DNA of 64,000 nucleotides, from contig JACPIH010000003.1 in assembly GCA_016188155.1 (NCBI GenBank), positions 2,033 to 66,032 on the forward strand. The letters are read 5' to 3'. This document shows positions 1 through 64,000 of this stretch, one piece after another. The notes under the pieces are model-generated. The model had not been told where the DNA came from. It did not search any database and saw nothing but the letters and a program-made list of their open reading frames with translations. Both the position numbers and the translations under genes were made by a program. This stretch comes from Candidatus Woesearchaeota archaeon. GTDB lineage: Archaea; Nanobdellota; Nanobdellia; Woesearchaeales; UBA10216. How positions within the stretch are numbered: the stretch's first letter is position 1; each line of letters begins with the position of its first letter.

Positions 1-1987
1 TGTCAAGGAACCTTACTGATAGTGCTGTTGTGTCCTTAATGCCTTCCCAGTCTATTCCTGCCTTGTCCGTATATCCGTTCACAACAAACCTTGACAGGTT
101 TACTGAAGCGAGGTTGCATGCCCCCCCGTCTTCAAGGGGGACCTCTCCGCAGTTGTGCACAACTATGCCGTTTGCAATGAAAGAGTGCGTAGTTGGCTCT
201 GTGATGTCCCAGACTTCCCTCTTTCCAACAAGTTCTTTTGACTTTACTTTATCAGTAAACTTCTCACTGTAGAATTCAAACCTTGCAAGGTTTTCTGCTT
301 TTTCCTTGTTCCTTGTCTGTGCAAACTCTATCAGTTTTATGAATCTTGCAGCGTTTTGCTTGCTTATGTTAAGTTCATAGTTTATGCCTGAAGTCTTGTA
401 CTTGATGTGGTCCCCCGCTTTGTTCGTATAACGGAACGTTTTTGCCACAGTTGACCTGTCATAAATGGAGCTTCTTATTCCTAAGTTAAGCAGCAATAGC
501 TGAACTTGTTTGAGCAGTTTGAGTGAGCTTGAGTTAAGTCTCACGTAATTTCTGCTTTCGCTTCCAAGCCCTATTGTGCCGTCTGAAGAAAAGAGCCCTT
601 CCATAAAGCCAACAACTGCTTCTTTAGTTGCTGTGAAAAGTGTTGCAGGTACTTCTCGATCTTCAAATGCCTGCTTTAGCCCCAGATTTTTGAAGAAGTT
701 AATTACATATTTGCTTGAAGACCTTATCTGAACACAGCCATTCGGATAGGCAATTTCTTTTATTTGCCTGTTACAGTATCTTTCAAATATCGGTTGTATT
801 ATCTTCCTAGCTTCTTCATCTTCTTTTGCAAAGACTAACCCTGTTTTATGGTAAGATTCGTTGTAGAAACCATCCCCGACTAGCCAGCCGAGTAGCATGC
901 CAAGCTCCCTGCTCCATTCTTGTGGCAGTTTGAGGGCGTATGCTCTCCCATTTTTGCCCATTATCTGATTTTTCACTTCAAAAGGCAGTTCTGAGTTTAT
1001 GTTAAACTGCCCAGCGCCTGACTGTATCAGAATTCTGTCTTCTTCTGTTACTCCTGCTAATTCCTTCCAGCCTCCAGTTGTGAGTATTTTATGGTCTGGT
1101 GTGGCTACTACCTCATAGCCTGATTTTGTTTCAAGTTTGTAGCAGTCTTTATAACCGGTCATCACTTTATTTGTTGGTTTTACGAGCTGGCACCCGTATT
1201 GAATCAATCCTGACTCGCTGCGAGTTCTACTGTCCACCAGTATGCTTTCTGCTTTTATGCTGTCTACTCTTTCCAGCCCTAAAGCTGTAGACACTAAGCT
1301 ATCAGCAGCAACGCAAGGGTTCGTGCTGGCTATGGGCCTTCCAACGTAGTTTGATGGAGAATACTTTGCCATGGTGCTCCAGAATATGAGTCCTGGCTCT
1401 GCTGTCTTGTAGTTTCCCTCTATGAATGCGTTCCACACCGTCCTTGCCTTTACCAGGCGCTTTATCTCGCCTGTTTCGCGGGCATTATAATAAAGCATGA
1501 AGTCCCCTGCGTGCTTTATGGCAAGGTCGAATTCTGAGCTCCTGTCGTGGACTACGAAATCCCCGAACATGTCCCTTTTTGAGACATCGGCAAGGTCTTT
1601 CTCTGTTATTGCCTCTGAGTTGTGCCCTGTAAGGAAGCTGTTAAGCTCTTCAAAGGTATCAAATGCTTTCATCAGCCTGTATTTTTCTATTGGCTTTGCA
1701 GGAATTCCATACGAATAGTGCACTGCCCCGCCCTGCATGATTCCGAGTCCTGATACGCTTTTGTCTTTCAGGTAGACGAGTACCTTTTCTGTGCCGTATT
1801 TGTTCTGCTCTTCTACTGCCTGCATGAACTCATCAGTTACTTTCAGGCTGATATTGGCAAACCTGACCTGCGTGTTCTCCCTTACCTGCCGTTCTACGTC
1901 CCTTAGCTGCTGCTCGTTGAACTTGCCTGACCATTTGCACTGCTCCACTATCTCGGTACCTTCTTCACGTTGATGAAGTGCGGGCTG
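1..1987 (-). CDS. nrdJ: Class II (B12-dependent) ribonucleotide reductase, C-terminal part. It runs off the left edge, is in a different frame from 1948..3021 and carries an intein.
   Basis: Manual translation of the minus strand is open from 1987 down to position 2. It reads ...FANISLKVTDEFMQAVEE...TAEPGLIFWSTM...ASTNP/C-intein-HN/CGEVPLEDGGACNLASVNLSRF. It is absent from the ORF track only because no stop lies inside the window. Confidence 0.85.
152..1315 (-). mobile_element. Intein (388 codons) with a LAGLIDADG homing-endonuclease domain, inserted in the NPCGE active-site motif of nrdJ
   Basis: N-extein ...ASTNP. The intein starts CVAADSLVST, has block B TPDHKIL, LAGLIDADG motifs LLGWLVGDGF and GFMEGLFSSDGT, and ends IVVHN followed by +1 Cys (CGEVPL). 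It is in frame with no stops. Confidence 0.85.
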
Positions 1988-3021
1988 TCAGGGTGCTTTA
2001 TGTCGATTGTCAGCATAAGTGCCCCCCTTCTTCCTGACTGGCCAATCAGCCCTGTTGTGAGCGAGAAAAGCTCCATGAACGAAACGCTTCCTGTTGAGGT
2101 GTCTGCAGCATTATGGACTATCGAGCCCTTCGGCCTCAACCCAGAGATGTCCACCCCGATGCCTCCTCCATAGGAGTATGTCCTTGCGCATTCGTACGCA
2201 GACTGGTATATGGCTTCTATGTTATCCTCTGAAATCACTGATACGAAGCAGTTGGCCAGCGTCTTCAGCCTGTAAAGGTCCCCCCCGCCTGCTATTACCC
2301 TGCCTCCTGGCACGAAATAGCCCTCGTACAATGCCCTGTAGAATCTTGCAGCCCACTCCCTTTGCTTTTCAGGCGTTGTTTCAACAGCTGCCATGAAGGC
2401 AGCCAGCCTTGAGTAGGCGTCTTCTGGCCTTTTCTCAATCAGCTTGTTGTTAAGGTCCTTAAGGTAGTATTTTTTCTGGAATATGCTTGTTGCAAGCTCG
2501 TTGCCGTTAAGGTAGTCTCCGGGGTGCAGGGGCAGTTCGCCTGTCTTTTGCAGTTCCTTAAGGTAGAACATGAGGTTCTTGTACGCCTCAATCCTGTCAT
2601 ATCCGATAATGGAGGCGAGCTTGCTTTTGTGCGCGAACATGTCAAGCAGGGCTGTTTTCTCCCCATCAGTCCCTTTTGCTGCCTCTGCCGCAGCCTGCCT
2701 TAGCTCGGCCCTCTTTGCCCTGTAAAGTATGTATGCTTTTGCGGTTTTTGCGTGGCCTTCTTCTATGAGAACCTTTTCAACAGCATCCTGTATTTCTTCC
2801 ACTGATGGCAGCTTTTCTATTTTTGCCACATAACCGACAACAAGCCTTGTAAGCCTTTCTGCTTCTTTCCTGTCGCTCCCGCCAACGGCCCTTGCAGCTT
2901 TCATTATGGCAGATGTTATCTTTTCAGGGTCAAAGTCAGCTACCCTCCCGTCCCTCTTTACAATCTTGGAAACTTTCGTGACTATTACGGTTTTCCCGGT
3001 TTCAGAAGCCTTTGGTGCCAT
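1948..3021 (-). CDS. nrdJ: Class II ribonucleotide reductase, N-terminal part (ATP-cone plus start of the catalytic domain). It ends at a premature TAG caused by a frame change.
   Basis: ATP-cone-like VSKIVKRDGRVADFDPEKITSAIMKA. RNR motifs GGGIGVDISGLRPKGS and IKHPDSPHFINVKK. Homology continues in another frame downstream of 1960. Confidence 0.85.
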   Translation of the reverse strand: MAPKASETGKTVIVTKVSKIVKRDGRVADFDPEKITSAIMKAARAVGGSDRKEAERLTRLVVGYVAKIEKLPSVEEIQDAVEKVLIEEGHAKTAKAYILYRAKRAELRQAAAEAAKGTDGEKTALLDMFAHKSKLASIIGYDRIEAYKNLMFYLKELQKTGELPLHPGDYLNGNELATSIFQKKYYLKDLNNKLIEKRPEDAYSRLAAFMAAVETTPEKQREWAARFYRALYEGYFVPGGRVIAGGGDLYRLKTLANCFVSVISEDNIEAIYQSAYECARTYSYGGGIGVDISGLRPKGSIVHNAADTSTGSVSFMELFSLTTGLIGQSGRRGALMLTIDIKHPDSPHFINVKKVPR

Positions 3022-3042
3022 GTTTCATTACCTCGCAATAAA

Positions 3043-3090
3043 TACAACCTGTTGTGTACCTCTCCCGTCTAGAACCCCAATATGTTGTGG
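3043..3090 (-). promoter_or_regulatory. Two 16-bp palindromic NrdR-box-like sites (3043..3058 and 3075..3090) between the TATA box and the nrdJ start
   Basis: Plus strand reads ATACAACCTGTTGTGT and CCCCAATATGTTGTGG. Centre-to-centre spacing is 32 bp. Each matches about 12/16 positions of the remembered bacterial NrdR consensus acaCwAtATaTwGtgt. Confidence 0.5.
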
Positions 3091-3104
3091 TTTCTGGATT
3101 CACA

Positions 3105-3121
3105 CCTATTTAAAGGTTTTT
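3105..3121 (-). promoter_or_regulatory. BRE/TATA-like promoter element for nrdJ
   Basis: Minus strand reads AAAAACCTTTAAATAGG, about 85-100 nt upstream of the ATG at 3021. Confidence 0.45.
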
Positions 3122-3223
3122 GTTGCCAAAACTATATTAGCCATAACTCATGATAGAATTTCTAGCTGCGGGTGGTGTAAATTCAAAAGCATCAATCGCA
3201 GTTGGTATAAGTTTTATATAAAT

Positions 3224-4060
3224 CTAAGGCCGGCCTGTCTTGTCATAAATGGTCTTAAGCATCACCGCATCGCCCTCAATGTTCGGGCTTTCGCTTATCA
3301 CAACGCCTTCTATTTTAAATTCCTTCCAGCTTTTGACAACAGCATCATATTTTAAATCCGATTCCTTTAAAGTCAGGTGATTCAATTCTCCCTTATCGCT
3401 GTATCTGACTCCTGCTATCTGGATGTGCATGTTTTTTAGTGCCTCCTTTCCAAGCTCTTTCTCAACCAGTGAAAGCATTTCTAAAAACTCCCCGTAGCTG
3501 TTGTTATTGCTCTCCCTTGCGTGCATGTGCGCGTAGTCAATGCACGGCAGTACCTGCTCTATCTCGTTGCACAGCCGCAGTATCTCTGACAAATCCCCAA
3601 ACTGGCTTCTTTTGCCTGTTGTCTCAGGCCTCACCCATATGCCGCAGCCAATGTTCCTCACTTCGGCAACTACGGCAGCCAATTCTTTTTTGACTTTCTC
3701 ATACACCTTCTCCTTGTCATTGCCCAGATAATATCCGGGATGGAACGCAACGCTTTTCCCTCCGCACAGCCATGCAACTTCCGCAGCCTTTACCAGCCGT
3801 TTCTTGCTCGCTTCAAGCTTTGCATCCTCAGCAGCATTCAGGTTAATGTAGTAAGGAGCGTGGCACGTTAGCATAACATTCTCTTTTTCGGCTACAGCCT
3901 TTATTTTAGGTGCATTCTCCCTGCTTATATTTACAGACTGCACGAACTCAAGCTCCATTGCATCCAGCCCAAGCCCCCTAACAGCTTTTATCCCGGAAGC
4001 CGTATCTGTCCCTTTGGCTGCCAGAGGGATGCCTGCAGTACCAAACAATAGCTTTGTCAT
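3224..4060 (-). CDS. nfo: Endonuclease IV / AP endonuclease 2 family (xylose-isomerase-like TIM barrel)
   Basis: MTKLLFGTAGIP..., HAPYYINL, AFHPGYY, ...IDYAHMHA, typical Nfo metal-ligand motifs. Start moved to MTK (4060) because the longer ORF overlaps the upstream gene. Confidence 0.75.
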   Translation of the reverse strand: MTKLLFGTAGIPLAAKGTDTASGIKAVRGLGLDAMELEFVQSVNISRENAPKIKAVAEKENVMLTCHAPYYINLNAAEDAKLEASKKRLVKAAEVAWLCGGKSVAFHPGYYLGNDKEKVYEKVKKELAAVVAEVRNIGCGIWVRPETTGKRSQFGDLSEILRLCNEIEQVLPCIDYAHMHARESNNNSYGEFLEMLSLVEKELGKEALKNMHIQIAGVRYSDKGELNHLTLKESDLKYDAVVKSWKEFKIEGVVISESPNIEGDAVMLKTIYDKTGRP

Positions 4061-4092
4061 GAGAACTTGCTGTTGCAGCGTAAGATAAAAAC

Positions 4093-4680
4093 CTATCCAA
4101 ACGAGCTGCCGCAGCTGCATACCGCGTGGGCGTTGGGGTTGTCTACCTTGAATCCTGACCTGTTAAGGCCTTCAACGTAGTCTATTACTGCACCTTTGAG
4201 GGCTTCTGCGCTTGCCGCATTGGTGACAACCTTCATCCCGTTCTTTTCTACAGCTATATCATCTGTTTTGGCTTCATCATCCAAAGAAAACTCGTATGAG
4301 TAGCCTGCGCAGCCTCCAGGCTTAACTTCCACCCTGAGGTTGAAGCCGCTGACGCCCTGTTTCTTCATCAGCTCCTTGACTTTCTCAACAGCTGCCTCTG
4401 TTACTGCAAATGTGGCCGGCCTTTCCTTTGGCCGCTCTGATTCTATTTTGGCAGCTGCTATGTTTAATTCTTCCATCATCTTGTCGTAATCATCTTCATT
4501 CATTACTGCTGCGGCAGCTGTTTTGAGCTGTTCCTGGTATGGGGTCCCGCAGCCACTCATTGCCATGCCGCGCATCGCCATAGTGTCGGCAAGCCGGGGG
4601 TATTTCAGCATTATCTCTCCTATTGTTGTTTCGTTACTTATCAGCTGTTTTTTCATTTCAGTTTCCATTTTCATCACCAC
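4093..4680 (-). CDS. Fusion of a DUF1858 (hybrid-cluster-protein-associated redox disulfide) domain with a HesB/IscA/SufA-type Fe-S carrier
   Basis: N-terminus TIGEIMLKYPRLADTMAMRGMAMSGCG. C-terminus LRVEVKPGGCAGYSYEF...NPNAHAVCSCGSSF, the HesB signature. Confidence 0.75.
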   Translation of the reverse strand: MVMKMETEMKKQLISNETTIGEIMLKYPRLADTMAMRGMAMSGCGTPYQEQLKTAAAAVMNEDDYDKMMEELNIAAAKIESERPKERPATFAVTEAAVEKVKELMKKQGVSGFNLRVEVKPGGCAGYSYEFSLDDEAKTDDIAVEKNGMKVVTNAASAEALKGAVIDYVEGLNRSGFKVDNPNAHAVCSCGSSFG

Positions 4681-4701
4681 ATGTGCAGTTGCTGCTGCCA
4701 G

Positions 4702-4956
4702 TTATAGTATCTTCTCTCCGTTGTCCTTATTTTTTAAATGAATGACATTTACAGGGCAGGATTCTGCTGCAGCCTTGTCGTCTTCAAAATCGCCCTGTTC
4801 AATCTCGAGCTCCTCCCAGCCGTCAGGCCTACGTGGTGCTCCAATTATGTCTGCCTTGTTGTCGTCGTTCATTACCCAGTGTTTCGGGTTTACTGCGACG
4901 CATGCCGCGCATCCGATGCAGTTCGGCCTGTCATGCTCAAGCAGGTATTTTGTCAT
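4702..4956 (-). CDS. Small single-cluster ferredoxin
   Basis: CIGCAACVAV....CPV motif. Start set at MTKYLLEH (4956) because the longer ORF start reads through the repeat at 4961..4993. Confidence 0.65.
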   Translation of the reverse strand: MTKYLLEHDRPNCIGCAACVAVNPKHWVMNDDNKADIIGAPRRPDGWEELEIEQGDFEDDKAAAESCPVNVIHLKNKDNGEKIL

Positions 4957-4960
4957 TTTC

Positions 4961-4993
4961 GTTTTTTGGTTGAGCTTTTTATTAAAAAGGTCA
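4961..4993 (+). repeat. Hairpin repeat family, copy 1 (GTTTTTTGGTTGAGC-CTTTTT-atta-AAAAAG-GTCA)
   Basis: The first 20 nt are identical to copy 2 at 15503. It exactly fills the gap between the sufC stop and the ferredoxin start. The TCA at its right end (4991..4993) is the sufC stop codon. Confidence 0.8.
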
Positions 4994-5681
4994 TTGTGCA
5001 ACCGCCTTGATTGACTCGTAGCCTGTGCTTTCTATTTGGTGTACGAGCTCTGCTCCTCCGCTTTTAACAATTTTTCCATCCATCATTATGTAAACCTTGT
5101 TGGGCTTTATGTAGTTCAGTATCCTCTGGTAGTGCGTTATCAGCAGCACCCCTGTTTCCGGGTTCATCAGCCTGTTTATGCCCTCAGCGACCACTTTCAG
5201 TGAATCAACATCCAGTCCCGAGTCTGTCTCGTCCAGTATTGCCATCTCAGGCCTGAGCATTGCCATCTGCAGTATTTCAGCGCGTTTCTTCTCGCCTCCG
5301 GAAAAGCCCTCGTTCAGGTAGCGGTGCATGAATGACTCATCAATCTTTAATGTTTTCATTGTTTCCTTTAGCTGTTTTACGAAGTCTGCAACCGGCATTG
5401 GGCTCTTTTTGTCCCGCCTTGCGTTTACCGCTGTCCTGAGGAAGTTTGCCATGCTTACCCCAGGAACCTCGCTTGGGTATTGGAACGACAGGAACAGCCC
5501 TTTCCTGGCCCGTTCATTTACCGGCAGGCGGGTGACATCTTCACCTTTGTAAATTATCTTCCCGGAAGTTACCTTGTAATTTGGGTGCCCGAGCAGCGCA
5601 TACCCCAGTGAGCTTTTTCCTGCGCCGTTTGGTCCCATGAGCAACTTCCACATGCAGGTCTTTTATCTCAAGGTCGCTCAT
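4991..5681 (-). pseudogene. sufC: SufC Fe-S assembly ATPase, disrupted by a frame change plus loss of about 20 codons between the N-terminal strand and the Walker A motif (pseudogene or assembly error)
   Basis: ATG at 5681 overlaps the sufU stop (ATGA) and encodes MSDLEIKDLHVEVA. The rest (LLMGPNGAGKSSL..., FSGGEKKR, ILDETDSGLD, ITHYQR) is in another frame starting about 5650. The expected xGKxILKGVxLxVxxGEVHA segment is missing. Confidence 0.8.
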
Positions 5682-6088
5682 TTTGCTACTCCGTATTTGC
5701 TTGATTCGTGCTGGACTATCCCTTTCTGCACTGCCCTCAGCGCCAACATTGCGCATTTTATCCTTACTGGCCCCGGGTTTATCCTTATTATTTTAAGCAT
5801 TTCGTCTTGTTTCATCGCCACGATGTCCTTGGCGCTTTTTCCCCCAATCTCTCCTGTGAGCATTGATGCTGCTGCCTGGCTTATTGCGCACCCTTTGCCT
5901 GTGAACATGGCTTCCTTCACCGTTCCGTTTTCCATCTTCAGCTGTATGGTTATTTCATCGCCGCAGACTGGGTTGTAGTCGTGATAGCTGACATCGGCAT
6001 TTTCAATCCTTCCAAAGTTCCTGGGGTTCTGGTAGTGGTCCATTATCTCTTCCCTGTACAGCTCTTCTATAGCATCTGTTTTGTCCAT
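5678..6088 (-). CDS. sufU: SufU/IscU-type Fe-S scaffold (NifU N-terminal domain)
   Basis: NPVCGDEITIQL, GKGCAISQAAASM and IKCAMLA give the three conserved Cys. Confidence 0.8.
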   Translation of the reverse strand: MDKTDAIEELYREEIMDHYQNPRNFGRIENADVSYHDYNPVCGDEITIQLKMENGTVKEAMFTGKGCAISQAAASMLTGEIGGKSAKDIVAMKQDEMLKIIRINPGPVRIKCAMLALRAVQKGIVQHESSKYGVAK

Positions 6089-6094
6089 TTTCTT

Positions 6095-7360
6095 TCACGC
6101 TGTCCTTGCAGCTTTTGTTGGTGTTGTTGTTGCTGCCGTCATTTTCTTCATTTTCACAGCAGCTGTTTCCAGGGCCCCTGCAAGTTTTTCTATCTCTTCG
6201 GGTGTGTTGTACAGGTAGAAGCTTGCCCTCGCTGTGCCTGTTATGCCTAGGAGCTTTGCAAGCGGCATTGCGCAGTGGTGCCCGCCCCTTACCGCTATGC
6301 CTTCGGCATCAAGCAGGGCCGAAACATCATGGGGGTGGATGCCGTTTATGTTGAATGAGACGAGCCCTCCTCTTCTTGCTGCTTCAGGCCCGTAGATTGT
6401 GAGTTCATCTATCTGCCGGAGCTTTTCCATTGCCATCCTGGTCAGCGTCTTTTCATGCTCATGTATGTTTTCCATTCCAATTCCTTCCAGGTAATCGACA
6501 GCAGCTGCAAGCCCCACCGCTCCAGAGACGTTGGGTGTTCCTGCCTCGAACTTCCACGGCAGCTCGTTCCACTTTGCATCCTGGAAGCTTACCTCGCTTA
6601 TCATGTCCCCCCCGTATAGGAAAGGCTCCATCTTTTCGAGCAGCTCCTGTTTGCCGTAAAGCACTCCGATGCCTGTAGGGCCAAGCATCTTATGTCCTGA
6701 AAACGCCATGAAGTCGCAGTCCAGCTTCTTGACATCAACTGGCATGTGCGGCACAGACTGTGCCGCGTCCAGCACTGTTACTGCTCTGGCTTCTTTGGCG
6801 GCAGCAATTATTTCCTTGGCATTATTTACGGTTCCCAAAACGTTTGAAACGTGCGTAAATGCAACGATTTTCGTTTTCTTCCCTATTGTTTGCTGCAGCT
6901 GCTGCAGATTTAATTCGCCGTTGCCGTCTATTTCTAAAAACCTGAGTTTTGCCCCTGTTCTTTTGGCTGCCTGCTGCCACGGCACTATGTTGCTGTGGTG
7001 CTCCATCTGCGTCAATACTATCTCATCCCCCTTCTTTAGCTGCTGTGACAGGGAGTTTGCAGCCAAGTTGAGTGACTCTGTCGTGTTTTTTGTGAATATT
7101 ACCTCTTCCATTCCAGCCGCCGCAATGAATTTGGCAACCTTTTCGTGGGCTTCATCGTATGCTGTGGTGGCTTCCTGGCTTAGCCTGTGGACAGCCCTGT
7201 GCACGTTGGAGTTGTAGTTTTCATAATAGTCGTTCATTGCCTGTATTACCTGAACTGGCTTTTGCGTTGTAGCAGCGTTGTCCAGGTATACCAGCGGCTT
7301 TCCGTACACCTTTCTCTTCAGTATTGGGAAGTCCTCCCGTATCTTTTTGGCGTTAATCAT
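6095..7360 (-). CDS. sufS: Cysteine desulfurase SufS (class V aminotransferase) with an Ala/Thr/Lys-rich C-terminal tail
   Basis: YLDNAATTQKP, FSGHKMLGPTGIGVLYG, RGGHHCA. Confidence 0.85.
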   Translation of the reverse strand: MINAKKIREDFPILKRKVYGKPLVYLDNAATTQKPVQVIQAMNDYYENYNSNVHRAVHRLSQEATTAYDEAHEKVAKFIAAAGMEEVIFTKNTTESLNLAANSLSQQLKKGDEIVLTQMEHHSNIVPWQQAAKRTGAKLRFLEIDGNGELNLQQLQQTIGKKTKIVAFTHVSNVLGTVNNAKEIIAAAKEARAVTVLDAAQSVPHMPVDVKKLDCDFMAFSGHKMLGPTGIGVLYGKQELLEKMEPFLYGGDMISEVSFQDAKWNELPWKFEAGTPNVSGAVGLAAAVDYLEGIGMENIHEHEKTLTRMAMEKLRQIDELTIYGPEAARRGGLVSFNINGIHPHDVSALLDAEGIAVRGGHHCAMPLAKLLGITGTARASFYLYNTPEEIEKLAGALETAAVKMKKMTAATTTPTKAARTA

Positions 7361-7371
7361 TTCAAAAGCCT

Positions 7372-8559
7372 CTAAGCTCCTGTGTCAGCCATTATCTCCT
7401 GGCCTGCTGTTTCCATTTTTGTTTCAATCGTTTTCCTCATGTCTTCTGTCATTTCTTCAAAAGGTATTTCCTTCAGGAGAGGCTCGAAGAACCCCTCCAC
7501 AACGAGCTTTACGGCATCCTTGCCGTCCAGGCCTCTGCTCATCATATAAAACAGTTTCTCCTTGTCAAGCTGCCCCACAGATGCCTCATGAGAGGCCTTT
7601 ACGTCGTAGTTGTCTATCTCCAGCTTTGGTATCGGTGAGGCCCTTGCCGTGTCGCTGAGCAGCAGTATGTTTGCTTTCTGGTGCCCTTCAGAGTTTGCCG
7701 CTGTTTTCATTATCTTTGTAAAGCTTTGCACAATGGCCTTTGCCTTCCCCTTCAGGGCGCCTTTTATCCTCATGTTGCTTTTCGTGTTTCTGGAGTTGTG
7801 CACTGCCTTTGCCATTATGTCAAGCTGCTGGGCTTCATCCCCGAAGAATGCCATCCTTATTGTGGAAGATGCCCCTTCGCCATTGAGGCAGCTCGCCGTT
7901 TCCTGTTTTGTGCTGCCCCCTCCGATGCTTATGTCTGCCCAGTCAACGCTTGAGTCTTTCTCCGCTGTTGCCTTCCTGGATATCATGCTGTTCGTATTTT
8001 GAGGCAGCTTTTGCATGGTTGCAAACTTGACTTTGGCGCCTGTTGCAGCAAAAACCTCGTCCAATTCCAGCCGGTATTGTTTCACATCATGGCTTCTTTC
8101 GTTCTCATCAGGAACTAGTGCCTCTGTCACGTTCAGGTTTGCGTTTTCTTCCGCAATAACCACAACGTGCACTATCTCTGTTTGCTTTTGCCTTAGCTGC
8201 AGCCATATTTTTTTTGTATCCTTCTCAGCCTTGTCCCCTTCCATTTTTTTGGCCAATATGCTTTCGTATTTTGTTGCTGCTGCTGATAAGTCTTCTATTA
8301 TTACGCCATCGCTTTCCGAATGCTCGTGCCTTGTTGCGCACTCCTCAGACCTCAGCTCGGCAAGATTGATATTGGCTGGTGCACTAACATGAAGCCCGTA
8401 CATAAGCTGCGGCATTGGCAGCTTTTCAAACTGCCTTAGTGCATCAAGCCTTCTTTGCAGCATCCATTCAGGCTCGTTCTTTGCTTTTGACAGTTTCCTA
8501 ACTGCTTCTTCGCTGAGCCCTGCCTGTTCCCCCATTACGCTTGCGGATTGCGTTGCCAT
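7372..8559 (-). CDS. sufD: SufD
   Basis: SufB/D family C-terminus ...ASHEASVGQLDKEKLFYMMSRGL...; follows sufB. Confidence 0.75.
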   Translation of the reverse strand: MATQSASVMGEQAGLSEEAVRKLSKAKNEPEWMLQRRLDALRQFEKLPMPQLMYGLHVSAPANINLAELRSEECATRHEHSESDGVIIEDLSAAATKYESILAKKMEGDKAEKDTKKIWLQLRQKQTEIVHVVVIAEENANLNVTEALVPDENERSHDVKQYRLELDEVFAATGAKVKFATMQKLPQNTNSMISRKATAEKDSSVDWADISIGGGSTKQETASCLNGEGASSTIRMAFFGDEAQQLDIMAKAVHNSRNTKSNMRIKGALKGKAKAIVQSFTKIMKTAANSEGHQKANILLLSDTARASPIPKLEIDNYDVKASHEASVGQLDKEKLFYMMSRGLDGKDAVKLVVEGFFEPLLKEIPFEEMTEDMRKTIETKMETAGQEIMADTGA

Positions 8560-8631
8560 GTTGCTTAACCCATTGACTAAAAGCCCCGGCTGGTGCTGTT
8601 AAACAGCATCAGAAGCATAATCCTGTTAAAA

Positions 8632-10044
8632 TCATCCGATGGCCCCTATCATGTCGAGTTGTATGAGCCTGTTGAGCTCTACGGCATATTCCATTGGAAG
8701 CTCCTTCATTATCGGCTCTATGAATCCTGATACGATCAACTTGACAGCATCTTCCTCTTTCAGGCCCCTGCTCATCAAATAGAATATCTTTTCCGTGCTT
8801 AGCCTGCCTACGGTTGCCTCATGCGCTATTTCAACCTTCTCTTCATTAATGTCCATTACCGGGACTGTGTTTGATTTTGATTCCTCATCCATTATCAGCG
8901 CATCGCAAACAGCGCTTACCCTTGAGTTTGTAGCTCCCTTTGCCACCTTCACGAGGCCCCTGTATGTCGTGATTCCTCCGCGGCTGCTGATGCTCTTCAT
9001 TTTTATCGTTGAGGAAGTGTTTTTCGCGAGGTGGTAGACCTTTGCGCCTGTGTCCTGGTTCTGGCCTTTTCCGGCATATGCTATGCCCAGGTGGTCAGCC
9101 CTGGCTCCTTCTCCTTTCAGTATGCTGCACGGGTAGAGCATGGTCCCTTTAGAGCCTGCGTTCCCTCCTACCCATTCAACAGTGCCATTTCTTTCAACAA
9201 CAGCCCTTTTTGTGTTGAGGTTGTAGGTGCTCTTGCTCCAGTTTTCAACGCTGCTATACCTGACCCTGGCTCCCTCTTTAACATAAATCTCTACTCCCCC
9301 TGCGTGGAGTGAATTGACATTGTACTGCGGCGCACTACAACCTTCAATGTAGCTTATCTCGCTGAATGGCTCAGCCACTATGAGCGTGTGCTCGAACTGC
9401 CCTCCCTTTTTAGCGTTCATCCGGAAGTATGCCTGCAGCGGCATTGTTATCTTTACGCCTTTTGGAACATAGATGAATGTTCCTCCAGACCACACAGCGG
9501 CATGCAGCATAATGAGCTTGTGGTCACTTATCGGTATGCACCTTGTCATGAAGTATTCCTTGACCAGTTCGGGGTATTTCTGCACAGCAACGTCCATGTC
9601 CTCAAAGATTACGCCCTTCTCTTCCCACTCCTTCTTCAGGTTGTGGTAAACTACAGAACTGTCATACTGCGCCCCGGCACCGGCAAGCGCCTTTCTTTCT
9701 GTTTCAGGTATTCCAAGCATGTCAAAGGTTTTCCTTATCTCTTCCGGCACCTCTTCCCAGTTTTTCGTCTGGGCTGCGTCAGGCCTTGCATAGTAAACCA
9801 GCCCGTCAAAATCTATTCCGCTTAGGTCAAGCCCCCAGTTTGGAAGTGGGGTTTTCTTGAACCACTCATACGCTTCCAGCCTTTTCTTTAGCATCCATTC
9901 TGGTTCGTTCTTGTCCTTGGAAATTGCCCTTATGACTTCCTCGCTCAGGCCTTTCTCCTTTACAAGGTAGTTCTCCGGCTGCCTGAGCGTGTGAATCTTC
10001 TCAGCAGCATCCTCAATCTGCGCCATGAGCTCCTGGTTTGTCAT
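8632..10044 (-). CDS. sufB: SufB
   Basis: 470 aa; IEGCSAPQY, HEATVGRLSTEKIFYLMSRGL. Confidence 0.85.
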   Translation of the reverse strand: MTNQELMAQIEDAAEKIHTLRQPENYLVKEKGLSEEVIRAISKDKNEPEWMLKKRLEAYEWFKKTPLPNWGLDLSGIDFDGLVYYARPDAAQTKNWEEVPEEIRKTFDMLGIPETERKALAGAGAQYDSSVVYHNLKKEWEEKGVIFEDMDVAVQKYPELVKEYFMTRCIPISDHKLIMLHAAVWSGGTFIYVPKGVKITMPLQAYFRMNAKKGGQFEHTLIVAEPFSEISYIEGCSAPQYNVNSLHAGGVEIYVKEGARVRYSSVENWSKSTYNLNTKRAVVERNGTVEWVGGNAGSKGTMLYPCSILKGEGARADHLGIAYAGKGQNQDTGAKVYHLAKNTSSTIKMKSISSRGGITTYRGLVKVAKGATNSRVSAVCDALIMDEESKSNTVPVMDINEEKVEIAHEATVGRLSTEKIFYLMSRGLKEEDAVKLIVSGFIEPIMKELPMEYAVELNRLIQLDMIGAIG

Positions 10045-10451
10045 TTTCCTTCCTCATGTCCGCAGAAGCAGACATCGCACCCTGCCGGCACATCAGCAAC
10101 CGACTCGTGCACCTTGCAAAGGATCTTTTCGCTCTTTACCATAGCCAGTATATTCTGGGTTTCCCTAATAAGGTCCTCTTTTGTTTTTATCCTCTTCACG
10201 GCAGCGGCGATTTCCTTGTTGACTGGTTCATTGAACTTTACGTCCGCAGCCCTTTTCGAGCTCAGGTACTGACTCACTGTTGACTCTTGGACGCACAGCA
10301 GCCCTGCTATGTCCTTTTGCATCACGCCTTGCTCCTTCAGCGCGGCAGCCATCCTACTCCTTATTGCCGGCAGTATGTAGAATACTTCAACTTCCTGTGG
10401 CTGTATTATCTGTAGTTTCATATTTGTGCCATCAAATGCCTTGTAGTTCAC
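10041..10451 (-). CDS. HTH transcriptional regulator with a C-terminal C-x12-C-x2-C-x-C motif; first gene of the suf operon
   Basis: HTH-like MQKDIAGLLCVQESTVSQYLS. C-terminus CKVHESVADVPAGCDVCFCGH. Overlaps the sufB start by 4 nt. The true start may be MKLQ (10421). Confidence 0.6.
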   Translation of the reverse strand: MNYKAFDGTNMKLQIIQPQEVEVFYILPAIRSRMAAALKEQGVMQKDIAGLLCVQESTVSQYLSSKRAADVKFNEPVNKEIAAAVKRIKTKEDLIRETQNILAMVKSEKILCKVHESVADVPAGCDVCFCGHEEGK

Positions 10452-10515
10452 TATTGTGAACTTATATTTAAAGGTTTGTGGTTGGCGATCACATATCCCC
10501 CTTGAACAGACAGCA

Positions 10516-10530
10516 AAAACTATATAAACG
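10516..10530 (+). promoter_or_regulatory. BRE/TATA-like element upstream of gap
   Basis: AAAAACTATATAAACG. Confidence 0.45.
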
Positions 10531-10544
10531 CCTCTTTAGTTTGA

Positions 10545-11579
<1,035 letters not shown>

Positions 11580-11586
11580 CAACCAT

Positions 11587-11603
11587 CAAAAACTATTTAT
11601 ACG
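11587..11603 (+). promoter_or_regulatory. BRE/TATA-like element upstream of pgk, about 25 nt before the ATG at 11624 (leaderless-type spacing)
   Basis: CAAAAACTATTTATACG. Confidence 0.45.
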
Positions 11604-11623
11604 CTCTTCCTTTTGTGGCAATC

Positions 11624-12826
11624 ATGGCAGCTAAGCTTCCTTCCATTAAGGACAAGGATTTAGAGTTGGCGGGCAAAACCGTTCTTGTCCGAACCGGTAT
11701 GGACGTCCCCCTTGATGATTTGGGCAATGTTGCTGACGACTCAAGAATCAGGGAGGCCGTGCCAACAATAGATTACCTTTTGAAAAAGAATGCCAAGGTT
11801 GTTCTCCTGACCCACATCAACCGCCCGGGAGGCAAGGTTGTTGAGGCCCAGCGCATTAATTCAACAGCTGCGAGGCTTTCTGAGCTGCTGCAGAAAGAAG
11901 TAAAGCCTCTCAGGGACTGCATTGGGGAAGAAGTGGCTGCAGAGATAAAAGAAATGAAAGATGGAGATATTGTTTTTCTTGAAAACCTGCGCTTTCATAA
12001 TGAAGAAGAGGCCAATGATGACGTTTTTGCCCAGCAGCTTGCCAAGCTTGGTGACCTTTACGTTAATGACGCGTTCTCGAACTCGCACCGCAGCCACGCC
12101 TCAATGGTTGGAATTCCAAGGCACCTGCCTTCTTATGCTGGGTTGCTGCTTGAAAAAGAAATCAGGACTCTGACTGCAGCTCTGGAAAAGCCCCGAAGGC
12201 CATTCGTTGTAGTGCTTGGCGGCGCAAAAGTCTCGGATAAGATTGGGGTGATAAGAAACTTGGGCAGCAAGGCAGATAAAATCCTTATTGGAGGTGCCAT
12301 GATGTTTACTTTTTATCGCTCTCGCGGCTTTGATGTTGGCTCAAGCAAGTTCGAGCCCGAAAAGGTTTCCCTTGCTGACGACCTTCTTAACGAGTTTGGA
12401 AGCAGGATTGTTTTGCCTGTTGACGTTGTCGCTTCCGACAGGTTTGCAAATGATGCTAAAACCCAGGTTGTGGCAGCTGGTGAAATCCCGAAAGGCTGGA
12501 TGGGTCTTGACATAGGCCCTGATTCAGTAAGCCGTTTCAGCAAGGAGCTTTCCGAAGCCCGCACAATCATATGGAACGGCCCGATGGGTGTTTTCGAGCT
12601 TTTCAGGTTTGGTGAAGGCACAGCAGCCATTGCAAGGACAATATCTGGCATGACAGGCCAGGCAACAACCATAATTGGGGGAGGCGATACGCTCTCGGCA
12701 GTCGAAAAAGCCGGCCTTACGGGAAAGTTCTCACACTCATCAACAGGAGGGGGAGCCATGCTTGAAGTTCTTGAGGGCAAAACCCTGCCTGGTGTTGCTG
12801 CGCTGCTTGGTGCATCGCACGATTAG
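11624..12826 (+). CDS. pgk: Phosphoglycerate kinase
   Basis: LVRTGMDVPLDD, NLRFHNEEE, FSNSHRSHAS, GGGDT, STGGGA. The ORF track starts at GTG 11615; the ATG at 11624 is preferred. Confidence 0.9.
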   Translation: MAAKLPSIKDKDLELAGKTVLVRTGMDVPLDDLGNVADDSRIREAVPTIDYLLKKNAKVVLLTHINRPGGKVVEAQRINSTAARLSELLQKEVKPLRDCIGEEVAAEIKEMKDGDIVFLENLRFHNEEEANDDVFAQQLAKLGDLYVNDAFSNSHRSHASMVGIPRHLPSYAGLLLEKEIRTLTAALEKPRRPFVVVLGGAKVSDKIGVIRNLGSKADKILIGGAMMFTFYRSRGFDVGSSKFEPEKVSLADDLLNEFGSRIVLPVDVVASDRFANDAKTQVVAAGEIPKGWMGLDIGPDSVSRFSKELSEARTIIWNGPMGVFELFRFGEGTAAIARTISGMTGQATTIIGGGDTLSAVEKAGLTGKFSHSSTGGGAMLEVLEGKTLPGVAALLGASHD

Positions 12827-12896
12827 ACCTACTGGCTGCTTGCCTGCCCTTATTCTGCTGTTTGCTGATGCCGCATTTATGCATCCATTTTGTTAC

Positions 12897-12916
12897 CAAA
12901 AAGTTTATATATAAAC
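12897..12916 (+). promoter_or_regulatory. BRE/TATA-like element upstream of the 751-aa coiled-coil gene
   Basis: CAAAAAGTTTATATATAAAC. Confidence 0.4.
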
Positions 12917-12963
12917 ATATCACTGAGCAATAGCTAATTTATCTTTGGGAGCGAGGGGGCAAG

Positions 12964-15219
12964 TTGGCTATTTCGGAAGAAGAGGTAAGAAAGTCTTTTG
13001 CAAGGGTTAAGGAGGATATTCTCCAGGTAAAGCGTTCCCTTAACAAGCAGCTTTTTTCCGTTGAGGGCATTAGCAAGTCCCTACCCAATGCCCTGGGCAA
13101 GGAGGAGTTCTACGCTTTTGTTGAGCGCCTTGGCTCCAAGGTTGAGGAACTTGAGGGCGCCTTTGCTGTCAAGTCTGACCGTGAGGATGTTGGTGAGCTG
13201 GCCTCTGACTTGAGGGCTGAAATCTCCACAGTCAGGAAGCTGGTTGAGCGCCGTGATGACTTGTCTGATGAGGTAAGGGAGGCCAGAAGCCTCAAGGGCA
13301 GGCTTCTTGAGCTTGAGGGCTCTGCGGTTTCAAAGTCCGAATTTTCAAAGGAAGCAGCCAAGATAAGGTCAGAGGTTTCCACCATCAGGTCTGCAGAGGC
13401 AACAACCAGCAGCGCCCTGGCTTCTGTGTCATCTTCCTTGTCAAGGCTCACGAAGGACCTCGCCGGCCTTTCTTCCATGCTTAACTCCCTGTCAGCAAAA
13501 GCAGTGGCAAAAGAAGACATCTCTTCTTTTACTGAGCGCATGGAGTCCTCACATAATGAAGCATCAAGGCAGTTTGCTTCGCTCAAGCGCGATGTTGACA
13601 AGCGAATTTCCTTGCTTGACACAGCTGAGGAAAGGATTTCCGCATTGGCTGAAAAGCTGGCCGCAGCCGAGAACTCCGTAGTAAACCTGAACAGCACTGT
13701 TTCAAAGAGGCTTGTTGACAGGCAAACCTTCGAAAAGTCAGTTTCTGAATTGAGGACAAAGCTGGATGATGCCAGAACAGTTCTTGAGGATTCAATGAGC
13801 GATGCCAACCTTGACGACTATGTTACCAAGAGGTCGCTTTCCCAAAAATTTGCAGGCGTTGATGAGCAGCTTAAGCTGTTAACAGGGCAGCTTGATTCAG
13901 CCCAGAAAAGTGCAGAGAAGCAGCTGGGCAGGGAGCTTCAGAAGCTCGCAACAGTGAAGGACCTTGCCAGGTTAAAAGGGGAGATTGAGAGGTTGCCGTC
14001 TGACTTTGTTCCCTCCTATGACTTCAACGCGAAGGTTGAGAGGTTTGAGGAGGTTGCTGTCCGCACAGCTGATGATTTTAAGAAGGAGCTGAAGAAGCAG
14101 AGGGAGCTTTTTGAGGAAAGGCTCAAGTCTATGGAGTCTTATTACCGCTCTTCGAATGATTCTTTTAAGGATGAGCTTGGTGAGCTTCGCAGCCAGATAA
14201 AGGGGCTTTCCAAGGCCGATGCTGAAGCACGGGCAGCCATGTCTAAGATTAGCGTCTCTGCTGCAAAGGCAGCTGCAAAGAGCGCAGCAGATATACTCAA
14301 GGAGGTTGAAGAGGAAAAGGAGCCGCGTAATGGCGCGGAAAGGCGCGGGAAGGGTGTCTCACCTCTTGCACTCTCGTTCATCATCATGACTGTCCTTATC
14401 ATTGGCTCTGTTGCTTTTGTCATGCTGAAAGGCCCTGGCGATGAGGCTGCCGCTCCTGGCGCTGCATTGCTTAACGTGACCCCTGTGCAGCCCGCACCGC
14501 TAGCAAAAATGCCTGAAGTGCCTGTGCTTCCAATTGTTTCAGAAAACAGGACAGTAGAGCCTGTTAATGCGACAGTAACTGCTAATCTTTCTCAGAACGT
14601 TTTTCAGCAGCCGCAGCAGCCAGCTGTTCAGGCTAATGTTTCAAAAAATATTTCTGTCTCCAATATTTCCACAGCCAATGTAACCAATGTAACAGAGGCC
14701 ACTGTGCCCAGAGAGCTTACCAGAGCAGAGAAGAACCAGAACTGCAAGCGGAAACTGGAGTGCACCGAGCGCTCTGAAGGCCAGTACTGGTTTGACTGCT
14801 ACTTTGATGAGTTACTTCAGGACTGCCGATGTTTTGTTGGTGCGGAAGCTAAATGCTTTAGTGCTGCTGCAAAGAACCAGTCAAAAGGCAACGTGAGCAA
14901 CATGACCGGAGCCCTTGAAAAGGAAAAAGCCCGCTCAGTCGGGGCAAGGTATTACGGCATAGTAGCATTCATCCTGGTTGTCGTTGCCTTCTTCGCTTAC
15001 AGGGCCTTGTTTTCCAAGGAAGAAGATGCTGAGGGGCATGAGGGGAAAAAAGAGAAGCGTGATGAGGCAAAGCCGAGGCCTGAGAAATCCGAGAAGCGTG
15101 AAAAGCAGGAAAAGGCAGGCAAAGCCCAGGCCCCCGAAAAGGAAAAAGCCGAAGAAGAAGCTGATGACGTCATTGACCTTGAGGAGTTCTTTGAGAAGAA
15201 GGAAGCTAAGAAGAAGTAG
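12964..15219 (+). CDS. Large coiled-coil membrane protein of unknown function. Layout: about 450-aa coiled coil, TM, sequon-rich and Cys-rich loop, TM, Lys/Glu tail.
   Basis: TTG start. Heptad-like low-complexity N-terminus. TM1 LALSFIIMTVLIIGSVAFVML, many N-x-S/T sites, 7 Cys within about 45 residues, TM2 IVAFILVVVAFFAYRALF, then a KE-rich tail. Confidence 0.7.
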   Translation: MAISEEEVRKSFARVKEDILQVKRSLNKQLFSVEGISKSLPNALGKEEFYAFVERLGSKVEELEGAFAVKSDREDVGELASDLRAEISTVRKLVERRDDLSDEVREARSLKGRLLELEGSAVSKSEFSKEAAKIRSEVSTIRSAEATTSSALASVSSSLSRLTKDLAGLSSMLNSLSAKAVAKEDISSFTERMESSHNEASRQFASLKRDVDKRISLLDTAEERISALAEKLAAAENSVVNLNSTVSKRLVDRQTFEKSVSELRTKLDDARTVLEDSMSDANLDDYVTKRSLSQKFAGVDEQLKLLTGQLDSAQKSAEKQLGRELQKLATVKDLARLKGEIERLPSDFVPSYDFNAKVERFEEVAVRTADDFKKELKKQRELFEERLKSMESYYRSSNDSFKDELGELRSQIKGLSKADAEARAAMSKISVSAAKAAAKSAADILKEVEEEKEPRNGAERRGKGVSPLALSFIIMTVLIIGSVAFVMLKGPGDEAAAPGAALLNVTPVQPAPLAKMPEVPVLPIVSENRTVEPVNATVTANLSQNVFQQPQQPAVQANVSKNISVSNISTANVTNVTEATVPRELTRAEKNQNCKRKLECTERSEGQYWFDCYFDELLQDCRCFVGAEAKCFSAAAKNQSKGNVSNMTGALEKEKARSVGARYYGIVAFILVVVAFFAYRALFSKEEDAEGHEGKKEKRDEAKPRPEKSEKREKQEKAGKAQAPEKEKAEEEADDVIDLEEFFEKKEAKKK

Positions 15220-15472
15220 CGATTAATGTCTTTTTCCGGCTGTGAATTCCGTTTTTTATCGCAAACCTCACTCCAGTAGCCTTTCTGAGGAAATTTAGCA
15301 GTTCAATATTTGCCTTGTCTTTTTCGGCTGCAGCTTTTATCTTGATTATCCACGCCTTTTTTTCGCTGTCGTAGCAGGCAATATCGTTCTTGCTGCTGTT
15401 TGGTTTTACGACAACAGTTATTGTAGTAGAATCCTTTATTACCGCGATAGCGTCTGCTGCTAAGTCAGTCAT
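15206..15472 (-). CDS. DUF167 (YggU) family protein
   Basis: ITVVVKPNSSKNDI...IKIKAAAEKDKANIELLNFLRK...GIHSRKKTL. Start set at MTDLAAD because the longer ORF reads through the repeat. Confidence 0.7.
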   Translation of the reverse strand: MTDLAADAIAVIKDSTTITVVVKPNSSKNDIACYDSEKKAWIIKIKAAAEKDKANIELLNFLRKATGVRFAIKNGIHSRKKTLIATSS

Positions 15473-15502
15473 TTTTTGCTCAGTTTTCCGTTTGACCTCC
15501 TC

Positions 15503-15586
15503 GTTTTTTGGTTGAGCTTTTTCGCAAAAACCCAAGTCGTGTCTTACACGACTGGGCCCATTCGCTGCAGGCGAATTGGGGGTCAC
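15503..15586 (+). repeat. Hairpin repeat family, copy 2, carrying the nested double-hairpin module
   Basis: GTTTTTTGGTTGAGCTTTTTCGCAAAAA, then the module, then GGTCAC. The TCA at 15583..15585 is the tfs stop codon. Confidence 0.8.
15531..15580 (+). repeat. 50-nt double-hairpin module, copy A
   Basis: CCCAAGTCGTG-tctta-CACGACTGGG followed by CCCATTCGC-tgcag-GCGAATTGGG. Confidence 0.8.
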
Positions 15587-15909
15587 CCGTACTCCCTCCA
15601 CTTGTGCTTGCAGATGGTGCACTGGTGAAACTTGGTTTCGCCTTCGTCTCCTGCCCTTGTTTGCCTTGTCCAGTAGTATGCCTTGCTGTTGTGGCATTTC
15701 GGGCACTCAGCATCAGTCACTGGCGCGTTGACCTTCTCCTCTGCCGCAGCTTCAAAGCGCCTTTCCTCGTGCTTTGGCTTTTGCTTTATTTTTTCGGTTA
15801 TCTTTGCAGAATCAGTATCGCTGCTTGAATAGCCGCAGCTGCACTTGAGCTGGGCTTTTCCCTCAACGTTTTTCGGCACAAGTATTGAGCCGCAGTCCGG
15901 GCAGAACAT
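15583..15909 (-). CDS. tfs: Transcription factor S (TFIIS / RpoM-like)
   Basis: N-terminal Zn ribbon MFCPDCGS...CSCG. C-terminal ribbon CPKCHNSKAYYWTRQTRAGDEGETKFHQCTICKHKW. Confidence 0.8.
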   Translation of the reverse strand: MFCPDCGSILVPKNVEGKAQLKCSCGYSSSDTDSAKITEKIKQKPKHEERRFEAAAEEKVNAPVTDAECPKCHNSKAYYWTRQTRAGDEGETKFHQCTICKHKWREYG

Positions 15910-15911
15910 TC

Positions 15912-16505
15912 TTATCCCCTTATGGCTTTTATGATGTCTGTGAAAATTATCTTTACGTAGCCGACGTATGGCACCCTGAGCCACCCTTTGCCCAGTATCC
16001 TGTCCTGGCTTATTTCCCTTTCCTCATCGCGCTGGCCTGCGTTCCTGTCGCCCTTTGTCGCAAAGTAGTATTTGCCTTCGGATTCCCACTTGCTTACCGC
16101 TCTGTGTATTATCGGCTCAGGGCTTCCTGCCCTGAAGACAACGACATCACCAATGCTTATGTCTTCCGGCTTCTTTCCTTTGAGGATTATTATGTCTCCC
16201 TTGTTAAATCCGGTGCTCATCCTGAAATTCATAAAATCCTCTTTTGTTATGTTATGCTTTTCGTAAAAGGGTTTCATGCTTTCCCACCACGCATCAAACT
16301 CTGCCTGGTGCTGCATGCTGTCGCTTATTACCGCTACAACAGGGTAGTTTGTCTGGAGTATCAGCCCAAGCCCTGGGTAGACTAAGAATTTGATTATGGC
16401 AAAGGCAAGCGCCGCATTAATGAGCCAGCTCCATATGCTGTTGTCGTTCCACAGGAACTTCCATACTCTTTTGGTAACATTCTTTACCGTCTTCGTAGCT
16501 GCCAT
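15912..16505 (-). CDS. Signal peptidase I, archaeal/Sec11 type (S26B)
   Basis: N-terminal TM, VISDSMQH (catalytic Ser), GDIIILKG, GDVVVF, IIHRAV, TKGDRN. Start set at MAATKTV. Confidence 0.75.
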   Translation of the reverse strand: MAATKTVKNVTKRVWKFLWNDNSIWSWLINAALAFAIIKFLVYPGLGLILQTNYPVVAVISDSMQHQAEFDAWWESMKPFYEKHNITKEDFMNFRMSTGFNKGDIIILKGKKPEDISIGDVVVFRAGSPEPIIHRAVSKWESEGKYYFATKGDRNAGQRDEEREISQDRILGKGWLRVPYVGYVKIIFTDIIKAIRG

Positions 16506-16512
16506 TTTTATC

Positions 16513-16597
16513 GTTTCTTGATTGACCCCCAAGTCGAGGCAAGCTCGACTGGGCCCAGTCGGCGCAAGCCGACTTGGGTTCTTAGCAAGAAGGTCAC
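16513..16597 (+). repeat. Hairpin repeat family, copy 3 (TTTCTTG variant), carrying the nested double-hairpin module
   Basis: GTTTCTTGATTGACC, then the module, then TTCTT-agc-AAGAA-GGTCAC. Confidence 0.75.
16528..16578 (+). repeat. 51-nt double-hairpin module, copy B
   Basis: CCCAAGTCGAG-gcaa-GCTCGACTGGG followed by CCCAGTCGGC-gcaa-GCCGACTTGGG. Confidence 0.8.
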
Positions 16598-16642
16598 GCT
16601 GGCTCCGCAACAAATAAAAAGGTATCGCTTTTCCCTTTTGCT

Positions 16643-17287
16643 ATGTCCTCGAGGCACAAGTTAAAGCATGCGAACTACTATGAAGCCATTATCCAGCTTC
16701 GGAACCCTGTTGGCAATGTAGATGATGTTATGCATTTTGTCCTTGAGGCTGTAAAGTCCAAGGGCCAGGAAGGCGTTTTTATCTCAAAAAAGAAGAAGGT
16801 CCCCAACGGCTTTGACCTTTACCTAAGCTCCAACAGCTTTGCAGTAGAGACGGGCAGGCAGCTTTATCGCGAGTTCGGGGGGGAGCTTAAGATTTCCAGG
16901 AAGCTTTTTTCGCAGCACCGCATGACCAGCAGGGTCCTTTACAGGATGACTGTGCTTTTCAGGATGGCGCCTTTCAGTGTGGGCAGCTTTATCCTGCTTG
17001 ATGGCAAGGCATTCAAGGTTGCAGAGATAGCGAAAAAGATTGTTGCCGCAGAAAACGTTGAAACCGGCAAGCCGTTTGAGTTTAAGTACAAGGACGTTGC
17101 CAGGAACTTTGAGAGCCTTGATGCCATAAAGGCAATTGTGTCAAAAGTAAAGCCGCAGCTTGAGATTATCCACCCAAAAACGTTCCAGAGCGTTCCTGTC
17201 CTTCCGCTGGACAAAAACTCCAGGCTTGTTCCCGGAGAAAAAACAAAAGTTCTCGTTTCTGAAGGCAAGGTTTGGCGTGCCGCATAA
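16643..17287 (+). CDS. NMD3-like protein (ribosome large-subunit biogenesis/export factor family), lacking the N-terminal Cys clusters
   Basis: NYYEAIIQLRNP motif and overall layout recalled from the NMD3 family. Confidence 0.5.
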   Translation: MSSRHKLKHANYYEAIIQLRNPVGNVDDVMHFVLEAVKSKGQEGVFISKKKKVPNGFDLYLSSNSFAVETGRQLYREFGGELKISRKLFSQHRMTSRVLYRMTVLFRMAPFSVGSFILLDGKAFKVAEIAKKIVAAENVETGKPFEFKYKDVARNFESLDAIKAIVSKVKPQLEIIHPKTFQSVPVLPLDKNSRLVPGEKTKVLVSEGKVWRAA

Positions 17288-17300
17288 ATACGCAGAATAT

Positions 17301-18572
17301 CTAAAAAAGATACTTAATTCCCCAAATTACGGCGGCAGCCACAAGCGGCACTGTTAGGTTGTCATCAATTCTCTTACCCAGAATTTTTACGTGCATCGCT
17401 TCAACAGCCATTCCAGCCGCCGCAGCCAAAATAGCCATCCAGGCCGGCAAAATCGTTGCAGCTGCAGCAGCTGCGAAAACAAAACCAACAACAGTTCCTT
17501 CAACCATCTTTTCCTCAATAAAAGGCCGCTTGTGCTTCATCCTGCCGATAAGCCTTCCTGCCAGGTGGCTTACGGAGTCCCCGATTGCCAGTATAATTAT
17601 TGCTGCTACCGCCTCCTGCCGGAAGATTGCTGCAGTAATCCCGCTTCCTAAAAAAAGCGTAATGGCACCCATTCCAGGGAACCTTCGCAACTCTTCCTTC
17701 CTTTCCACTAATTCAAGTGCTGCGGAAGTTAATTTCCTGAGTGCCTTTACCGCTTTGCTCCTTGCAGTTGCCGCTGATTTTATTGCGTAGGAAAGCGCCA
17801 GTCCAGCGGCCGCTATTGCCACGACAACGGGCCAGAATTGCGGATATTTCCAGACAAAAGCCGCTATTAGCAGTCCAATAAGCGCATGCATTACCTGCCT
17901 TCTCACCTCTGTCATGTCTTCCACAGTCAGTTTCTCTTTTAGTTTGCTGTTCACAAACCACCCAACAACTGCTGCTATGATTAGCCCTCCGATTGTGTCG
18001 CTAAGGAAATGCACGTTAAGGTAAATCCTTGAGAACAGGACCGCTGCTGTAAAAAACAGCCAGGGAACTCTCATCGCCGCAGGCGAAGAGACCGCTGCTG
18101 CCGAAGCAGTTGCAACGTGCGCACTCGGGAAGGCATAATCCTTTAAGCCGAACAGTGTTTTCACTAAAGCGCCATCCGGTCTTTCCCTTTGGAATATTAA
18201 CTTCAGGAGATAAACTGCTGCTATTGTCGTAATTATTGAGGCCGAAAGTATGAAAATGCTTCTGACCCTGTTCTCTTTCATCTTCCCGGAGAGGGAAGAC
18301 TTGGAGGCAGCAGCCGACATAGGCCTGTTTTTCAAAATTACTGCGGTAGTTGTTGCCAAGAGGGCAAGATAAATCCAAACGAAGAGCCTGTCAAACAGCG
18401 TAACAATTCCGGTAAGACCCGGCGTTTGAATGCTTTTTATTGTCGCAGCCGCAAAGTCATCCAGAAGGAAGCTCGCGGCAAGCAGCGCAGCCGCAACTAC
18501 GGCAGCCACGAGAAATTTCCTGTTTATGTTCCTCTTTTTCTCCATTTTCGCATTAGTTGAAGCTTCTGGCAC
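17301..18572 (-). CDS. Membrane fusion protein: PAP2 (polyprenyl-diphosphate / phosphatidate phosphatase) domain plus a polyprenol/dolichol-kinase-like (CTP_transf_1 family) domain
   Basis: PAP2 motifs KLIFQRERP, PSAH, SRIYLNVHFLSD. C-terminal half has multiple TM segments with GDSVSHLAGRLIGRMKHK...EGTVVGF. Confidence 0.65.
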   Translation of the reverse strand: MPEASTNAKMEKKRNINRKFLVAAVVAAALLAASFLLDDFAAATIKSIQTPGLTGIVTLFDRLFVWIYLALLATTTAVILKNRPMSAAASKSSLSGKMKENRVRSIFILSASIITTIAAVYLLKLIFQRERPDGALVKTLFGLKDYAFPSAHVATASAAAVSSPAAMRVPWLFFTAAVLFSRIYLNVHFLSDTIGGLIIAAVVGWFVNSKLKEKLTVEDMTEVRRQVMHALIGLLIAAFVWKYPQFWPVVVAIAAAGLALSYAIKSAATARSKAVKALRKLTSAALELVERKEELRRFPGMGAITLFLGSGITAAIFRQEAVAAIIILAIGDSVSHLAGRLIGRMKHKRPFIEEKMVEGTVVGFVFAAAAAATILPAWMAILAAAAGMAVEAMHVKILGKRIDDNLTVPLVAAAVIWGIKYLF

Positions 18573-19884
18573 TGTAATGCTGTGCCTTGTCTTTCAGGTA
18601 GTTGTCTTCAGCTATGAGATGGCTTATCAGCTGCTCCGGCCGCTTATATGGCCGCTCTATTTCTGCGTAAAGCCTTCCTTTTTTTTCAAACAGCCTTCTG
18701 CCGCTTTTCCCAGCGTGCTCTTTCCTGAAGTTGTCAGCATGTGCCTTGTTGGCCAGCGGAGGCCCATACCTCACCTCAGCTTCAGGCTCGCTTTTCTCTG
18801 TTATGTACCAGAACATAGCTTCTCTCTTTTTGCTTTTGTCCCATTCCCATCCTGTATCTTTAACAGCAAACCCGTTTTCCAGCAGCTCCTTTAGCAGGTG
18901 CTCGTGCGCTTTCAGCAGCTTTGCTCCTACAACATCCTCCTTTCCTTTGTTTGGGGCTGCCTCAACAATAACCAGTTTTTTGCCCTTTGCCTTCTGCTTA
19001 ATGTCTTCAATGGTTATCTCCTGCCTTTCAAAGAATTCTCTGCCTGGCTTTTTCAGGAAATCTCCGGCTGCCTCAATGAATCTTTGAAGCGTCTCGTTGC
19101 TTAGTGCTGCTGTGGCGTTCCTGTCCTTTTGCACCGGGTCTATCACTATCAGTTCGCTCTGCACCTTTGCCTCATTCAGCTCCCGTAAGGGATCATGACC
19201 TTTGTAGTGCTTCTCAGCATCAACCACTATTTTCTTGCATGCTTCAACCTGTTTTTTCCACTGGCCCGCAGCCGTTGTTACCAGCTTCAGGAACGAGCCG
19301 TAATAAACAGTCAGTACCTCGCACGCATACCCTGAGAAGCCTCTTATGTGGCTCTCCGCGCCGTAAACCCTTTGTGCCTTGCAGAACGCCTTGGTCAGCC
19401 TTACATCATCAGCCAGCGCTGCTTTTTTGCTTATCTTTCTCCTGACCCATGCAGAGTGCAGCAGCGAGGCATCTGTTATGTTTTTTGCCTGGCTTGCCCT
19501 TGTTATTCTGAGTATTGGCACAATCTCGAAGTTGTAGCCGCTGAAGTGAACCCGGAAGTAGTCCCTGCTGCCATGTAACCTTTCGTGTTTGCTGAATGTT
19601 TTTTTCATTGCAGCAGCAACGAATTCGCTGAGTTCGCCGCTTTTTTCCTTATACTTTTCGTAGTCAAAGCACGCAAACACGTCTATGTCGTGCATGCCCC
19701 TTAGCCAGGTTCCTTTGGCTCCTGACCCCCCCACAACAGGTTTTGCCCCGGCCTTTGCAGCTTTGAGCGCCTTGTCAAGCCTTGTTACGAACTCTGCCGC
19801 AATTCTGGCAACTGCAGAGTTTTCAGCAGCCGTAGGCCTTTTCCCTTTTTTTACCTCTTCCAGCAGCTTCTCAACAGCTTTCAT
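18553..19884 (-). CDS. cca: CCA-adding enzyme (class I archaeal tRNA nucleotidyltransferase)
   Basis: GGSGAKGTWLRGMHDIDVF..., typical archaeal Cca length and layout. Confidence 0.8.
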   Translation of the reverse strand: MKAVEKLLEEVKKGKRPTAAENSAVARIAAEFVTRLDKALKAAKAGAKPVVGGSGAKGTWLRGMHDIDVFACFDYEKYKEKSGELSEFVAAAMKKTFSKHERLHGSRDYFRVHFSGYNFEIVPILRITRASQAKNITDASLLHSAWVRRKISKKAALADDVRLTKAFCKAQRVYGAESHIRGFSGYACEVLTVYYGSFLKLVTTAAGQWKKQVEACKKIVVDAEKHYKGHDPLRELNEAKVQSELIVIDPVQKDRNATAALSNETLQRFIEAAGDFLKKPGREFFERQEITIEDIKQKAKGKKLVIVEAAPNKGKEDVVGAKLLKAHEHLLKELLENGFAVKDTGWEWDKSKKREAMFWYITEKSEPEAEVRYGPPLANKAHADNFRKEHAGKSGRRLFEKKGRLYAEIERPYKRPEQLISHLIAEDNYLKDKAQHYSARSFN

Positions 19885-19959
19885 GCCTTAACTTCTGCCG
19901 CAACTACTTTTAAATGTTTGTGAGTGGTTCTCAATTTGTAAAGCCGCGAATAGGCACAC

Positions 19960-19976
19960 AAAAACAATTTAAATAG
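19960..19976 (+). promoter_or_regulatory. BRE/TATA-like element upstream of smc
   Basis: AAAAACAATTTAAATAG, about 25-40 nt before the ATG at 20000. Confidence 0.45.
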
Positions 19977-19999
19977 TCCCTTACAGGTTTGTTTTTGTT

Positions 20000-22900
20000 A
20001 TGACTAGGATTTCCAAGCTTGTTTTGCACGGTTTTAAGTCATTCGCGAAAAGGACCGAGCTGCTTTTTGACGGCAACTTCTCTGTTGTTTTGGGCCCCAA
20101 CGGCGCCGGAAAATCCAATGTTTTGGACAGCCTGTGCTTCGTGCTCGGCAGGATAAGCAGCAAGGAGCTCCGCACAGAAAAGCTCTCCCACCTTATCTAT
20201 AATGGCGGCAAGTTGAAGCAGCCTGCCACCAAGGCTGAGGTCAGCATTTTCTTTGACAACAGCAAGAAAACATTCCCCTATCCTGATGCCCTTGTCAAGG
20301 TAAGCAGGATTATCAAGCCCAGCGGCCAGAGCATTTACAGGATTAATGACAAGGCATCTACGAGGCAGGAGATTCTTGACCTTTTAGCTCTGGCTAAGAT
20401 TGACCCTGACGGCCACAACATTGTCCTGCAGGGTGACATCATCAGGTTTGTTGAAATGTCTGCTGAGGAAAGAAGGCAGGTCGTTGAGGAGATAGCTGGC
20501 ATTTCTGTTTATGAGGATAAGAAGAAAAAAGCACTGTCCGAGCTTGAGAAGGTTGACCAGCGCCTCAAGGAGGCAGAAATCCTTCTCAGCGAGAGAAAAA
20601 CCCACCTGAAGGAGCTTAAGCATGACCGCGACCAAGCTCTTAAGTACAGGGACCTGAACGATAAGATAAGGGCAAACAGGGCCACTTTCCTCCATCTCCA
20701 GATCAGGCAGCGCGAGGCAAAGAAGTCTGAAGTGGAAAAGTCAATTGCATCAAGTGAAAAGGAAATCTCCGGCCTGAAGGCCGATATTGAAAAGCTGCGC
20801 CTTGGCGTTGCAAAGAGAAAGGAGGAAATCTCCCAGCTTAACGAGGAGCTTGAGCACAGGGCAGAGCAGGAGCAGGTTGCCATTCACAAGAATATTGAGC
20901 AGCTTCGCGTCACCATAGGCACAAACACGAGCAGAATCTCCCTGTCTGAAGGTGAGATTTCAAAGATTAAGGACAGGAGGGAGCAGCTCAAATCTGACCT
21001 TTCTGAGACAGAGTCCAGGATTGCCCAGCTTGAGTCCTCAAAGTCATCAATTGCCGAGCACGTCAAGAAGCTTGCCTCTGACAAGGCCAAGATTGTGGCC
21101 GGAATTGAAAAGCTTCGCAGCTCTGTCAGCAGCTCTGACCTTGTGAGGATTGAGTCAGAGCTTGGCGCTCTTGATAAGGAAACTGACGAGAGGCAGCAGG
21201 TAATCCAGTCATTGGTTGAGCAGAAGCAGAACATGCTTCGTGACAAGGATAAGGCTGAGTACAGGATTAACACAATAGACTCATCCATTGACAAGGTTAA
21301 GGAGATTGAAACGGAAAACCGGAAGGAAATTGATGAGCTGCAGCAGCGCCGTACTGATTTCAAGAGGGTTGTCCTTGAGCTTAACCAGCTTCTGGCAAAG
21401 GATTCTGCAGTTGCTGCCAGGATTGGCGAGAGCAGGAAGCGCATCTTCGCTTTGAATGAAGAGGTTGCTAAGGCCCGTGCAAAGGAAGCCGCAGTCCAGG
21501 AAAGGGCGCTTGGCAGCCTTGCGATTAAGTCAATCCTCTCACAGAAGTCAATCAGGGGCATTTTCGGGACTGTCTCGCAGCTTGGCAAGGTCAAGGCAAA
21601 ATACTCGCTGGCATTGGAAACCGCTGCCGGCCCAAGGGTAAACAGCATCATAGTTGAAAGTGATGCTGTGGCTTCTGACTGCATTAAATTCCTGAAGAGC
21701 AGGAAAATCGGCAGTGCAACGTTCCTGCCCCTTAACAAGATAAAGCCTGCAGAGGACCGCTCGGATGCCAGGCAGCTTCTTTCCCAGGAAGGCGTTCATG
21801 GCCTGGCGCTTGGCCTTGTAAGCTTTGATGAGAAATTCAGGCCCGCCTTTTCCTATGTTTTCGGCAACACGATTGTTGTTGACTCAATAGACGTAGCGAG
21901 AAAAATAGGCATAGGCAGGGCAAGGATGGTGACCCTTGACGGCGACCTTGCCGAGCTTTCAGGGGCAATGCACGGCGGCTTCAGGGAAGCCCGAAAGGAA
22001 TCATTGGCATTCGCTGATGAGGAAGAAACCCAGCTTGCCGCAAGGCTTGAGCACGAGCTTTCCCAATTAACTGCAGCAACATCGGATTTGGAAAAGGGAA
22101 AAATAGACGTAGAGGCAGCGATTGCCTCGTTGAGGGAGAAGAAAGCTGCTTTGGAAGGAGATATCATCAAGGCAGAGCGCAGCCTGCACCTTGAATCCTC
22201 TGACATGGATGTTTCAAAGAAGCAGAAGCAGGAGCTCAATGACGAGCTTAAAGCAATTACTGCCAAATTGAAGGACCTTGAGGAAAAGCTCCTTTCCGAG
22301 ACCAGGAAGGTTGCCGAGCTTAAGTCAAAGAGGATGCAGGTGAGGGAGCAGATTACCGGCCTTCGCAACCCTGCTTTCCTTGCCGAGCTCAATGCCCTGG
22401 AAAAGAAGAATCAGGAGCTTGCCGGCCAGATTCAGAATCTTGAGAATGAGTCAAAAACCAGTGACGTCCAGATTAGCCAGGTTTTCAGCCAGGAAAAACT
22501 GAAGATTCAGCAGATATTAAAGCAACAGGACAGGGAAGAGGCACAGTTCTCAGCAGAGAAGGATAAGCTCATTAAGGAAGTTGAGAAGCTGCGAAAGGAC
22601 CTTGCAGAGACAGAGTCCAAGGCAGTGAAGTTCCAAACCCGCCATAAGGAGCTTTTTGCAAAGCGCACAATGCTCATGGAGGAAGTGCAGTCGGATGATG
22701 AAAAGATAATCCGAAAAGAGGAGCAAATCAATGGCGTTGAGATAAAAGTCAACAACACCTCAGTGAAGAAGGCCGAGCTTTCAGGCGAGCTTTCCGGGCT
22801 GCAGCAGGACTTCTCGCAGTACAGCGATGTCAGGCTTCTTGAGGGCGTTTCCGAAGACCAGATTAAGAGCGAGATATCCCGGTTCGAGCGGCTTGTTGCA

Positions 22901-23494
22901 GATATGGGCAACGTAAACCTCAAAGCCCTGGAAATCTACGATGACGTTGAGAAGCAATACAATGAGCTTCTTGACAAGAAAGACAAGCTTGGCAAGGAGA
23001 AGGATGATGTCCTTAAGATGATGGCTGAGATTGAAGGCAGGAAGAAAGACCTCTTCATGAACACCTTCACAGTTCTTAACCAGAACTTTGCCAGAATCTT
23101 TTCCGAGCTTTCAACAAAGGGCGAGGCCTACCTCATGATTGAGAATCCCGAAAACCCGTTTGAGGCCGGAGTCCGCATCCGGGTTAGGATTACCGGCGAC
23201 AAGTTCCTTGACATCCGCAGCCTGTCCGGTGGCGAGAAAACCCTTACAGCATTAGCCCTTATCTTTTCAATCCAGGAGTACGAGCCAGCATCCTTCTACA
23301 TCTTTGACGAGGTCGATGCTGCCCTTGACAAGCGCAACTCAGAAAAGCTTGCCAAGCTCATCAAGAAATACTCAGAAAAAGCCCAGTACATCATAATCTC
23401 GCACAACGACGCCCTCATGGCCGAAGGTGAAATCCTCTACGGCGTCAGCATGGATGAGCATGGGATGAGTAATGTTGTGAGCTTAAAGGTGTGA
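20000..23494 (+). CDS. smc: SMC chromosome segregation ATPase
   Basis: LHGFKSF..GPNGAGKSN, long coiled coils, hinge, LSGGEKTLTALALIFS, FDEVDAALD. Confidence 0.9.
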   Translation: MTRISKLVLHGFKSFAKRTELLFDGNFSVVLGPNGAGKSNVLDSLCFVLGRISSKELRTEKLSHLIYNGGKLKQPATKAEVSIFFDNSKKTFPYPDALVKVSRIIKPSGQSIYRINDKASTRQEILDLLALAKIDPDGHNIVLQGDIIRFVEMSAEERRQVVEEIAGISVYEDKKKKALSELEKVDQRLKEAEILLSERKTHLKELKHDRDQALKYRDLNDKIRANRATFLHLQIRQREAKKSEVEKSIASSEKEISGLKADIEKLRLGVAKRKEEISQLNEELEHRAEQEQVAIHKNIEQLRVTIGTNTSRISLSEGEISKIKDRREQLKSDLSETESRIAQLESSKSSIAEHVKKLASDKAKIVAGIEKLRSSVSSSDLVRIESELGALDKETDERQQVIQSLVEQKQNMLRDKDKAEYRINTIDSSIDKVKEIETENRKEIDELQQRRTDFKRVVLELNQLLAKDSAVAARIGESRKRIFALNEEVAKARAKEAAVQERALGSLAIKSILSQKSIRGIFGTVSQLGKVKAKYSLALETAAGPRVNSIIVESDAVASDCIKFLKSRKIGSATFLPLNKIKPAEDRSDARQLLSQEGVHGLALGLVSFDEKFRPAFSYVFGNTIVVDSIDVARKIGIGRARMVTLDGDLAELSGAMHGGFREARKESLAFADEEETQLAARLEHELSQLTAATSDLEKGKIDVEAAIASLREKKAALEGDIIKAERSLHLESSDMDVSKKQKQELNDELKAITAKLKDLEEKLLSETRKVAELKSKRMQVREQITGLRNPAFLAELNALEKKNQELAGQIQNLENESKTSDVQISQVFSQEKLKIQQILKQQDREEAQFSAEKDKLIKEVEKLRKDLAETESKAVKFQTRHKELFAKRTMLMEEVQSDDEKIIRKEEQINGVEIKVNNTSVKKAELSGELSGLQQDFSQYSDVRLLEGVSEDQIKSEISRFERLVADMGNVNLKALEIYDDVEKQYNELLDKKDKLGKEKDDVLKMMAEIEGRKKDLFMNTFTVLNQNFARIFSELSTKGEAYLMIENPENPFEAGVRIRVRITGDKFLDIRSLSGGEKTLTALALIFSIQEYEPASFYIFDEVDAALDKRNSEKLAKLIKKYSEKAQYIIISHNDALMAEGEILYGVSMDEHGMSNVVSLKV

Positions 23495-23857
23495 GCCGTT
23501 TCTTCTTTCCTCAAGTCTGCCCTCAAGGCAGTCTGCAATTGCTTTTAGTGTGTGAGCTGGCGTGGTTGACGGCAATGATAGTCCAAACTGTTGAAGATAC
23601 TGAACCATATTTGTCGCATATTCTTCTGAGTTGCCGCGTAAAGTTCTAGGCTCTGGCGGTTTTGCGATGCCAGCATCATTGAATTCTGGTTTTTCTGCTG
23701 CCTTAAGAATACCTTCAAGTTCTTCATTGGGTAAGCTGTACAGACTACTGCCAGAGAATTTTGTTGGTGAATACAGATGCAGTACTCTACCTACACTTGC
23801 CAAAAGTTGGCCTTTGCTAAGTGTGCTCAGCTTTCCTGGGTTTCCTATCTTTACCAC
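23483..23857 (-). CDS. Hypothetical protein (124 aa), orphan-like, immediately downstream of tRNA-Phe
   Basis: ORF only; no motif recognised. Convergent 12-nt overlap with the smc end. Confidence 0.35.
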   Translation of the reverse strand: MVKIGNPGKLSTLSKGQLLASVGRVLHLYSPTKFSGSSLYSLPNEELEGILKAAEKPEFNDAGIAKPPEPRTLRGNSEEYATNMVQYLQQFGLSLPSTTPAHTLKAIADCLEGRLEERRNGSHL

Positions 23858-23869
23858 CCCGTTTTAGGG

Positions 23870-23943
23870 AGTGGGAACGGCCGGATTTGAACCGGCGACT
23901 CCACCGGCTTCAGCGGTGTGCTCTCCCAGGCTGAGCTACGTTC
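23870..23943 (-). tRNA. tRNA-Phe (GAA), no encoded CCA
   Basis: Minus strand GGGAACG-TA-GCTC-AGCCTGGGA-GAGC-A-CACCG-CTGAAGC-CGGTG-GAGTC-GCCGG-TTCAAAT-CCGGC-CGTTCCC-A folds as a canonical cloverleaf. Confidence 0.9.
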
Positions 23944-23970
23944 CCGATTAAGCAACTTGGCATTTTGAGC

Positions 23971-23978
23971 CATTTATA
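23971..23978 (-). promoter_or_regulatory. TATA box for tRNA-Phe
   Basis: TTTATAAA centred about 31 nt upstream of the tRNA 5' end. Confidence 0.5.
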
Positions 23979-23994
23979 AACTTTTTTCGTCATT

Positions 23995-24030
23995 GCGTTT
24001 TTTGATAAACCTTTTTCGCCAAAAAGGTTT
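23995..24030 (+). repeat. Hairpin repeat family, copy 4 (no nested module)
   Basis: GTTTTTTGATAAACC-TTTTT-cgcc-AAAAA-GGTTTTG. Near-identical to the flanks of the purL copy. Confidence 0.8.
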
Positions 24031-24072
24031 TGCTGCAGCCGCAACTATGATGGGAACTGTGCTAAAATAGAA

Positions 24073-24462
24073 TCAGTCTTCTATGTCTTCTTCATCAACT
24101 GCGGAAGTCTCAGGCGTTTCCTGCTGTTTTGCTTCAGCTGCTGGTTCTGCAGCAACTTCTGCCTGTTTCTCTGCTTTCTTGACAACCTCTATGCTGCCCT
24201 TCATTCCTGTTGTTAGCTGCATCTCGCCCTGGTACTCTTTCACGTAGCCGTTGACTACTCTTATTGTGTCGCCTTTGCCAATCTGGTCTATCTGCTCGTT
24301 CCATAGGGAAAGCTCTATCTCTCCTGTTTCGTCCTTCAGCCTTGCCGTTGCCACTCTGCCGCTTTTGCCAAACTTGTTGAACTCCCTTACCTCTCCAACC
24401 TCAGCCACTTCGGCAGTCAGCTCAACGTTTCCCATCCTCGGAGCTAGTTCTTTTATGTTCAT
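24073..24462 (-). CDS. OB-fold single-stranded DNA-binding protein (short SSB/RPA-like) with an acidic C-terminal tail
   Basis: Single OB-fold-like core ...GRVATARLKDETGEIELSLWNEQ...GDTIRVVNGYV...; tail ends VDEEDIED. Confidence 0.65.
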   Translation of the reverse strand: MNIKELAPRMGNVELTAEVAEVGEVREFNKFGKSGRVATARLKDETGEIELSLWNEQIDQIGKGDTIRVVNGYVKEYQGEMQLTTGMKGSIEVVKKAEKQAEVAAEPAAEAKQQETPETSAVDEEDIED

Positions 24463-24514
24463 ATTCGCCTTAGAAGTCGCCTATTCTATTTAAACTTAGT
24501 GTCGTAGTCTCGTT

Positions 24515-24555
24515 GTTTTTGGTCAAGCTTTTTGGCCGCTGCCAAAAAGGTTGAG
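24515..24555 (+). repeat. Hairpin repeat family, copy 5
   Basis: GTTTTTGGTCAAGC-TTTTTGGC-cgct-GCCAAAAA-GGTTGAG. It abuts the 3' end of tRNA-Leu. Confidence 0.75.
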
Positions 24556-24669
24556 TGCGGGGAAAGGGATTCGAACCCTTGAAGACACTAAGTCAGCAGA
24601 TCTTGAGTCTGGGCGCAGCTGTCATCGCGGCAACTGAACTGCCCCGTTTGACCACTTCGGTATCCCCGC
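24556..24669 (-). tRNA. tRNA-Leu (CAA) with an approximately 30-nt intron at a non-canonical position in the 5' strand of the anticodon stem
   Basis: GCGGGGA-TA-CCG-AAGTGGTCAAA-CGG-G-GCAG[TTCAGTTGCCGCGATGACAGCTGCGCCCAG]A-CTCAAGA-TCTGC-long variable arm-AAGGG-TTCGAAT-CCCTT-TCCCCGC-A. The anticodon stem forms only after removal of the bracketed segment. Confidence 0.75.
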
Positions 24670-24720
24670 ATATTATTGGGGCATTTTGCGCCTTATTTAA
24701 ATTTAACTTAGAGAATGTAG

Positions 24721-25134
24721 TTAAAGTGACTTTAGCTTTTTTTCTATATCCTGAAGCTCCCTTTCAAACTTGTCAATGTGGTGTTCTATGGGCGCCCGTT
24801 GTGCTGCTGCCTGTGCGGGCTTTTGCTTGCCCTCTCTGGCTGCTGGTTTTGCCGCCTTTACAACTACGGGCCTTTTTTCCTCGGCAGGCAGGTGCGCTGC
24901 GTCCATGTGCGGCATAAGCTGTCTTGCCTCATTCACCAGCTCGGTTATCTCTCCGATTCTGGTCCTGACGGTTTCAACAGCTTTTTGTTTTGCAGTTCTC
25001 AGCTCTTTCAGGCTGCTGTCGCTTTTCAGTACGTGCACAAGGGATTTTGACGCCTCAAGGATGTCCCTTCTTACGCTCACAGGGTCTTCTATGTTAACAT
25101 AGACAATATCATTTTCTCTTTTTGCAGCTTTCAT
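24721..25134 (-). CDS. Coiled-coil protein, unknown function (member 3 of a tandem trio)
   Basis: 137 aa; IVYVNIEDPVSVRRDILEASKSL then coiled coil. Confidence 0.55.
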   Translation of the reverse strand: MKAAKRENDIVYVNIEDPVSVRRDILEASKSLVHVLKSDSSLKELRTAKQKAVETVRTRIGEITELVNEARQLMPHMDAAHLPAEEKRPVVVKAAKPAAREGKQKPAQAAAQRAPIEHHIDKFERELQDIEKKLKSL

Positions 25135-25151
25135 TTTTTATGCAGAACTGC

Positions 25152-25367
25152 CTATTTCTCTGTGATTGCCTCGCTTATCTCGTCCAGCTTCTGCTCGACT
25201 GATGCGAGTTCAGTCTGCCAGTTCTCAAGCTCAGCGTCCTCCTGGCTTTTGAGGTCCTTTGCCTTCTTGAGGGCCTGTTTTGCGTCTTCAAGCTTTGACC
25301 TTATTTGTTTGATAACTTCGGATAGCTCCTTGTACCTGTCTATCCTGATGAAGACGGATGATTTCAT
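25152..25367 (-). CDS. Small coiled-coil protein, unknown function (member 2 of the trio)
   Basis: 71 aa; SVFIRIDRYKELSEVIKQIRSKL then coiled coil. Confidence 0.5.
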   Translation of the reverse strand: MKSSVFIRIDRYKELSEVIKQIRSKLEDAKQALKKAKDLKSQEDAELENWQTELASVEQKLDEISEAITEK

Positions 25368-25400
25368 TACTGTTTCACCTTCCTTGTCTTGTGTTTAGTG

Positions 25401-26069
25401 CTATTCAAACAGTGTTTTATCAATGTGCATGAGCTTGCGCTGCATGTCCTCAACAGTTGAGTTTATGTTATCGTACTGGGTGGTTTCTTCTTTTCTGATT
25501 TCTGTGAGCCTGTGGTGTTTTTTCTGCGTTTTGCTTATGCTGTCAAGGTTGTTCCTGACCATTCTGAAATCTTCAGCTTTTAGGAAGAATTCATTGTTAT
25601 GCGTTATAAGCTTTCCGCCAAAGCCTGTTTTTTGTTCCGGCATGAACGGCATCGCGGCAGGAACTTCAGCTGGCGTCATTGCCCACGGCATTTCTTTTTC
25701 CATGGGTTCTTCTGTTCCCGTGGATGGCAGCTTCGGGAGTTCAGGAAGCTTCATTTCGGCTCGCTTTGGCATTTGGGGCCAGTTTGGGAATAATGATTCC
25801 TCCCCTTTCTCTTTCGGCATCCCTTCATCTTTTTTTGCCATGTCCTCGTCAATTTCTTTCGTGAAGTCAAACTCGCCAAGCCCTTTCAGCTGTGGAAGCT
25901 CGATTTCAGGCAGCCCAGACGCTTCAGGCGCCTCTGGAAGGTTTGGAAGTTCAGAATAAAGCTCCTGCTCGTTCGGCATAGGCGGGAGGCCTTGCATGTT
26001 TTGGTTTGCAGGCATAGAAATATCAGGTTTTTTCCCTTTCTTTGGCTTTAGAATATCCAAAAAACCCAC
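25401..26069 (-). CDS. Pro/Glu-rich protein with a C-terminal coiled coil, unknown function (member 1 of the trio)
   Basis: 222 aa; disordered P/E/M-rich N-terminus; C-terminus FFLKAEDFRMVRNNLDSISK... coiled coil. Confidence 0.55.
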   Translation of the reverse strand: MGFLDILKPKKGKKPDISMPANQNMQGLPPMPNEQELYSELPNLPEAPEASGLPEIELPQLKGLGEFDFTKEIDEDMAKKDEGMPKEKGEESLFPNWPQMPKRAEMKLPELPKLPSTGTEEPMEKEMPWAMTPAEVPAAMPFMPEQKTGFGGKLITHNNEFFLKAEDFRMVRNNLDSISKTQKKHHRLTEIRKEETTQYDNINSTVEDMQRKLMHIDKTLFE

Positions 26070-26176
26070 TTTCCCCTCCCCTAACTTCTCATTCTCTTAC
26101 TTCTTGCTGGTAATGAAGGGACACCTATTAAAGCTTTTTTGAGTATCAGAAAATAGTGACAACACTTTTTAAAAAT

Positions 26177-27706
26177 TTACTCGTATTCTATCGTTGCCGG
26201 CGGCTTCTGCGTGACATCATAGACGACCCTGGTCACGCCCCTGACCTGCTTGACTATCCTGCTTGCTGCTTTTTCCAGCATGTCATAAGGCAGCTTTGCC
26301 CAGTCTGCTGTCATGCCGTCTACAGAGGTTACTGCCCTGAGCGCGATTATGTAGCCGTATGACCTTGAGTCTCCCATTACGCCTACTGCCTTTACCGGCA
26401 GCAGCGCAGCGAAGGCCTGCCATACCTTGTCGTACTGCCCGGACTTCCTGAGCTCTTCTGTGAATATGAGGTCTGCCTCCTGGACTATCCCTATCCGTTC
26501 AGCGGTTATCTCGCCTACTATCCTTACTGCAAGTCCTGGTCCTGGGAACGGGTGCCGCATTAATGCATCTCGGGGCAGCCCTATCATCGTTCCCAATTCT
26601 CGCACTTCGTCCTTGTAGAGGTCTTTGAGCGGCTCCACAAGCTTTAGCTTCATCTTTGCAGGAAGCCCTCCGACATTGTGGTGGGTTTTTATCACAGAAG
26701 CTGCCTTTGATGCCTTTGCTGATTCAATCCTGTCAGGGTAAATTGTTCCTTGGCCAAGGAATTTTATCTCGCCGTGCTTGGCTTTCAGCTCTTTTACCTT
26801 GTTTTCGAAAACTTCGATGAAAGTGTTCCCTATTATTCTTCTTTTCTGTTCCGGGTCAGTGACCCCTTTCAGCCTTTTGTAGAATGTCTGCGAGGCATCG
26901 GCGTAGTAGTAGTGCCTGAATCCGAGCTTTTCGTACAGCTTCTTTACGTATTCTGCCTCTCCTTTCCTGATTATGCCGTGGTCTACGAAGACGCAGTAAA
27001 TTTTTGGAGTTGCGGCTTTTATCAGGGCTGAGGCTACTAAACTGTCTACTCCTCCGCTAACGCCCATGATGACTGCGCCGTTGCCAACCTTTGCCTTTAT
27101 CTCGGCAGCAAGCTTCCCGTCAATGCCTTTTATCGTGTAGTTTCGCCTGCAGCTGCAGATGTTAAGGAAATTCTCCAGTATCCTCATCCCGTGGACTGTA
27201 TGCTGGACTTCAGGGTGGAACTGCAGCCCGTAAATCCTTCTTGCATCATTGGCGTATGCGGCTATTTTGCATCCCTGCGTTTTTCCAGCAGCCATAAATC
27301 CTTGTGGCAGCGTAACCACGGAGTCGCCGTGGCTCATCCACACCTGCTCTTTTTTGTCAAGCCGCTTTAGCAGCTGTGATTTTCCTGTCGCCGCAAATGT
27401 TTCCTTGCCGTACTCCCTGCTGCTTTGCACAACCTTGCCGCCAAGCGCATGTGCGATTAGCTGGTGGCCGTAGCATAATCCAAGAACCGGAATTCCAAGC
27501 GAGAATATTGCCTTGTCAACAGTTGGCGCGCCATTATCATATACGCTGCTTGGCCCTCCTGACAGGATTATGCCTTCAACCCTCTTTGCCCTCAGTTCAG
27601 CAGCGGTGGTTTTGTTCGGAAATATCTCAGCGTACACGCCAAGGGAGCGTATTCGCCTTGCCACGAGATGACAATATTGCGAGCCGTAGTCAAGGACTGC
27701 TATCAT
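26177..27706 (-). CDS. guaA: GMP synthase (glutamine-hydrolysing), fused GATase and ATP-PPase
   Basis: LGLCYGHQL, FHPE, VSGGVDS, C-terminal ...PPATIEYE. Confidence 0.9.
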   Translation of the reverse strand: MIAVLDYGSQYCHLVARRIRSLGVYAEIFPNKTTAAELRAKRVEGIILSGGPSSVYDNGAPTVDKAIFSLGIPVLGLCYGHQLIAHALGGKVVQSSREYGKETFAATGKSQLLKRLDKKEQVWMSHGDSVVTLPQGFMAAGKTQGCKIAAYANDARRIYGLQFHPEVQHTVHGMRILENFLNICSCRRNYTIKGIDGKLAAEIKAKVGNGAVIMGVSGGVDSLVASALIKAATPKIYCVFVDHGIIRKGEAEYVKKLYEKLGFRHYYYADASQTFYKRLKGVTDPEQKRRIIGNTFIEVFENKVKELKAKHGEIKFLGQGTIYPDRIESAKASKAASVIKTHHNVGGLPAKMKLKLVEPLKDLYKDEVRELGTMIGLPRDALMRHPFPGPGLAVRIVGEITAERIGIVQEADLIFTEELRKSGQYDKVWQAFAALLPVKAVGVMGDSRSYGYIIALRAVTSVDGMTADWAKLPYDMLEKAASRIVKQVRGVTRVVYDVTQKPPATIEYE

Positions 27707-27710
27707 AAAA

Positions 27711-28838
27711 TCACGTCACTATCTCCATAAGCCTGTTTTGCCTTATTGCCTGCCTTATTTCCATGGCTATCCTGCTTCCGGTGCTCAGCGGCCTTCCGTA
27801 AAGGTAGTTTGTGTATGGAGTTGCCGCTATTCCTGGGCTTCCTGGTATCCTTGCTGAGATGTCAAACACGATTATTTCCTCTTCAGGCGGTCCGGGCTTA
27901 ACTGCTGCCTGCAGCGCAAAGGGCCCGATTATGCCAGGCGGGTAAAGCTTTTTGGCAGCAGCAACGAATTTCTCTCCTATTTCAAAAGCCTTTTCCAGCA
28001 GCGATTCTTTTACTGTCACGGCAACATGGCCTGTCTCAACATACTGCGGTTTTACATGTTTCATTATTTGCAACTGCTCTGCCGCTGTTAACCTCAATAT
28101 TCCATCTATGTTTGTTTGCCTTCTGGTGTCAGTGCCGAGAAGCTCAAGCTCTCCAGTCAGGGGAGAGTAAAAATAGTTGAAGTTTACCTGTGCTCCAACA
28201 ATGAATTCCTCAATGGCAGCTTTTTTGGCAGAAGCGGCAGTGATTATTTTCTTCTCAACCATGCCTTTTATCTTGTTTTTGTAGTCCTCATAGCCGTTCG
28301 CGAGGAAGAATGCGCGCTCATAGCCCCTTGCTGCTTCCGAGGCTTTCACCATGACAAGCCTGTCTATTCTTCTCGGGTCAGTAAAGCGCTTGGGCGTTTT
28401 TATCCCTGCCTTGTCCAGCAGCCTGTACTGGCTGTCTTTTCCGGTTCTTTCCTCTGCCTTTAGCATGGCTCTGCTGCCAAACAGAGGTATGGCAAACTTG
28501 TTTTCAATGTCCTTATAATTGCAGTAGACCCAGAAATACCTGCTTTGGACAAAAATCGTGTTAAGCTCCTTCAGCTTCTGCTGCGCCTCCGGTTTTGTGA
28601 TGTCGCTAAAGTTGTCAACAAGGATTATTTCGTCAACAACGCCTTTGCCTTCCCGGCTTCTGTAGTATTTTTCGTATGTTTTTTCCCTTCCCCTTTTGCA
28701 CACAACCACTGTCCTGAGACCCTGGTCTTTTGCCCCTCTGCACACGTCAAGGGCAGAGTGCCCTCCTAAGGTTCCAACGGTTATCCTGCTTTTGTCATAA
28801 GCTGAAATGGTTCCTTGCAGTTGTTTTTGCGTTATCAT
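27711..28838 (-). CDS. purP: PurP paralog 2 (FAICAR synthetase, ATP-grasp, formate-dependent)
   Basis: I(T)VGTLGGHSALDV, NYFYSPL, paralogous to 29451..30533. Start set at MITQKQ. Confidence 0.75.
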   Translation of the reverse strand: MITQKQLQGTISAYDKSRITVGTLGGHSALDVCRGAKDQGLRTVVVCKRGREKTYEKYYRSREGKGVVDEIILVDNFSDITKPEAQQKLKELNTIFVQSRYFWVYCNYKDIENKFAIPLFGSRAMLKAEERTGKDSQYRLLDKAGIKTPKRFTDPRRIDRLVMVKASEAARGYERAFFLANGYEDYKNKIKGMVEKKIITAASAKKAAIEEFIVGAQVNFNYFYSPLTGELELLGTDTRRQTNIDGILRLTAAEQLQIMKHVKPQYVETGHVAVTVKESLLEKAFEIGEKFVAAAKKLYPPGIIGPFALQAAVKPGPPEEEIIVFDISARIPGSPGIAATPYTNYLYGRPLSTGSRIAMEIRQAIRQNRLMEIVT

Positions 28839-29449
28839 TTTTTGAACCTTAGAGTATTGCCAATCCTTCCAAGCATCCCTTTCGGAGTCCACTTGCTTCT
28901 TTCGTTGGCTTTATAGTAGGCTTGCGGGGTAAGAATGATAGTGTATTGGTCTCCTGCGGGTCGTGGGGCATTCGGGTCTTTCCCTTTACCGTACATGTTC
29001 CACACTAGCTTTGCGAATACGCCCGCAAACTTGTAGCCCTTTTCGGTTACTAGACCTGCGTGGCCAATCCGGTTAATCAGGTCAAGCCTGTTGAATCCTG
29101 CCCTTATTAACAACTCGATAAGCGGCTTTACAGTGCCTAAAATGTAAAGTGGGCTTCTCTTGGCTTCTTCGAGAAAAACCGCGTTCGTTACCAATACCTT
29201 TTCTCCTTTAAAGTAATTTTGTGCCATTCTTGTGGTTGCAAGGTAAAACCCAATCAGGTGCTCACTAAAAAGGCCGCCTTCAAAAATCAGAATTAAGCGA
29301 TCTGATATACTTAAGAGCGATTTCCAACCCTGATCAATCCCTCCAATGCTCTTCTCATACTCTTGTAGCATCTGGAAGATTTTACCATTCAGCCTTTGGT
29401 TTAGCGCGTTTACTTCTGAAGTTTTGTGGATTTGAAGTTGAATTGACAT
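28835..29449 (-). CDS. Hypothetical protein (204 aa) between the two purP genes; possibly a degenerate acyltransferase-like fold
   Basis: ORF with ATGA-type overlap to the downstream purP. Only weak GNAT-like pattern (LYILGTVKPLIELLIRAGFNRLDL..EKGYKFAG). Confidence 0.5.
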   Translation of the reverse strand: MSIQLQIHKTSEVNALNQRLNGKIFQMLQEYEKSIGGIDQGWKSLLSISDRLILIFEGGLFSEHLIGFYLATTRMAQNYFKGEKVLVTNAVFLEEAKRSPLYILGTVKPLIELLIRAGFNRLDLINRIGHAGLVTEKGYKFAGVFAKLVWNMYGKGKDPNAPRPAGDQYTIILTPQAYYKANERSKWTPKGMLGRIGNTLRFKK

Positions 29450-29450
29450 T

Positions 29451-30533
29451 TTAGTTCAGTATTTCCCTCAGTCTGTTTCTTGTTATGGCGTTTTTAATCT
29501 CCCTAGCTATCCTCCTGCCTGTGCTCATTGGCTCGTTATACCTTGGCATGGTGTATGGCGAGCCTTCCATGTAGAGGTTTGTTCCCGCAACTATCCTCGC
29601 TGATATTTCGAATACGTAGAACTTCAGGTCTGGCGTTACGACTGTTTCCAAGCTGAACGGGCCGTAGAGCCCTTTGTTGTCGCCGTTTAGGGTTCTTGAA
29701 GCCTTCACGACAGCCTCGCCCATCCTGAAAATCTCAGGCAGCAGTGACTCTCTCACTACAATCGGCACATTTCCTGTTATGTTGTAGCTCGTTTCCAGCC
29801 CAAGGTCCAGCTGGTCTTTAGCTGCGATGCGGCCTATGCTGTCCACGTTGCTCTCATACCTTTTGTCAAAGCTCATTACCTCAAGCTCATTCGTGAGGGG
29901 GGAGTAAAAGTAGTGAATGTATATTGGGGCTCCTATTATGTACTCCTGTATTATGTAAGCCCTTATCTCGCCCTTTGTCTTCCTTGCTTTTATCTTCCTG
30001 TGGAATTCTTCAGCTGTTCTTGCAAGGAAGAACCCTTTCCCACCCAGTGCGCCATAAAACTTAACTATGACCGGACCGTCTATGTCTTCCGGCTTTTTGT
30101 AAATTTTTGGCAGTATAAGCCCTGCCCTTTTGAGCCATTCCCTCTGCTTCATCCTGTCGGCTTCCCACTTTAGTATGGATTTGTTTCCGAAGTAGTTCAC
30201 TTTTATCTTTTCAAGCTCTTCCAGCTTGAATGCCTCAAAGAATGTTCCATGAGGTATGAGTATTGCGTTCTCCCTGAGAAGCTTGTCCTGCAGCTTGATT
30301 GTGTCCCTGAAGCTGTTAACCATCATTATTTCGTCTGCCACCTCGAAGCTTTTGTATGGTTTCTCCCTGCCTTTTTCGCAGATGGCTATTGTTGAAAACC
30401 CTTCCTGCTTCGCGCCGTAGAGAATCTGGATTGCAGAATGGCTGCCAAGAGTGGCAATCTTATAGCTGTTATAGGGAATAGAATTCTCGCTTTTTTTGCT
30501 TTTATTAGCCCCCATATCAGCAGTATCTAACAA
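29451..30533 (-). CDS. purP: PurP paralog 1 (FAICAR synthetase, ATP-grasp)
   Basis: IATLGSHSAIQI, HYFYSPL, FEISARIVAGT. The true start may be MGANK (30515), given the TATA at about 30540. Confidence 0.8.
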   Translation of the reverse strand: MLDTADMGANKSKKSENSIPYNSYKIATLGSHSAIQILYGAKQEGFSTIAICEKGREKPYKSFEVADEIMMVNSFRDTIKLQDKLLRENAILIPHGTFFEAFKLEELEKIKVNYFGNKSILKWEADRMKQREWLKRAGLILPKIYKKPEDIDGPVIVKFYGALGGKGFFLARTAEEFHRKIKARKTKGEIRAYIIQEYIIGAPIYIHYFYSPLTNELEVMSFDKRYESNVDSIGRIAAKDQLDLGLETSYNITGNVPIVVRESLLPEIFRMGEAVVKASRTLNGDNKGLYGPFSLETVVTPDLKFYVFEISARIVAGTNLYMEGSPYTMPRYNEPMSTGRRIAREIKNAITRNRLREILN

Positions 30534-30564
30534 CTATTATATAAGTTTAACTGTGAGTTGTGAG

Positions 30565-31959
30565 TTACCTGATTCTTAGCTCCTTCTCCCACTGCCTGCA
30601 TACCTTCTCAGTCTTCACAGCCGCTATTCCTGTGTACCTTTCAGGGTTCTGCAGGAGTTGCAGCTGTGATTTTGTCATCTTCTTAAGGTAGGGCTGCGCA
30701 ACAGCATCGTTCATTAGAACTTCCTGGAAGCTTTTCCTCTGTTGCTGTGCAATTAATGTCAGTTTTCTCACATACTCATGCGCGTCAGGATGCCCTGCGG
30801 CAGCAAGGAGGATGTAAGCCGGCTCTGCAGCTATCATGCCTTTGCTTGCATTAAAGTTCTTGTTTAGGTTTTCTTTTACAACTACCAGTTTTTCCATTGC
30901 AGCCGTCAGTCTTTTCGCTGCTATAAATGCGGCAGCTATTATCTCTGGCATAAACCTCGATGATGCAGAATTTGTCAGGTCACGCTGGTGCTCTGATATC
31001 TGGTCAGCATAAACAGTTGTCATTCTTGGCACGAACTCCTTCCACAACGACTTGACATTTTCAAAGTTAATAGGGTTGCGCTTGTGGGGCATTGTGCTGC
31101 TGCCTACCTGCTCAGCCCCAAACTGCTCAGCCACTTCGCCAATCTCTGTTCTCTGCAGGTGCCTCATGTCATCTGCAATGTTTGCCATTACCCCAAACGC
31201 AGAAATAACAGAGTGCATCAGGTCAGCTGCAAACTCAGGCTCCACTATCTGTGTTGAGTGCGTTGACGGCTGCAGCCCGAGTTTCTTCAGCACGGCAATT
31301 TCAAACTCTTCAGGGTCTTTCAGCAAAAGTGATGAAGCGTTGTAAGCGCCCACAGCTCCGGCAAATTTTCCTTTCATGTTATTTGCGGCAGTTGCTATTG
31401 TGGATATTCTTCCTCCAAGGCGAGATACATAAGAGGCAATTGTAAACCCAAACGTTATGGGCTCAGCGTGCTGGCCGTGGGTTCTGCCAATCTGCAGTGT
31501 GTTCTTTTCCCTTCTAGCTATTCCGATTAGCGTTTTTTCCAGCTGCAGCAGCTGCGGTAATAGGGCATTAATTGTTGCATCTTTCAGGCGCAAGCCCTCA
31601 GCAGTTGATATGATGTCGTTAGATGTGGCGGTAAAGTGTACGTACGGCTTTGCCTCTGTGCTTACCTTGTTGCGTATGCAGTTCACCAATGCGCGGATGT
31701 TGTGCTTTATCTTTTTCTCTTCCTCATAAACCTCGGCAGCGGTTACTTTCTTTGCGGCCGCTTCAATTTCAGCAGCAGCTTTTTTGTCGCATATTTTCCT
31801 CTCTGCCAAACTCTTCACTAGCGCAACTTCTACTGCGAGCTGGTATCTTATGGCTGCAGTTTCAGACAAGTATGGCTGCAGCTTCTCAAATGTTTCTTTG
31901 TCTCCTTCATAATACCTGTAGTCAATCGGGCTTATTGCATCAAACGTGTCCATTTTCAT
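30565..31959 (-). CDS. purB: Adenylosuccinate lyase
   Basis: SPIDYRY, GSSTMPHKRNP. Confidence 0.9.
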   Translation of the reverse strand: MKMDTFDAISPIDYRYYEGDKETFEKLQPYLSETAAIRYQLAVEVALVKSLAERKICDKKAAAEIEAAAKKVTAAEVYEEEKKIKHNIRALVNCIRNKVSTEAKPYVHFTATSNDIISTAEGLRLKDATINALLPQLLQLEKTLIGIARREKNTLQIGRTHGQHAEPITFGFTIASYVSRLGGRISTIATAANNMKGKFAGAVGAYNASSLLLKDPEEFEIAVLKKLGLQPSTHSTQIVEPEFAADLMHSVISAFGVMANIADDMRHLQRTEIGEVAEQFGAEQVGSSTMPHKRNPINFENVKSLWKEFVPRMTTVYADQISEHQRDLTNSASSRFMPEIIAAAFIAAKRLTAAMEKLVVVKENLNKNFNASKGMIAAEPAYILLAAAGHPDAHEYVRKLTLIAQQQRKSFQEVLMNDAVAQPYLKKMTKSQLQLLQNPERYTGIAAVKTEKVCRQWEKELRIR

Positions 31960-32936
31960 CCCCTCAAATATCCCTTCTTGATTAAGTTTTGCCTTATCCT
32001 TTCTGTCGGGTTGCCCGCGACAGCCCTGAATTTCTGCCCCGTAACCAATTCGTAAGCCTCAATGTATCTTCTCGCTGCTTCCACTCTTACATCATCAGGT
32101 ATTTTTGGAACTGGCCCTTCGCCAACAAATCCCCTATCAGCAAGCCATTTCCTCACATATTCCTTATCAATCTTCATTTGCTCCTTGCCTGTCTTGAAAA
32201 GCTCTTCATATGAGTCAGAGAACCAGAACCTTGAGCTGTCCGGCGTGTGCACTTCATCAATCAGTGTTACCTTGCCATTCTCATCATAGCCAAACTCGTA
32301 TTTGGTGTCCACAAGTATTATGCCTTGTTTTGCCGCTATTTTTTGGCCCAGCTCAAACAGCTTCATGCTCACTTCTGCTATTTTGTCAAACTCCTCTGCA
32401 GTAAGAAGCCCTTTTCTTATCACTTCAGCCCTTGATACGGACTCGTCGTGCAGGCCTTTTTCAGCCTTCGTTGATGGCGTCAGCAGCGGCCTGGTTAGTT
32501 TTTGGTCCTTTCTCAGTCCTTCAGGCAGTTTGTGGCCGCAGAACTCCCTTGCACCCCGCTCGTAATTGTACCATATCGAAGTCGTGGTTACCCCTGTGAT
32601 ATAGCCGCGAACAACAAACTCCACCATTATTGGCTTGCAGTTCCTTGCTACGGTCACGTTCGGGTCAGGAATGTCAATAACCGCATTATTGGCTATGTGC
32701 TTTGTTTTTTCAAACCAGAACTGGCTCATCTGGTTCAGGACCTGCCCCTTGAACGGCAGCGTTGTAAGCACGACATCAAAGGCAGATATCCTGTCAGTGG
32801 TTACCATTATCCTTCTGTCGTTGAGTATGTAGTTGTCCCTTACCTTTCCAAAGTACTTTTTGGCTTTGCCAAAGTCAAAGTTTGTCTTTTCAAGCGTGCT
32901 TTTCAGTTGCCGCTTCAGGATTTCAGCATCTATCAT
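31956..32936 (-). CDS. purC: SAICAR synthetase (long form)
   Basis: GKVRD...DRISAFD, VDTKYEFG. Confidence 0.85.
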   Translation of the reverse strand: MIDAEILKRQLKSTLEKTNFDFGKAKKYFGKVRDNYILNDRRIMVTTDRISAFDVVLTTLPFKGQVLNQMSQFWFEKTKHIANNAVIDIPDPNVTVARNCKPIMVEFVVRGYITGVTTTSIWYNYERGAREFCGHKLPEGLRKDQKLTRPLLTPSTKAEKGLHDESVSRAEVIRKGLLTAEEFDKIAEVSMKLFELGQKIAAKQGIILVDTKYEFGYDENGKVTLIDEVHTPDSSRFWFSDSYEELFKTGKEQMKIDKEYVRKWLADRGFVGEGPVPKIPDDVRVEAARRYIEAYELVTGQKFRAVAGNPTERIRQNLIKKGYLRG

Positions 32937-33718
32937 CTTTCATTTACCTCTTTGTCAGCTTCTTCAACCTTTAGTCGCATGCCCCACCGGTATTCCTTGA
33001 GCTTGTCGTTTTTCCTCATTATCTCGGCAGCTGCAACTGCCGCGTTCTCTCCCCTGTTGAGGCCTACCCATATCCCTTTTTTGGTTAGCTGCAGCAGCTT
33101 TACAGCATCATTGGCTGTTTCCTTTTCTGCTGTTGGGCAGTTTATCACTATCGCACTTTCAGAAATCATCCCTTCTTTTTCGTTGATGCTGATAAAGCAT
33201 ATGTTTATGGCGGTTTCTAGCACCTTGTTTCCAAGGCTGTGCTCAATTTCAAGTTCCTTCAGTGCTTCTGTGGCTTTGTCAACTGCCTTTTGGGCATTGC
33301 CGTGGTCAACTATGTTTATTCTTTTCATCTTGTTTTTTGCAATCATAGCGGCTGCCATGGCGGCTTCTTCAGCATTGTTTACTCCTGTCGTCAGCACAGG
33401 TATTCCTGGTGGCATCTGGATTATTGACAGCAGTGCATCAAGCCCTTCAAACGCCCCCATAAGGGGAACTCCTATAACTGGTGCAGTTGTTTTTGCAGCC
33501 ACAACACCTGGCAGTGCAGCCGCAAGCCCTGCAGCAGCAATTATTGCGTCGTATTCCACTTCTTCAATGATTTTGTCCAGCATTTCCGGCGTCCTGTGTG
33601 CAGAGCAGACCCTCATCTTGTGTTCAACACCGCTTTTTTCAAGGGCTGCCGCGGCTTTCTCCATTATCCCAACGTCAGATTTGCTTGCTGCAATTATTAG
33701 CACTGCCATTTTCGTCAT
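32933..33718 (-). CDS. purE: PurE (CAIR mutase family) with an extra degenerate PurE-like half-domain at the C-terminus
   Basis: SDVGIMEKAA, RVCSAHRTPE, AGLAAALPGVVAA.T..PVIGVP. About 100 extra residues partly repeat the N-terminal pattern. Confidence 0.8.
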   Translation of the reverse strand: MTKMAVLIIAASKSDVGIMEKAAAALEKSGVEHKMRVCSAHRTPEMLDKIIEEVEYDAIIAAAGLAAALPGVVAAKTTAPVIGVPLMGAFEGLDALLSIIQMPPGIPVLTTGVNNAEEAAMAAAMIAKNKMKRINIVDHGNAQKAVDKATEALKELEIEHSLGNKVLETAINICFISINEKEGMISESAIVINCPTAEKETANDAVKLLQLTKKGIWVGLNRGENAAVAAAEIMRKNDKLKEYRWGMRLKVEEADKEVNER

Positions 33719-33721
33719 CCT

Positions 33722-34513
33722 TTACATCAGCTTGCTCTCAGCATACTCCACCATGTTCCTGAATATCCTCAGCCCGTCGCCTTCATCAGGCAGGTTCTCC
33801 CGTGTCCATCTCGGATGGGCGTATTTTGTGACAAACTTCTCCGGGTGCGGCATCATTCCAAACACGTTGCCTTCCCTGTTTGTTATTGCCGCAATATTCA
33901 GCTGGGAGCCATTTGGGTTGTATGGGTAGGCTGCGTTATCCATGCCGCTTTCGTCAGCATACCTCAATTTTATCAGCTTTTGCTTCCGAAGCTGTCCTAT
34001 GACCTCATTACTGGCAACAAACTTTCCCTCACCGTGGTTGACTGGCAGGTAAATCCTCTTTATTCCTCTTGTGAAGATTGAATCGTTTTCAGCTTTCATC
34101 CATACCCAGCGGTCCTCGAATTTCCCGGAATCGTTGTTTGCAAGTGTGGCCTCCTGCATAAACGTTCCTTTAAGTGCAGGCAGCAGACCCATTTTTATAA
34201 TTACCTGAAACCCGTTGCATATTCCAATTGCGAGTTTTCCTGCAAGGACAAAGTTTTCAAGCTGCTGTTTGAGCTTTATTGCCAGCTGGTTTGCTAACAC
34301 CTTTCCGCTGCCAAGGTCGTCGCCGTAGCTGAACCCTCCAGGAATCGCAAGAATATGATAATCGTTAATTTCTTTGCGGCCATGAATTAACTCGTTAACG
34401 TGTACCTGCTCGGCAGCAGCCCCAGCCAGCTCAAAAGCCAGTGCTGTCTCGTTGTTGCAGTTTGTGCCAGCTGCCCTTATCACGAGTGCTTTCGGTTTTG
34501 TTTTAGCTGTCAT
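33722..34513 (-). CDS. purQ: FGAM synthase glutaminase subunit
   Basis: GICNGFQ, HGEG, MMPHPE. Confidence 0.9.
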   Translation of the reverse strand: MTAKTKPKALVIRAAGTNCNNETALAFELAGAAAEQVHVNELIHGRKEINDYHILAIPGGFSYGDDLGSGKVLANQLAIKLKQQLENFVLAGKLAIGICNGFQVIIKMGLLPALKGTFMQEATLANNDSGKFEDRWVWMKAENDSIFTRGIKRIYLPVNHGEGKFVASNEVIGQLRKQKLIKLRYADESGMDNAAYPYNPNGSQLNIAAITNREGNVFGMMPHPEKFVTKYAHPRWTRENLPDEGDGLRIFRNMVEYAESKLM

Positions 34514-34514
34514 G

Positions 34515-37502
34515 CTAGTACCTTAGTGTTTTCTGCCACGCTTCCTTTAATTCCTTGATATCCGCATCAATTATTTTCCCTGCGCTTCCGCGGATTACAA
34601 GATGCTTTCCTTTCGTCTTACCAATCATACCATAATGGCAGCCATGCTTTTTCATGGTGCCTTCGAACATTGCCTCCTTCCCTTTCTCTACTTCAGCAAT
34701 AAACCTCGTTTGCGATTCCGAAAAAAGTACAATTTCACCTCCGTTTTTTGATAAACCCCAAGTCGACTGCTGTCGACTGGACCCAGTCGAACTTTGTTCG
34801 ACTTGGGCTTTTTCGTAAAAAGGTTTTGTGTGGGGAACGTTCCGCAGCTCGACCTCAGCCCCGATTCCGCCTGCAAAGCACATCTCGGTCAGTGCAACGG
34901 CCATGCCTCCTTCGCTTATGTCGTGGCATGCGAGGACAATTTTTTCCTTTATCGCTTCTTCGACAGCAGCGAATGTCGCTTTGCTTTTCGCAGCATCAAT
35001 CGTTGGCACATTGCCCGATTCTAACCCTAAACCAACTAATTCACTGTAGTGGCTGCCTCCCATCTCGTCTTTTGTTTCGCCTATCGCGTAAATGCTGCTT
35101 CCTTCTTTTTTTATGTCCATCGTTACTATGTCGTCTACGTCGTCAATAACGGCAACGGCCGAAATTAGCAGCGTATCAAGTATCGGTATCTTCTTTCCAT
35201 CGCTGACAACCTCGTTGTGCAGGCTGTCCTTCCCTGATATGAAGGGCGTTCCGTAGGCTGTTGCAAAGTCTTTGCACGCCTTGGCAGCCATGACAAGCGT
35301 GCCAAGCCTTTCGGGCTCGTCAGTGTTTGCCCAGCAGAAGTTGTCAAGTATTGCTGTTTTGCCCAGGCTTCCTCCTGTTGCCACAATGTTCCTCAGCGCC
35401 TCGTCTATTGCGGCAGCCGCCATCCAGTACGGGCTTATTATTCCGTAGCGTGGGTTTATTCCGTTGGCAACAGCTAGCCCTTTTCTGCTTCCGAAGACTG
35501 GCATTACAACTGATGCGTCGCTTGGTCTGTCATTGGCAGCTCCGGTAAGGGGCTTTATTATCGTGTTTGCCTGCACTTCATGGTCATATTGCCTTATGAC
35601 CAATTCCTTGCTCGCTATTGATGGCATTCCTAATAGTTTCATTAAGGTTTCATCGTAGTTACTGCCGCTAAGCTTCCTCCGTTGCAGCTGCTTCTGTTGT
35701 GTTTTCGCTTTTTTCTCCCTGTAAACCGCTTTTCTTTTTTGTTTTGGCAGACCATTGTGCAGAAAGTCCATGCTGAGTTCAGCAGCAGTTTTTCCGTTGT
35801 GCTTCACTACAAGCTTTTTTGTTGCCGTGAAGCTTCCAATGACAGCAATCCCTGCCCCTTCCTTTTCGCAAATCTCTTTGAGCTTTTGCAGGTTTTTCTC
35901 AGGCACGGAAACAACCATCCTTTCCTGCGATTCTGAGAGCCATATCTCCCACGGCTTCATTCCGGAGTGCTTCAAAGGGACTTGTGACAGCTCAACCTCT
36001 GCGCCCAGTTCGCGACCCATCTCGCCAACTGCCGAGCTGAACCCTCCTGCCCCGCAGTCTGTAATGGCGTTGAACAGCTTCCTGTCTCTTGCTTCGAGTA
36101 TTGTGTCAAGCATTTTTTTCTCTTCGATGGCGTTTCCTATCTGGACAACTGATGTGGTGAGGCCTTCGTTAAGCTCTGTGCTGGAGAATGTTGCTCCGTG
36201 CAGCCCGTCCTTGCCTGTTTTTCCTCCAACAACAACGATAAGGTCTCCTGGTTTGGGGCTTTTCTTGATAGCCCATCTCGGCATTATTCCTGCTGTTCCG
36301 CAGTATACGAGCGGTGCAAGGTAGCTGTTGTGGAATGTTATTGAGCCGTTTATCGTTGGTATGCCCATCCTGTTGCCGTAGTCGCGAACGCCAGAAACCA
36401 CGCCCTTAAGCGTCCGTTTTGGGTGCAGCACGCCTTTCGGCAGCTTTTCATTGTAGTCTGGGTTTGCAAAGCAGAAGACGTCTGTGCTGAATATTGGCTT
36501 TGCGCCCAATCCTGCACCGAGCACATCCCTGATTACGCCTCCGATGCCTGTGCCCGCTCCCCCATAAGGGTCAAGGGCAGACGGGTGGTTGTGAGTTTCG
36601 ACCTTGAATGCGATGCAGTTTTCTTCATCGAATTTTATTATGCCGGCATTGTCCCTGAAAACAGAGATTAAGTTGTCTTTCCACTCCTTCCTTTTCGCAA
36701 TTTCGTTTGTTGCGGCAACTATGGTTTCCCTGAAGAGGTTGCTGATTGTTTCTGTTGTTTTTTTCCCGCCGCCATCATAAAGTTCAAGCCCGATTTCACT
36801 GTTGAATGTTTTGTGCTTGCAGTGCTCGCTCCACGTCTGCGCTATTGTTTCAAGCTCTGCGTCTGTTGGTTCCCTTCGCAGCTTTTTGAAGTGCGTCTGT
36901 ATCGCCTTCATCTCTTCAAGCGATAGGGAAAGAACGTTTTTTTGGCTTATTTTCCTGAGCTCGGCATCTGACGCTTTCCTTATTTTTACTGCGGCAACTG
37001 GCTCACCGTTTTCCGCGGCTGCTGCCGTTTCTCGCTTTAGGAAAGAGCTTACGTTCACGTGCTCAAAGCCGTAGCCGTATTGCTGCGTGTTCTCGTTTGC
37101 AAGCAGCCCTTCGCAAATGGCCTTTACCTGTTCCTCTGTGGCGTTTCTTATGGCGTATTTCTGCATTATTGTTGCCGACTCTGCAGCTAACCCGATATCC
37201 TCGACAAGCTTTAGGGTGCTCTGCTCAACAGGGTCTGTTATTTGCGGCTTATACCTTACTATGGCCACCCACGCGCCTTTGGAATAAAGCTGGTTGTTTA
37301 TGCCAAACTGCTGGACTACCTGGTCGCTCATTGCCCTGGCTATCGTTTCTGCTTCCTTGGTGCTGTAGCTTCCCTGAATAACATAGATGTCGCTTGTCTC
37401 AGCTACTTCAGCTTTCAGGCCCAGGTCTTCATTTATTGCCTTCTGGAGCCCTTCCTTTCTTACGTCCTTGGATGTTTCTTTCGTCTTTATCTCAATCCAC
37501 AT
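34515..37502 (-). CDS. purL: FGAM synthase PurL fused to N-terminal PurS-like domains; contains an in-frame repeat-derived insertion near the C-terminus
   Basis: ETHNHPSA, DCGAGG, SESQERM, LFSESQTRF. See the finding at 34739..34831. Confidence 0.9.
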   Translation of the reverse strand: MWIEIKTKETSKDVRKEGLQKAINEDLGLKAEVAETSDIYVIQGSYSTKEAETIARAMSDQVVQQFGINNQLYSKGAWVAIVRYKPQITDPVEQSTLKLVEDIGLAAESATIMQKYAIRNATEEQVKAICEGLLANENTQQYGYGFEHVNVSSFLKRETAAAAENGEPVAAVKIRKASDAELRKISQKNVLSLSLEEMKAIQTHFKKLRREPTDAELETIAQTWSEHCKHKTFNSEIGLELYDGGGKKTTETISNLFRETIVAATNEIAKRKEWKDNLISVFRDNAGIIKFDEENCIAFKVETHNHPSALDPYGGAGTGIGGVIRDVLGAGLGAKPIFSTDVFCFANPDYNEKLPKGVLHPKRTLKGVVSGVRDYGNRMGIPTINGSITFHNSYLAPLVYCGTAGIMPRWAIKKSPKPGDLIVVVGGKTGKDGLHGATFSSTELNEGLTTSVVQIGNAIEEKKMLDTILEARDRKLFNAITDCGAGGFSSAVGEMGRELGAEVELSQVPLKHSGMKPWEIWLSESQERMVVSVPEKNLQKLKEICEKEGAGIAVIGSFTATKKLVVKHNGKTAAELSMDFLHNGLPKQKRKAVYREKKAKTQQKQLQRRKLSGSNYDETLMKLLGMPSIASKELVIRQYDHEVQANTIIKPLTGAANDRPSDASVVMPVFGSRKGLAVANGINPRYGIISPYWMAAAAIDEALRNIVATGGSLGKTAILDNFCWANTDEPERLGTLVMAAKACKDFATAYGTPFISGKDSLHNEVVSDGKKIPILDTLLISAVAVIDDVDDIVTMDIKKEGSSIYAIGETKDEMGGSHYSELVGLGLESGNVPTIDAAKSKATFAAVEEAIKEKIVLACHDISEGGMAVALTEMCFAGGIGAEVELRNVPHTKPFYEKAQVEQSSTGSSRQQSTWGLSKNGGEIVLFSESQTRFIAEVEKGKEAMFEGTMKKHGCHYGMIGKTKGKHLVIRGSAGKIIDADIKELKEAWQKTLRY
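34743..34828 (+). repeat. Hairpin repeat family, copy 6, with the nested double-hairpin module, located inside the purL coding sequence
   Basis: GTTTTTTGATAAACC, then the module, then CTTTTT-cgt-AAAAAG-GTTTTG. Flanks match copy 4. Confidence 0.85.
34758..34807 (+). repeat. 50-nt double-hairpin module, copy C
   Basis: CCAAGTCGAC-tgct-GTCGACTGG, a, CCCAGTCGAAC-tttg-TTCGACTTGGG. Confidence 0.85.
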
Positions 37503-38514
37503 AAGTTACGCCCTCGCCTTTCACGACTTTTCCTATAAGGTATGCCTTTTCATTCATCTGCTGCAGCAGCTGCAAGGCCTTATCAGAATCTTTCTTGTCA
37601 ACAACGTAAACATAGCCGATTCCCATGTTGAAAGTGCTGTACATTTCATCTATGGGAACATCCCCTTTTTGCTGTATCAGCTTGAAGATTGGCAGCGGCT
37701 CCCAGCTTTTCCTGCTTATCCTGGCGCCCAACCCTTTCGGCAGTATTCTCGGCAGGTTTTTCCTGAAGCTTCCGCCTGTGATGTGGGCAATCCCTTTTAT
37801 CATGTGCTTTTCCATCATGGCTGTTGTGGTTTTGAGGTAGTTCCTGTGCGGCCTCAGCATAATTTCCCCTGTGCTTTCAGTTCCTATCCTCTCATTTAGC
37901 TTGAGCTTTCCTGTGCGCAGGACTGCCCTCACGAGGCTGTACCCGTTTGAGTGCAGGCCTGTTGATGCAATGCCTATGAGCATATCTCCTTCTTTTATGC
38001 TGCTGCAGTCAATCACGTCTTTCTTTTCTGCAGCCCCGAGTATGAAGCCGACCACGTCGACTGCCTTGTCATGGTAAACATCAGGCATTTCCGCAGTCTC
38101 TCCTCCAACGAAAATTATGCCATTTTCCTTGCAGCAGCGTGCAACGCTTTTCACAATGCGTTCAGTCACGGCATCGTTGAGTCTGCTGCTTGCAATGTAG
38201 TCTGAGAAGCAAATGGGCTTTGCTCCCATGGCCAGTATGTCGTTTATGCAGTGGTTGACTATGTCCTCCCCGATGCCTTCCCACTTGTCAAGCTCTGCCG
38301 CAATCAGGGTCTTGGTTCCCACTCCGTCTGTGTTGAATGCCAGCACAGGATTCGCGTATTTTTTCAGCTCGTCAGCGCTGACAACAAGCCCTTTGAACAT
38401 GGTCTCGCTGCTTATGACTCTTTTGTCATGCGTTGCTTTGATATGTCCCTTTATTTTTTTCAGCAGCTCATTCTTCTTTTCAACGTCCACGCCAGCTTCC
38501 TTGTAAGTAGTCAT
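37492..38514 (-). CDS. purM: AIR synthetase
   Basis: YKEAGVD, DGVGTK, HITGGG-like AHITGGS. Confidence 0.9.
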   Translation of the reverse strand: MTTYKEAGVDVEKKNELLKKIKGHIKATHDKRVISSETMFKGLVVSADELKKYANPVLAFNTDGVGTKTLIAAELDKWEGIGEDIVNHCINDILAMGAKPICFSDYIASSRLNDAVTERIVKSVARCCKENGIIFVGGETAEMPDVYHDKAVDVVGFILGAAEKKDVIDCSSIKEGDMLIGIASTGLHSNGYSLVRAVLRTGKLKLNERIGTESTGEIMLRPHRNYLKTTTAMMEKHMIKGIAHITGGSFRKNLPRILPKGLGARISRKSWEPLPIFKLIQQKGDVPIDEMYSTFNMGIGYVYVVDKKDSDKALQLLQQMNEKAYLIGKVVKGEGVTYVD

Positions 38515-39365
38515 TTTCTCCTGGTTATTTCCTTGTACCTCTCAAGCGTGTTTTCTATTAGCATTGCTACAGTCATTGGCCCAACCCCTCCAGGCACTGG
38601 TGTTATGTACGAGGCTTTTTCCTTTACAGATGCAAAGTCAACATCGCCAACAAGCTTTCCTTCAACACGGTTTATTCCGACATCAATGACCACTGCCCCT
38701 TCTTTCACCATATCTGCCTTAACGAGTTTCGGTTTTCCGGCAGCGGCAACGAGTATGTCTGCTTTTTTTGTGTAATGTGGCAAATCAGCCGTTTTGCTGT
38801 GGCAGATGGTGACTGTGGCATTTCGGTTGAGGAGCAGGAGTGCAGTTGGCTTGCCTACAATGTTGCTTCTCCCTATTACAACGGCATTCTTCCAAGCCAA
38901 ATCTATGCCGTATTCCTCCAGCAGCCGTATGACCCCTTTTGGCGTGCACGGGACTGCCGCTTCCCTTCCTGAAGCCAGCCTGCCTACGTTCACCAGGCTA
39001 AAGCCGTCAACGTCCTTCTCAAGCGCGATTGCCTCAAGCACTTTTTCCTCGTTTATGCGCCTTGGCAATGGGAGCTGAACAAGTATTCCGTGTATTTTCT
39101 CGCTCTTGTTTAATCTGCCAATCAGCTGAAGCAGCTCTTTTTCTGTTGTTTCTTCAGGCAATTTGTAGAGTTCAGAGTAAATCCCGACTTCATCGCAGGT
39201 TTTTCGCTTTATGTCAACGTACACTTTTGACGCAGGATTCTCCCCAACCAGTATTGCTGCCAGGCCGGGTTTCGTTTTTAGGTTCGCCACTTCCGCCTTT
39301 ACCTTGGCCCTGATTTTCTCAGCCACTGCTTTTCCGTCCATTATCTTTGCAGTCATTTTTTCCAC
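38511..39365 (-). CDS. folD: Bifunctional methylene-THF dehydrogenase / methenyl-THF cyclohydrolase
   Basis: ILVGENPAS.VYV, ILVQLPLP, GRSNIVGKP, PVPGGVGPMT. Confidence 0.9.
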   Translation of the reverse strand: MEKMTAKIMDGKAVAEKIRAKVKAEVANLKTKPGLAAILVGENPASKVYVDIKRKTCDEVGIYSELYKLPEETTEKELLQLIGRLNKSEKIHGILVQLPLPRRINEEKVLEAIALEKDVDGFSLVNVGRLASGREAAVPCTPKGVIRLLEEYGIDLAWKNAVVIGRSNIVGKPTALLLLNRNATVTICHSKTADLPHYTKKADILVAAAGKPKLVKADMVKEGAVVIDVGINRVEGKLVGDVDFASVKEKASYITPVPGGVGPMTVAMLIENTLERYKEITRRK

Positions 39366-39367
39366 AT

Positions 39368-39472
39368 CTAAATAAGCCCGTAGCTTTTTAGTACGAACAG
39401 TATTAAAAATCCGGCTATTGCAAACAATACCTCTTTCGGGAATGAAGCCACTGCATCTGCTGGATTTTCCAT
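39368..39472 (-). CDS. Possible 34-aa single-TM small protein filling the glyA-folD gap
   Basis: Manual translation MENPADAVASFPKEVLFAIAGFLILFVLKSYGLI*. Starts 10 nt after the glyA stop and ends 3 nt before the folD start. Confidence 0.35.
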   Translation of the reverse strand: MENPADAVASFPKEVLFAIAGFLILFVLKSYGLI

Positions 39473-39481
39473 TCTTATCAC

Positions 39482-40816
39482 CTACATGTAAAGCGGGAAC
39501 CTGCTGCAGAGTTCCTTTACTTCCTCCCTTACCTTTTTGACGACAGAGTTGCCTTTTATCTCATCCTTGAATTTCTTGACATAACCGCTTATCTCTGTTT
39601 TCCCGGCAGGAAGCGCATATTTTCTCGTTTCGTTTACCACTGCAGCAATCCATCCTGCTATTCTTTCCATTTCGGGCTCTTTCATTCCCCGAGTCGTTAT
39701 TGCCGGTGTCCCAAGCCTTACTCCGCTGGGGTAGAATGGGCTGCTTGGGTCTAGCGGTATCGTGTTCTTGTTTACTGTTATTCCGGCTGCCTCAAGGGCT
39801 TCCTGTGCAAACACGCCGTGCCCTTTTGCTATTGTTGTAAGGTCAATAAGCATGAGGTGGTTTTCTGTGCCGCTTGACACCAGTTTAAGGCCTTTCTCCA
39901 TAAGCCCCGCCGCCAGGGCTTTTGCGTTCCTGACTATCTGGTGCGCGTATTCCCTGAACTCGGGCATAAGCGCCTCCCCCAATGCAACAGCTATTGCTGC
40001 TGTCGTTTGGTCATGGGGGCCGCCCTGCAGCCCCGGAAAAACTGCCTTGTCTATTTTTTCGGCAAGCTCAGGGTCTTTCTGCAGCCCCTTTTCCGTAACC
40101 ATTATGATTGCGCCTCTGGGCCCGCGCAGCGTCTTGTGCGTCGTTGTCGTGATTATGTGCACGTATGGCACAGGGCTCGGGTGTGCTCCTCCTATTATTA
40201 AGCCGGAAATATGCGCTACATCAGCAGCCAAATACGCTCCCACTTCGTCAGCAATCTCAGCCATTTCCTTGAACGGAAACTGCCTAACATAAGCAGATGC
40301 CCCTACCCAGATCAGCTTTGGCCTGTGCTCTAAAGCCAGCTTGCGCGCCTCTTCAAAGTCAATGTAGCCGTCAGCCTTGACATGGTACTGTACAGCCTTG
40401 TAGAATATGCCTGAGAAGCTCGTCTTCCAGCCGTGCGTTAGATGCCCGCCATCAGGCAGCGCCTGCCCCATTATGACATCCCCCGGCTGGCATGTCGCCA
40501 GGTAAACGGCGAAGTTCGCCGGTGTTCCCGAATAAGGCTGGACATTGGCTCTTGGCACCCCAAACGCTTTTTTTGCTCTTTCAATTGCAAGATTCTCAAC
40601 TTTATCCACAAATTCGTTGCCGCCATAGTATCTTTTGCCCGGGTAGCCTTCTGAATACTTGTTTGTGAATACAGAGCCCATTGCCTCAAGCACTGCCTTG
40701 CTGACGAAGTTTTCTGACGGTATCATTTCCAGGCATTCCTCTTCCCTCTTTAGCTCTGATTGGATTAGCTCGAACACCTCCTTGTCTGTTTCCGCAAGCT
40801 TCTTGAGTATGTCCAT
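39482..40816 (-). CDS. glyA: Serine hydroxymethyltransferase
   Basis: SENFVS, GYPGKRYYGG, TTTTHKTLRGPRG. Start set at MDILKK (40816). Confidence 0.9.
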   Translation of the reverse strand: MDILKKLAETDKEVFELIQSELKREEECLEMIPSENFVSKAVLEAMGSVFTNKYSEGYPGKRYYGGNEFVDKVENLAIERAKKAFGVPRANVQPYSGTPANFAVYLATCQPGDVIMGQALPDGGHLTHGWKTSFSGIFYKAVQYHVKADGYIDFEEARKLALEHRPKLIWVGASAYVRQFPFKEMAEIADEVGAYLAADVAHISGLIIGGAHPSPVPYVHIITTTTHKTLRGPRGAIIMVTEKGLQKDPELAEKIDKAVFPGLQGGPHDQTTAAIAVALGEALMPEFREYAHQIVRNAKALAAGLMEKGLKLVSSGTENHLMLIDLTTIAKGHGVFAQEALEAAGITVNKNTIPLDPSSPFYPSGVRLGTPAITTRGMKEPEMERIAGWIAAVVNETRKYALPAGKTEISGYVKKFKDEIKGNSVVKKVREEVKELCSRFPLYM

Positions 40817-40833
40817 TTTTTCCACCCCATCCC

Positions 40834-41589
40834 TTACTTTAAGATTGACAGCAGCCATGGCGCTACTGATGTAAACAGCACAAAATTCAGGGCTATGTTT
40901 GAAAGCCCGAACCTCAGGCACTTGTCAATGTGGCCTCCCATGAATGCAACGATTATGAATGATGTCACCAGATTGTAAATTATTGCTGCGGTTATTCCCA
41001 CTGAGGTTATTCCTGCTGATGCAAAGCTTCCGGCAATAACCCCTATGAGCGCGTAAGCTGCTGTTGTCAAAGGCACAAAATAGCTGAACCTCGCTGAAAG
41101 TGCGTAGTCCATGAGCATTGCCGTTGCGCCAAGCAGGGCTCCTGCCTTTGGCCCGTACACGAAGCTGCCAAGCACCGTTATAAGCATTATCAGCTCTATT
41201 CCGAGCCTTGCAGTGTTTTTTAACGTCCTCAAAAAGAAGCATGCTAGGCCGTGCAGCATGAATAGCACAATGAACACAACTGGCTTTACCGATGACAGCA
41301 GGAAAAGTGCTGCCAGTGCCGGAGGTATTACAAGCCAGCCGTACCTTTCCATGTAGCCCTTCACGTACACCTTTGCAAATCTCATTGCAAAGAAAACTGA
41401 TGTAAAGATTACAAAAGCCAGCATTAATGTGAGCACTATGTTGCTTCTGAGGAGGCTCCTCACCCAGATTCCGAGCAGTGCTGTGATGATGAAGCTCCCG
41501 ACCGCTACCATGCCGTACTTTGCGACGTCTCCCAGCTCTAGGCTTAGCTCGAACCTTTCGCTTTTCCCGATGCTTTCGCCTTCAGCCAT
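40834..41589 (-). CDS. Polytopic membrane protein (about 6-7 TM), unknown function
   Basis: Hydrophobic segments throughout. Embedded between MTHFS and glyA. Confidence 0.55.
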   Translation of the reverse strand: MAEGESIGKSERFELSLELGDVAKYGMVAVGSFIITALLGIWVRSLLRSNIVLTLMLAFVIFTSVFFAMRFAKVYVKGYMERYGWLVIPPALAALFLLSSVKPVVFIVLFMLHGLACFFLRTLKNTARLGIELIMLITVLGSFVYGPKAGALLGATAMLMDYALSARFSYFVPLTTAAYALIGVIAGSFASAGITSVGITAAIIYNLVTSFIIVAFMGGHIDKCLRFGLSNIALNFVLFTSVAPWLLSILK

Positions 41590-42159
41590 TCAGTTGCACC
41601 TTATCACTCTGCTTTCAGTTACTATCGCGTCCATCGGGCGGTCGTGGCTTTCCCTTGGCAGTTTTTCCACCACCTGGAAATCATATGCCAGGCCGATCTC
41701 GGCAGCTTTTGCCAGCCTGTGTAAAAGCTTGTCGTAATATCCGAGCCCGTAGCCAAGCCGGTGCCCATCCTTGTCAAAAGCAACACCTGGAACAATTACA
41801 ACGTCTATTTCTTCCTCATCAACAGCGCTTCTCCGCTTAGGCTCCATAATTCCAAACGCCCCGGGTTTCAAGTCGCTGCTGTAGTCCCTGATTTCAGCAA
41901 CCTCCAGTTCTCCTGCTGCGGTATTAGTTATCGGCAGCAGCACCTTCTTTCCACTTTTGAGAGCATCATTGATCAGCTTCTTAGTTTGGGCTTCGTTGCC
42001 TTTTGCAGCATAGAAGAGCACTGTTTTTGCACCAGCATATTCCTCCAATTGCTGCAGTTTTGCAGCTATTGCGGCGCTTTTACTTTCAACTTCTTCCCTT
42101 GTCATGGCGTCACGTTTTTCCCTAATAGTTTCCCTTATTTGCTGTTTTACGGTTTTCAT
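41590..42159 (-). CDS. 5-formyltetrahydrofolate cyclo-ligase (MTHFS)
   Basis: KQQIRETIREKRDAM, VVIVPGVAFDKDGHRLGYGLGYYD. Confidence 0.8.
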   Translation of the reverse strand: MKTVKQQIRETIREKRDAMTREEVESKSAAIAAKLQQLEEYAGAKTVLFYAAKGNEAQTKKLINDALKSGKKVLLPITNTAAGELEVAEIRDYSSDLKPGAFGIMEPKRRSAVDEEEIDVVIVPGVAFDKDGHRLGYGLGYYDKLLHRLAKAAEIGLAYDFQVVEKLPRESHDRPMDAIVTESRVIRCN

Positions 42160-42689
42160 GCTTGGTAAATGACCCTCTTAACTGCTAAAAGCCTTGGTAC
42201 CATTTCTTCCAATGGCGTTAGTGCAACGCCGTTGTTTCTTTGTGAGGAGTGTAAGATTTGCAAGTTGCCAGCATAAATTGCTACGTGAGTTGGCAGGAAT
42301 GGGCTGTTTCTTGTGAAAAACAGGACATCACCTTTCATAATTTTGTTCAGGCCAACTTCAACCAGCCTTACTTGACCTATGTAACCTTCGTTTGTGCTGC
42401 AAAACAGTTCAACAACATGTCTTGGTAAATGCAGGCCGATGCTTTTTTCAAACGCATATCCCACAAATCCTATGCAGTCAAAGCCAGTCTCCGGGTTGAC
42501 TGGTGTGTGACTGTGGCGTATGTAGTTCTCGCCACTTACATGTACGCCGTTATGTCTTGCGCTATTTAGGTGCAGCTCTTTGTGGCTTATGAAAGGGGCT
42601 CCCAACAAGCTCAGTGCAAAAGCAACTACATTTGACAGCTCCTGCTTAGGAGCAGCTTGCTCAGCGGTTTCTAATAGTGTTGTTGTCAT
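42156..42689 (-). CDS. NlpC/P60 (C40) family cysteine peptidase, with no signal peptide
   Basis: GFDCIGFVGYAF (catalytic Cys) and THVAIYAGNLQILHSS (His). N-terminus is not hydrophobic. Confidence 0.65.
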   Translation of the reverse strand: MTTTLLETAEQAAPKQELSNVVAFALSLLGAPFISHKELHLNSARHNGVHVSGENYIRHSHTPVNPETGFDCIGFVGYAFEKSIGLHLPRHVVELFCSTNEGYIGQVRLVEVGLNKIMKGDVLFFTRNSPFLPTHVAIYAGNLQILHSSQRNNGVALTPLEEMVPRLLAVKRVIYQA

Positions 42690-44800
42690 CCCATCTCCAA
42701 ACCGTTTTGTCTCGCTTCCTCATCAGCGTAAATAGTTCCTTTCTCATCAGCAGCAAGCCTTCCCTCAGCCAACATCTTTATCGTTTCAGGGTAAACCTTC
42801 CAGTCCCCTTGTTCCTTCAGCTTTTCCTGGTATTCGTGAGCTATTTTGTCTAGTTCTTCCTCGTTGCTGCTGCGGATATTAGTAATATCAAGCCTGACAG
42901 GTTTCGAAACGAGCAACACCTGCCCTTGGTCAACATTTTCTGTCACAATGTGCGTCGTTGACCTTGCCTCTTTCTCTCCATTTATCATCGCTTTTTTTAT
43001 GCACTCAGAGCCCATGCAGCCTGCGTATTTTCTTCCTCCGCTTTCATCTTTTATCCTCAAATCGGCCGGGTGCACATTTACCGTAAGAAAGCTGCCAATA
43101 ACTGGTTTTGTTATGATGCTCATGTAGCCGCACAGCGCGACAATGTCTGCCTTGTGCATTCTCAGCAGCTTTGCGGTTTCGGCGTCGTACTGCTGCCGGA
43201 TTTTCATGTCTTTCTTGTCGCTGTAGCCGAGCTTTGCGTAATATTCCCTTATGTCGTTGCAGTAGTACGCCACTTTGTATTCTGCGGCAATCTTTTTTGC
43301 GTTGCATATTTTCTCATCCGCTGTGTCGGTAAAAATCATCACAACCTTGAAAAGTTCCTTTCCCTGCTGTTTTAGTTGCTGCTGCAGCTCCAGTATCCTC
43401 CTTAAGTTGCTTCCTGAGCCTGACATGAAAGCAGCTACTTTCATGGGCTCGCTTTTTGGCGTGTATAGGAGTTTTAATGTGGTTTTCCCAGTCAGCCGCT
43501 TGACGTGCTCAACCCTTTTCTGCACGAGCTGCCATGTTCCGATGTCCTTCCTGTGGAACACCCCGCCTTTCACCATTGAGGCAGCTTCCTCAGCAATCTT
43601 TTCTGCTGCTGAAATCGTGTCCGCTATTCCAACGAATGCAACTCCCCGTGATTTTGTGGTGTATACGCCGTCGGCCTTCTCTTCAACAGCAGCATAGTAA
43701 ACCAGTGCCTTGATGCAGTCCTTTTCCACGCTTGGCACTTCTATCTTGCCAATAACTGGATTGTCAGGGTATCCTTCCGGAACTACATACTTACACACCG
43801 TCGCTTTGTTTTCAAATTCCACTTTTAGCCCTGACAATTTTCCCTCTGCTGTTGCCTCGCATACCTCAACAAAATTTGTCTTAAGCAGAGGCAGAACGTT
43901 CATCGCTTCAGGGTCGCCAAATCTCGCGTTGTACTCAAGCAGCTTTATCCCTGCAGCAGTTTTCATGAAGCCGCCATACATTATGCCCTTGTAGCTTGTT
44001 CTGGTCTCTTTTTTTAGCGCGGCCGCTACTTTTTCAGTGATTTTTTTTGCCTGTTCAACATCTTCGGCAGTCAAAAACGGCAGCAGGAAATTTGAATCTG
44101 AATAGCTTCCCATCCCGCCTGTGTTTGGCCCTGTGTCGCCATCAAATGCCCTCTTGTGGTCCTGAACTGCAGGAAAGTGAATAAAGCCTCCGTTGCCGTC
44201 AGTTAGCGTCTGCAAGCTGAATTCCTCTCCGTCCAGCTTTTCTTCTACCACGACTGCGTTGTGTGAGTTCAGTATTTCGTTGCAGTAATCCAGCGCTTCA
44301 TCGTTGCTGCTGAGGTGCTCTCCTGATACCTTCACGCCCTTTCCGCCGGTTAAGCCGTCAGGTTTTACTACGTAGCTTCCTAATTCTTTCAGGTAATCTG
44401 CTGCAGCATTCTTTTTGGTAAATATTCTGAATCTGGGCAGCCCTTCAATGCCGTACTTCTGCATCAGGTTTCGTGTGAATCCTTTGCTTGTTTCAAGCTG
44501 TGCCAGCTGCCTTGTCGGGCCTACACATTTTATCCCTGCTTTTTCAAGCTCATCAACTATCCCTGCAGCCAGTGGCGCTTCTGGCCCTATTACCGCGATT
44601 TCAACCCCATTTTCTTTTGCAAACTTAACAGCCGCAGCAACATCATCGGCTTTCCCAACAGTAAACGTCTTGGCAATCCTCTTTATTCCGGGATTCAAAA
44701 GCTGCATGTAAGCGTAAAGCTCAGACCCTCCGGCAATCAGCGCGTCAGCTATCGCGTGCTCCCTCGCGCCGCTTCCTACAAGTAAGACTTTTGTTTTCAC
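42686..44800 (-). CDS. purD: Fusion of GAR synthetase (PurD) and GAR formyltransferase-like (PurN) domains
   Basis: N-terminus VLLVGSGAREHAIA...GGMGSY. C-terminus AAFMSGSGSNL...VNVHPADL. Confidence 0.85.
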   Translation of the reverse strand: MKTKVLLVGSGAREHAIADALIAGGSELYAYMQLLNPGIKRIAKTFTVGKADDVAAAVKFAKENGVEIAVIGPEAPLAAGIVDELEKAGIKCVGPTRQLAQLETSKGFTRNLMQKYGIEGLPRFRIFTKKNAAADYLKELGSYVVKPDGLTGGKGVKVSGEHLSSNDEALDYCNEILNSHNAVVVEEKLDGEEFSLQTLTDGNGGFIHFPAVQDHKRAFDGDTGPNTGGMGSYSDSNFLLPFLTAEDVEQAKKITEKVAAALKKETRTSYKGIMYGGFMKTAAGIKLLEYNARFGDPEAMNVLPLLKTNFVEVCEATAEGKLSGLKVEFENKATVCKYVVPEGYPDNPVIGKIEVPSVEKDCIKALVYYAAVEEKADGVYTTKSRGVAFVGIADTISAAEKIAEEAASMVKGGVFHRKDIGTWQLVQKRVEHVKRLTGKTTLKLLYTPKSEPMKVAAFMSGSGSNLRRILELQQQLKQQGKELFKVVMIFTDTADEKICNAKKIAAEYKVAYYCNDIREYYAKLGYSDKKDMKIRQQYDAETAKLLRMHKADIVALCGYMSIITKPVIGSFLTVNVHPADLRIKDESGGRKYAGCMGSECIKKAMINGEKEARSTTHIVTENVDQGQVLLVSKPVRLDITNIRSSNEEELDKIAHEYQEKLKEQGDWKVYPETIKMLAEGRLAADEKGTIYADEEARQNGLEMG

Positions 44801-44833
44801 GACTTAACCCCCACCAGATAAATAATCGCTGAA

Positions 44834-46226
44834 TCAGCACTTCGAAGTTATCTGTGCAATGTGTTTCTTTCTTAGGCTGGTGAGCTCTTTGGTATGCTCT
44901 GTGGTTGTTGGGTATTCGCCTGTTACGCATGCTGTGCAGAGCTTGTCGGTTCCAACTGCCTTTCGCAGCCCTTCTACGTCCATGTAAATAAGCTTGTCAG
45001 CTCCCATCTCCTTTTCAACCTCTTCGATTGTTTTGCCGTGGGCAATAAGCTCTTCTTCCCGCTGGAAGTCTATTCCGTAGTAGCATGGGTTCCTTATTGG
45101 AGGAAATGTTGAGAGGAAGTAGACTTTCTTGGCTCCTGACTCCCGCAGCAGCTGTACAATCCTTTTAGAAGTAGTTCCTCGGACAATGCTGTCGTCAACA
45201 ACCACGATGTTCTTGCCCTTTATTACAGACTCAATGGGCTTAAGCTTCAGCTTCATTGCATTCTCCCTCAGCTTCTGCACAGGCATTATGAATGTCCTCC
45301 CAATGTACCTGTTCTTAATCAGCCCTTCCTCATAAGGCACTCCCAGTGCCTTTGCAAGCGAATTTGCCGCTGCCCTGCTCGTGTCCGGAACAGGTATCAC
45401 AACGTCAACTTCCAGGTCAGGCCAGTGCTTCTTGACTTTTGCAGCCAGCTCCTCGCCCAGCTTTTTCCTGACCTCGTAAATCGGTCTGCCCTCATAGACA
45501 GACTCGACAGTAGAAAAATAAACATACTCGAACACGCACGGAGCTGGTATACCTGATTCCAGTATCCTTGAATGCTGTTTCATGTTTTTGTCAACAAACA
45601 CTGCTTCTCCGGGCTTCAGGTCTCTTATATTTTCGTAGCCCTGTATGCTCAGGGCAATGCTCTCTGAGGCAAATGCGCAGATTTTTTTGCCGTTAACCTT
45701 TTTTTCACCAATTAGCAGGGGTCTTATGCCATTAGGGTCCCTAAAAGCTGTGATGCCCTTGTTTGCTACTAGTGCGACAACAGAATACCCGCCTATTACC
45801 TCCTTGTGAACTTCCTTCACAGCGTTAAAAACAGCTTCGTGGCCATCTCCATTGCCTTTTCCGTAAGCGTCTCCGAACACCTGAAGCAGGACTTCAGCGT
45901 CAGAATTTGAGCTGAGGTAAACCCTTTTCTTCCTCAGCTTCTCCTTCAGCACAGGGTAATTTACTATGTTGCCGTTGAACGCGAGCCCTATGCCGTCAGG
46001 GTAGCGGTTGAACCATCTGGCCGTTTACTGTGAGAAGCTTTGCCTCGCTGAAAACATCAGAAACAAGCCCTATGTTCTTGCTTATCTTTATTCCATTGTC
46101 GGGATCATTAAAGTCAAAGGTTATAACGCCGGCAGCATCCTGCCCGCGGTGCTGCAGGTGGACAAGTCCAACATAGAGCTCTGCTGCAGCGTTTTGGGCT
46201 CCAATGACAGCGAATATCCCGCACAT
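44834..46226 (-). pseudogene. purF: Amidophosphoribosyltransferase, interrupted by a frame change near 45996 and lacking the GHVRYST segment (pseudogene or assembly error)
   Basis: N-terminal fragment MCGIFAV..LQHRGQDAAG..GLVSDVF...VQPLP* (45996..46226). Homology resumes in another frame: PDGIGLAFNGNIVNY...SNSDAEV...VDDSIVRGTT (44834..about 46000). Confidence 0.8.
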
Positions 46227-46320
46227 AAAAAACACCTTAAAGCTGACGTATCGCTATTCCTTCGCTGCAACAATCGCGGATAAAGCCTGATAAGTGCCTT
46301 ATCCGTAATCGCTGAATAAA

Positions 46321-46367
46321 GTGCAAATCTGTAGTTATTTATATACGTTTTGCACATGATTGTGCAA
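46321..46367 (-). promoter_or_regulatory. purF promoter region: TATA (46336..46347) flanked by the palindrome TTGCACA-tgat-TGTGCAA (46350..46367) and a downstream TTTGCAC (46321..46327, minus-strand sense)
   Basis: Read directly from the sequence. The same TTTGCAC-to-TATA spacing occurs at 49995..50020. Confidence 0.45.
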
Positions 46368-46385
46368 CTGCTGTTCGTTAATCAT

Positions 46386-47624
46386 TTAGTGCCTGAATAC
46401 CCTTTGCCCGGTGAATACCATGGCCATGCCGTGCTCGTTGCAGGCCTCAATTACTTCATAATCCCTGATTGAGCCGCCGGGCTGGATTATGGCCGTAACC
46501 CCAGCTTTTGCAGCAACATCTGCTGTGTCCCTGAATGGCAAGAAGCCGTCTGAGGCGAGGACTGACCCCTTGAGGCCGGCGTTAGTGGCTGATACCTCCT
46601 TCCAAATAACATCCATTCTTTCTTTGTCCTTTACCTGCCACAATGGGAGCTCGTATTTTTCAAAGCTTACCCTATCGGCTGCCTTTTTGTAAGCTTTTGA
46701 AATTGCCAATTCAGTTGCCCCCACCCTGTCCTGCTCTCCTGCCCCAATAGCGATTGTTATCTTGTCCTTGGCGAAGACCATAGAGTTTGAGATCACTCCT
46801 TGGCAGACTTTCCAGGCAAATATCATGTCCTCAATTTCCGCAGTGGTGGCCTTCCTTTTCACTTTGTACTGCTTTCCTTGGTGCTCTGCTTCTGCCGCGC
46901 CAAGTTCGGGCGCCTTTATCTCATTGTCAGCGGATTGCTGGAGTATTATTCCGCCGTCGAGCAGCGCTTTGAATTCTATAAATCTCTTTTTCCTGTACTC
47001 CTGAAGGGTCGCAAGCTTCTTTATGGTGATGAGTCTCATATTCTTTTTGGATGTAAGGATTTCCATGGCTGCTTTATTAAATTCAGGAGCAGCCACAACC
47101 TCAACGTAATTTTTGACAATCTCTTCCGCTGTTGCCTTGTCAAGCTTCCCGTTCACTACCACAACTCCGCCGAATGCAGCTAGTCTGTCCGTAATATTAG
47201 CAGCAATATATGCGTCTGAAATATTATTCCTGCTCGCAACCCCTGATGGGTTGTTGTGCTTCATTATCACCGCAGTGGGCTCGTCGAAATATTTGAGGAT
47301 GTTCAGCGCCGCATCAACATCGGTAAGGTTGCTTTTTCCCAGGCTTTTGCCCGTCTCCACAAGCTCTTTTTCGGTAAGGTTGCTTATCATCGCATCCTTT
47401 GGAGAAATTTTGCACCCTGCAATGTCCCAGTTTCCCTCGGCGAGCTCGTAGAGTGCTGCTTCCTGCCCCGGATTGTCGCCGTACCTCAGCCCGATTTTTT
47501 TGCCTTCAACACTCCATTGCTTTTTTTTGTATTTCAGTTTGGAATTTCCAAGGATTATTACCATTTCATTCGGGAAGCTGTCGCCGGCTGCTTCCTTGTA
47601 GATGCTCTTATTCGGTTTAGCCAT
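46386..47624 (-). CDS. purH: AICAR transformylase domain protein (C-terminal half of a split PurH)
   Basis: LRYGDNPGQ, KHNNPSG, GAGEQDRV, IIQPGGSIRD. Confidence 0.85.
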   Translation of the reverse strand: MAKPNKSIYKEAAGDSFPNEMVIILGNSKLKYKKKQWSVEGKKIGLRYGDNPGQEAALYELAEGNWDIAGCKISPKDAMISNLTEKELVETGKSLGKSNLTDVDAALNILKYFDEPTAVIMKHNNPSGVASRNNISDAYIAANITDRLAAFGGVVVVNGKLDKATAEEIVKNYVEVVAAPEFNKAAMEILTSKKNMRLITIKKLATLQEYRKKRFIEFKALLDGGIILQQSADNEIKAPELGAAEAEHQGKQYKVKRKATTAEIEDMIFAWKVCQGVISNSMVFAKDKITIAIGAGEQDRVGATELAISKAYKKAADRVSFEKYELPLWQVKDKERMDVIWKEVSATNAGLKGSVLASDGFLPFRDTADVAAKAGVTAIIQPGGSIRDYEVIEACNEHGMAMVFTGQRVFRH

Positions 47625-47625
47625 T

Positions 47626-48276
47626 TTAATCAGCCTTGTATTCTTTTTTCACAGAGGCTGTAGTCAGCCTATTGTAATAACCGCTGATGTTGCCTATGTA
47701 AGCGCTCAGGTAATCCATTGCCGTCTTCGCGAGCTGCAGCCTTATATCAATGCCGCACCAGCCTCCATTTTTCCTCATTATTTCAAGCAGCTTCTCATAG
47801 TCAACAGGGCTAACAACAACAGCAACTCTAAGAAAGTTTTTGGCAGCTGCCTCTATAAGACTCACGCCGCCAATGTCAATGTTCGTTCTTGCCTTCTCCA
47901 TGTTTCCCACCTCTGCCGCACCTGCAAAAGGGTATAAATTCACAACAACAAGGTCAAACGCAACAGCATTGTTTTCTTCAAGGTATTTTCGTTGCTGTTC
48001 GTCATCCAAATCAGCCAAAATCCCCGCATGTATTTTCGGGTGAAGTGTTTTTACAAGCCCGGCAGGCATTTCCTTTGTGCTTGTGTATTCTGAGATTTCC
48101 AGCAAGTTAGCAGCTGCTATGGCTTTTTTCAATTCGTTGAATGTGCCGCTGCTGCAGTAAATCCTGACATTGGGGTTTATTTTCGCCAGCTCAGCAGCGA
48201 AATACTTCAGCCCCGTCTTGTCGTGGCAGCTTATTAGTACGTTGTTTATCCTTACAGCATCTTTTGCAGTTGTCAT
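47626..48276 (-). CDS. purH: IMP cyclohydrolase / MGS-like domain protein (N-terminal half of a split PurH)
   Basis: LISCHDKTGL, SSGT, VKTLHPKIHAGIL, DLVVVNLYPF, NIDIGG. Confidence 0.8.
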   Translation of the reverse strand: MTTAKDAVRINNVLISCHDKTGLKYFAAELAKINPNVRIYCSSGTFNELKKAIAAANLLEISEYTSTKEMPAGLVKTLHPKIHAGILADLDDEQQRKYLEENNAVAFDLVVVNLYPFAGAAEVGNMEKARTNIDIGGVSLIEAAAKNFLRVAVVVSPVDYEKLLEIMRKNGGWCGIDIRLQLAKTAMDYLSAYIGNISGYYNRLTTASVKKEYKAD

Positions 48277-49667
48277 TGCAGATACGCCTTCGTCCTTTTC
48301 AGGACGTCCTTCACAACAGTCATTTCCCTTTGGGGTCCTACGGATATCATGGAAACTGGAGTTCCTGTTGAAGCAACAAGTTCCTTTACATATTCTTTCA
48401 TTCCCTGCGGCAGGGCGTCATACCCTTTGGCAACAGCGTTTTTCATCTCTTCTCCTGTCATCTGCTGCCAGAAATACTCCTTCTTGCCGTAAACAGGCTT
48501 CCACCCTTCAAGCTTGAACGGGAACCTTGTCGTTTTCTTGCCATCTTTCTCGTAGGCAACTGCGGCCCTGAATGGCTTTCCGGAGAGAACGTCAATCTTG
48601 GTTATTACCCATTCGTCAACGCCGTTAATCATTCCAGAATACCTTAGCGCGACAAAGTCAGGAAAGCCGGTCCTTCTCGGCCTTCCGGTTGTTGCCCCGA
48701 ATTCCCTTCCGTCCTGCCTTATCCATTTTCCGAGCAGCTTAAGGTCCCCGTCAACAGCTTTCTTTTTCTCTGCAGCAGTCAGAATTTCCCCTTTTCTCTC
48801 TCTTTTGGCATCCTCGTAGTTCCCAAGCTCGGTTGGGAAGTGGCCCTCGCCAACTCTTGTAGGATACGCCTTTGCAATCGCAATTATTTTGAACTTTCTC
48901 AAATCAATGCCTAAATTAGCTGCGGCCCCTCCTGCTGTGCAGTTAGATGAGGTCACGTAAGGCCTTGTGCCATGGACAACATCCAGCAGCGTTGCCTGTG
49001 CGCCTTCCAGAAGCATTGTTTTTCCGGCTGCAAGCGCTTCATTCAGCTCGTAAGCGCAGCTTCCTACATACTGCTTTAGCTTTTCAGAGTACTTGGCATA
49101 TTCAGCGTAAATCTCATCGGCGTATCTGTTTAAGTCGGCAGCCCTTTCTACAACTTTATTTGCAACAAGCTCGTTCGCTTTTGCAGCAATAACAGCTTTT
49201 ATCTTTTCTTTGAAGTTCCCGCCAACTAAGTTATAAATGGTTATGTCCTCTGTTCTGGATGCCTTGTCCTCTGCTACGGGCCCTATGCCCCTTTTCGTTG
49301 TGCCGAGTTTCCCGCTTGCTTCCCCGCCAGCATCCAGCGCAATGTGATAAGGCATTATCAGATGGGCTCTTTCGTCAATCAGTATCTTTCCAGTTGCTTT
49401 GAAGCCGGCTTTGATAACAGAATCGTAGTCTGAAAAAAACGTTTTTGGGTTGAAGAAAACATCAGGGCCTATCGCAACGTTCTTGCCCTGGATTACCCCG
49501 GCTGGCAGCACATGCAGTATTACCTCTTTCCCATTGGCAACAATAGTATGGCCTGCGTTGTCCCCACCATTGAACCTCACAACCCAGTCAGAGCCAGCAG
49601 CCAGCAGGTCAACTATCTTGCCTTTGCCCTCATCCCCCCAGTAAGCCCCAACAACAACGGCGTTCAT
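48273..49667 (-). CDS. purA: Adenylosuccinate synthetase
   Basis: GAYWGDEGKGKIVD, GGDNAGHT, GTTKRGIGP, GATTGRPRR. Confidence 0.9.
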   Translation of the reverse strand: MNAVVVGAYWGDEGKGKIVDLLAAGSDWVVRFNGGDNAGHTIVANGKEVILHVLPAGVIQGKNVAIGPDVFFNPKTFFSDYDSVIKAGFKATGKILIDERAHLIMPYHIALDAGGEASGKLGTTKRGIGPVAEDKASRTEDITIYNLVGGNFKEKIKAVIAAKANELVANKVVERAADLNRYADEIYAEYAKYSEKLKQYVGSCAYELNEALAAGKTMLLEGAQATLLDVVHGTRPYVTSSNCTAGGAAANLGIDLRKFKIIAIAKAYPTRVGEGHFPTELGNYEDAKRERKGEILTAAEKKKAVDGDLKLLGKWIRQDGREFGATTGRPRRTGFPDFVALRYSGMINGVDEWVITKIDVLSGKPFRAAVAYEKDGKKTTRFPFKLEGWKPVYGKKEYFWQQMTGEEMKNAVAKGYDALPQGMKEYVKELVASTGTPVSMISVGPQREMTVVKDVLKRTKAYLQ

Positions 49668-49981
49668 CTGACAGCTTCCCTCAGGCCGTAAACTCTTTGC
49701 TTACAAACTCCTTGTAATTCTTCTAACCTTGCCAAGAACTCATTTAACTGCTGCTGTGCCTCTTCATACGTGTTTCCATGAGGGAAAACAATGAGTTTTC
49801 GTGTAGTTTTTACCGTTCCTTCCTTATCCTGCCTTTCCATCATAGGGTGGTGATAGCTATGGCAGTTAAGAAATTCTACTGTAAGATTAGATGAGCTTAA
49901 CCCATCCGCCAGGCTTTTTGCTTGAGGTATTGACATGGCTGGAAGTTCAACGATAGAATGCAGGTCTGTGCTCATTGTCAT
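49664..49981 (-). CDS. Hypothetical protein (about 105 aa from MTMSTD), translationally coupled to purA
   Basis: ORF only; 4-nt overlap with the purA start. The longer ORF (to 50131) would overrun the divergent promoter. Confidence 0.4.
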   Translation of the reverse strand: MTMSTDLHSIVELPAMSIPQAKSLADGLSSSNLTVEFLNCHSYHHPMMERQDKEGTVKTTRKLIVFPHGNTYEEAQQQLNEFLARLEELQGVCKQRVYGLREAVR

Positions 49982-49992
49982 TGCCCCCTCTC

Positions 49993-50020
49993 GTGTGCAA
50001 ACAGGCAAACGTTTAAATAG
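49993..50020 (-). promoter_or_regulatory. Promoter of the hyp-purA-purH operon: TATA-like GTTTAAATAG (50011..50020), then GTTTGCCTGTTTGCACAC downstream in the minus-strand sense
   Basis: TTTGCAC lies 14-20 nt from the TATA centre, as at the purF promoter. Confidence 0.4.
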
Positions 50021-50042
50021 GTTTTGGGCATGCTTATGTAAC

Positions 50043-50771
50043 ATGCCTGCCCAGCCTAAACTTAGTGCCCTTGAGGAGACGAAGCTCAAGCTTCTGGCTG
50101 TTGACTGCCTCAAGGCAATGAAGGAGCACAAAACATTTAGAGCCTTGTCCAGAGAGTTCTCGCTTCCTGTGGGGGTGCTTAGCCGCTATATTAACGGCAA
50201 CGTCCTGCCAAAAGCAGCCAGGGCTGAGAAGATAGTGTCATATTTCACAAGGAGCCACCTGTCAAAGCTGCTTGACTCTGCCAAGAATAGGAGCTCAAAG
50301 TTTATTGTTACCGCAGACCTGCTGTCGCAGCCTTTCCTCATGAATGTTATAGCATTTAACGCTTTGAAATCCTTTTCGGCAGTTGCTGCCTCCAATAAGA
50401 TTGATGCTGTGCTCACTGCAGCAGTTGATGGCATACCATTGGCTTCTGCACTTGCTAATTTACTGAGCGCTAAATGCATTTATGCCAAAAGGACACAGGA
50501 AATCGCGTTTTCCGACCATTACGTTTCTAAGGGCACAGCGGCAAAGCCAATAGCTTCTCCTTTTTACCTTCCCAAATCGCTGTTGAAAAGAAACGATAAC
50601 GTCCTTATTGTGGATGATGTCATCCGTGCCGGAACTACCTTTGACGCGCTGACTAGTATCTGCAGCCAGGCCAAGGCCAACGTCATAGGCATCTTTGCAC
50701 TTTTCATTACAGCCTCAGCATATAGGGAGCTTAAGAAATCCAACAAGGTCCACTACCTTTCCCTTATCTAG
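50043..50771 (+). CDS. HTH plus phosphoribosyltransferase-domain regulator (PurR/GfcR-like architecture)
   Basis: N-terminus FRALSREFSLPVGVLSRYING (HTH). C-terminus VLIVDDVIRAGTT, a PRPP-binding loop. Divergent from the purA operon. Confidence 0.65.
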   Translation: MPAQPKLSALEETKLKLLAVDCLKAMKEHKTFRALSREFSLPVGVLSRYINGNVLPKAARAEKIVSYFTRSHLSKLLDSAKNRSSKFIVTADLLSQPFLMNVIAFNALKSFSAVAASNKIDAVLTAAVDGIPLASALANLLSAKCIYAKRTQEIAFSDHYVSKGTAAKPIASPFYLPKSLLKRNDNVLIVDDVIRAGTTFDALTSICSQAKANVIGIFALFITASAYRELKKSNKVHYLSLI

Positions 50772-50786
50772 AAGGATAATTTTTAC

Positions 50787-51296
50787 TTACAGCTGCCTCA
50801 ATTTAATCAGTTCTGCATTATTTGTTGCAGTGTCATATACCGCTATACCCATTCCTTTTATCTTGTCGCTCGTTTCATCAACTAGGGTTCCCGGGTTCAG
50901 CCACAAAGTTTTCCCTTCATTTTTGACGTGGGCTATGTGAGTATGGCCGGAAAAGACAGCATCATATTTTCCCGACTTCAGAGCATTTTCTAGCAGCTGA
51001 GGAATGTGTCCGTGAGTGACAAATATCTTTCTTCCATCAACAGCTATTTCCATTTTTTCATCACAATATTCAATAAAGCCCCCATTCCTTTCCCTATGCA
51101 TGTTTTTGTCGCCGTCGTTGTTGCCAAAAACCCCTTTAGTAGGGCATTTCAATGCAGAAAACCTTGCTGCAGAGAACGGTGAAACCCAGTCGCCGCAATG
51201 CACTACAAGCCCAACTTTTTCCTTGTTGAAAACACCTATGGCTTCAAGAATCCGCAGCCGTTGGTCGTGGGTATCAGAAATAACTCCGATTTTCAT
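50787..51296 (-). CDS. YfcE/MJ0936-family metallophosphoesterase
   Basis: MKIGVISDTHD, HCGDW, GNNDGD, VTHGH, SGHTH. Confidence 0.75.
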   Translation of the reverse strand: MKIGVISDTHDQRLRILEAIGVFNKEKVGLVVHCGDWVSPFSAARFSALKCPTKGVFGNNDGDKNMHRERNGGFIEYCDEKMEIAVDGRKIFVTHGHIPQLLENALKSGKYDAVFSGHTHIAHVKNEGKTLWLNPGTLVDETSDKIKGMGIAVYDTATNNAELIKLRQL

Positions 51297-52135
51297 CTCA
51301 ATTTTCCTATTTCCGCGTTTAGCTCCTTCACTGCTTTTCCTGCAGCCGCAACGTAATCACCGCCACCGTATCTTTCGTAAGCATAGCTTATTCCGCTGCT
51401 GCTGTTTATCCTGTGAAGCCTAATGTCACTGTTAATTTTTTTAAGCGTTGCAGCTACGTCCTTAGCACTTCCTCCCTGGGCACCAACGCCAGGTATCAGC
51501 ATTGGAACTTTTTTCCTTGCTGCCACGAAAAATTTCGCTATCTTTTCCAGCTCGGCAGTGTTTGTTGCCCCGACAACTGCTCCCACTCCTGGCTTGTGCC
51601 ATTTAATCACGTTTGCAGCGGTTTCCATGAACAGCTTCCTTCCAGTTTCGGTGCGCAGCTGCTGCAAATCATTAGCGCCGGGATTTGAAGTCCTCACCAG
51701 CACATAGACTCCTTTTCCCCCGCCGCAATAATTTATGAAAGGCGCGACGCTGTCAGACCCCATGTAGGGGCTTACGGTAACAGCGTCTGCCCTCCATACC
51801 TCAAACACCTCTTTTGAGTATGCCTCGCTGCTCTTTCCAATATCGCCTCTCTTGGCGTCAAGTATTACTGGTAGTTTCTTTTTTTTGGCAGCAGCAATAA
51901 CTGCTTCCATAGCCTTCAGCCCAGGAAATCCGTACTGTGCAAAAAAAGCGTAGTTTGGTTTTACTGCCGCAATTCCGTCAGCAACGGCAGTCAGTATCTC
52001 CATATAGAACTTTACTATCCTTATCCCGATGTCGCTGCCTTTGACAGGAATCTTTTCAATTATGGGGTCCATCCCGAAGCAAACTATGCTGTTATTCCTG
52101 CTGGCCGTGTTCTCAAGGAGTTCGGGGAAGTTCAT
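51293..52135 (-). CDS. pyrF: Orotidine-5'-phosphate decarboxylase (type 2, long form)
   Basis: FGMDP, ILDAKRGDIG, IPGVGAQGG. ATG at 52135 overlaps the upstream stop (ATGA). Confidence 0.85.
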   Translation of the reverse strand: MNFPELLENTASRNNSIVCFGMDPIIEKIPVKGSDIGIRIVKFYMEILTAVADGIAAVKPNYAFFAQYGFPGLKAMEAVIAAAKKKKLPVILDAKRGDIGKSSEAYSKEVFEVWRADAVTVSPYMGSDSVAPFINYCGGGKGVYVLVRTSNPGANDLQQLRTETGRKLFMETAANVIKWHKPGVGAVVGATNTAELEKIAKFFVAARKKVPMLIPGVGAQGGSAKDVAATLKKINSDIRLHRINSSSGISYAYERYGGGDYVAAAGKAVKELNAEIGKLR

Positions 52136-52746
52136 TTGCAGTTCACGCACGTGTGGTGGTTTGCTCTCTTTACCAGTCTCTCGCCGCTTTTCTCCTTCTT
52201 TATGACCTCCGCTATTACCTTTCTTACCAGCTCGTGCGGGTCTTTTTCATAAATGACTGTTGCCCCTGTTTTTTTGCTTGCGATTTTTATTATGTCGTCT
52301 ATAAAATCAGCTATTCCGCCTGAGCCTTGCATTACGCCAACAACCATCCCTTCGTCGTAAGCGATTGTGAACTCGTTAAGCGTTCCCACGTGGCCACCTA
52401 CTATTATGATGGCATCGCAGTTTGTCACGTTGACAACGTTTCTTCCCTTGAAGCCAAACCCGGTGTAAACAATGAGGTCGTATGTGTCCGTAGGGAACTT
52501 GTATTTGGTGACGTGCTCCCTGAGGTTTCCTGCCGGAGATACTCCAATGACAAAGCCGTCAGCTTCCTTGGCTCCTTTGCTGGATTCGTAGGGTATGCCA
52601 TGGCATGCGCCGTTAACCAATATGCAGTTGTGCCTTGCTATTTCCTTTCCGACTTCGTAGGCGAGCCGCAATGCCTTCTTTGTTACGTTATATTCCCCTC
52701 TTTCAAGCCCCGAGCCCATCACGCCTATCCTTAGTTTCATCTTCAC
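52132..52746 (-). CDS. LOG/TIGR00725-like Rossmann-fold protein (possible nucleotide N-glycosidase family)
   Basis: IGVMGSG, LVNGACHGIP, AIIIVGGHVGTLNEF. C-terminal HHTCVNCK. Confidence 0.6.
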   Translation of the reverse strand: MKMKLRIGVMGSGLERGEYNVTKKALRLAYEVGKEIARHNCILVNGACHGIPYESSKGAKEADGFVIGVSPAGNLREHVTKYKFPTDTYDLIVYTGFGFKGRNVVNVTNCDAIIIVGGHVGTLNEFTIAYDEGMVVGVMQGSGGIADFIDDIIKIASKKTGATVIYEKDPHELVRKVIAEVIKKEKSGERLVKRANHHTCVNCK

Positions 52747-52795
52747 ACCTTTTTCGTAAGCTAGCGGTAGCCTCCAATAAATACTTTACTGTCAG

Positions 52796-53443
52796 CTACT
52801 GCTCAAACCCCATCTTCCTGCCCCACTCGGCAGGATTTTTGCTCCACTCTTTCAGCATTGCCACTTCTTCTTTTTTAATGTAGCCTTTCTTTGCAGCCAC
52901 TTTGACAAGGGTGCTGAAGTTGCTTAGCGTTAGCAGCTGGCAGCTGGCATCGGCAAACCCTTTCTTCGCTATCTCCATTTCGTAAGTGAATATTGCGAGG
53001 CATTTCTCAACAACCGCCCCTTCCTTTCTGGCAGATGCAACTGACGCCAAAGAAGTTCCCCCAGTGCTGACCAGATCCTCAATAACCAGAACTTTTTGCC
53101 CCGGCTCAAGCCCGCCCTCAATCAGGTTCTCCCTTCCATGGTCCTTCTGCCCTGTTCTTATGTAAATCATTGGCTTCTTCAGCTTCTCAGCAACAAGAGC
53201 GGCCCAAGGTATGCTGGCCGTTGCTATCCCGGCAATAACATCTGCCTCAATCATCTCTTTTTTGATTTTTTTGACGTAGAAATCGCGAATCATCTTTCTT
53301 TCTGCAGGCTTTGACAGAAGCAGCCTGTTGTCACAATAAATAGGGCTCAAAATGCCAGACGCAAACTTGAAAGGCTGCTGTGGCCTGAGGATTATTGCGC
53401 CTGCCTTCAGCAGCAGCTCTGCGACTTTTGTTTCAGTTCCCAT
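52796..53443 (-). CDS. pyrE: Orotate phosphoribosyltransferase
   Basis: FKFASGILSPIYCDNR, VLVIEDLVSTGGT. Confidence 0.9.
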   Translation of the reverse strand: MGTETKVAELLLKAGAIILRPQQPFKFASGILSPIYCDNRLLLSKPAERKMIRDFYVKKIKKEMIEADVIAGIATASIPWAALVAEKLKKPMIYIRTGQKDHGRENLIEGGLEPGQKVLVIEDLVSTGGTSLASVASARKEGAVVEKCLAIFTYEMEIAKKGFADASCQLLTLSNFSTLVKVAAKKGYIKKEEVAMLKEWSKNPAEWGRKMGFEQ

Positions 53444-54761
53444 TAAACATTACCTCTTTGCCCCTGATTTTTTCTTCAGCTATTTCACCATCGCTGCAAA
53501 TAACATTGCCATTGACAATCGTTGCAGCCACTATTCCTTTGACTTTCCACCCGTCAAAGGGCGTCCAGCCGCACTTGCTTAGCATATCGTCGTTTTTTAT
53601 TGTTTTCTCTTTGTGCATGTCAACCAGCGTAATGTCAGCGTCCATCCCAACAGCCAATTTCCCCTTTCCTTTTATCCCGAACACAGCAGCAGGATTCTCC
53701 GAAGTCAGCCTTATCAGCTGCTGCAGCGACACTCTTCCTTTGTTCACAGCATCAAGCATTAGCGGTAGCATTGTCTGAAGTCCAGGCACCCCGGAGGGGG
53801 CATTCCAGTAGCCCTGTTCCTTCTCCTCCCGTAAATGTGGCGCGTGGTCTGTGGCAATCATGTCAACAACCCCTTCATTTATTGCCTTCCACAATGCGGC
53901 AACGTCTTCTTTAAGCCTCAGCGGAGGGTTTACCTTAACATAATTTCCTAATTTAGTAGCTGTTTCTGAATCGGCAGTCAAAAACAGATGGTGCGGAGCG
54001 ACTTCACAGCTAAGCAGCTTATAGTCCTTCTTCGCAGCAGCAACAATGGCCGTCTCCTCTTTTGTGCTCATGTGGCAGATATGCAGCCTTGTGCCATGTT
54101 TTCTGCCAATCGCTATTGCCCTCTCAACCTCTTTTGCAGCTGCAGAGTTTTCCCTTATCTTAAGGTGCAGCTTTGCTCCATCGCTGTCGCCGCGATATTT
54201 CTCTTCATTTGCCTTTATCATTGCCTCGTTTTCGGCGTGCGCCATTAGCCTCTTGCCACTGCCGAAAATATCGTTTAGCGCTTTCTCATCAGTAACCAGT
54301 AGATTTCCTGTTGAAGAGCCCATGTAAACCTTCACGGCAGCAATGTTTAGCACTTTTTTAATCTCTTCCAAATTGTCCGCTGTTGCCCCGAAGTGGAATC
54401 CGTAATTAACAATGCACTTCGCAGCAGCAAGTTTCCTTTTCTCCTCCAGCAGCGCAACAGTTGTCGTTGCCGGCTTCGTGTTGGGCATGTCAAATATTGT
54501 TGTTACCCCTCCGGCAACAGCCGCCTTGCTCGCCGTCAGGAAGTCCTCCTTCTGGGTCATTCCCGGCTCGCGGCAGTGCACATGAACATCAATCGCTCCA
54601 GGCAGAGCATGTTTTCCGGTGGCATCAATAACTTCATCTGCAGCAGATTTCAGTTCAGAAGCAACACCTATTTTCGTAATTTTTCCGTTGCCTCCAACGA
54701 GAATGCTTCTCTCTAGGAACTCGCCATTAACCAGCACTTTGCAGTTTTTTATGAGGAGCAT
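53433..54761 (-). CDS. pyrC: Dihydroorotase
   Basis: PGAIDVHVHCREPG, FDMPNT, HAE, ATDHAPH. Confidence 0.9.
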   Translation of the reverse strand: MLLIKNCKVLVNGEFLERSILVGGNGKITKIGVASELKSAADEVIDATGKHALPGAIDVHVHCREPGMTQKEDFLTASKAAVAGGVTTIFDMPNTKPATTTVALLEEKRKLAAAKCIVNYGFHFGATADNLEEIKKVLNIAAVKVYMGSSTGNLLVTDEKALNDIFGSGKRLMAHAENEAMIKANEEKYRGDSDGAKLHLKIRENSAAAKEVERAIAIGRKHGTRLHICHMSTKEETAIVAAAKKDYKLLSCEVAPHHLFLTADSETATKLGNYVKVNPPLRLKEDVAALWKAINEGVVDMIATDHAPHLREEKEQGYWNAPSGVPGLQTMLPLMLDAVNKGRVSLQQLIRLTSENPAAVFGIKGKGKLAVGMDADITLVDMHKEKTIKNDDMLSKCGWTPFDGWKVKGIVAATIVNGNVICSDGEIAEEKIRGKEVMFNGN

Positions 54762-54876
54762 TAAAATAGACTGGAGCCTCTGGAGTATTTATAAGTGTTT
54801 TTGTTGCCTGAAAGCCTTCCGGAACTGTCCGGTGGTTCTTGCGGTTCCACCCGAAAACTTTTCAAAACGTTAGTGG

Positions 54877-54918
54877 ATTTCTTGGTAAAGCTTCTTTGCT
54901 TGCCAAAGAAGGTTTCAC
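54877..54918 (+). repeat. Hairpin repeat family, copy 7 (TTTCTTG variant)
   Basis: GATTTCTTGGTAAAG-CTTCTTTG-cttg-CCAAAGAAG-GTTTCAC. Confidence 0.65.
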
Positions 54919-54995
54919 TGGACACTGGACACCTGCCCGGCTATGGTATATAAGCAACTTGTTACAAAGACATCTGCCGGAAAGCAGAAAGGCTT

Positions 54996-55035
54996 ATATA
55001 TGACTTAATACGTCATATATGTCATGGCAGGTCAT
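54996..55035 (+). promoter_or_regulatory. Operator-like palindrome ATATATGAC-n7-GTCATATAT followed by GTCAT repeats at about 10-bp spacing, upstream of the TA-like pair
   Basis: Read directly: 54996..55004 and 55012..55020 are inverted repeats. GTCAT occurs at 55012, 55021 and 55031. The ATG is at 55040. Confidence 0.5.
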
Positions 55036-55039
55036 TTGA

Positions 55040-55372
55040 ATGAAACTTATTTTCGAAAGCGACAAGCGATTGTCGGAGGATTCTCGCTTGATAAAGCGAC
55101 TTTATCGTGCAGAGTCAGGCGAATACCAATCAGGAAGTTTCATTTTTGCTCTGCAATACCTTTGGTTTCATGAAGACAAATGGCTTGAATTGGCACGGAT
55201 TGATAACTATGAACATGAGAAAGGAAGAACTGGAGTGCACATACATAAGTTCGGCATGCGTTTTGTCGAATTCAGGGAAATGGACTTTACAGAGGCTGAG
55301 CAACTCGTAATAGCTATTGGAGAAAAAATAAAGCAAAAAATCAGGCTTGGTGATCACGATGGTAAAAATTGA
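55040..55372 (+). CDS. DUF6516 / TumE-like putative toxin
   Basis: 110 aa; ...WLELARIDNYEHEKGRTGVHIHKFG... pattern recalled for the family. Overlaps the downstream HTH gene. Confidence 0.45.
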   Translation: MKLIFESDKRLSEDSRLIKRLYRAESGEYQSGSFIFALQYLWFHEDKWLELARIDNYEHEKGRTGVHIHKFGMRFVEFREMDFTEAEQLVIAIGEKIKQKIRLGDHDGKN

Positions 55373-55712
55373 AATTGTGTCTGATATGAAGAAAAAGATG
55401 GAAGAAGAGAACAGATTCATTAAGGCAGTAATTTCGGGCAAGATAAAGCCCAAGCGTGCTGTCCGTACAGTCATTTTCACTCCAGAGACATTTGCTAGCA
55501 CGTTCACTCCTGAGAGGGTGAGGCTTATCTTTGCTCTGAAGGACTGGGACGGTAACATATACAGGCTTGCTAAAAAGCTCGGCAGGCCTTATGAAGCCGT
55601 TCATAGGGATATTTCATACTTAGAAAGTTTCGGTTTCATCAAAGTGAAGTCCATAGGCAGGAAGAGATATCCACGCCTCGCAGGCCCGATAAGGATTCCG
55701 GCGTTTGCGTGA
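55359..55712 (+). CDS. Winged-HTH DNA-binding protein (HVO_A0114 / TumA-like putative antitoxin)
   Basis: VIFTPETFASTFTPERVRLIFALKD..NIYRLAKKLGRPYEAVHRDISYLESFGFI. The ATG at 55359 overlaps the upstream ORF by 14 nt. Confidence 0.5.
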   Translation: MVKIEIVSDMKKKMEEENRFIKAVISGKIKPKRAVRTVIFTPETFASTFTPERVRLIFALKDWDGNIYRLAKKLGRPYEAVHRDISYLESFGFIKVKSIGRKRYPRLAGPIRIPAFA

Positions 55713-55771
55713 ATTATCACTCACCAACCACTTTACAGTTTTTTATCGTCAGCATTTCGACACCGTTTACC

Positions 55772-56341
55772 TTACATCCCTGTACAGTTCTTCCCGCATT
55801 CTATCAAATGAAGCAACAGTTGTAAATCTCCTCCTTGAATATTTAAATTGAACAAAATGTTTACCTCTGTGCTAAAAACAATAACAAGCAACCACAAAAT
55901 TATAAAACTGAGATAAATTAGGGCGATCTGTTTTTGATAACTTTCTTTAATTCCAATAATGACTGCTATCGACGCGGAGGCAAAAAATATTGCGGCTATA
56001 ATTAAAACTCGACTGAAAATGATGTCAGAATTAATGCCTGCCAAATTAATTTCTTTTTTGGCAGAACTATCTAATGATAAATATTTTTCCTTTGAAATAT
56101 TGTTGCAAAAAGTTGCTTTGCCTAAGGCAGTCGGGCCTTTAAATGCTTTAACATAAAAATCTGGAATGGCTGTTAAGTAGTTAGCACTGTATGTGCCGCA
56201 AACCTCATATTTTTTATAAAACTTCAAATGGGCTTTTTCGTGCAAATCTGTGTTAATCAATGTGATGTAAGGCAATAGCACTAACAGCCCTATTAGAAAA
56301 GCAAAGAACGCGTGTTTTCCTAGTTTCAATATATTTCTCAT
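55772..56341 (-). CDS. Membrane protein with an HExxH motif (DUF3267-like putative zincin)
   Basis: N-terminal TM, then HEKAH, then C-terminal TM segments. AT-rich gene. Confidence 0.5.
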   Translation of the reverse strand: MRNILKLGKHAFFAFLIGLLVLLPYITLINTDLHEKAHLKFYKKYEVCGTYSANYLTAIPDFYVKAFKGPTALGKATFCNNISKEKYLSLDSSAKKEINLAGINSDIIFSRVLIIAAIFFASASIAVIIGIKESYQKQIALIYLSFIILWLLVIVFSTEVNILFNLNIQGGDLQLLLHLIECGKNCTGM

Positions 56342-56362
56342 ATCCTTTAGCCTGATGGTAAG

Positions 56363-57126
56363 TTAGTGTGCCCCTATCTTCTCCTTCCTGCTCGACTTTA
56401 CCCGGTGGTATTCGCCAAGTTCCGTAATCTTGGCAGCAGTTTCAAACGAAAGGACCGGTCCTTCCACGCACAGCCTTATCCCGATTGGGTCTACGCAGCA
56501 GTGGCCGCACAGGCCCATGCCTCCGCACTTGAACCAGCGCTCCCCGCTTATCTCGCCCTTGACCTTGGCTGCCAGGCACATGTCTGCAACAGCTTTCATC
56601 ATCTTGTCCGGCCCGCACACAAACACCTTGTCGATTTTTTCTTTCCGTCAGTTGTAACAATTAAATTGTCGCTGCCAATGAGCTTCTTTATCCTTTCAAC
56701 GTAAACCAGCTTGTTCTTTGTTCTCGCGCCAAGTACGAATTTTACCTTTATTCTCTGCTGCAGTGCCTCTTCCGTAAGCATGGTGAGCGAGGCAGAGCCG
56801 TAGCCTCCTCCGACCATTACCGCTTTCTTGCCTTCAAGCTGGAATGTGGTGCCGTAAGGCCCTCTTATTCCAATCTTTTCTCCGGGCTTCATTGAGCATA
56901 GTTTGTTGGAAAAAGGTCCGACAGCAGCAACGGTTATTCCTACCTCGCTGCCATTGCTGTAGCTTATCGCAAACGGCTTTTCATCCACCCTTGGCAGCCA
57001 TACCATTACGAACTGACCGGGCTTTGCTTTTATGTCGCTTTTGAGGAATATCGTCTTTATGCCTTCGGCTTCATTCACCGACTTGGCAATCTGCACTATC
57101 TGCGGCCTTTCAAGCGGTCTTTCCAT
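56363..57126 (-). pseudogene. pyrK: Dihydroorotate dehydrogenase electron-transfer subunit PyrK, interrupted at an A6 run (T6 at 56635..56640 on plus) and apparently lacking about 20 codons (pseudogene or assembly error)
   Basis: N-terminal fragment ...GQFVMVWLP..EKPFAIS..GPYG..MVGGGYG..IVTTDGKKK then wrong frame. C-terminal fragment (IDK)VFVCGPDKMM...CGGMGLCGHCCV lies in a frame offset by one base, the kind of shift a single-base length change in the A6 run would cause. Confidence 0.8.
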
Positions 57127-57135
57127 TTTGCTTGT

Positions 57136-58056
57136 TCACTTATGGGCTATTCCTATCATGTCACTAATTCTGCCATAGCTGTTTTCTTCCATAAACTGTT
57201 TTATTTCATCTGAAACCTTTCTGAAAACGTCAATTCCCCTGTAATAGATTGCAGTTCCAATCTCAACCGCAACTGCCCCTGCCATTATCATCTCAACAGC
57301 GTCCTCTCCGGTAGTTACCCCACCCATGCCAATGATTGGTATCTTAACGGCTTCATAAATGTCATATATGCAGTTGACAGCTATTGGCTTTATTGCATGC
57401 CCGCTTACACCGCCTTGCTTGTTGTGCAGCACCGGCTTTGCTGTTTTCACGTCAATTACCATTCCTGGCATTGTGTTTATTGCCGATATTGCGTCAGCCC
57501 CTGCTTCTTCTACTGCTTTTGCTATCTTTTTGATGCTCGGCACGTTTGGTGCCAGCTTGGCTATTATCGGTACTTTTGTTTTGCTTTTCACTATTCTTAT
57601 CACATCGGCAGCTTCCTTTGCGTTGAGGGCAAAAGCCTCCCCAAAGTCGCTTCCTGTGTTTGGGCATGATAAATTGACTTCAATCAGCTGCGGCTTCAGC
57701 GTTGCCATCTTTTCAGCCACCATGCCGAATTCCTCTTTTGTGCCACCAAATATGCTCGGTATTACAGGCACTCCGGCATTCTTCATTGCGAACTCTATCT
57801 CTCCAAGGCTGTTGTCGATGCCTGCGTTTGGTAATCCGACGGCATTGAGAAATCCTCCTTTGAACTCAACCAATATTGGATTGTTGTGGCCTTCCCTTTC
57901 TCTTGGCCCTATCGATTTGGGTATTATTGCCCCTGCGCCGTTCTTGGCAGCGTAGCAGCACGCTGCCCCGGAGATGCCTACTATGCCCGAAGCAAGTATT
58001 GTTGGATTGGTCAGCTTTACGTTCAGTATCTTCGTGCTTATGTCAACTGTTGCCAT
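57136..58056 (-). CDS. pyrD: Dihydroorotate dehydrogenase catalytic subunit (class 1B)
   Basis: NLSCPN, GGVSG.AIKP, IGMGGV. Confidence 0.9.
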   Translation of the reverse strand: MATVDISTKILNVKLTNPTILASGIVGISGAACCYAAKNGAGAIIPKSIGPREREGHNNPILVEFKGGFLNAVGLPNAGIDNSLGEIEFAMKNAGVPVIPSIFGGTKEEFGMVAEKMATLKPQLIEVNLSCPNTGSDFGEAFALNAKEAADVIRIVKSKTKVPIIAKLAPNVPSIKKIAKAVEEAGADAISAINTMPGMVIDVKTAKPVLHNKQGGVSGHAIKPIAVNCIYDIYEAVKIPIIGMGGVTTGEDAVEMIMAGAVAVEIGTAIYYRGIDVFRKVSDEIKQFMEENSYGRISDMIGIAHK

Positions 58057-58094
58057 GTTATTTACCCATATTTTGCTGTTTTATAATTCTTTGG

Positions 58095-61000
58095 CTACGC
58101 GTATTCGTCCCACGCCTTAACTTCCAGCTCTTCCGGCTTCACTGCCGCAATCGCTTCAGCAAGCAGCCTTGCCAGCTGCAGGTTTGTTATTAGCGGTATT
58201 CCATAGTCTGCCGCCTTTCTCCTTATAACGTATTCGTCATCAAGCTCCTTCTTTGTGAACGATGTTGGTATGTTTATCACAAGATGCAGCTTTTCTCCGT
58301 TTTTGCCATCAAGGTAGTCCAGTATGTTAGGGCTTTTCTCTTCACTTACCTTGTGGAGCATCGTAGCCGGTATTTTGTTTTTCTCAAGGAAGAGCTCGGT
58401 GTGCTCGGTTGCAAAGAGTGCAAACCCAAGCCAGCTCAGCTTTTTGGCATAGGGCAGGAACTTGACCTTTGCCTCATCTCCGCCAATGCTTATGAGTATG
58501 TTCTTCTCAGGCAGCTTGAAGCCTGCGGCCATTATCGCCTTGAGGAATGCATCATAAGTGTTGGTTCCCAGGCATGCCACTTCGCCTGTTGATGCCATTT
58601 CCACGCTTGTCAGAGGGTCTGCGCCTTTCAGCCTGGTGAATGAGAACTGCGGTGATTTGACACCGACATAGCTTATCCCTTCTGCGGCATCAACTTTTTC
58701 ACTGGCGGCGCTTTCCAGTCCTAACACAGCTTTCGTTGCTATTTCGGCAAAGTTCTTTTTCGAAACCTTTGACACGAACGGGAAACTCCTTGAAGCCCTT
58801 AGGTTGCACTCTATCACCTTAACATCGTTTTCCTTAGCGAGGAATTGTATGTTGAATGGCCCGGTTATCTTCAGCGCGTCAGCAATCTTTGCAGCTATTT
58901 CCGATATCTTCCTAGTTGTCTCCACATAAAGCTTCTTTGGCGGGAATACCATGGTGGCATCCCCGGAGTGGACTCCGGCATTTTCTATATGCTCGGTTAT
59001 AGCCTCCAGCACAATCTTCCCGTTAGCAGCCACAGCATCTATCTCTATCTCTTTGGAATTTGTTATGAACTTGCTTATTACAACAGGATATTCCTCGCTG
59101 ACACTGGATGCCTTATCGAGGTATTGCTCTAAATCCTCATCACTAAAGGATATGCTCATTGCTGCGCCGCTCAACACATAGGAAGGCCTCACAAGCACAG
59201 GGTAACCGGCAGCCGCGGCAAACTTCTCTGCATCTTCAACACTGGTAAGCTCTTCCCACCGCGGCTGGTCTATTCCAAGCTTGTCAAGCAGCTGTGAGAA
59301 TTTCTGCCTGTCTTCGGCCTTGTCTATGCTTTCAGGGGTAGTGCCGAGTATTTTTACGCCAAGCTCTGCAAGTTTTAGGGCAATGTTGTTGGGTATTTGC
59401 CCGCCCATTGATATTATGACGCCGTCAGCCTTCTCCTTTTCGTAAATATCCGTAACAGTTTCGGAGCTTATTTCGTCAAAGTACAGCTTGTCGCATACAT
59501 CGTAGTCAGTGCTTACAGTTTCCGGGTTGTAATTGACCATCACTGCCTCATAACCAAGCTGCCTTAAGGTAAAGACTGCGTTAACGCAGCACCAGTCAAA
59601 CTCAACAGAGCTTCCTATCCTGTACACGCCGCTGCCAAGAACGATAATCTTTTTGCGGCTGCTGCGGAAGGTAATGTCATCCTCGTTTCCATTATACGTT
59701 AAATACAAATAATTCGTTTTTGCAGGGTACTCTGCAGCCAGGGTATCTATCTGCTTCACTACAGGCACGATGCCGTGATTCTTCCGCAATGCCCTGACAT
59801 CATTTGCCTTGCTTCCAATAATCTTCGCTATCTGCCTGTCGCTAAAGCCGTTTTGCTTTGCGGTTTTCAGCAGCTGTGGTGTTAAGTTCTTGGTGGCAGT
59901 TAGTTGCTCTCCTACGCTTATGACGTTATTCAGCTTGTGCAGGAACCATTCATCAATGCCCGTCATTTTGTGAATTTGTTCAACGCCGTAGCCTTCTTTC
60001 ATCGCTTCAACAATCACAAACAGCCTTTCGTCTGTTGGATTCGCAAGTTCTTCTTTTATGTCATAGCCTTGCAGCTTTGCCTGTGCTTTGTTCCCAACCA
60101 GCCCGTATGCGCCAATGTCGAGCATCCTGACAGCTTTCTGTATCGCCTCCTCAAAAGTCCTGCCTATGGCCATTACCTCCCCGACAGACTTCATTGAGCT
60201 TCCAATCCTTCTGCTGACGTTCCTGAACTTTTTCAGGTCCCAGCGAGGAATTTTGACAACGATGTAGTCAAGGGCTGGCTCAAAACATGCAATGGTTATT
60301 TGGGTTATCGAATTCTTAATCTCTGTAAGCGAATATCCTAATGCCAGCTTCGCTGCCACAAATGCCAGAGGATAGCCTGTCGCCTTTGAAGCCAGCGCCG
60401 AGCTCCTTGACAGCCTTGCATTAACCTCAATGATTCTGTATTCGTCAGAATTCTGGTCTAATGCGAATTGTATGTTGCATTCGCCCACAATGCCCAAGTG
60501 CCGTATCAGCTTTATGGAAATCTCCCTAAGCTTATGGTATTCGTGATTTGTCAGCGTTTGTGAAGGCGCAACAACTATGCTTTCACCAGTGTGTATTCCC
60601 ATAGGGTCGAGGTTTTCCATGTTGCAGACAGTGATGCAGTTGTCATAGGCATCCCTTACAACCTCATACTCTATTTCTTTCCAGTGCTCAAGGTATTCTT
60701 CAACAAGTATCTGCGGTGCATTTGCCAATGCCTGTTTTGCAGCGTCTTCCAGCTCCTCTTCATTTTTGCATATTGCGCTTCCCAAGCCGCCAAGAGCATA
60801 GGCAGACCTGATTATTATTGGGTAAACTATCTTCTCAGCAGCAACTAAAGCATCATTCACATTTGTCACTGCCTTGCTTCTCGGAGTTTTGAGGTTTATT
60901 TCGTTCAGCTTTTTTACAAACAGCTCTCTGTCCTCTGTTGCCTTTATCGTTTCAATGGGCGTTCCAAGAACTTTAACATTATATTTAGCAAGTACGCCAC

Positions 61001-61304
61001 TGTCATGCAAAACTACGCCGCAGTTAAGCGCTGTCTGGCCTCCGAAGCCGAGAAGTATGCCGTCTGGGTGTTCTTTTGCTATTATTTTTTCAACGAAATA
61101 CGGAGTAATCGGGAGAAAGTAAATCTTGTCAGCCATCTTCTCGTCTGATTGAATAGTTGCGATATTAGGATTAACTAATACAGTTTTAATCCCTTCTTCC
61201 CTCAAACTTTTGAGAGCCTGTGACCCTGAAAAATCAAATTCCCCGGCCTCGCCAATTTTTATGCTGCCACTACCCAAAACTAATATCTTTGTTGGCTTAT
61301 CCAT
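58095..61304 (-). CDS. carB: Carbamoyl-phosphate synthase large subunit
   Basis: 1069 aa; duplicated ATP-grasp halves; IEVNARLSRSSALASKATGYP; C-terminal MGS-like domain. Confidence 0.95.
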   Translation of the reverse strand: MDKPTKILVLGSGSIKIGEAGEFDFSGSQALKSLREEGIKTVLVNPNIATIQSDEKMADKIYFLPITPYFVEKIIAKEHPDGILLGFGGQTALNCGVVLHDSGVLAKYNVKVLGTPIETIKATEDRELFVKKLNEINLKTPRSKAVTNVNDALVAAEKIVYPIIIRSAYALGGLGSAICKNEEELEDAAKQALANAPQILVEEYLEHWKEIEYEVVRDAYDNCITVCNMENLDPMGIHTGESIVVAPSQTLTNHEYHKLREISIKLIRHLGIVGECNIQFALDQNSDEYRIIEVNARLSRSSALASKATGYPLAFVAAKLALGYSLTEIKNSITQITIACFEPALDYIVVKIPRWDLKKFRNVSRRIGSSMKSVGEVMAIGRTFEEAIQKAVRMLDIGAYGLVGNKAQAKLQGYDIKEELANPTDERLFVIVEAMKEGYGVEQIHKMTGIDEWFLHKLNNVISVGEQLTATKNLTPQLLKTAKQNGFSDRQIAKIIGSKANDVRALRKNHGIVPVVKQIDTLAAEYPAKTNYLYLTYNGNEDDITFRSSRKKIIVLGSGVYRIGSSVEFDWCCVNAVFTLRQLGYEAVMVNYNPETVSTDYDVCDKLYFDEISSETVTDIYEKEKADGVIISMGGQIPNNIALKLAELGVKILGTTPESIDKAEDRQKFSQLLDKLGIDQPRWEELTSVEDAEKFAAAAGYPVLVRPSYVLSGAAMSISFSDEDLEQYLDKASSVSEEYPVVISKFITNSKEIEIDAVAANGKIVLEAITEHIENAGVHSGDATMVFPPKKLYVETTRKISEIAAKIADALKITGPFNIQFLAKENDVKVIECNLRASRSFPFVSKVSKKNFAEIATKAVLGLESAASEKVDAAEGISYVGVKSPQFSFTRLKGADPLTSVEMASTGEVACLGTNTYDAFLKAIMAAGFKLPEKNILISIGGDEAKVKFLPYAKKLSWLGFALFATEHTELFLEKNKIPATMLHKVSEEKSPNILDYLDGKNGEKLHLVINIPTSFTKKELDDEYVIRRKAADYGIPLITNLQLARLLAEAIAAVKPEELEVKAWDEYA

Positions 61305-61998
61305 TTCTCTCCATCACCCTCAACAGCAAATCCGGCCTGTTGCTTCCAATGGCGTCAACTCCAAGCTTTGCAAGCCTTCGGATGTCTCTTTCTGTATCGC
61401 AATTCCAGACTGTTATTCCAAGTCCGGCTTTCCTCAAATCCCTCACCATTTTCTCATCGACGAAGTTCTGGTTCGCAGATAGGTAATCTGCTTTTGCGGC
61501 TTTAACAACGTCAGCAGCATTGACAGGGTTTCCCACAATAAGCGCGCCTGTTTTTATCTGGAGCTTTCTTGTCTTTGCAATTCCCTTGACTTTCTTAATA
61601 AAATCGTGGTAGAATGATATCACCACCACATCAGCTGCTATTCTGTTTCTTTCTATTGCCGCAACCGTATCCTCCTCAAGCCCTTTTGATTTCAGCTCGA
61701 TACACATTTTCATTTTTCCTTTACAAACATCTATTACTTCCTGTAGGGTTGGTATCTTCTCACCTTTTCCCGCATCCAGTTTTTTCAGCTGCAGCAATGT
61801 AAGGTCAGCTACGAATCCCTCTCCATTTGTTGTCCTGTCAACAGTTTCGTCATGAATTACAACCAGCTCCCCGCTTTTGCAGCGGTGCACGTCAAACTCA
61901 ACGTAATTCACTCCTATTTCTATCGCTTTCCTGAAGCCGCGAAGAGTGTTTTCAGGCTCAAGCGCTGCTGCCCCGCGATGGCCTATTGTTTGTATCAT
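61297..61998 (-). CDS. Glycerophosphodiester phosphodiesterase (GDPD family)
   Basis: IGHRGA...PENT, VEFDVH, VIHDETVDRTTNG. Overlaps both carA and carB. Confidence 0.8.
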   Translation of the reverse strand: MIQTIGHRGAAALEPENTLRGFRKAIEIGVNYVEFDVHRCKSGELVVIHDETVDRTTNGEGFVADLTLLQLKKLDAGKGEKIPTLQEVIDVCKGKMKMCIELKSKGLEEDTVAAIERNRIAADVVVISFYHDFIKKVKGIAKTRKLQIKTGALIVGNPVNAADVVKAAKADYLSANQNFVDEKMVRDLRKAGLGITVWNCDTERDIRRLAKLGVDAIGSNRPDLLLRVMERNG

Positions 61999-63095
61999 TT
62001 CATCATCCCCAAAAACTCGTCAAACAGGAAAGCAGTATCTAATGGTCCAGGCGTTGCTTCAGGGTGTGCTTGAAAGCTCATGAAAGGCTTGTTCTTGTGC
62101 CTCAGCCCCTCGTTCGTCCCGTCGTTCGCATTTACGAACAGCTCCTCCCATCCAGACGGCATAGTTTTCATATTGACGGCATACCCGTGGTTTTGCGTTG
62201 TGATATAGCACCTCTTTGTCTCATTGTTGATGCATGGCTGGTTCTGGCTGCGGTGGCCATACTTTAGCTTGTAAGTATCGCCGCCGGCTGCTAATGCGAG
62301 TATTTGGTTCCCTAAGCAGATGCCAAAAATCGGGTGCTCTTCTTTCATAGCAGCTGCAACATTATTTATTGTTGCGGTGCACATCTTCGGGTCCCCCGGG
62401 CCGTTGCTTATGACAATTCCGTCAAAGTCAAGTTCCTTATCGGCCAGAAAGTCGTAGTCCCACGGCACCCTTATCACGCAGCATCTTCGGTTGATTAGGC
62501 TTCTTATGATGTTCAGCTTGACGCCGCAGTCTATGAGCACTATCCTTTTTTTGCCGCTGTGATTGTAAGTGACTTTATTGTTAGTGCAGGTCTCTGCTGC
62601 CAGATTTCTTAGGTTCGGGTCTTCAAATTCCACATCGTTGTTGCCAATAACTATTTTTCCCAGCATTACCCCCTTTTCCCTCAGCTTCTTTGTCAGTTGC
62701 CTCGTGTCTATGCCAAATATCGCAGGCTTGCCTTCCTCCTTAAGCCAGTCAGCAAGGCTTTTGGCTGCAGTATAATGACTATAGTTAAACGAGTAATTAG
62801 AAACAATGAGTCCTTCTGCTCGTATCTTTTCAGATTCGAAGCTCAATGGCAGCCCATGCTCATCTTTGTCGTTGCCAGGAACTCCGTAGTTGCCAATAAG
62901 CGGATAAGTCAAAACCAGAATCTGCCCTTTGTAGCTCGGGTCAGTCAGGCTTTCTGGATAGCCAACCATTCCGGTATTAAACACAACCTCGCCAGGAACG
63001 CTCACATCAGCCCCAAATGACTTTCCCTGGAAAACTGTGCCGTCTTGAAGAACTAGTTTCGCGTCTTTTAATGCCGCCCCAATATTCTCGGTCAT
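61995..63095 (-). CDS. carA: Carbamoyl-phosphate synthase small subunit
   Basis: VFNTGMVGYPE, GICLGNQ, QNHGY, FQAHPE. Confidence 0.9.
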   Translation of the reverse strand: MTENIGAALKDAKLVLQDGTVFQGKSFGADVSVPGEVVFNTGMVGYPESLTDPSYKGQILVLTYPLIGNYGVPGNDKDEHGLPLSFESEKIRAEGLIVSNYSFNYSHYTAAKSLADWLKEEGKPAIFGIDTRQLTKKLREKGVMLGKIVIGNNDVEFEDPNLRNLAAETCTNNKVTYNHSGKKRIVLIDCGVKLNIIRSLINRRCCVIRVPWDYDFLADKELDFDGIVISNGPGDPKMCTATINNVAAAMKEEHPIFGICLGNQILALAAGGDTYKLKYGHRSQNQPCINNETKRCYITTQNHGYAVNMKTMPSGWEELFVNANDGTNEGLRHKNKPFMSFQAHPEATPGPLDTAFLFDEFLGMMK

Positions 63096-63120
63096 TAAAA
63101 AAATGTCGGAGCCGGAAGGT

Positions 63121-63130
63121 GTTTATAAAG
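63121..63130 (-). promoter_or_regulatory. TATA-like element for carA
   Basis: Minus strand CTTTATAAAC, centred about 30 nt upstream of the ATG at 63095. Confidence 0.4.
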
Positions 63131-63305
63131 TTTGTTGTTACTGCAGTATTGCTGGAATAAGACCAATCAGTATGACTAGAAAATTCGTAATGAAATCTTT
63201 CTTCGGAGTCATATAATCCTTTGTTTGCTAGGGATTAATAAGGCAGATATAACCACTGGAGTGGTAACCACAATCTGTTGCTGCACGTAATGGGGCCGCG
63301 GCAAA

Positions 63306-64000
63306 TCATTTCTGCCCGTGAATAATCACGTGCACTGGCGTCAGATCAAAAGAGCCCACGTTTTTGAAATTGTGCCTGCCAAGAAGCTCTGTAAATGCCC
63401 GCGTTGGAAGAAGTTGGTCTCCAATAAGAGCTTCAAAGAACTGGATACCTCCCATAATTCTCCCAGGAGTGCTCCGCAAGCCTTCAGGCGTTTCCGGGAA
63501 CGGGAAGTCAGATACGACAAAAAATCCGCCAGGCTTCAATGCATTGAATACGTTAGCGGCTACCTTTTCAATATCGCGGCATTCGTGCATAGAGATATTG
63601 ATCGTAATCAAATCAAACTTATTTTCCGAATTAAAATCCTCTAACGTGCTGCGAATCAGACTTACCTTGCTATCAAGGCCTGCCCCTTTAAGGTGTTCCG
63701 CTGCAAGCTTCAGGGAAAACTCGTCGCCGTCAAGCCCGCTCAATGTTGTATTTGGATAGTTTTTCATGAACTTTGCAAGAGCATTGCCCGTACCGCACGC
63801 AAGTTCAAGGACATTCGCCCCGCCTTTAAGCCTCTCTGATAGTCCTGGAACCTTGTTAAGGCCGCCTGGAATCAATCTATTGTTAAAAGCCTTTCCTGTG
63901 TTGCCCACACCCTTGATGAATTCCTGACCGCATTTGTCCCACCAGGTACGCTCGCCCGATGCAAAATTTTTATGGAATTGCTCAAACACCTCAGGCTGGG
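63306..64000 (-). CDS. Class I SAM-dependent methyltransferase (the 5' end may lie beyond the window)
   Basis: VLELACGTGNAL (motif I), DLITINISMHE. The frame stays open upstream of GTG 63989 to the window edge. Confidence 0.7.
   Translation of the reverse strand, partial: QPEVFEQFHKNFASGERTWWDKCGQEFIKGVGNTGKAFNNRLIPGGLNKVPGLSERLKGGANVLELACGTGNALAKFMKNYPNTTLSGLDGDEFSLKLAAEHLKGAGLDSKVSLIRSTLEDFNSENKFDLITINISMHECRDIEKVAANVFNALKPGGFFVVSDFPFPETPEGLRSTPGRIMGGIQFFEALIGDQLLPTRAFTELLGRHNFKNVGSFDLTPVHVIIHGQK

Follow-up and report, generated by a model that had tools for sequence, protein, structure and literature searches.

A paired-hairpin repeat of Woesearchaeota, probably a mobile DNA palindrome that tolerates reading frames

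Introduction

Small palindromic repeats that survive in protein-coding genes are well documented in Rickettsia and in some mitochondria, and a search of the available literature gave no description of an archaeal counterpart. The RPEs of Rickettsia are about 100-150 bp long, encode a conserved peptide per family, and are restricted to Rickettsia (PMC10969869). The double-hairpin elements (DHEs) of Allomyces, as summarized in PMC2800124 from Paquin, Laforest and Lang (2000), consist of two adjacent hairpins, are present or absent between close relatives, and have no flanking duplication. Since they lack target duplications, spread through an RNA intermediate has been proposed for them, as that summary relates (PMC2800124). 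Yeast GC clusters are accompanied by an AG target duplication (PMC4478555). One end of a REP palindrome carries a conserved tetranucleotide, GTAG or CGTC, a tag by which most REPs are defined (PMC3733652). In archaea, only TnpA of the IS200 type has been reported, with no RAYTs (PMC6006769). In the characterized substrates of Y1 transposases the hairpins are subterminal, with a spacer and, 5' of each hairpin foot, a guide tetranucleotide that pairs with the cleavage site (PMC6006769).

We analyzed a 64,000-nt stretch of a Candidatus Woesearchaeota archaeon (the window), for which a module of two adjacent hairpins, nested at different points of a second (host) repeat, had been predicted from the DNA alone.

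Materials and Methods

The window comprises positions 2,033-66,032, forward strand, of contig JACPIH010000003.1 in assembly GCA_016188155.1. The other sampled loci were pieces of about 8 kb around module copies, and evidence for mobility was drawn from filled versus empty orthologous loci (labeled L010, L022, L089, etc.). A covariance model for module copies was built from relatives. Covariation was determined in an alignment of 26 distinct 51-nt module copies. Intron-containing tRNAs were found by ARAGORN with the -i option; these were missed when the intron mode was not used.

Results

The covariance model identified exactly three copies of the module in the 64-kb window, scoring 62-73 bits, with the next match at 8.6 bits or less. 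All three predicted copies were confirmed, except that copy C starts at 34757 rather than 34758. Copy A (15531-15580, 50 nt, 62.5 bits, z of -6.3/-7.0) has CCCAAGTCG-TG-TCTTA-CA-CGACTGGG as hairpin 1 and a compensated T-variant, CCCATTCGC-TGCAG-GCGAATTGGG, as hairpin 2. It is located 2 nt beyond the TGA stop of a TFS/RpoM-like gene (15583-15984, minus strand), and its ortholog in L043 differs by a single loop base. Copy B (16528-16578, 51 nt, 72.9 bits) is nearly strand-symmetric and, as originally described, contains GCAA twice. It occupies the 5' leader of a Sec11-type signal peptidase gene, between a TATA-like box (TTTTTATTTG) and the ATG at 16505. Both sites carry the module in the window and in L043 but not in L027 or L078; in these two, the ATG of the signal peptidase gene is about 25 nt from the TATA-like box. 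Copy C (34757-34807, 51 nt, 70.8 bits) lies in frame within an ORF encoding a PurS-PurL fusion (FGAM synthase II; 34515-37502, minus strand, 995 aa; Pfam AIRS, AIRS_C, and FGAR-AT linker) and reads there as ...AQVEQSSTGSSRQQSTWG....

The module unit consists of two GC-rich hairpins, each of 23-26 nt, that abut and are related by a dyad, with both strands reading alike. All copies begin with CCCA(A)RTCG and finish with CGAYT(T)GGG. The hairpin foot (CCCA/TGGG) and the RTCG/CGAY stem are conserved, and the tip is freely variable and always self-complementary. The unit is 48 or 51 nt long, with copy A at 50 nt, and expanded forms reach 93-141 nt. As single-stranded DNA, copies A, B, and C fold into two adjacent hairpins on either strand, with minimum free energies of -16.7 to -19.4 kcal/mol and fold z of -5.7 to -7.0; none of 200 shuffles folded as well.

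The predicted double-hairpin fold with compensatory stem changes was borne out, and the repeat family is genuine. Eight pairs covaried, with both-sided changes in 54 cells across the 26 copies, and 97.4% of cells were paired in these 26 distinct 51-nt copies. The covariation score was 0.286 compared to 0.095±0.011 for shuffled alignments, a score reached by 0 of 500 shuffles, and the signal was lost when partners were slid. Inner stems paired at 1.95 bp of a possible 2.17 within a copy, compared to 0.92±0.06 between copies, and 112 distinct inner sequences were present among 171 hairpins. Only 4 of 546 cells were G:U pairs, indicating that both strands pair by Watson-Crick rules, as would be expected of a palindrome at the DNA level. 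The one-base asymmetry of each hairpin was invariant in the aligned relatives (26 of 26), with an extra A bulging from the 5' arm of hairpin 1 and an extra T from the 3' arm of hairpin 2. Arm 1 had also been said to be the exact complement of arm 4; this is true of copies B and C, but not of copy A, which has the compensated CCCATTCG/CGAATTGGG variant as its second hairpin. The alternative cruciform or long-hairpin fold suggested on that basis did not hold up, with 0 compensatory changes and pair 6:46 broken in 10 of the 26 copies. A single hairpin was also considered as the mobile unit and was rejected: no solo hairpins were found, and all 247 of 247 type-1 hairpins directly preceded a second hairpin. 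Likewise, no lone hairpin was seen that might mark one end of a longer, full-length parent element.

Further copies were abundant. The covariance model detected approximately 115 in 612 kb, representing at least 8 Woesearchaeota genomes, and 0 in 6 bacterial chance loci. A pattern scan of genome contigs matched 89 stretches, all but about 8 of which were from Woesearchaeota MAGs, with about 8 chance matches expected. The module was also present on 49 more metagenome contigs, several of them labeled groundwater or sediment; no copy was found in the viral contigs searched. Rfam at the gathering threshold over the window matched tRNA-Phe only, and Rfam at E≤1 gave no match in 54300-55100. Nearly every module copy was unique in sequence, and identical copies at different loci were found in two cases only, each with an identical host repeat. 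For this reason, no recent transposition of the bare module could be seen.

At least nine in-frame copies were present within Pfam-confirmed genes (GT4, CCA-adding enzyme, AspRS, DtdA, NTP-transferase, SNase, MBL-fold, PAP2, and PurL), and copies were also located within the introns of tRNA-Gly (L026), tRNA-Glu (L052), and tRNA-Ser (L067). Module length was a multiple of three (3n) in 58 of 82 copies (71%), compared to 32.6±4.2 (40%) in shuffles (p<5e-5). A similar bias was observed in an independent metagenome set (18 of 26 versus 12.2 expected, p=0.015), and 9 of 11 expanded copies were likewise 3n. Combinations of copy and frame were stop-free in 89.7% of cases compared to 60.3±1.7% in shuffles, and none of the six frames contains a stop codon within the conserved arms. 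With this length bias and stop-free arms, insertions into ORFs would become short loop peptides, not knock-outs. In-frame copies use all three reading frames and share no conserved peptide, so no single peptide is selected. Selection of the insert at the peptide level was accordingly rejected, both because of this use of every frame and because the encoded peptide differs where DNA changes are compensated (L072 versus L133).

The PurS-PurL ORF carries both copy C and the host repeat in frame, adding 75 nt (25 codons) relative to the PurL of L058. This addition of 75 nt is kept in two PurL orthologs although the module lengths differ. In the solved PurL structure 3VIU, the insert maps to a 3-residue turn, with 35 residues in place of 3. 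The module is present at this site in L031 as well as in the window, but the L058 gene lacks it.

Comparison of filled and empty orthologous sites demonstrated that the whole CCC...GGG unit is present or absent, with exact ends and no target-site duplication. The clean pairs include TT^TT (L010/L089), GGAA^AATT (L088/L026 and L040), and CAAAA^AATC (L081/L112, flanks 92.6% identical), and the same filled versus empty contrast was observed for L022/L030 and L030/L073. An expanded copy of 96 nt was inserted as a single unit in the pair L131/L084. The tRNA-Gly intron has no module in L088; in L026 and L040 it has one, at a different point in each. The 5' flank of 59 asymmetric copies was AAA, GAA, or AAG in 44 and TTT in 4; insertion is mostly 3' of an A-rich RAR motif, and one orientation is preferred.

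Arms at filled sites change little. In six orthologous filled pairs with flank identities of 73-81%, 5 of 204 arm positions differed, and 4 of these represented two compensated pairs. The arms are thus almost constant at orthologous sites where flanks have diverged by 19-27%, and tips are swapped for other self-complementary tips. Compensated arm changes were seen even within the MBL and PurL genes.

The host repeat is a second repeat family (D4), an A/T-stemmed hairpin with 7 copies in the 64 kb, all on the minus strand. Its placement relative to the module was correctly described in the original prediction, with copy A following the AAAAA arm and copies B and C preceding the host hairpin. 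For copy A, the main part of the host repeat (15502-15530) reads TTTTTGCGAAAAAG-CTCAACCAAAAAACG, and an outer-stem half, GTGACC (15581-15586), lies beyond the module on the opposite side. For copy B, the tail part (GGTCAATCAAGAAACG, 16512-16527) and hairpin part (GTGACCTTCTTGCTAAGAA, 16579-16597) are separated by the module, which is inserted between the AAGAA and GGTC of the host repeat; this host repeat was itself inserted between a pre-existing TATA-like box and the ATG. For copy C, the tail part (GTTTATCAAAAAACG, 34742-34756) is translated as ..LSKN.. in PurL and the hairpin part (AACCTTTTTACGAAAAAG, 34808-34825) as ..PFYEK... A distance of 0 to the GGTC tail was the commonest module position relative to the host repeat (20 cases).

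Four host repeats in the window have no module. One (TGACCTTTTTAATAAAAAGCTCAACCAAAAAACG, 4960-4993) is 4 nt upstream of an ATG, one (23996-24030) is upstream of tRNA-Phe (23871-23945), and one (24515-24554) is directly 3' of an intron-containing tRNA-Leu (24555-24669). The last (54878-54915) is a TTCTTT variant in a promoter-preceded non-coding stretch. It is closely similar to the host portion of a module-bearing intron, that of tRNA-Glu in L052. A role for the host repeat as the general archaeal promoter or terminator was rejected, given its mere 7 copies in 64 kb, its occurrence in tRNA introns and PurL as well, and its insertion at site B downstream of a TATA-like box that was already there.

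Movement of the module independently of the host repeat, as argued in the original prediction, was supported by orthologous host repeats with and without the module (L023 versus L098, and L136 versus L098). The host repeat downstream of the TFS gene has the module on opposite arms in the window and in L114. The host repeat offers an RAR-type motif on both strands, which accounts for the different points at which it carries the module.

Pfam analysis of the 59 window ORFs yielded housekeeping genes only, consistent with the earlier remark that the window has no transposase; neither TnpA nor TnpB was found among these ORFs, and no reverse transcriptase was seen. An IS200 TnpA query had no match in 797 ORFs or by tblastn on 0.74 Mb, consisting of the pieces of about 8 kb around copies, a scope that makes this negative weak. 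A RAYT (TnpA-REP) gene, which in REP systems is usually flanked by REPs, was found neither in the 59 window ORFs nor with the same query in the 0.74 Mb. Clustering of the ORFs of the sampled loci for multicopy families returned orthologs only.

Discussion

Taken together, we consider it likely that the module is a mobile DNA palindrome of a Woesearchaeota clade, non-autonomous, defined by its structure, and tolerant of reading frames. The invariant extrahelical bases, exact ends, and oriented choice of target predict a specific hairpin-recognizing enzyme, and the module is probably recognized by it as bulged DNA hairpins. The two bulged hairpins would be the recognition sites of this trans-acting enzyme, which may cut exactly at the hairpin feet, acting on extruded or single-stranded DNA. 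Such logic would resemble that of IS200/IS605 and REP-RAYT systems, to neither of which the module belongs. Frame and stop statistics suggest that coding copies are translated rather than removed. Conservation of the arms could reflect continued turnover or gene conversion among copies, or use of the structure at the level of the host; the very strong arm conservation at old orthologous sites is as compatible with a structure useful to the host as with a selfish element. Some of the presence/absence differences could be due to precise loss.

A bolder version of this reading, which we put forward only tentatively, is that the module is the substrate of an unrecognized archaeal hairpin-specific DNA transposition or recombination system, neither IS200 TnpA nor RAYT. 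The module would be frame-neutral so as to colonize gene-dense DPANN genomes inside proteins, tRNA introns, and other repeats, with tips continually exchanged between copies; alternatively, the bulged hairpins may have been co-opted for a DNA-level host function.

The strong covariation could also be expected of a functional structured RNA module (a protein-binding, stabilizing, or processing signal) that is kept by selection on the RNA fold and spread by duplication. At orthologous sites, the arms have changed far less than the mostly coding DNA around them, and many copies are in short intergenic spacers and in 5' leaders beside start codons, both of which would suit such a signal. However, the rarity of G:U pairs (4 of 546) and the equal folding of both strands describe a DNA palindrome and are atypical of RNA structures. 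The contexts are also unrelated (enzyme ORFs, tRNA introns, leaders, and gene ends) with no common gene neighborhood, close relatives differ in whether they have the module, Rfam gave no match, and the 3n and stop-free properties would make no sense for a pure RNA signal. We therefore regard an RNA module as improbable. Spread through an RNA intermediate (transcription, reverse transcription, and integration) would explain the lack of target-site duplication and the many copies within transcribed regions, and has an analogy in the Allomyces DHEs as summarized in PMC2800124. The strand symmetry and exclusively Watson-Crick pairing on both strands, however, point to recognition at the DNA level, and no reverse transcriptase was seen in the window; this route appears somewhat less probable still.

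Removal from RNA is a further scenario, in which the module would be an intron-like element, excised by the archaeal splicing endonuclease as a BHB intron or else self-excising. That tRNA introns can transpose is an established notion for Thermoproteales, copies do lie inside three tRNA introns, and insertion is exact without target duplication, as for introns. However, the module ends are paired CCC/GGG feet, and the arrangement of 3-nt bulge, 4-bp helix, and 3-nt bulge is not present there. The module is moreover only part of a longer tRNA intron that also exists without it (L088), and the 3n bias, stop-free frames, and kept 75 nt in PurL would be expected only if the insert were translated. 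On these grounds a BHB or mobile intron was rejected, and we consider this scenario very unlikely. The perfect dyad symmetry and the four copies of one 8-9-nt motif could alternatively denote four CCCARTCG half-sites, alternating in orientation, at which a dimeric regulator or nucleoid protein binds double-stranded DNA, in which case the module would not be mobile and the hairpins would be irrelevant. Such a model does not predict variable spacers that are always self-complementary, and the variable arm position covaries within the hairpin (6:22) but not across the dyad (6:46). In-frame copies in enzyme genes and copies in tRNA introns are implausible as operators, and empty and filled orthologous sites exist. 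Of all the explanations considered, we give this one the least weight.

A mobile DNA palindrome of this kind would be of interest in several respects. Woesearchaeota genomes are small and gene-dense with little intergenic space, and an element that is harmless to reading frames shows how selfish DNA can persist there. Its insertions also show how selfish DNA adds loop segments to core enzymes (PurL, AspRS, and CCA-adding enzyme). The predicted enzyme, if found, could add a new chemistry of single-strand DNA transposition or extend the HUH family in archaea. In DPANN MAGs, the module insertions and the nested host repeat can lead to errors in gene calling, in the detection of tRNAs (because of long introns), and in ortholog alignment.

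The original prediction likened the module to REP/PATE-type or IS200/IS605-end-like elements. The resemblance stands; membership does not, since the module has no GTAG/CGTC tag, is not extragenic, and has no spacer or guide; no Y1 transposase was seen in the 0.74 Mb sampled. The REP, BIME, and REPIN elements, like the module, are hairpins of 20-40 nt that occur as inverted pairs in high copy number (PMC2817692, PMC3116915, PMC3733652). REPs are non-autonomous, and they build mosaics with other short repeats just as the module and the host repeat do together. They are thought to be handled as single-stranded DNA hairpins by one trans-acting HUH enzyme per genome, and the module may be handled in the same manner. 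In contrast, REPs are extragenic and bacterial, whereas the module is archaeal with at least nine in-frame copies in Pfam-confirmed genes. Neither GTAG nor CGTC is present at the module ends, the two module hairpins abut without a spacer, and a long hairpin of the REPIN type is contradicted by the covariation although the hairpins are inverted.

The ends of IS200/IS605 elements and PATEs (haloarchaeal and MITE-like) have hairpins of about 20-25 nt at both ends, and IS200/IS605 elements insert without target duplication, in one orientation, 3' of a short motif (PMC6006769), all of which is similar to the module. The module ends, however, are the hairpin feet themselves, without spacer or guide nucleotides. 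The hairpins of IS608 contain an unpaired base, and an imperfect stem with such a base is common to IS200/IS605 and the module. The two ends of characterized IS200/IS605 elements are not mirror images, whereas the module is a dyad, and its RAR target is degenerate and much less specific than the TTAC-type targets of IS200/IS605. With a classical MITE, the module shares inverted-repeat outer arms; target-site duplication is absent at all clean empty/filled pairs.

The in-frame position of copy C in PurL and the frame tolerance of the family shift the closest analogues to the RPEs of Rickettsia and the mitochondrial double-hairpin elements. The DHEs, to the extent that they are described in PMC2800124, match the module in architecture only (a two-hairpin unit with inferred mobility and no duplication), and their host genomes are unrelated. 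Related hairpin repeats also occur in yeast and sponge mtDNA (GC clusters and repetitive hairpin elements). Both DHEs and mitochondrial GC clusters have mostly intergenic and intronic copies with occasional coding ones, as the module does, but they belong to eukaryotic organelle genomes. To our knowledge, conserved single-base bulges, a 3n length bias, and stop-free arms have not been described for DHEs. In yeast GC clusters, as in the module, substitutions are concentrated in loops, and hairpin modules merge and shuffle (PMC4478555). The RPEs are, like the module, short palindromic repeats scattered in a small genome, with no known transposase and with non-coding copies too. Many of them are in-frame insertions in unrelated housekeeping ORFs, to which they add a peptide segment (PMC10969869), as the module does. 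Unlike RPEs, the module is 48-51 nt long, archaeal (Woesearchaeota), and a dyad of bulged hairpins with hypervariable tips; it is used in three frames without a conserved peptide and has a defined target and an orientation bias.

Structure of the module in the window

The original prediction listed three copies of the double-hairpin module. Its positions held for copy A (15531-15580) and copy B (16528-16578), whereas copy C had been started one base late and occupies 34757-34807. Folding as single-stranded DNA agreed on two adjacent hairpins per copy on both strands, with minimum free energies of -16.7 to -19.4 kcal/mol on either strand (z -5.7 to -7.0), and none of 200 shuffles folded as well. 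A covariance model built from relatives detected only these three copies in the window (62-73 bits; next match 8.6 bits), and an Rfam scan of the window gave no match at any of them. The double-hairpin finding is genuine. Copy A lies 2 nt past the TGA stop of a TFS-like gene, copy B separates a signal-peptidase ATG from a TATA-like box, and copy C, with its host repeat (the A/T-stemmed hairpin repeat in which the module often nests), sits in frame within a 995-aa PurS-PurL ORF. The neighbouring genes are archaeal housekeeping genes, encoding a TFIIS-type Zn-ribbon protein, DUF167, NMD3, the CCA-adding enzyme and SMC, along with a long gene cluster for purine and pyrimidine biosynthesis. No transposase domain was found in the 59 window ORFs scanned, as predicted, nor was an integrase, HUH or reverse-transcriptase domain.

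We assessed covariation in 26 distinct 51-nt copies, in which the double-hairpin pairing was kept at 97.4%. Eight pairs were changed on both sides, across 54 cells; the covariation score was 0.286 compared to 0.095 ± 0.011 in shuffles (0 of 500 equalled it), and the signal collapsed once partners were slid by 1-3 columns. These data bear out the predicted compensatory stem changes between copies. Arm pair 6:22 changed from G-C to A-T in 9 copies and pair 31:46 from G-C to A-T or T-A in 5, and in rarer variants the CCC/GGG foot covaries too (CACA...TGTG, CCCC...GTGGG). One bulged A in hairpin 1 and one bulged T in hairpin 2 are invariant. G:U pairs filled only 4 of 546 cells, a near absence that indicates Watson-Crick pairing on both strands. 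The alternative fold that had also been proposed, in which arms 1 and 4 pair, as do arms 2 and 3, did not hold up: it gained no compensatory changes, and its pair 6:46 is broken in 10 of the 26 copies.

The double hairpin is an obligatory unit, with 247 of 247 first-type hairpins continuing directly into a second. Among 171 hairpins there were 112 distinct sequences at the variable tip, with a self-complementarity of 1.95 of 2.17 possible bp compared to 0.92 ± 0.06 when 5' and 3' halves came from different copies; many tips recurred at different loci in new combinations. Expanded copies (93-141 nt) carry an extra double hairpin nested within hairpin 2. Nested units read by eye (e.g., at loci L057 and L100) have the same architecture with unchanged bulge positions, and those of the L057 type share the core CAAGTC...GACTG / CAGTC...GACTTG; one nested type (L012/L107) lacks the bulge.

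Distribution of the family

The module is a lineage-specific repeat defined by its structure. We scanned GTDB genomes with the exact pattern CCCAAGTCG-N6-12-CGACTGG-N-CCCA and obtained 89 matching stretches, of which about 81 were in Candidatus Woesearchaeota MAGs (NC_groundwater_725, 292, 268, 437 and 270; nzgw63; UBA10216). About 8 were bacterial, and chance expectation is likewise about 8 (20 specified bases, 596 Gb). Across 612 kb of matched loci, the covariance model gave 222 strand-matches, equivalent to about 115 copies, so that the further copies sought in related genomes do exist; it found none in six bacterial loci. Another 49 metagenome contigs carried the module, including Hainich aquifer samples and one "sediment metagenome" contig, and none was found among viral contigs.

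Two observations concern the assemblies themselves. Bins titled "uncultured Methanosarcinales archaeon" (CAZBFZ01, CAYUOQ01; loci L001, L003, L015, L030, L047, L061 and L066) contain this module as well as the host repeat, and contigs of CAZBFZ01 are syntenic with Woesearchaeota loci; the Methanosarcinales label looks wrong. L043 and L078 are different contigs of one MAG (JACPIJ01, NC_groundwater_437), both syntenic with window positions 13-19 kb. They differ in sequence and module content, and this bin is probably a mixture of two related populations.

Filled and empty sites

Orthologous sites with and without the module were compared by flank-joined BLAST and pairwise alignment. Boundaries are exact and there is no target duplication: in every pair the inserted block was precisely CCC...GGG, with no duplication of the A or T run. 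The pairs were L010 filled and L089 empty at a glycosyltransferase site (junction ..TT^TTCTG), L088 against L026 and L040 (GGAA^AATTT), L081 filled and L112 empty (CAAAA^AATC; flank identity 92.6%), L022 filled and L030 empty, L030 filled and L073 empty, and L131 filled and L084 empty, in which a 96-nt expanded copy was inserted as one unit. L043 shares the filled state of sites A and B with the window; L027 and L078 have neither host repeat nor module there. The window is itself the empty allele for insertions in the CCA-adding enzyme gene of L025 and the PAP2 gene of L078. At L043:4141-4398, orthologous to site B, the insert is far longer (about 250 nt), with further hairpins and a variant module with the foot CACAGTCG...CGACTTGTG, so that the site-B leader has gathered nested insertions.

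Target choice and the host repeat

Target choice is oriented. With the A-type hairpin placed first in 59 asymmetric copies, the three bases 5' of the module were AAA, GAA or AAG in 44 and TTT in 4, indicating insertion 3' of an A-rich RAR motif.

The module also nests in another repeat. The host repeat (83 strict matches, 32 with a module) is about 35-40 nt long and consists of a 10-bp A/T-rich hairpin and the tail ATC(A/C)AAAAACG; its outer stem covaries (TGACC/GGTCA, AAACC/GGTTT, TAACC/GGTTA). Insertion points do differ between copies, as predicted, with A lying 3' of the + strand A run and B and C 3' of the - strand A run, because the host repeat presents an A run on each strand. Family-wide, 20 modules abutted GGTC, 16 were 3-4 nt into the A run and 9 were on the other arm. 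After the TFS gene, it occupies opposite arms in the window and L114. Independent movement of the module was supported by orthologous host repeats with and without it (L023/L098, L136/L098). In the tRNA-Gly(GCC) intron, L088 has a host-like repeat alone, L040 a module at GAAA^AAAG and L026 a module at GGAA^AACG. Identical modules at different loci were found twice (L006/L088, L007/L033), each time with an identical host repeat, so the composite, too, can spread or undergo conversion as one unit.

The window holds seven host-repeat copies, all on the gene strand: three belonging to sites A, B and C and four module-free copies on the - strand (4960-4993, 23996-24030, 24515-24554 and 54878-54915). 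The repeat often occupies the space between a stop codon, whose TGA is part of TGACC, and the following ATG; other copies lie in tRNA introns (two inverted copies in tRNA-Arg of L016; tRNA-Cys of L070) or in frame within PurL. The repeat may represent a mobile element, or terminator or promoter punctuation. One module-free copy lies in about 170 nt of non-coding DNA (54770-54950, - strand) that starts GCCGGGCAGGTGTCCAG, upstream of an amidohydrolase (Amidohydro_1) gene (53433-54761). This stretch has a TATA-like box on either side, TTATATACC at about 54950 and CACTTATAAATAC at about 54790; Rfam gave no match to it with the threshold relaxed to E ≤ 1, and it may be a small RNA gene or a long leader.

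Copies in tRNA introns and coding sequences

The module resides in tRNA introns and in ORFs. Anticodon-loop introns in this clade are unusually long (73-110 nt) and consist mostly of host repeat with or without module (L026:2539-2706, L052:3461-3642, L067:2341-2522, L016:3693-3860, L070:2297-2443); ARAGORN must be run in intron mode to detect these tRNAs. The tRNA-Gly(GCC) gene has no intron in L030 and has one in L026, L040 and L088. In the window, tRNA-Leu(CAG) (24555-24669) has a 32-nt intron, and a default scan missed the gene.

PurL of L058, which has no insert, reads ..IPHTSSITDEIALFSESQ.., and at this point PurL of the window and L031 has 25 extra codons formed by host repeat and module. 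The insert totals 75 nt in both, although the window module has 51 nt and that of L031 has 48. When aligned with the solved T. thermophilus PurL (3VIU), the window protein has 35 residues between two aligned blocks where 3VIU has 3. Module-only, in-frame copies were found in other genes confirmed by Pfam: a GT4 glycosyltransferase (inter-domain linker), the CCA-adding enzyme, AspRS, D-aminoacyl-tRNA deacylase (a 93-nt copy), an NTP-transferase, an SNase, an MBL-fold hydrolase (L072 and L133, identical site) and a PAP2 protein. All three reading frames are used, so that no single peptide is under selection.

The design of the module is frame-neutral. Lengths were divisible by three in 58 of 82 canonical copies compared to 32.6 ± 4.2 when hairpin lengths were re-paired randomly (0 of 20,000 shuffles equalled this), in 18 of 26 in an independent metagenome set (12.2 expected, p = 0.015) and in 9 of 11 expanded copies. 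Stop-free combinations of copy and frame made up 89.7% compared to 60.3 ± 1.7% in composition-matched shuffles, and stop codons were confined to tips. Because the copies are related, all of these length and stop tests overstate independence. As a separate observation, PurH (AICARFT/IMPCHase) in the window is two adjacent - strand ORFs (46386-47624 and 47626-48276), the upstream one carrying MGS and profile positions 1-62 and the downstream one positions 67-311; either the gene is split or there is a frameshift.

Constraint and interpretation

In six orthologous filled pairs with flank identity of 73-81%, arms differed at 5 of 204 positions, and 4 of these differences formed two compensated pairs. 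Tips differed yet stayed complementary; this was so even in the MBL and PurL genes, whose encoded peptides are altered by the changes. One loop base distinguishes copy A from its L043 ortholog, with flanks 88% identical. Passive decay after insertion does not fit the conserved arms, complementary tips and recurring tips; the pattern points to selection acting on DNA structure, or to a common pool of hairpins from which copies are continually replaced or gene-converted. Arm conservation may reflect turnover or conversion, or use by the host. A trans-acting enzyme would recognise both bulged hairpins when the DNA is extruded or single-stranded, and coding copies would be translated. The module is more than a plain intergenic repeat, since it also occupies genes and introns, a lifestyle to which it is tuned.

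In the full-text literature searched, we found no description of such an element for Woesearchaeota, DPANN or archaea; the module still falls within a broad class already known, that of small mobile palindromic repeats. The lack of a target site duplication rules out a classical MITE, and the module, unlike a BHB intron, has no BHB. The predicted resemblance to REP/PATE-type or IS200/IS605-end-like elements stands as to mechanism, REP/BIME-RAYT and IS200/IS605 being the closest models (PMC2817692, PMC3116915, PMC3733652, PMC6006769), but membership fails on the features tested: the module has no GTAG/CGTC tag and is not extragenic, and there is no guide or spacer between module ends and hairpin feet. 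The closest functional analogues are the Rickettsia RPEs, palindromes inserted in frame (PMC10969869), and the mitochondrial double-hairpin elements and GC clusters, which are two-hairpin units without duplication that show hairpin shuffling (PMC2800124, PMC4478555).

Follow-up and report, generated by a model that had tools for sequence, protein, structure and literature searches.

Palindromic repeats nested in frame within purL of a Woesearchaeota archaeon: a probable tolerated loop insertion

Introduction

The purL gene of a Candidatus Woesearchaeota archaeon contains repeat DNA that forms hairpins and is read in frame. The question raised by this locus is whether the repeat is tolerated as an additional piece of the protein, removed from the RNA, kept for a function of its own, harmful to the gene or an artefact of assembly. 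It was investigated in a stretch of 64,000 nucleotides of contig JACPIH010000003.1 (the window) and in loci fetched from related genomes.

The purL gene and its insert

The host gene was identified from the list of open reading frames and from homologues as a PurS-PurL fusion of 995 amino acids encoded on the minus strand (34515..37502). The frame is open throughout, and its translation reads ...GIGAEVELRNVPHTKPFYEKAQVEQSSTGSSRQQSTWGLSKNGGEIVLFSESQTRF... The product contains the Pfam domains FGAR-AT_linker, AIRS and AIRS_C, and its top homologues were PurL proteins of Candidatus Woesearchaeota with at most 84% identity. A codon model gave a score of +437 in the purL frame only, and the surrounding cluster of purine synthesis genes was syntenic with that of relatives.

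An earlier note on this DNA had placed a composite repeat at 34739..34831 and had described it as translated in frame without a stop. Both points held. The reading frame is open over 34741..34828, and this repeat-derived interval, about 87 nt on the minus strand with one element (A) enclosing another (B), deviates from the earlier limits by no more than 3 nt. It encodes approximately residues 891-922, T-KPFYEK-AQVEQSSTGSSRQQSTW-GLSKNG. The 74 codons downstream of the insert are in frame, intact and conserved, with a coding score of +18.4. Compared with the sister gene in L079, dN/dS was 0.13 for purL overall and 0.07 for these 74 codons. Purifying selection acts on purL both before and after the insert.

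Neither the window allele nor any other allele bearing A was matched in two metagenome scans, and a look-up returned nothing on record for the window's own PurL. As the other assemblies searched gave no match, the exact insert allele rests on one contig. In a test for import from the P0005 clade, the identity of the window gene to L079 faded from 92% to 80% towards the 3' end, with no clear donor.

Elements A and B

Element A is a hairpin of about 37 nt with the stem ACCTTTTT/AAAAAGGT, a loop of 3 to 4 nt and the A-rich tail ATCAAAAAAC. In purL its 5' part, CAAAACCTTTTTACGAAAAAG (34808..34828, minus strand), comprises the 5' arm, the loop ACG and the start of the 3' arm; its 3' part, GTTTATCAAAAAACGG (34741..34756, minus strand), covers the remainder of the 3' arm together with the A-rich tail. 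Both parts are identical to those of the purL copy in L001 (P0005), and the 5' part matches a window copy at 23997..24030. The earlier note had likewise matched the flanks of the repeat to 23995..24030, and the match was confirmed: on the plus strand, CGTTTTTTGATAAACC at 34742..34757 was identical to 23996..24011 in 16 of 16 positions, and the second flank, CTTTTTCGTAAAAAGGTTTTG, matched the remainder of that copy near 24012..24035. The pattern of the A flanks occurred five times in the window (0.57 expected from shuffles), and further A copies lie at 4961, 15502, 16512 and 23997. Two are intact and lack B, namely AAACCTTTTTGGCGAAAAAGGTTTATCAAAAAAC (23997..24030, minus strand), about 50 nt upstream of the tRNA-Phe gene recognised by Rfam (23871..23945, minus strand), and GACCTTTTTAATAAAAAGCTCAACCAAAAAAC (4961..4992, minus strand), 4 nt 5' of the start codon (ATG) of a ferredoxin-like gene (4702..4956; Pfam Fer4_15). 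The window and the fetched loci contained 31 intact copies, besides those split by B. Three window copies just 5' of gene starts had suggested that A was a promoter cassette of leaderless genes; this idea was dropped, since only 4 of the 31 copies in the wider census lay directly 5' of a gene.

Element B (51 nt, CCCAAGTCGAACAAAGTTCGACTGGGTCCAGTCGACAGCAGTCGACTTGGG, 34757..34807, minus strand) lies within the 3' arm of A and has the layout CCCAAGTCG..CGACTGGGNCCAGTCG..CGACTTGGG. A hairpin CCCAAGTCG-v-CGACTGGG is followed by its mirror image CCCAGTCG-v-CGACTTGGG, each with a 1-nt bulge. The termini CCCAAGTCG and CGACTTGGG form a perfect 9-nt inverted repeat, the consensus of B is itself a perfect palindrome built of two hairpins, and the purL copy, read in the mRNA sense, folds as a pair of hairpins. 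Pairing is present at 167 of 168 covarying stem positions, and the variable stems had a mean of 1.84 paired bp as against 0.53 in shuffles. The hairpins are real features of B.

A total of 84 distinct B copies was found in 0.7 Mb (window and fetched loci), and the family is known only from about ten related MAGs. The copies were 46 to 53 nt long, mostly 48 or 51 nt. They were collected with an exact search pattern, by which the ends CCCAA... and ...TTGGG are fixed in all 84; that orthologous copies seem 100% conserved in their constant parts is an artefact of this ascertainment and was discarded as evidence. Over the six reading frames of the copies the stop-free share was 92.5%, compared with 61% in shuffles. 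Outside recognised genes, lengths divisible by three were found in 41 of 69 copies (38.5% expected from independent hairpin lengths).

The earlier note had also matched the core of the purL insert to 15531..15580 and 16528..16578. These two copies of 50 and 51 nt do share the architecture of the purL copy, and the two half-patterns of B had five and four matches in the window with 0.00 expected. Elsewhere in the window, A and B recur far more often than expected by chance. The 50-nt copy is inside an A copy (15502..15530 and 15581..15587), 2 nt downstream of the stop codon of a TFS-like gene (15583..15909; Pfam Zn_ribbon_TFIIS), and its orthologous copy in L039 is identical in 49 of 50 positions. 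The 51-nt copy is inside another A copy (16512..16527 and 16579..16598), upstream of a minus-strand gene (15912..16505). The purL copy has the centre GGGTCC and most copies have GGGCCC. The B pattern had no match in viral contigs. At gathering thresholds, Rfam recovered the tRNA-Phe alone from the whole window; a permissive search of 34650..34920 gave one sub-threshold lncRNA match, which was taken as chance.

PurL orthologues and the order of insertion

Alignment with orthologues, proposed earlier as a way to define the insertion, showed that the insert is absent from 20 of 23 PurL proteins, which have 0 to 8 residues at the site. The sister PurL of P0002 lacks it as well, at 84% identity by BLASTP and 86% in the orthologue alignment.

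This one turn of PurL carries an A element in three genomes. In L001, A alone is present at the same codon as the window insert. The gene reads CACACC-AAACCTTTTTACGAAAAAG|GTTTATCAAAAAACGG-TGACGAA, and the window gene shares these 35 nt of A and carries the 51 nt of B at the bar. This provides an exact empty site for B, ACGAAAAAG|GTTTATC in L001 as against ACGAAAAAG-B-GTTTATC in the window. The PurL of L030 (MAG nzgw63) carries, at the same site, another A subfamily and an independent B of 48 nt in a different frame. These alleles show what is, judged by sequence comparison, a two-step nested insertion of B within A. The composite nature of the repeat had been recognised correctly in the earlier note; what it had missed is that two separate elements are nested and that a relative, L001, keeps the intermediate state.

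Relative to the empty alleles, A at purL is not a clean insertion. HT-SGIT-DEI is changed to HT-KPFYEKGLSKNG-DEI, with 12 nt replaced by 36, so that an origin of A by simple transposition is uncertain. The A segment is identical in 35 of 35 positions between the window and L001, whereas the genes are only 77.5% identical. Neutral vertical descent does not predict this identity, which may point to recombination or to the element itself being constrained.

The insertion site in the protein

In T. thermophilus PurL (3VIU), residue 647 of the chain aligns with residue 888 of the query and residue 652 with residue 925. The flanking strands are 4 to 5 residues apart and are connected by a short turn at 647-652. 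Together with the 0 to 8 residues in the orthologues, this agrees with the earlier statement that the flanking motifs are normally close to each other. A structure prediction had been suggested as a check for a surface loop. In an AlphaFold2 model, built on just 23 sequences and with a mean pLDDT of 71.6, residues 894-920 were coil without secondary structure at a pLDDT below 50, and the 10-residue blocks beside the insert had pLDDT values of 92 and 93-96. In purL, the sole gene tested in this respect, the insert occupies a fold-tolerant location and is absent from most orthologues.

Copies in other genes

The repeat is not, as had been stated, otherwise intergenic. Both A and B were often found within genes of related genomes, B often in housekeeping genes. 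Its hosts confirmed by Pfam included AspRS, the CCA-adding enzyme, a GT4 glycosyltransferase, SNase, an MBL-fold protein and a DnaG-like Toprim protein; Pfam domains flank or span the insert in the host genes, and PurL accounts for three sites. When the flanks were scored independently of frame, seven of seven internal in-gene B copies kept the frame and none broke it (P about 3e-4 if the frame were irrelevant). These copies are also free of stops, and copies at gene ends are read through into a nearby stop. A first count, by which 14 of 14 in-gene copies were multiples of three, was circular and was replaced, because its criterion demanded one continuous frame.

B copies were retained at orthologous sites in MAGs whose flanks are just 62-85% identical. 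In their variable parts, orthologous copies were 73.5% identical, a divergence similar to that of the flanks. Downstream of the TFS gene, the A+B composite was about 98% identical between the window and L039, compared with 84-85% for the adjacent gene. Around an N-terminal purL copy, a run of 64 nt was identical in two genomes that are 73% identical.

Insertion target and search for a mobilising enzyme

In the oriented flanks of B, position -2 was A in 71 of 75 copies, position -1 was A or G, and positions +1 and +2 were purines. A-like flanks were present in 24 of the 84 copies. In the one exact empty/filled pair, the filled site differs from AAAAAG|GTTTATC by the addition of 51 nt, and the duplication amounts to 0 nt or, at most, 1 nt (G). 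No transposase was found by Pfam among ten poorly characterised genes of the window and no RAYT-like gene in the 0.7 Mb examined. A tblastn search of 0.69 Mb with an IS608 TnpA query gave one weak match, in L043; it lies within a large, surface-protein-like ORF of 607 amino acids and was judged spurious.

Interpretation of the purL insert

These results are best read, with a probability of about 0.8, as selfish palindromic repeats that inserted into a protein loop, where they are tolerated and translated. It had been listed in the earlier note, and it is favoured by the orthologues without the insert, the short turn, the low-confidence coil, the purifying selection and the in-frame copies in other genes. 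Element A would first have settled in a turn of the C-terminal AIRS_C domain of PurL that is short and variable in length, and B would then have entered the A-run in the 3' arm of A with a target duplication of none or at most 1 nt. B prefers purine runs (RAA^RR), and such runs are supplied by the A hairpins. As the A and B pieces are effectively multiples of three and stop-free in the purL frame, the mRNA would be read straight through, and PurL would gain about 30 hydrophilic, Gly/Ser/Pro-rich residues as a disordered surface loop and remain functional. The insert is probably translated, the loop is presumably harmless to PurL, and A and B are likely to be, or to have been, mobile elements.

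Two other readings had been raised earlier. If the archaeal splicing endonuclease, or some other process acting on RNA, removed the segment from the pre-mRNA, mature PurL would lack the extra residues. The segment is indeed strongly structured, with two perfect-stem hairpins and an MFE of -57.3 kcal/mol (z = -2.0), and a few archaeal pre-mRNAs are spliced at bulge-helix-bulge (BHB) motifs, the cbf5 case being described in PMC2738675. However, neither border pair shows the order of helix, 3-nt bulge, 4-bp helix and 3-nt bulge, and candidates at the ends of B arise just from counting complementary helix bases as bulges. A loose BHB scan of the mRNA gave 118 matches compared with a shuffle mean of 72 (maximum 112), a definition too permissive to be more than weakly informative. 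Removal of B alone would leave A in the message, the internal in-gene copies are all in frame and stop-free, which excision does not demand, and the gene-end copies read through to a nearby stop. Excision is therefore considered very unlikely. The probability that the insertion recently inactivated purL is similarly low. The allele occurs in one assembly only, B belongs to an apparently mobile family, and some 30 residues inserted in an enzyme domain could do harm; but the 995 codons contain no frameshift or stop, the 74 downstream codons retain their frame, coding score and low dN/dS, the site is a variable turn, and two further genomes hold insertions at the same site in otherwise conserved PurLs. 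The GGGTCC centre may have arisen by substitution after the insertion, which would mean that the copy is not brand new, or the source copy may already have been a variant. A misassembly in which repeat reads of other loci were collapsed into purL has a negligible probability, even though the contig comes from a metagenome assembly, the repeats are multi-copy and the allele was unmatched in the other assemblies searched. The junctions coincide exactly with the usual B target within an A hairpin and leave the insert in frame; A alone (L001) and an independent A+B (L030) are present at the same codon in separately assembled MAGs; and since a repeat of 51 or 87 nt is shorter than a typical read, single reads should span the insert.

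It is also unlikely that selection keeps the element for a job at the DNA or RNA level, for example as a structured RNA or a protein-binding site affecting expression of the downstream purQ, or for an exapted peptide serving as a functional loop. Such a job would fit the identity of A in the window and L001, the near-identity of the composite after the TFS gene to that in L039, the occupation of the same PurL turn by A in three genomes, the persistence of B at orthologous sites between diverged flanks and the excess of lengths divisible by three beyond recognised genes. Most PurL orthologues, the nearest included, nevertheless manage without the insert. The three occupied alleles differ in A subfamily, B copy and frame, so that no peptide is conserved. 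Orthologous B copies diverge in their variable parts at about the pace of the flanks, the seemingly perfect match of their constant parts results from ascertainment, and A is not tied to gene starts (4/31).

Implications

Tentatively, A and B may be two hitherto undescribed repeat families that form a pair adapted to residing within genes in the very small, gene-dense genomes of DPANN archaea. Nearly all six frames of B lack stops and its length is biased to 48 or 51 nt, A hairpins could serve as landing pads, and occupied alleles may spread by recombination between diverged Woesearchaeota lineages into the same codon. The 64-nt identical run at the N-terminal purL copy points to such a spread. 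If this were true, it would represent a homing-like behaviour of a 51-nt non-coding element and a convergence with Rickettsia palindromic elements. In-frame selfish palindromic repeats in essential genes had been known mainly from Rickettsia, along with a small number of other bacteria; the present finding suggests that they also arose in reduced-genome DPANN archaea. The PurL series, from empty to A only to A+B in two independent versions, illustrates the stepwise build-up of such inserts in a protein loop. For annotation, a gene bearing such an insert should be labelled neither a pseudogene nor an assembly error, and the extra peptides of 16-31 residues are repeat-derived and not lineage-specific domains. 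A putative enzyme that places a 51-nt double hairpin in purine runs while duplicating no target, and a possible exchange of some copies between lineages, are now accessible to tests.

Comparison with known elements

Rickettsia palindromic elements (RPEs; Ogata et al. 2000) are bacterial palindromic repeats of about 100-150 bp that occur in frame within genes, and their peptides are thought to be compatible with the fold of the host protein (PMC10969869, PMC3733652). A and B behave similarly as dispersed, multi-copy palindromic families in a small, gene-dense genome, with in-frame copies in unrelated, conserved housekeeping ORFs that are not destroyed. They are not RPEs proper, however. A (about 37 nt) and B (46-53 nt, 51 nt in purL) belong to Woesearchaeota MAGs, i.e. 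DPANN archaea, and had no Rfam match; a sequence relationship was neither expected nor seen. Unlike RPEs, two families nest here, with A as the landing site for B, and the B consensus is a perfect palindrome of two hairpins.

The BHB intron of cbf5 (PMC2738675) is likewise a short structured insert in an archaeal ORF that is missing from orthologues. In contrast, the purL insert has no BHB motif at its borders, the in-gene B copies respect the reading frame, a constraint that splicing would not impose, and the insert derives from a dispersed, mostly intergenic repeat family.

B shares with MITEs and with palindrome-associated elements derived from IS200/IS605 the small size, the lack of coding capacity, the inverted ends (CCCAAGTCG / CGACTTGGG) and the many dispersed copies. 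Classical MITEs, however, are 70-300 bp long and make target-site duplications, whereas B has the terminal inverted repeats but made no clear duplication in the one empty/filled pair. The absence of a clear duplication in this pair and the short, one-sided preferred target recall the single-strand transposition of IS200/IS605, but the end hairpins of IS200/IS605 elements have the same orientation on one strand and those of B are mirror images.

REPs and REPINs are short imperfect palindromes, often in inverted pairs, and B resembles an inverted doublet of one hairpin unit. REPs differ in that one end bears a GTAG or CGTC tag and that they are linked to RAYT tyrosine transposases, and REP/RAYT systems are described for bacteria; B ends in CCCAA/TTGGG, and neither tag abutted its ends in the flank profile of the 84 copies. 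REPs are chiefly intergenic with some copies within genes (PMC3733652), which is a further likeness. Different REPs occupy about one site of the orthologous recB genes in Xanthomonas (PMC3733652), just as different repeats occupy one orthologous site of PurL here.

The composite repeat in purL

The purL gene of the window (34515..37502, minus strand) codes for a PurS-PurL fusion of 995 aa with the Pfam domains FGAR-AT_linker, AIRS and AIRS_C, and its closest relatives were PurLs from Candidatus Woesearchaeota MAGs. Relatives have a syntenic counterpart of the long purine-synthesis cluster in which the gene lies. A composite repeat inserted in frame and without a stop had been reported from the sequence alone, and this was confirmed, the repeat-derived stretch extending over 34741..34828. 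The protein reads ...VELRNVPH-TKPFYEK-AQVEQSSTGSSRQQSTW-GLSKNG-GEIVLFSESQTRF..., and PFYEK and AQVEQSSTGSSR would be tryptic peptides within the part encoded by the insert. As the earlier note had also stated, the flanks of the insert correspond to the copy near 23996..24035 (identical at 16/16 positions in one stretch, nearly so in the remainder), and the core shares its architecture with 15531..15580 and 16528..16578. Patterns for the two core halves had 5 and 4 matches in the window, while 0.00 were expected from shuffles; the flank pattern had 5 matches against 0.57 expected.

A stop-free ORF of 475 aa at 32502-33929 (plus strand) runs antisense to an AIRC-domain (purE-like) gene and purQ, and was scored as non-coding by the codon model. 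Because of long antisense ORFs such as this one, gene calling by ORF length alone is unreliable in this genome.

Structure and distribution of the elements

The flanks and core belong to two repeat families, A and B. In the purL sense, A consists of the stem (A/G)ACCTTTTT / AAAAAGGT(T/C), a loop of 3-4 nt and the tail (A/T)ATCAAAAAAC. Intact copies are present in the window at 4961..4992 and 23997..24030; at 15502, 16512 and 34741, A is interrupted by a core. B has the structure CCCAAGTCG-v1-CGACTGGGNCCAGTCG-v2-CGACTTGGG. The B consensus, made of two mirror-image hairpins with a one-base bulge in each, is perfectly palindromic. Covarying stem positions were paired in 167 of 168 hairpins from 84 B copies (G-C 96, A-T 57, T-A 14), and the variable inserts added on average 1.84 bp to the stems, compared with 0.53 in shuffles. 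All three B copies of the window lie within a copy of A, at the border between its A- or T-run and the stem GGT/ACC. Among all A copies, the stem TTCTT/AAGAA always occurred with the tail CAAGAAAC and TTTTT/AAAAA with CAAAAAAC (for example 3734-3765 of locus L013 and 3687-3718 of L010). This could be a linkage of subfamilies or an alternative pairing of the 5' arm with the tail.

When one genome per species was scanned with an exact pattern, 77 stretches contained B. All came from about eight MAGs, six of them with the label Candidatus Woesearchaeota (groundwater) and two with 'uncultured Methanosarcinales'. Counting the window and the related loci L001 and L082, about ten genomes carry B; among the MAGs with B are JACPTF, JACPCV, JACPBX, JACPIJ and JAHFTU. 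Viral contigs had no copy, and no Rfam family matched. The oriented flanks of B revealed a target in purine runs, with A at position -2 in 71 of 75 copies, A or G at -1 and purines at +1 and +2; A-like flanks were present at about 29% of the copies. The 'Methanosarcinales' MAGs CAZBFZ01 and CAYUOQ01 (e.g. loci L002, L003, L029 and L043) share the B family with Woesearchaeota MAGs, which may reflect a mistaken taxonomic label or mixed bins. Two contigs of another bin, JACPIJ01 (loci L039 and L069), both align to window 15583-16503, with 84% and 78% identity, so this bin may hold two related genomes.

Copies within genes

B is located within real genes in many cases, and hosts confirmed by Pfam were AspRS, the CCA-adding enzyme, a GT4 glycosyltransferase, a staphylococcal-nuclease homologue, an MBL-fold protein, a Toprim/DnaG-like protein, a DAC-domain protein, a PAP2 protein and an intein in a PilB-like ATPase. 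The last of these (L019, 2604-2654) is a selfish element nested in another, as B lies in frame inside the intein (Intein_splicing, LAGLIDADG_3) of the PilB/T2SSE-like protein.

A first count, by which every in-gene copy was 48 or 51 nt long, was rejected as circular because its criterion demanded one continuous frame. The two flanks of each B copy were therefore scored independently, using a codon model trained on the genes of L001. All 7 internal copies kept the frame and none broke it; if frame were irrelevant, the expected share of insertions in frame and without a stop would be about 0.31 (P ~3e-4 for 7/7). Three apparent frame shifts proved to be gene junctions with B or A+B copies (L055 7278-7325, L029 5463-5510 and L008 1881-1929), where the upstream ORF runs through B and stops 4-7 codons later, so that the repeat supplies a new C-terminal tail. 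FolD is an example, with 300 aa in the MAG with the junction repeat and 281-284 aa in relatives. Of all six reading frames of B, 92.5% were stop-free, compared with 61% in shuffles, and the length was divisible by three in 56 of 84 copies, where independent assortment of hairpin lengths predicts 38.5% (hand calculation). Both agree with a family that has been filtered by coding DNA or is suited to it. For A, 5 of 31 intact copies were in genes. All in-gene copies seen were in sense orientation; the opposite orientation has TGA in two of three frames.

Empty and occupied alleles of purL

According to the earlier note, the motifs flanking the insert are normally only a few residues apart, and alignment of orthologues bore this out: 20 of 23 PurLs have 0-8 residues at this point, including the sister protein P0002, which is 84% identical to the window PurL by BLASTP and 86% in the 23-sequence alignment. 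In P0005, the PurL encoded on L001, HTKPFYEK-GLSKNG corresponds to A without B. The DNA there reads CACACC-AAACCTTTTTACGAAAAAG/GTTTATCAAAAAACGG-TGACGAA, and the window has the same 35 nt of A (35/35 identical, against 77.5% for the genes) plus exactly 51 nt of B at the slash. The purL of L001 is thus an exact empty site for B. In this pair the target is not duplicated, or by one G at most. In the third occupied allele, on locus L030 from MAG nzgw63, A belongs to another subfamily (ATGACC...GGTCAATC), and an independent B of 48 nt lies at the same place in another frame (..IPHTSMTFLQK[PKSRALDWAQSQQRLG]GQSKNGDEIMLF..).

In the PurL tree the three occupied alleles were not mutual closest relatives, which implies more than one gain of A, several losses, or its transfer by recombination. 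Comparison with empty alleles did not reveal a clean insertion of A, as 12 nt (SGIT) were replaced by 36 nt. The identity between the window purL and its sister gene L079 fell from 92% in the interval 600-300 nt upstream to about 80% downstream of the insert, where the window gene was no closer to L079 than to L001 and pS was 0.68, compared with 0.39 for the whole gene. A recombination breakpoint may lie near the insert.

Position of the insert in the protein

In an alignment with the solved Thermus thermophilus PurL (3VIU), the window protein up to residue 888 aligned to chain residue 647, and from residue 925 onward it aligned from 652. Only 4-5 residues thus separate the two flanking strands there, compared with 36 in the window PurL. 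An AlphaFold2 model built from the 23-sequence alignment was moderate overall (mean pLDDT 71.6); residues 894-920 had pLDDT below 50 and no secondary structure, while the neighbouring 10-residue blocks scored 92 and 93-96. The model supports, but does not prove, a disordered loop at a tolerant turn.

Origin of the insert

With the turn in 3VIU and the coil predicted by the moderate model, a tolerated loop insertion was the best supported of the readings offered earlier. We assign a probability of about 0.8 to a two-step history of selfish DNA that is read through as such a loop. A would have come to occupy a tolerant turn of PurL, B would then have landed in the purine run of A, and the ribosome would read both as a hydrophilic, Gly/Ser/Pro-rich loop. 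The nesting of B in A, the empty site, the position in a loop, the conservation of frame and the purifying selection on purL are shown directly. The segment is probably translated and harmless, and A and B are presumably mobile. Inverted ends, a short target on one side and the absence of a clear target duplication are reminiscent of single-strand transposition of the IS200/IS605 or REP/RAYT type; a weak search of the window and 0.69 Mb of related DNA found no gene of either type.

Removal of the insert at the RNA level, also proposed in the earlier note, is very improbable. The segment folds into two plain hairpins, its borders have no bulge-helix-bulge motif, A would remain after removal of B, and the frame kept in 7/7 copies would be unnecessary. 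The proposal of a recent inactivating hit fared no better and is highly doubtful, as the ORF is uninterrupted, the 74 codons 3' of the insert follow in frame with a coding score, and the cluster is syntenic. Against L079, dN/dS was 0.13 over the full gene and 0.07 in the part 3' of the insert; purL is under purifying selection. An assembly artefact could be suspected since the exact window allele was found in no other assembly, but the junctions lie at the usual target of B, the product is in frame, and separately assembled MAGs have A alone, or A with another B, at the same codon, which makes this explanation extremely improbable. A function of the insert as DNA, RNA or protein would agree with some orthologous copies being more alike than their flanks. 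It nevertheless appears unlikely, as the three occupied alleles have no conserved peptide in common and the insert is missing from most orthologues.

A and B behave like Rickettsia palindromic elements and bacterial intragenic REPs, which are dispersed palindromic repeats found in frame within conserved genes (PMC10969869, PMC3733652). They differ from them in size, sequence, end motifs and host domain and are not members of these families. The same weak search found no RAYT, the transposase of REP/RAYT systems; in the pair of window and L001, B does not have the target duplication of a classical MITE, and the purL insert lacks the motif of a BHB intron. A full-text search, with subscription journals outside its coverage, found no such elements described for Woesearchaeota or other DPANN archaea.

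Possible exchange between lineages and further insertions in purL

The variable parts of orthologous B pairs were 73.5% identical and their flanks 62-85%, and judged by sequence most of these pairs look old and vertically inherited. The A+B copy after a TFS-like gene was about 98% identical between window 15492-15590 and L039 (~3166-3265), while the adjacent gene was 84-85% identical. On the other side of this copy the two could not be aligned, so the element marks a break in synteny. An N-terminal B of purL was identical at 51/51 positions in L001 and L082 (10030-10080 in both), at the same codon and within an identical run of 64 nt, although these genes, which come from different clades, share only 73% identity. 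L080, the sister of L001 (87% identical), has an empty site near 10028, and the adjacent 12 nt differ. This pattern suggests that the occupied allele moved by recombination as a patch transfer.

Two other genomes have A in frame in the linker between PurL domains, in P0010 (L080 11831-11861, ..QQRDLFGKKVNQKRDYN..) and P0004 (L084 4813-4844, ..QQHDLFKKKVNQKTSYN..), so that at least three different sites in PurL have received repeats in this clade. P0007 (L083) has a 51-nt insert, CCACAATTCAGCAGCGAGCTGAATGTGCTATCGACCTCGGGTCGATAC, at purL codons ~150-170, coding for the peptide IPQFSSELNVLSTSGRY. It forms two hairpins, deviates from the B consensus and may be a decayed copy of B or a member of a different subfamily.
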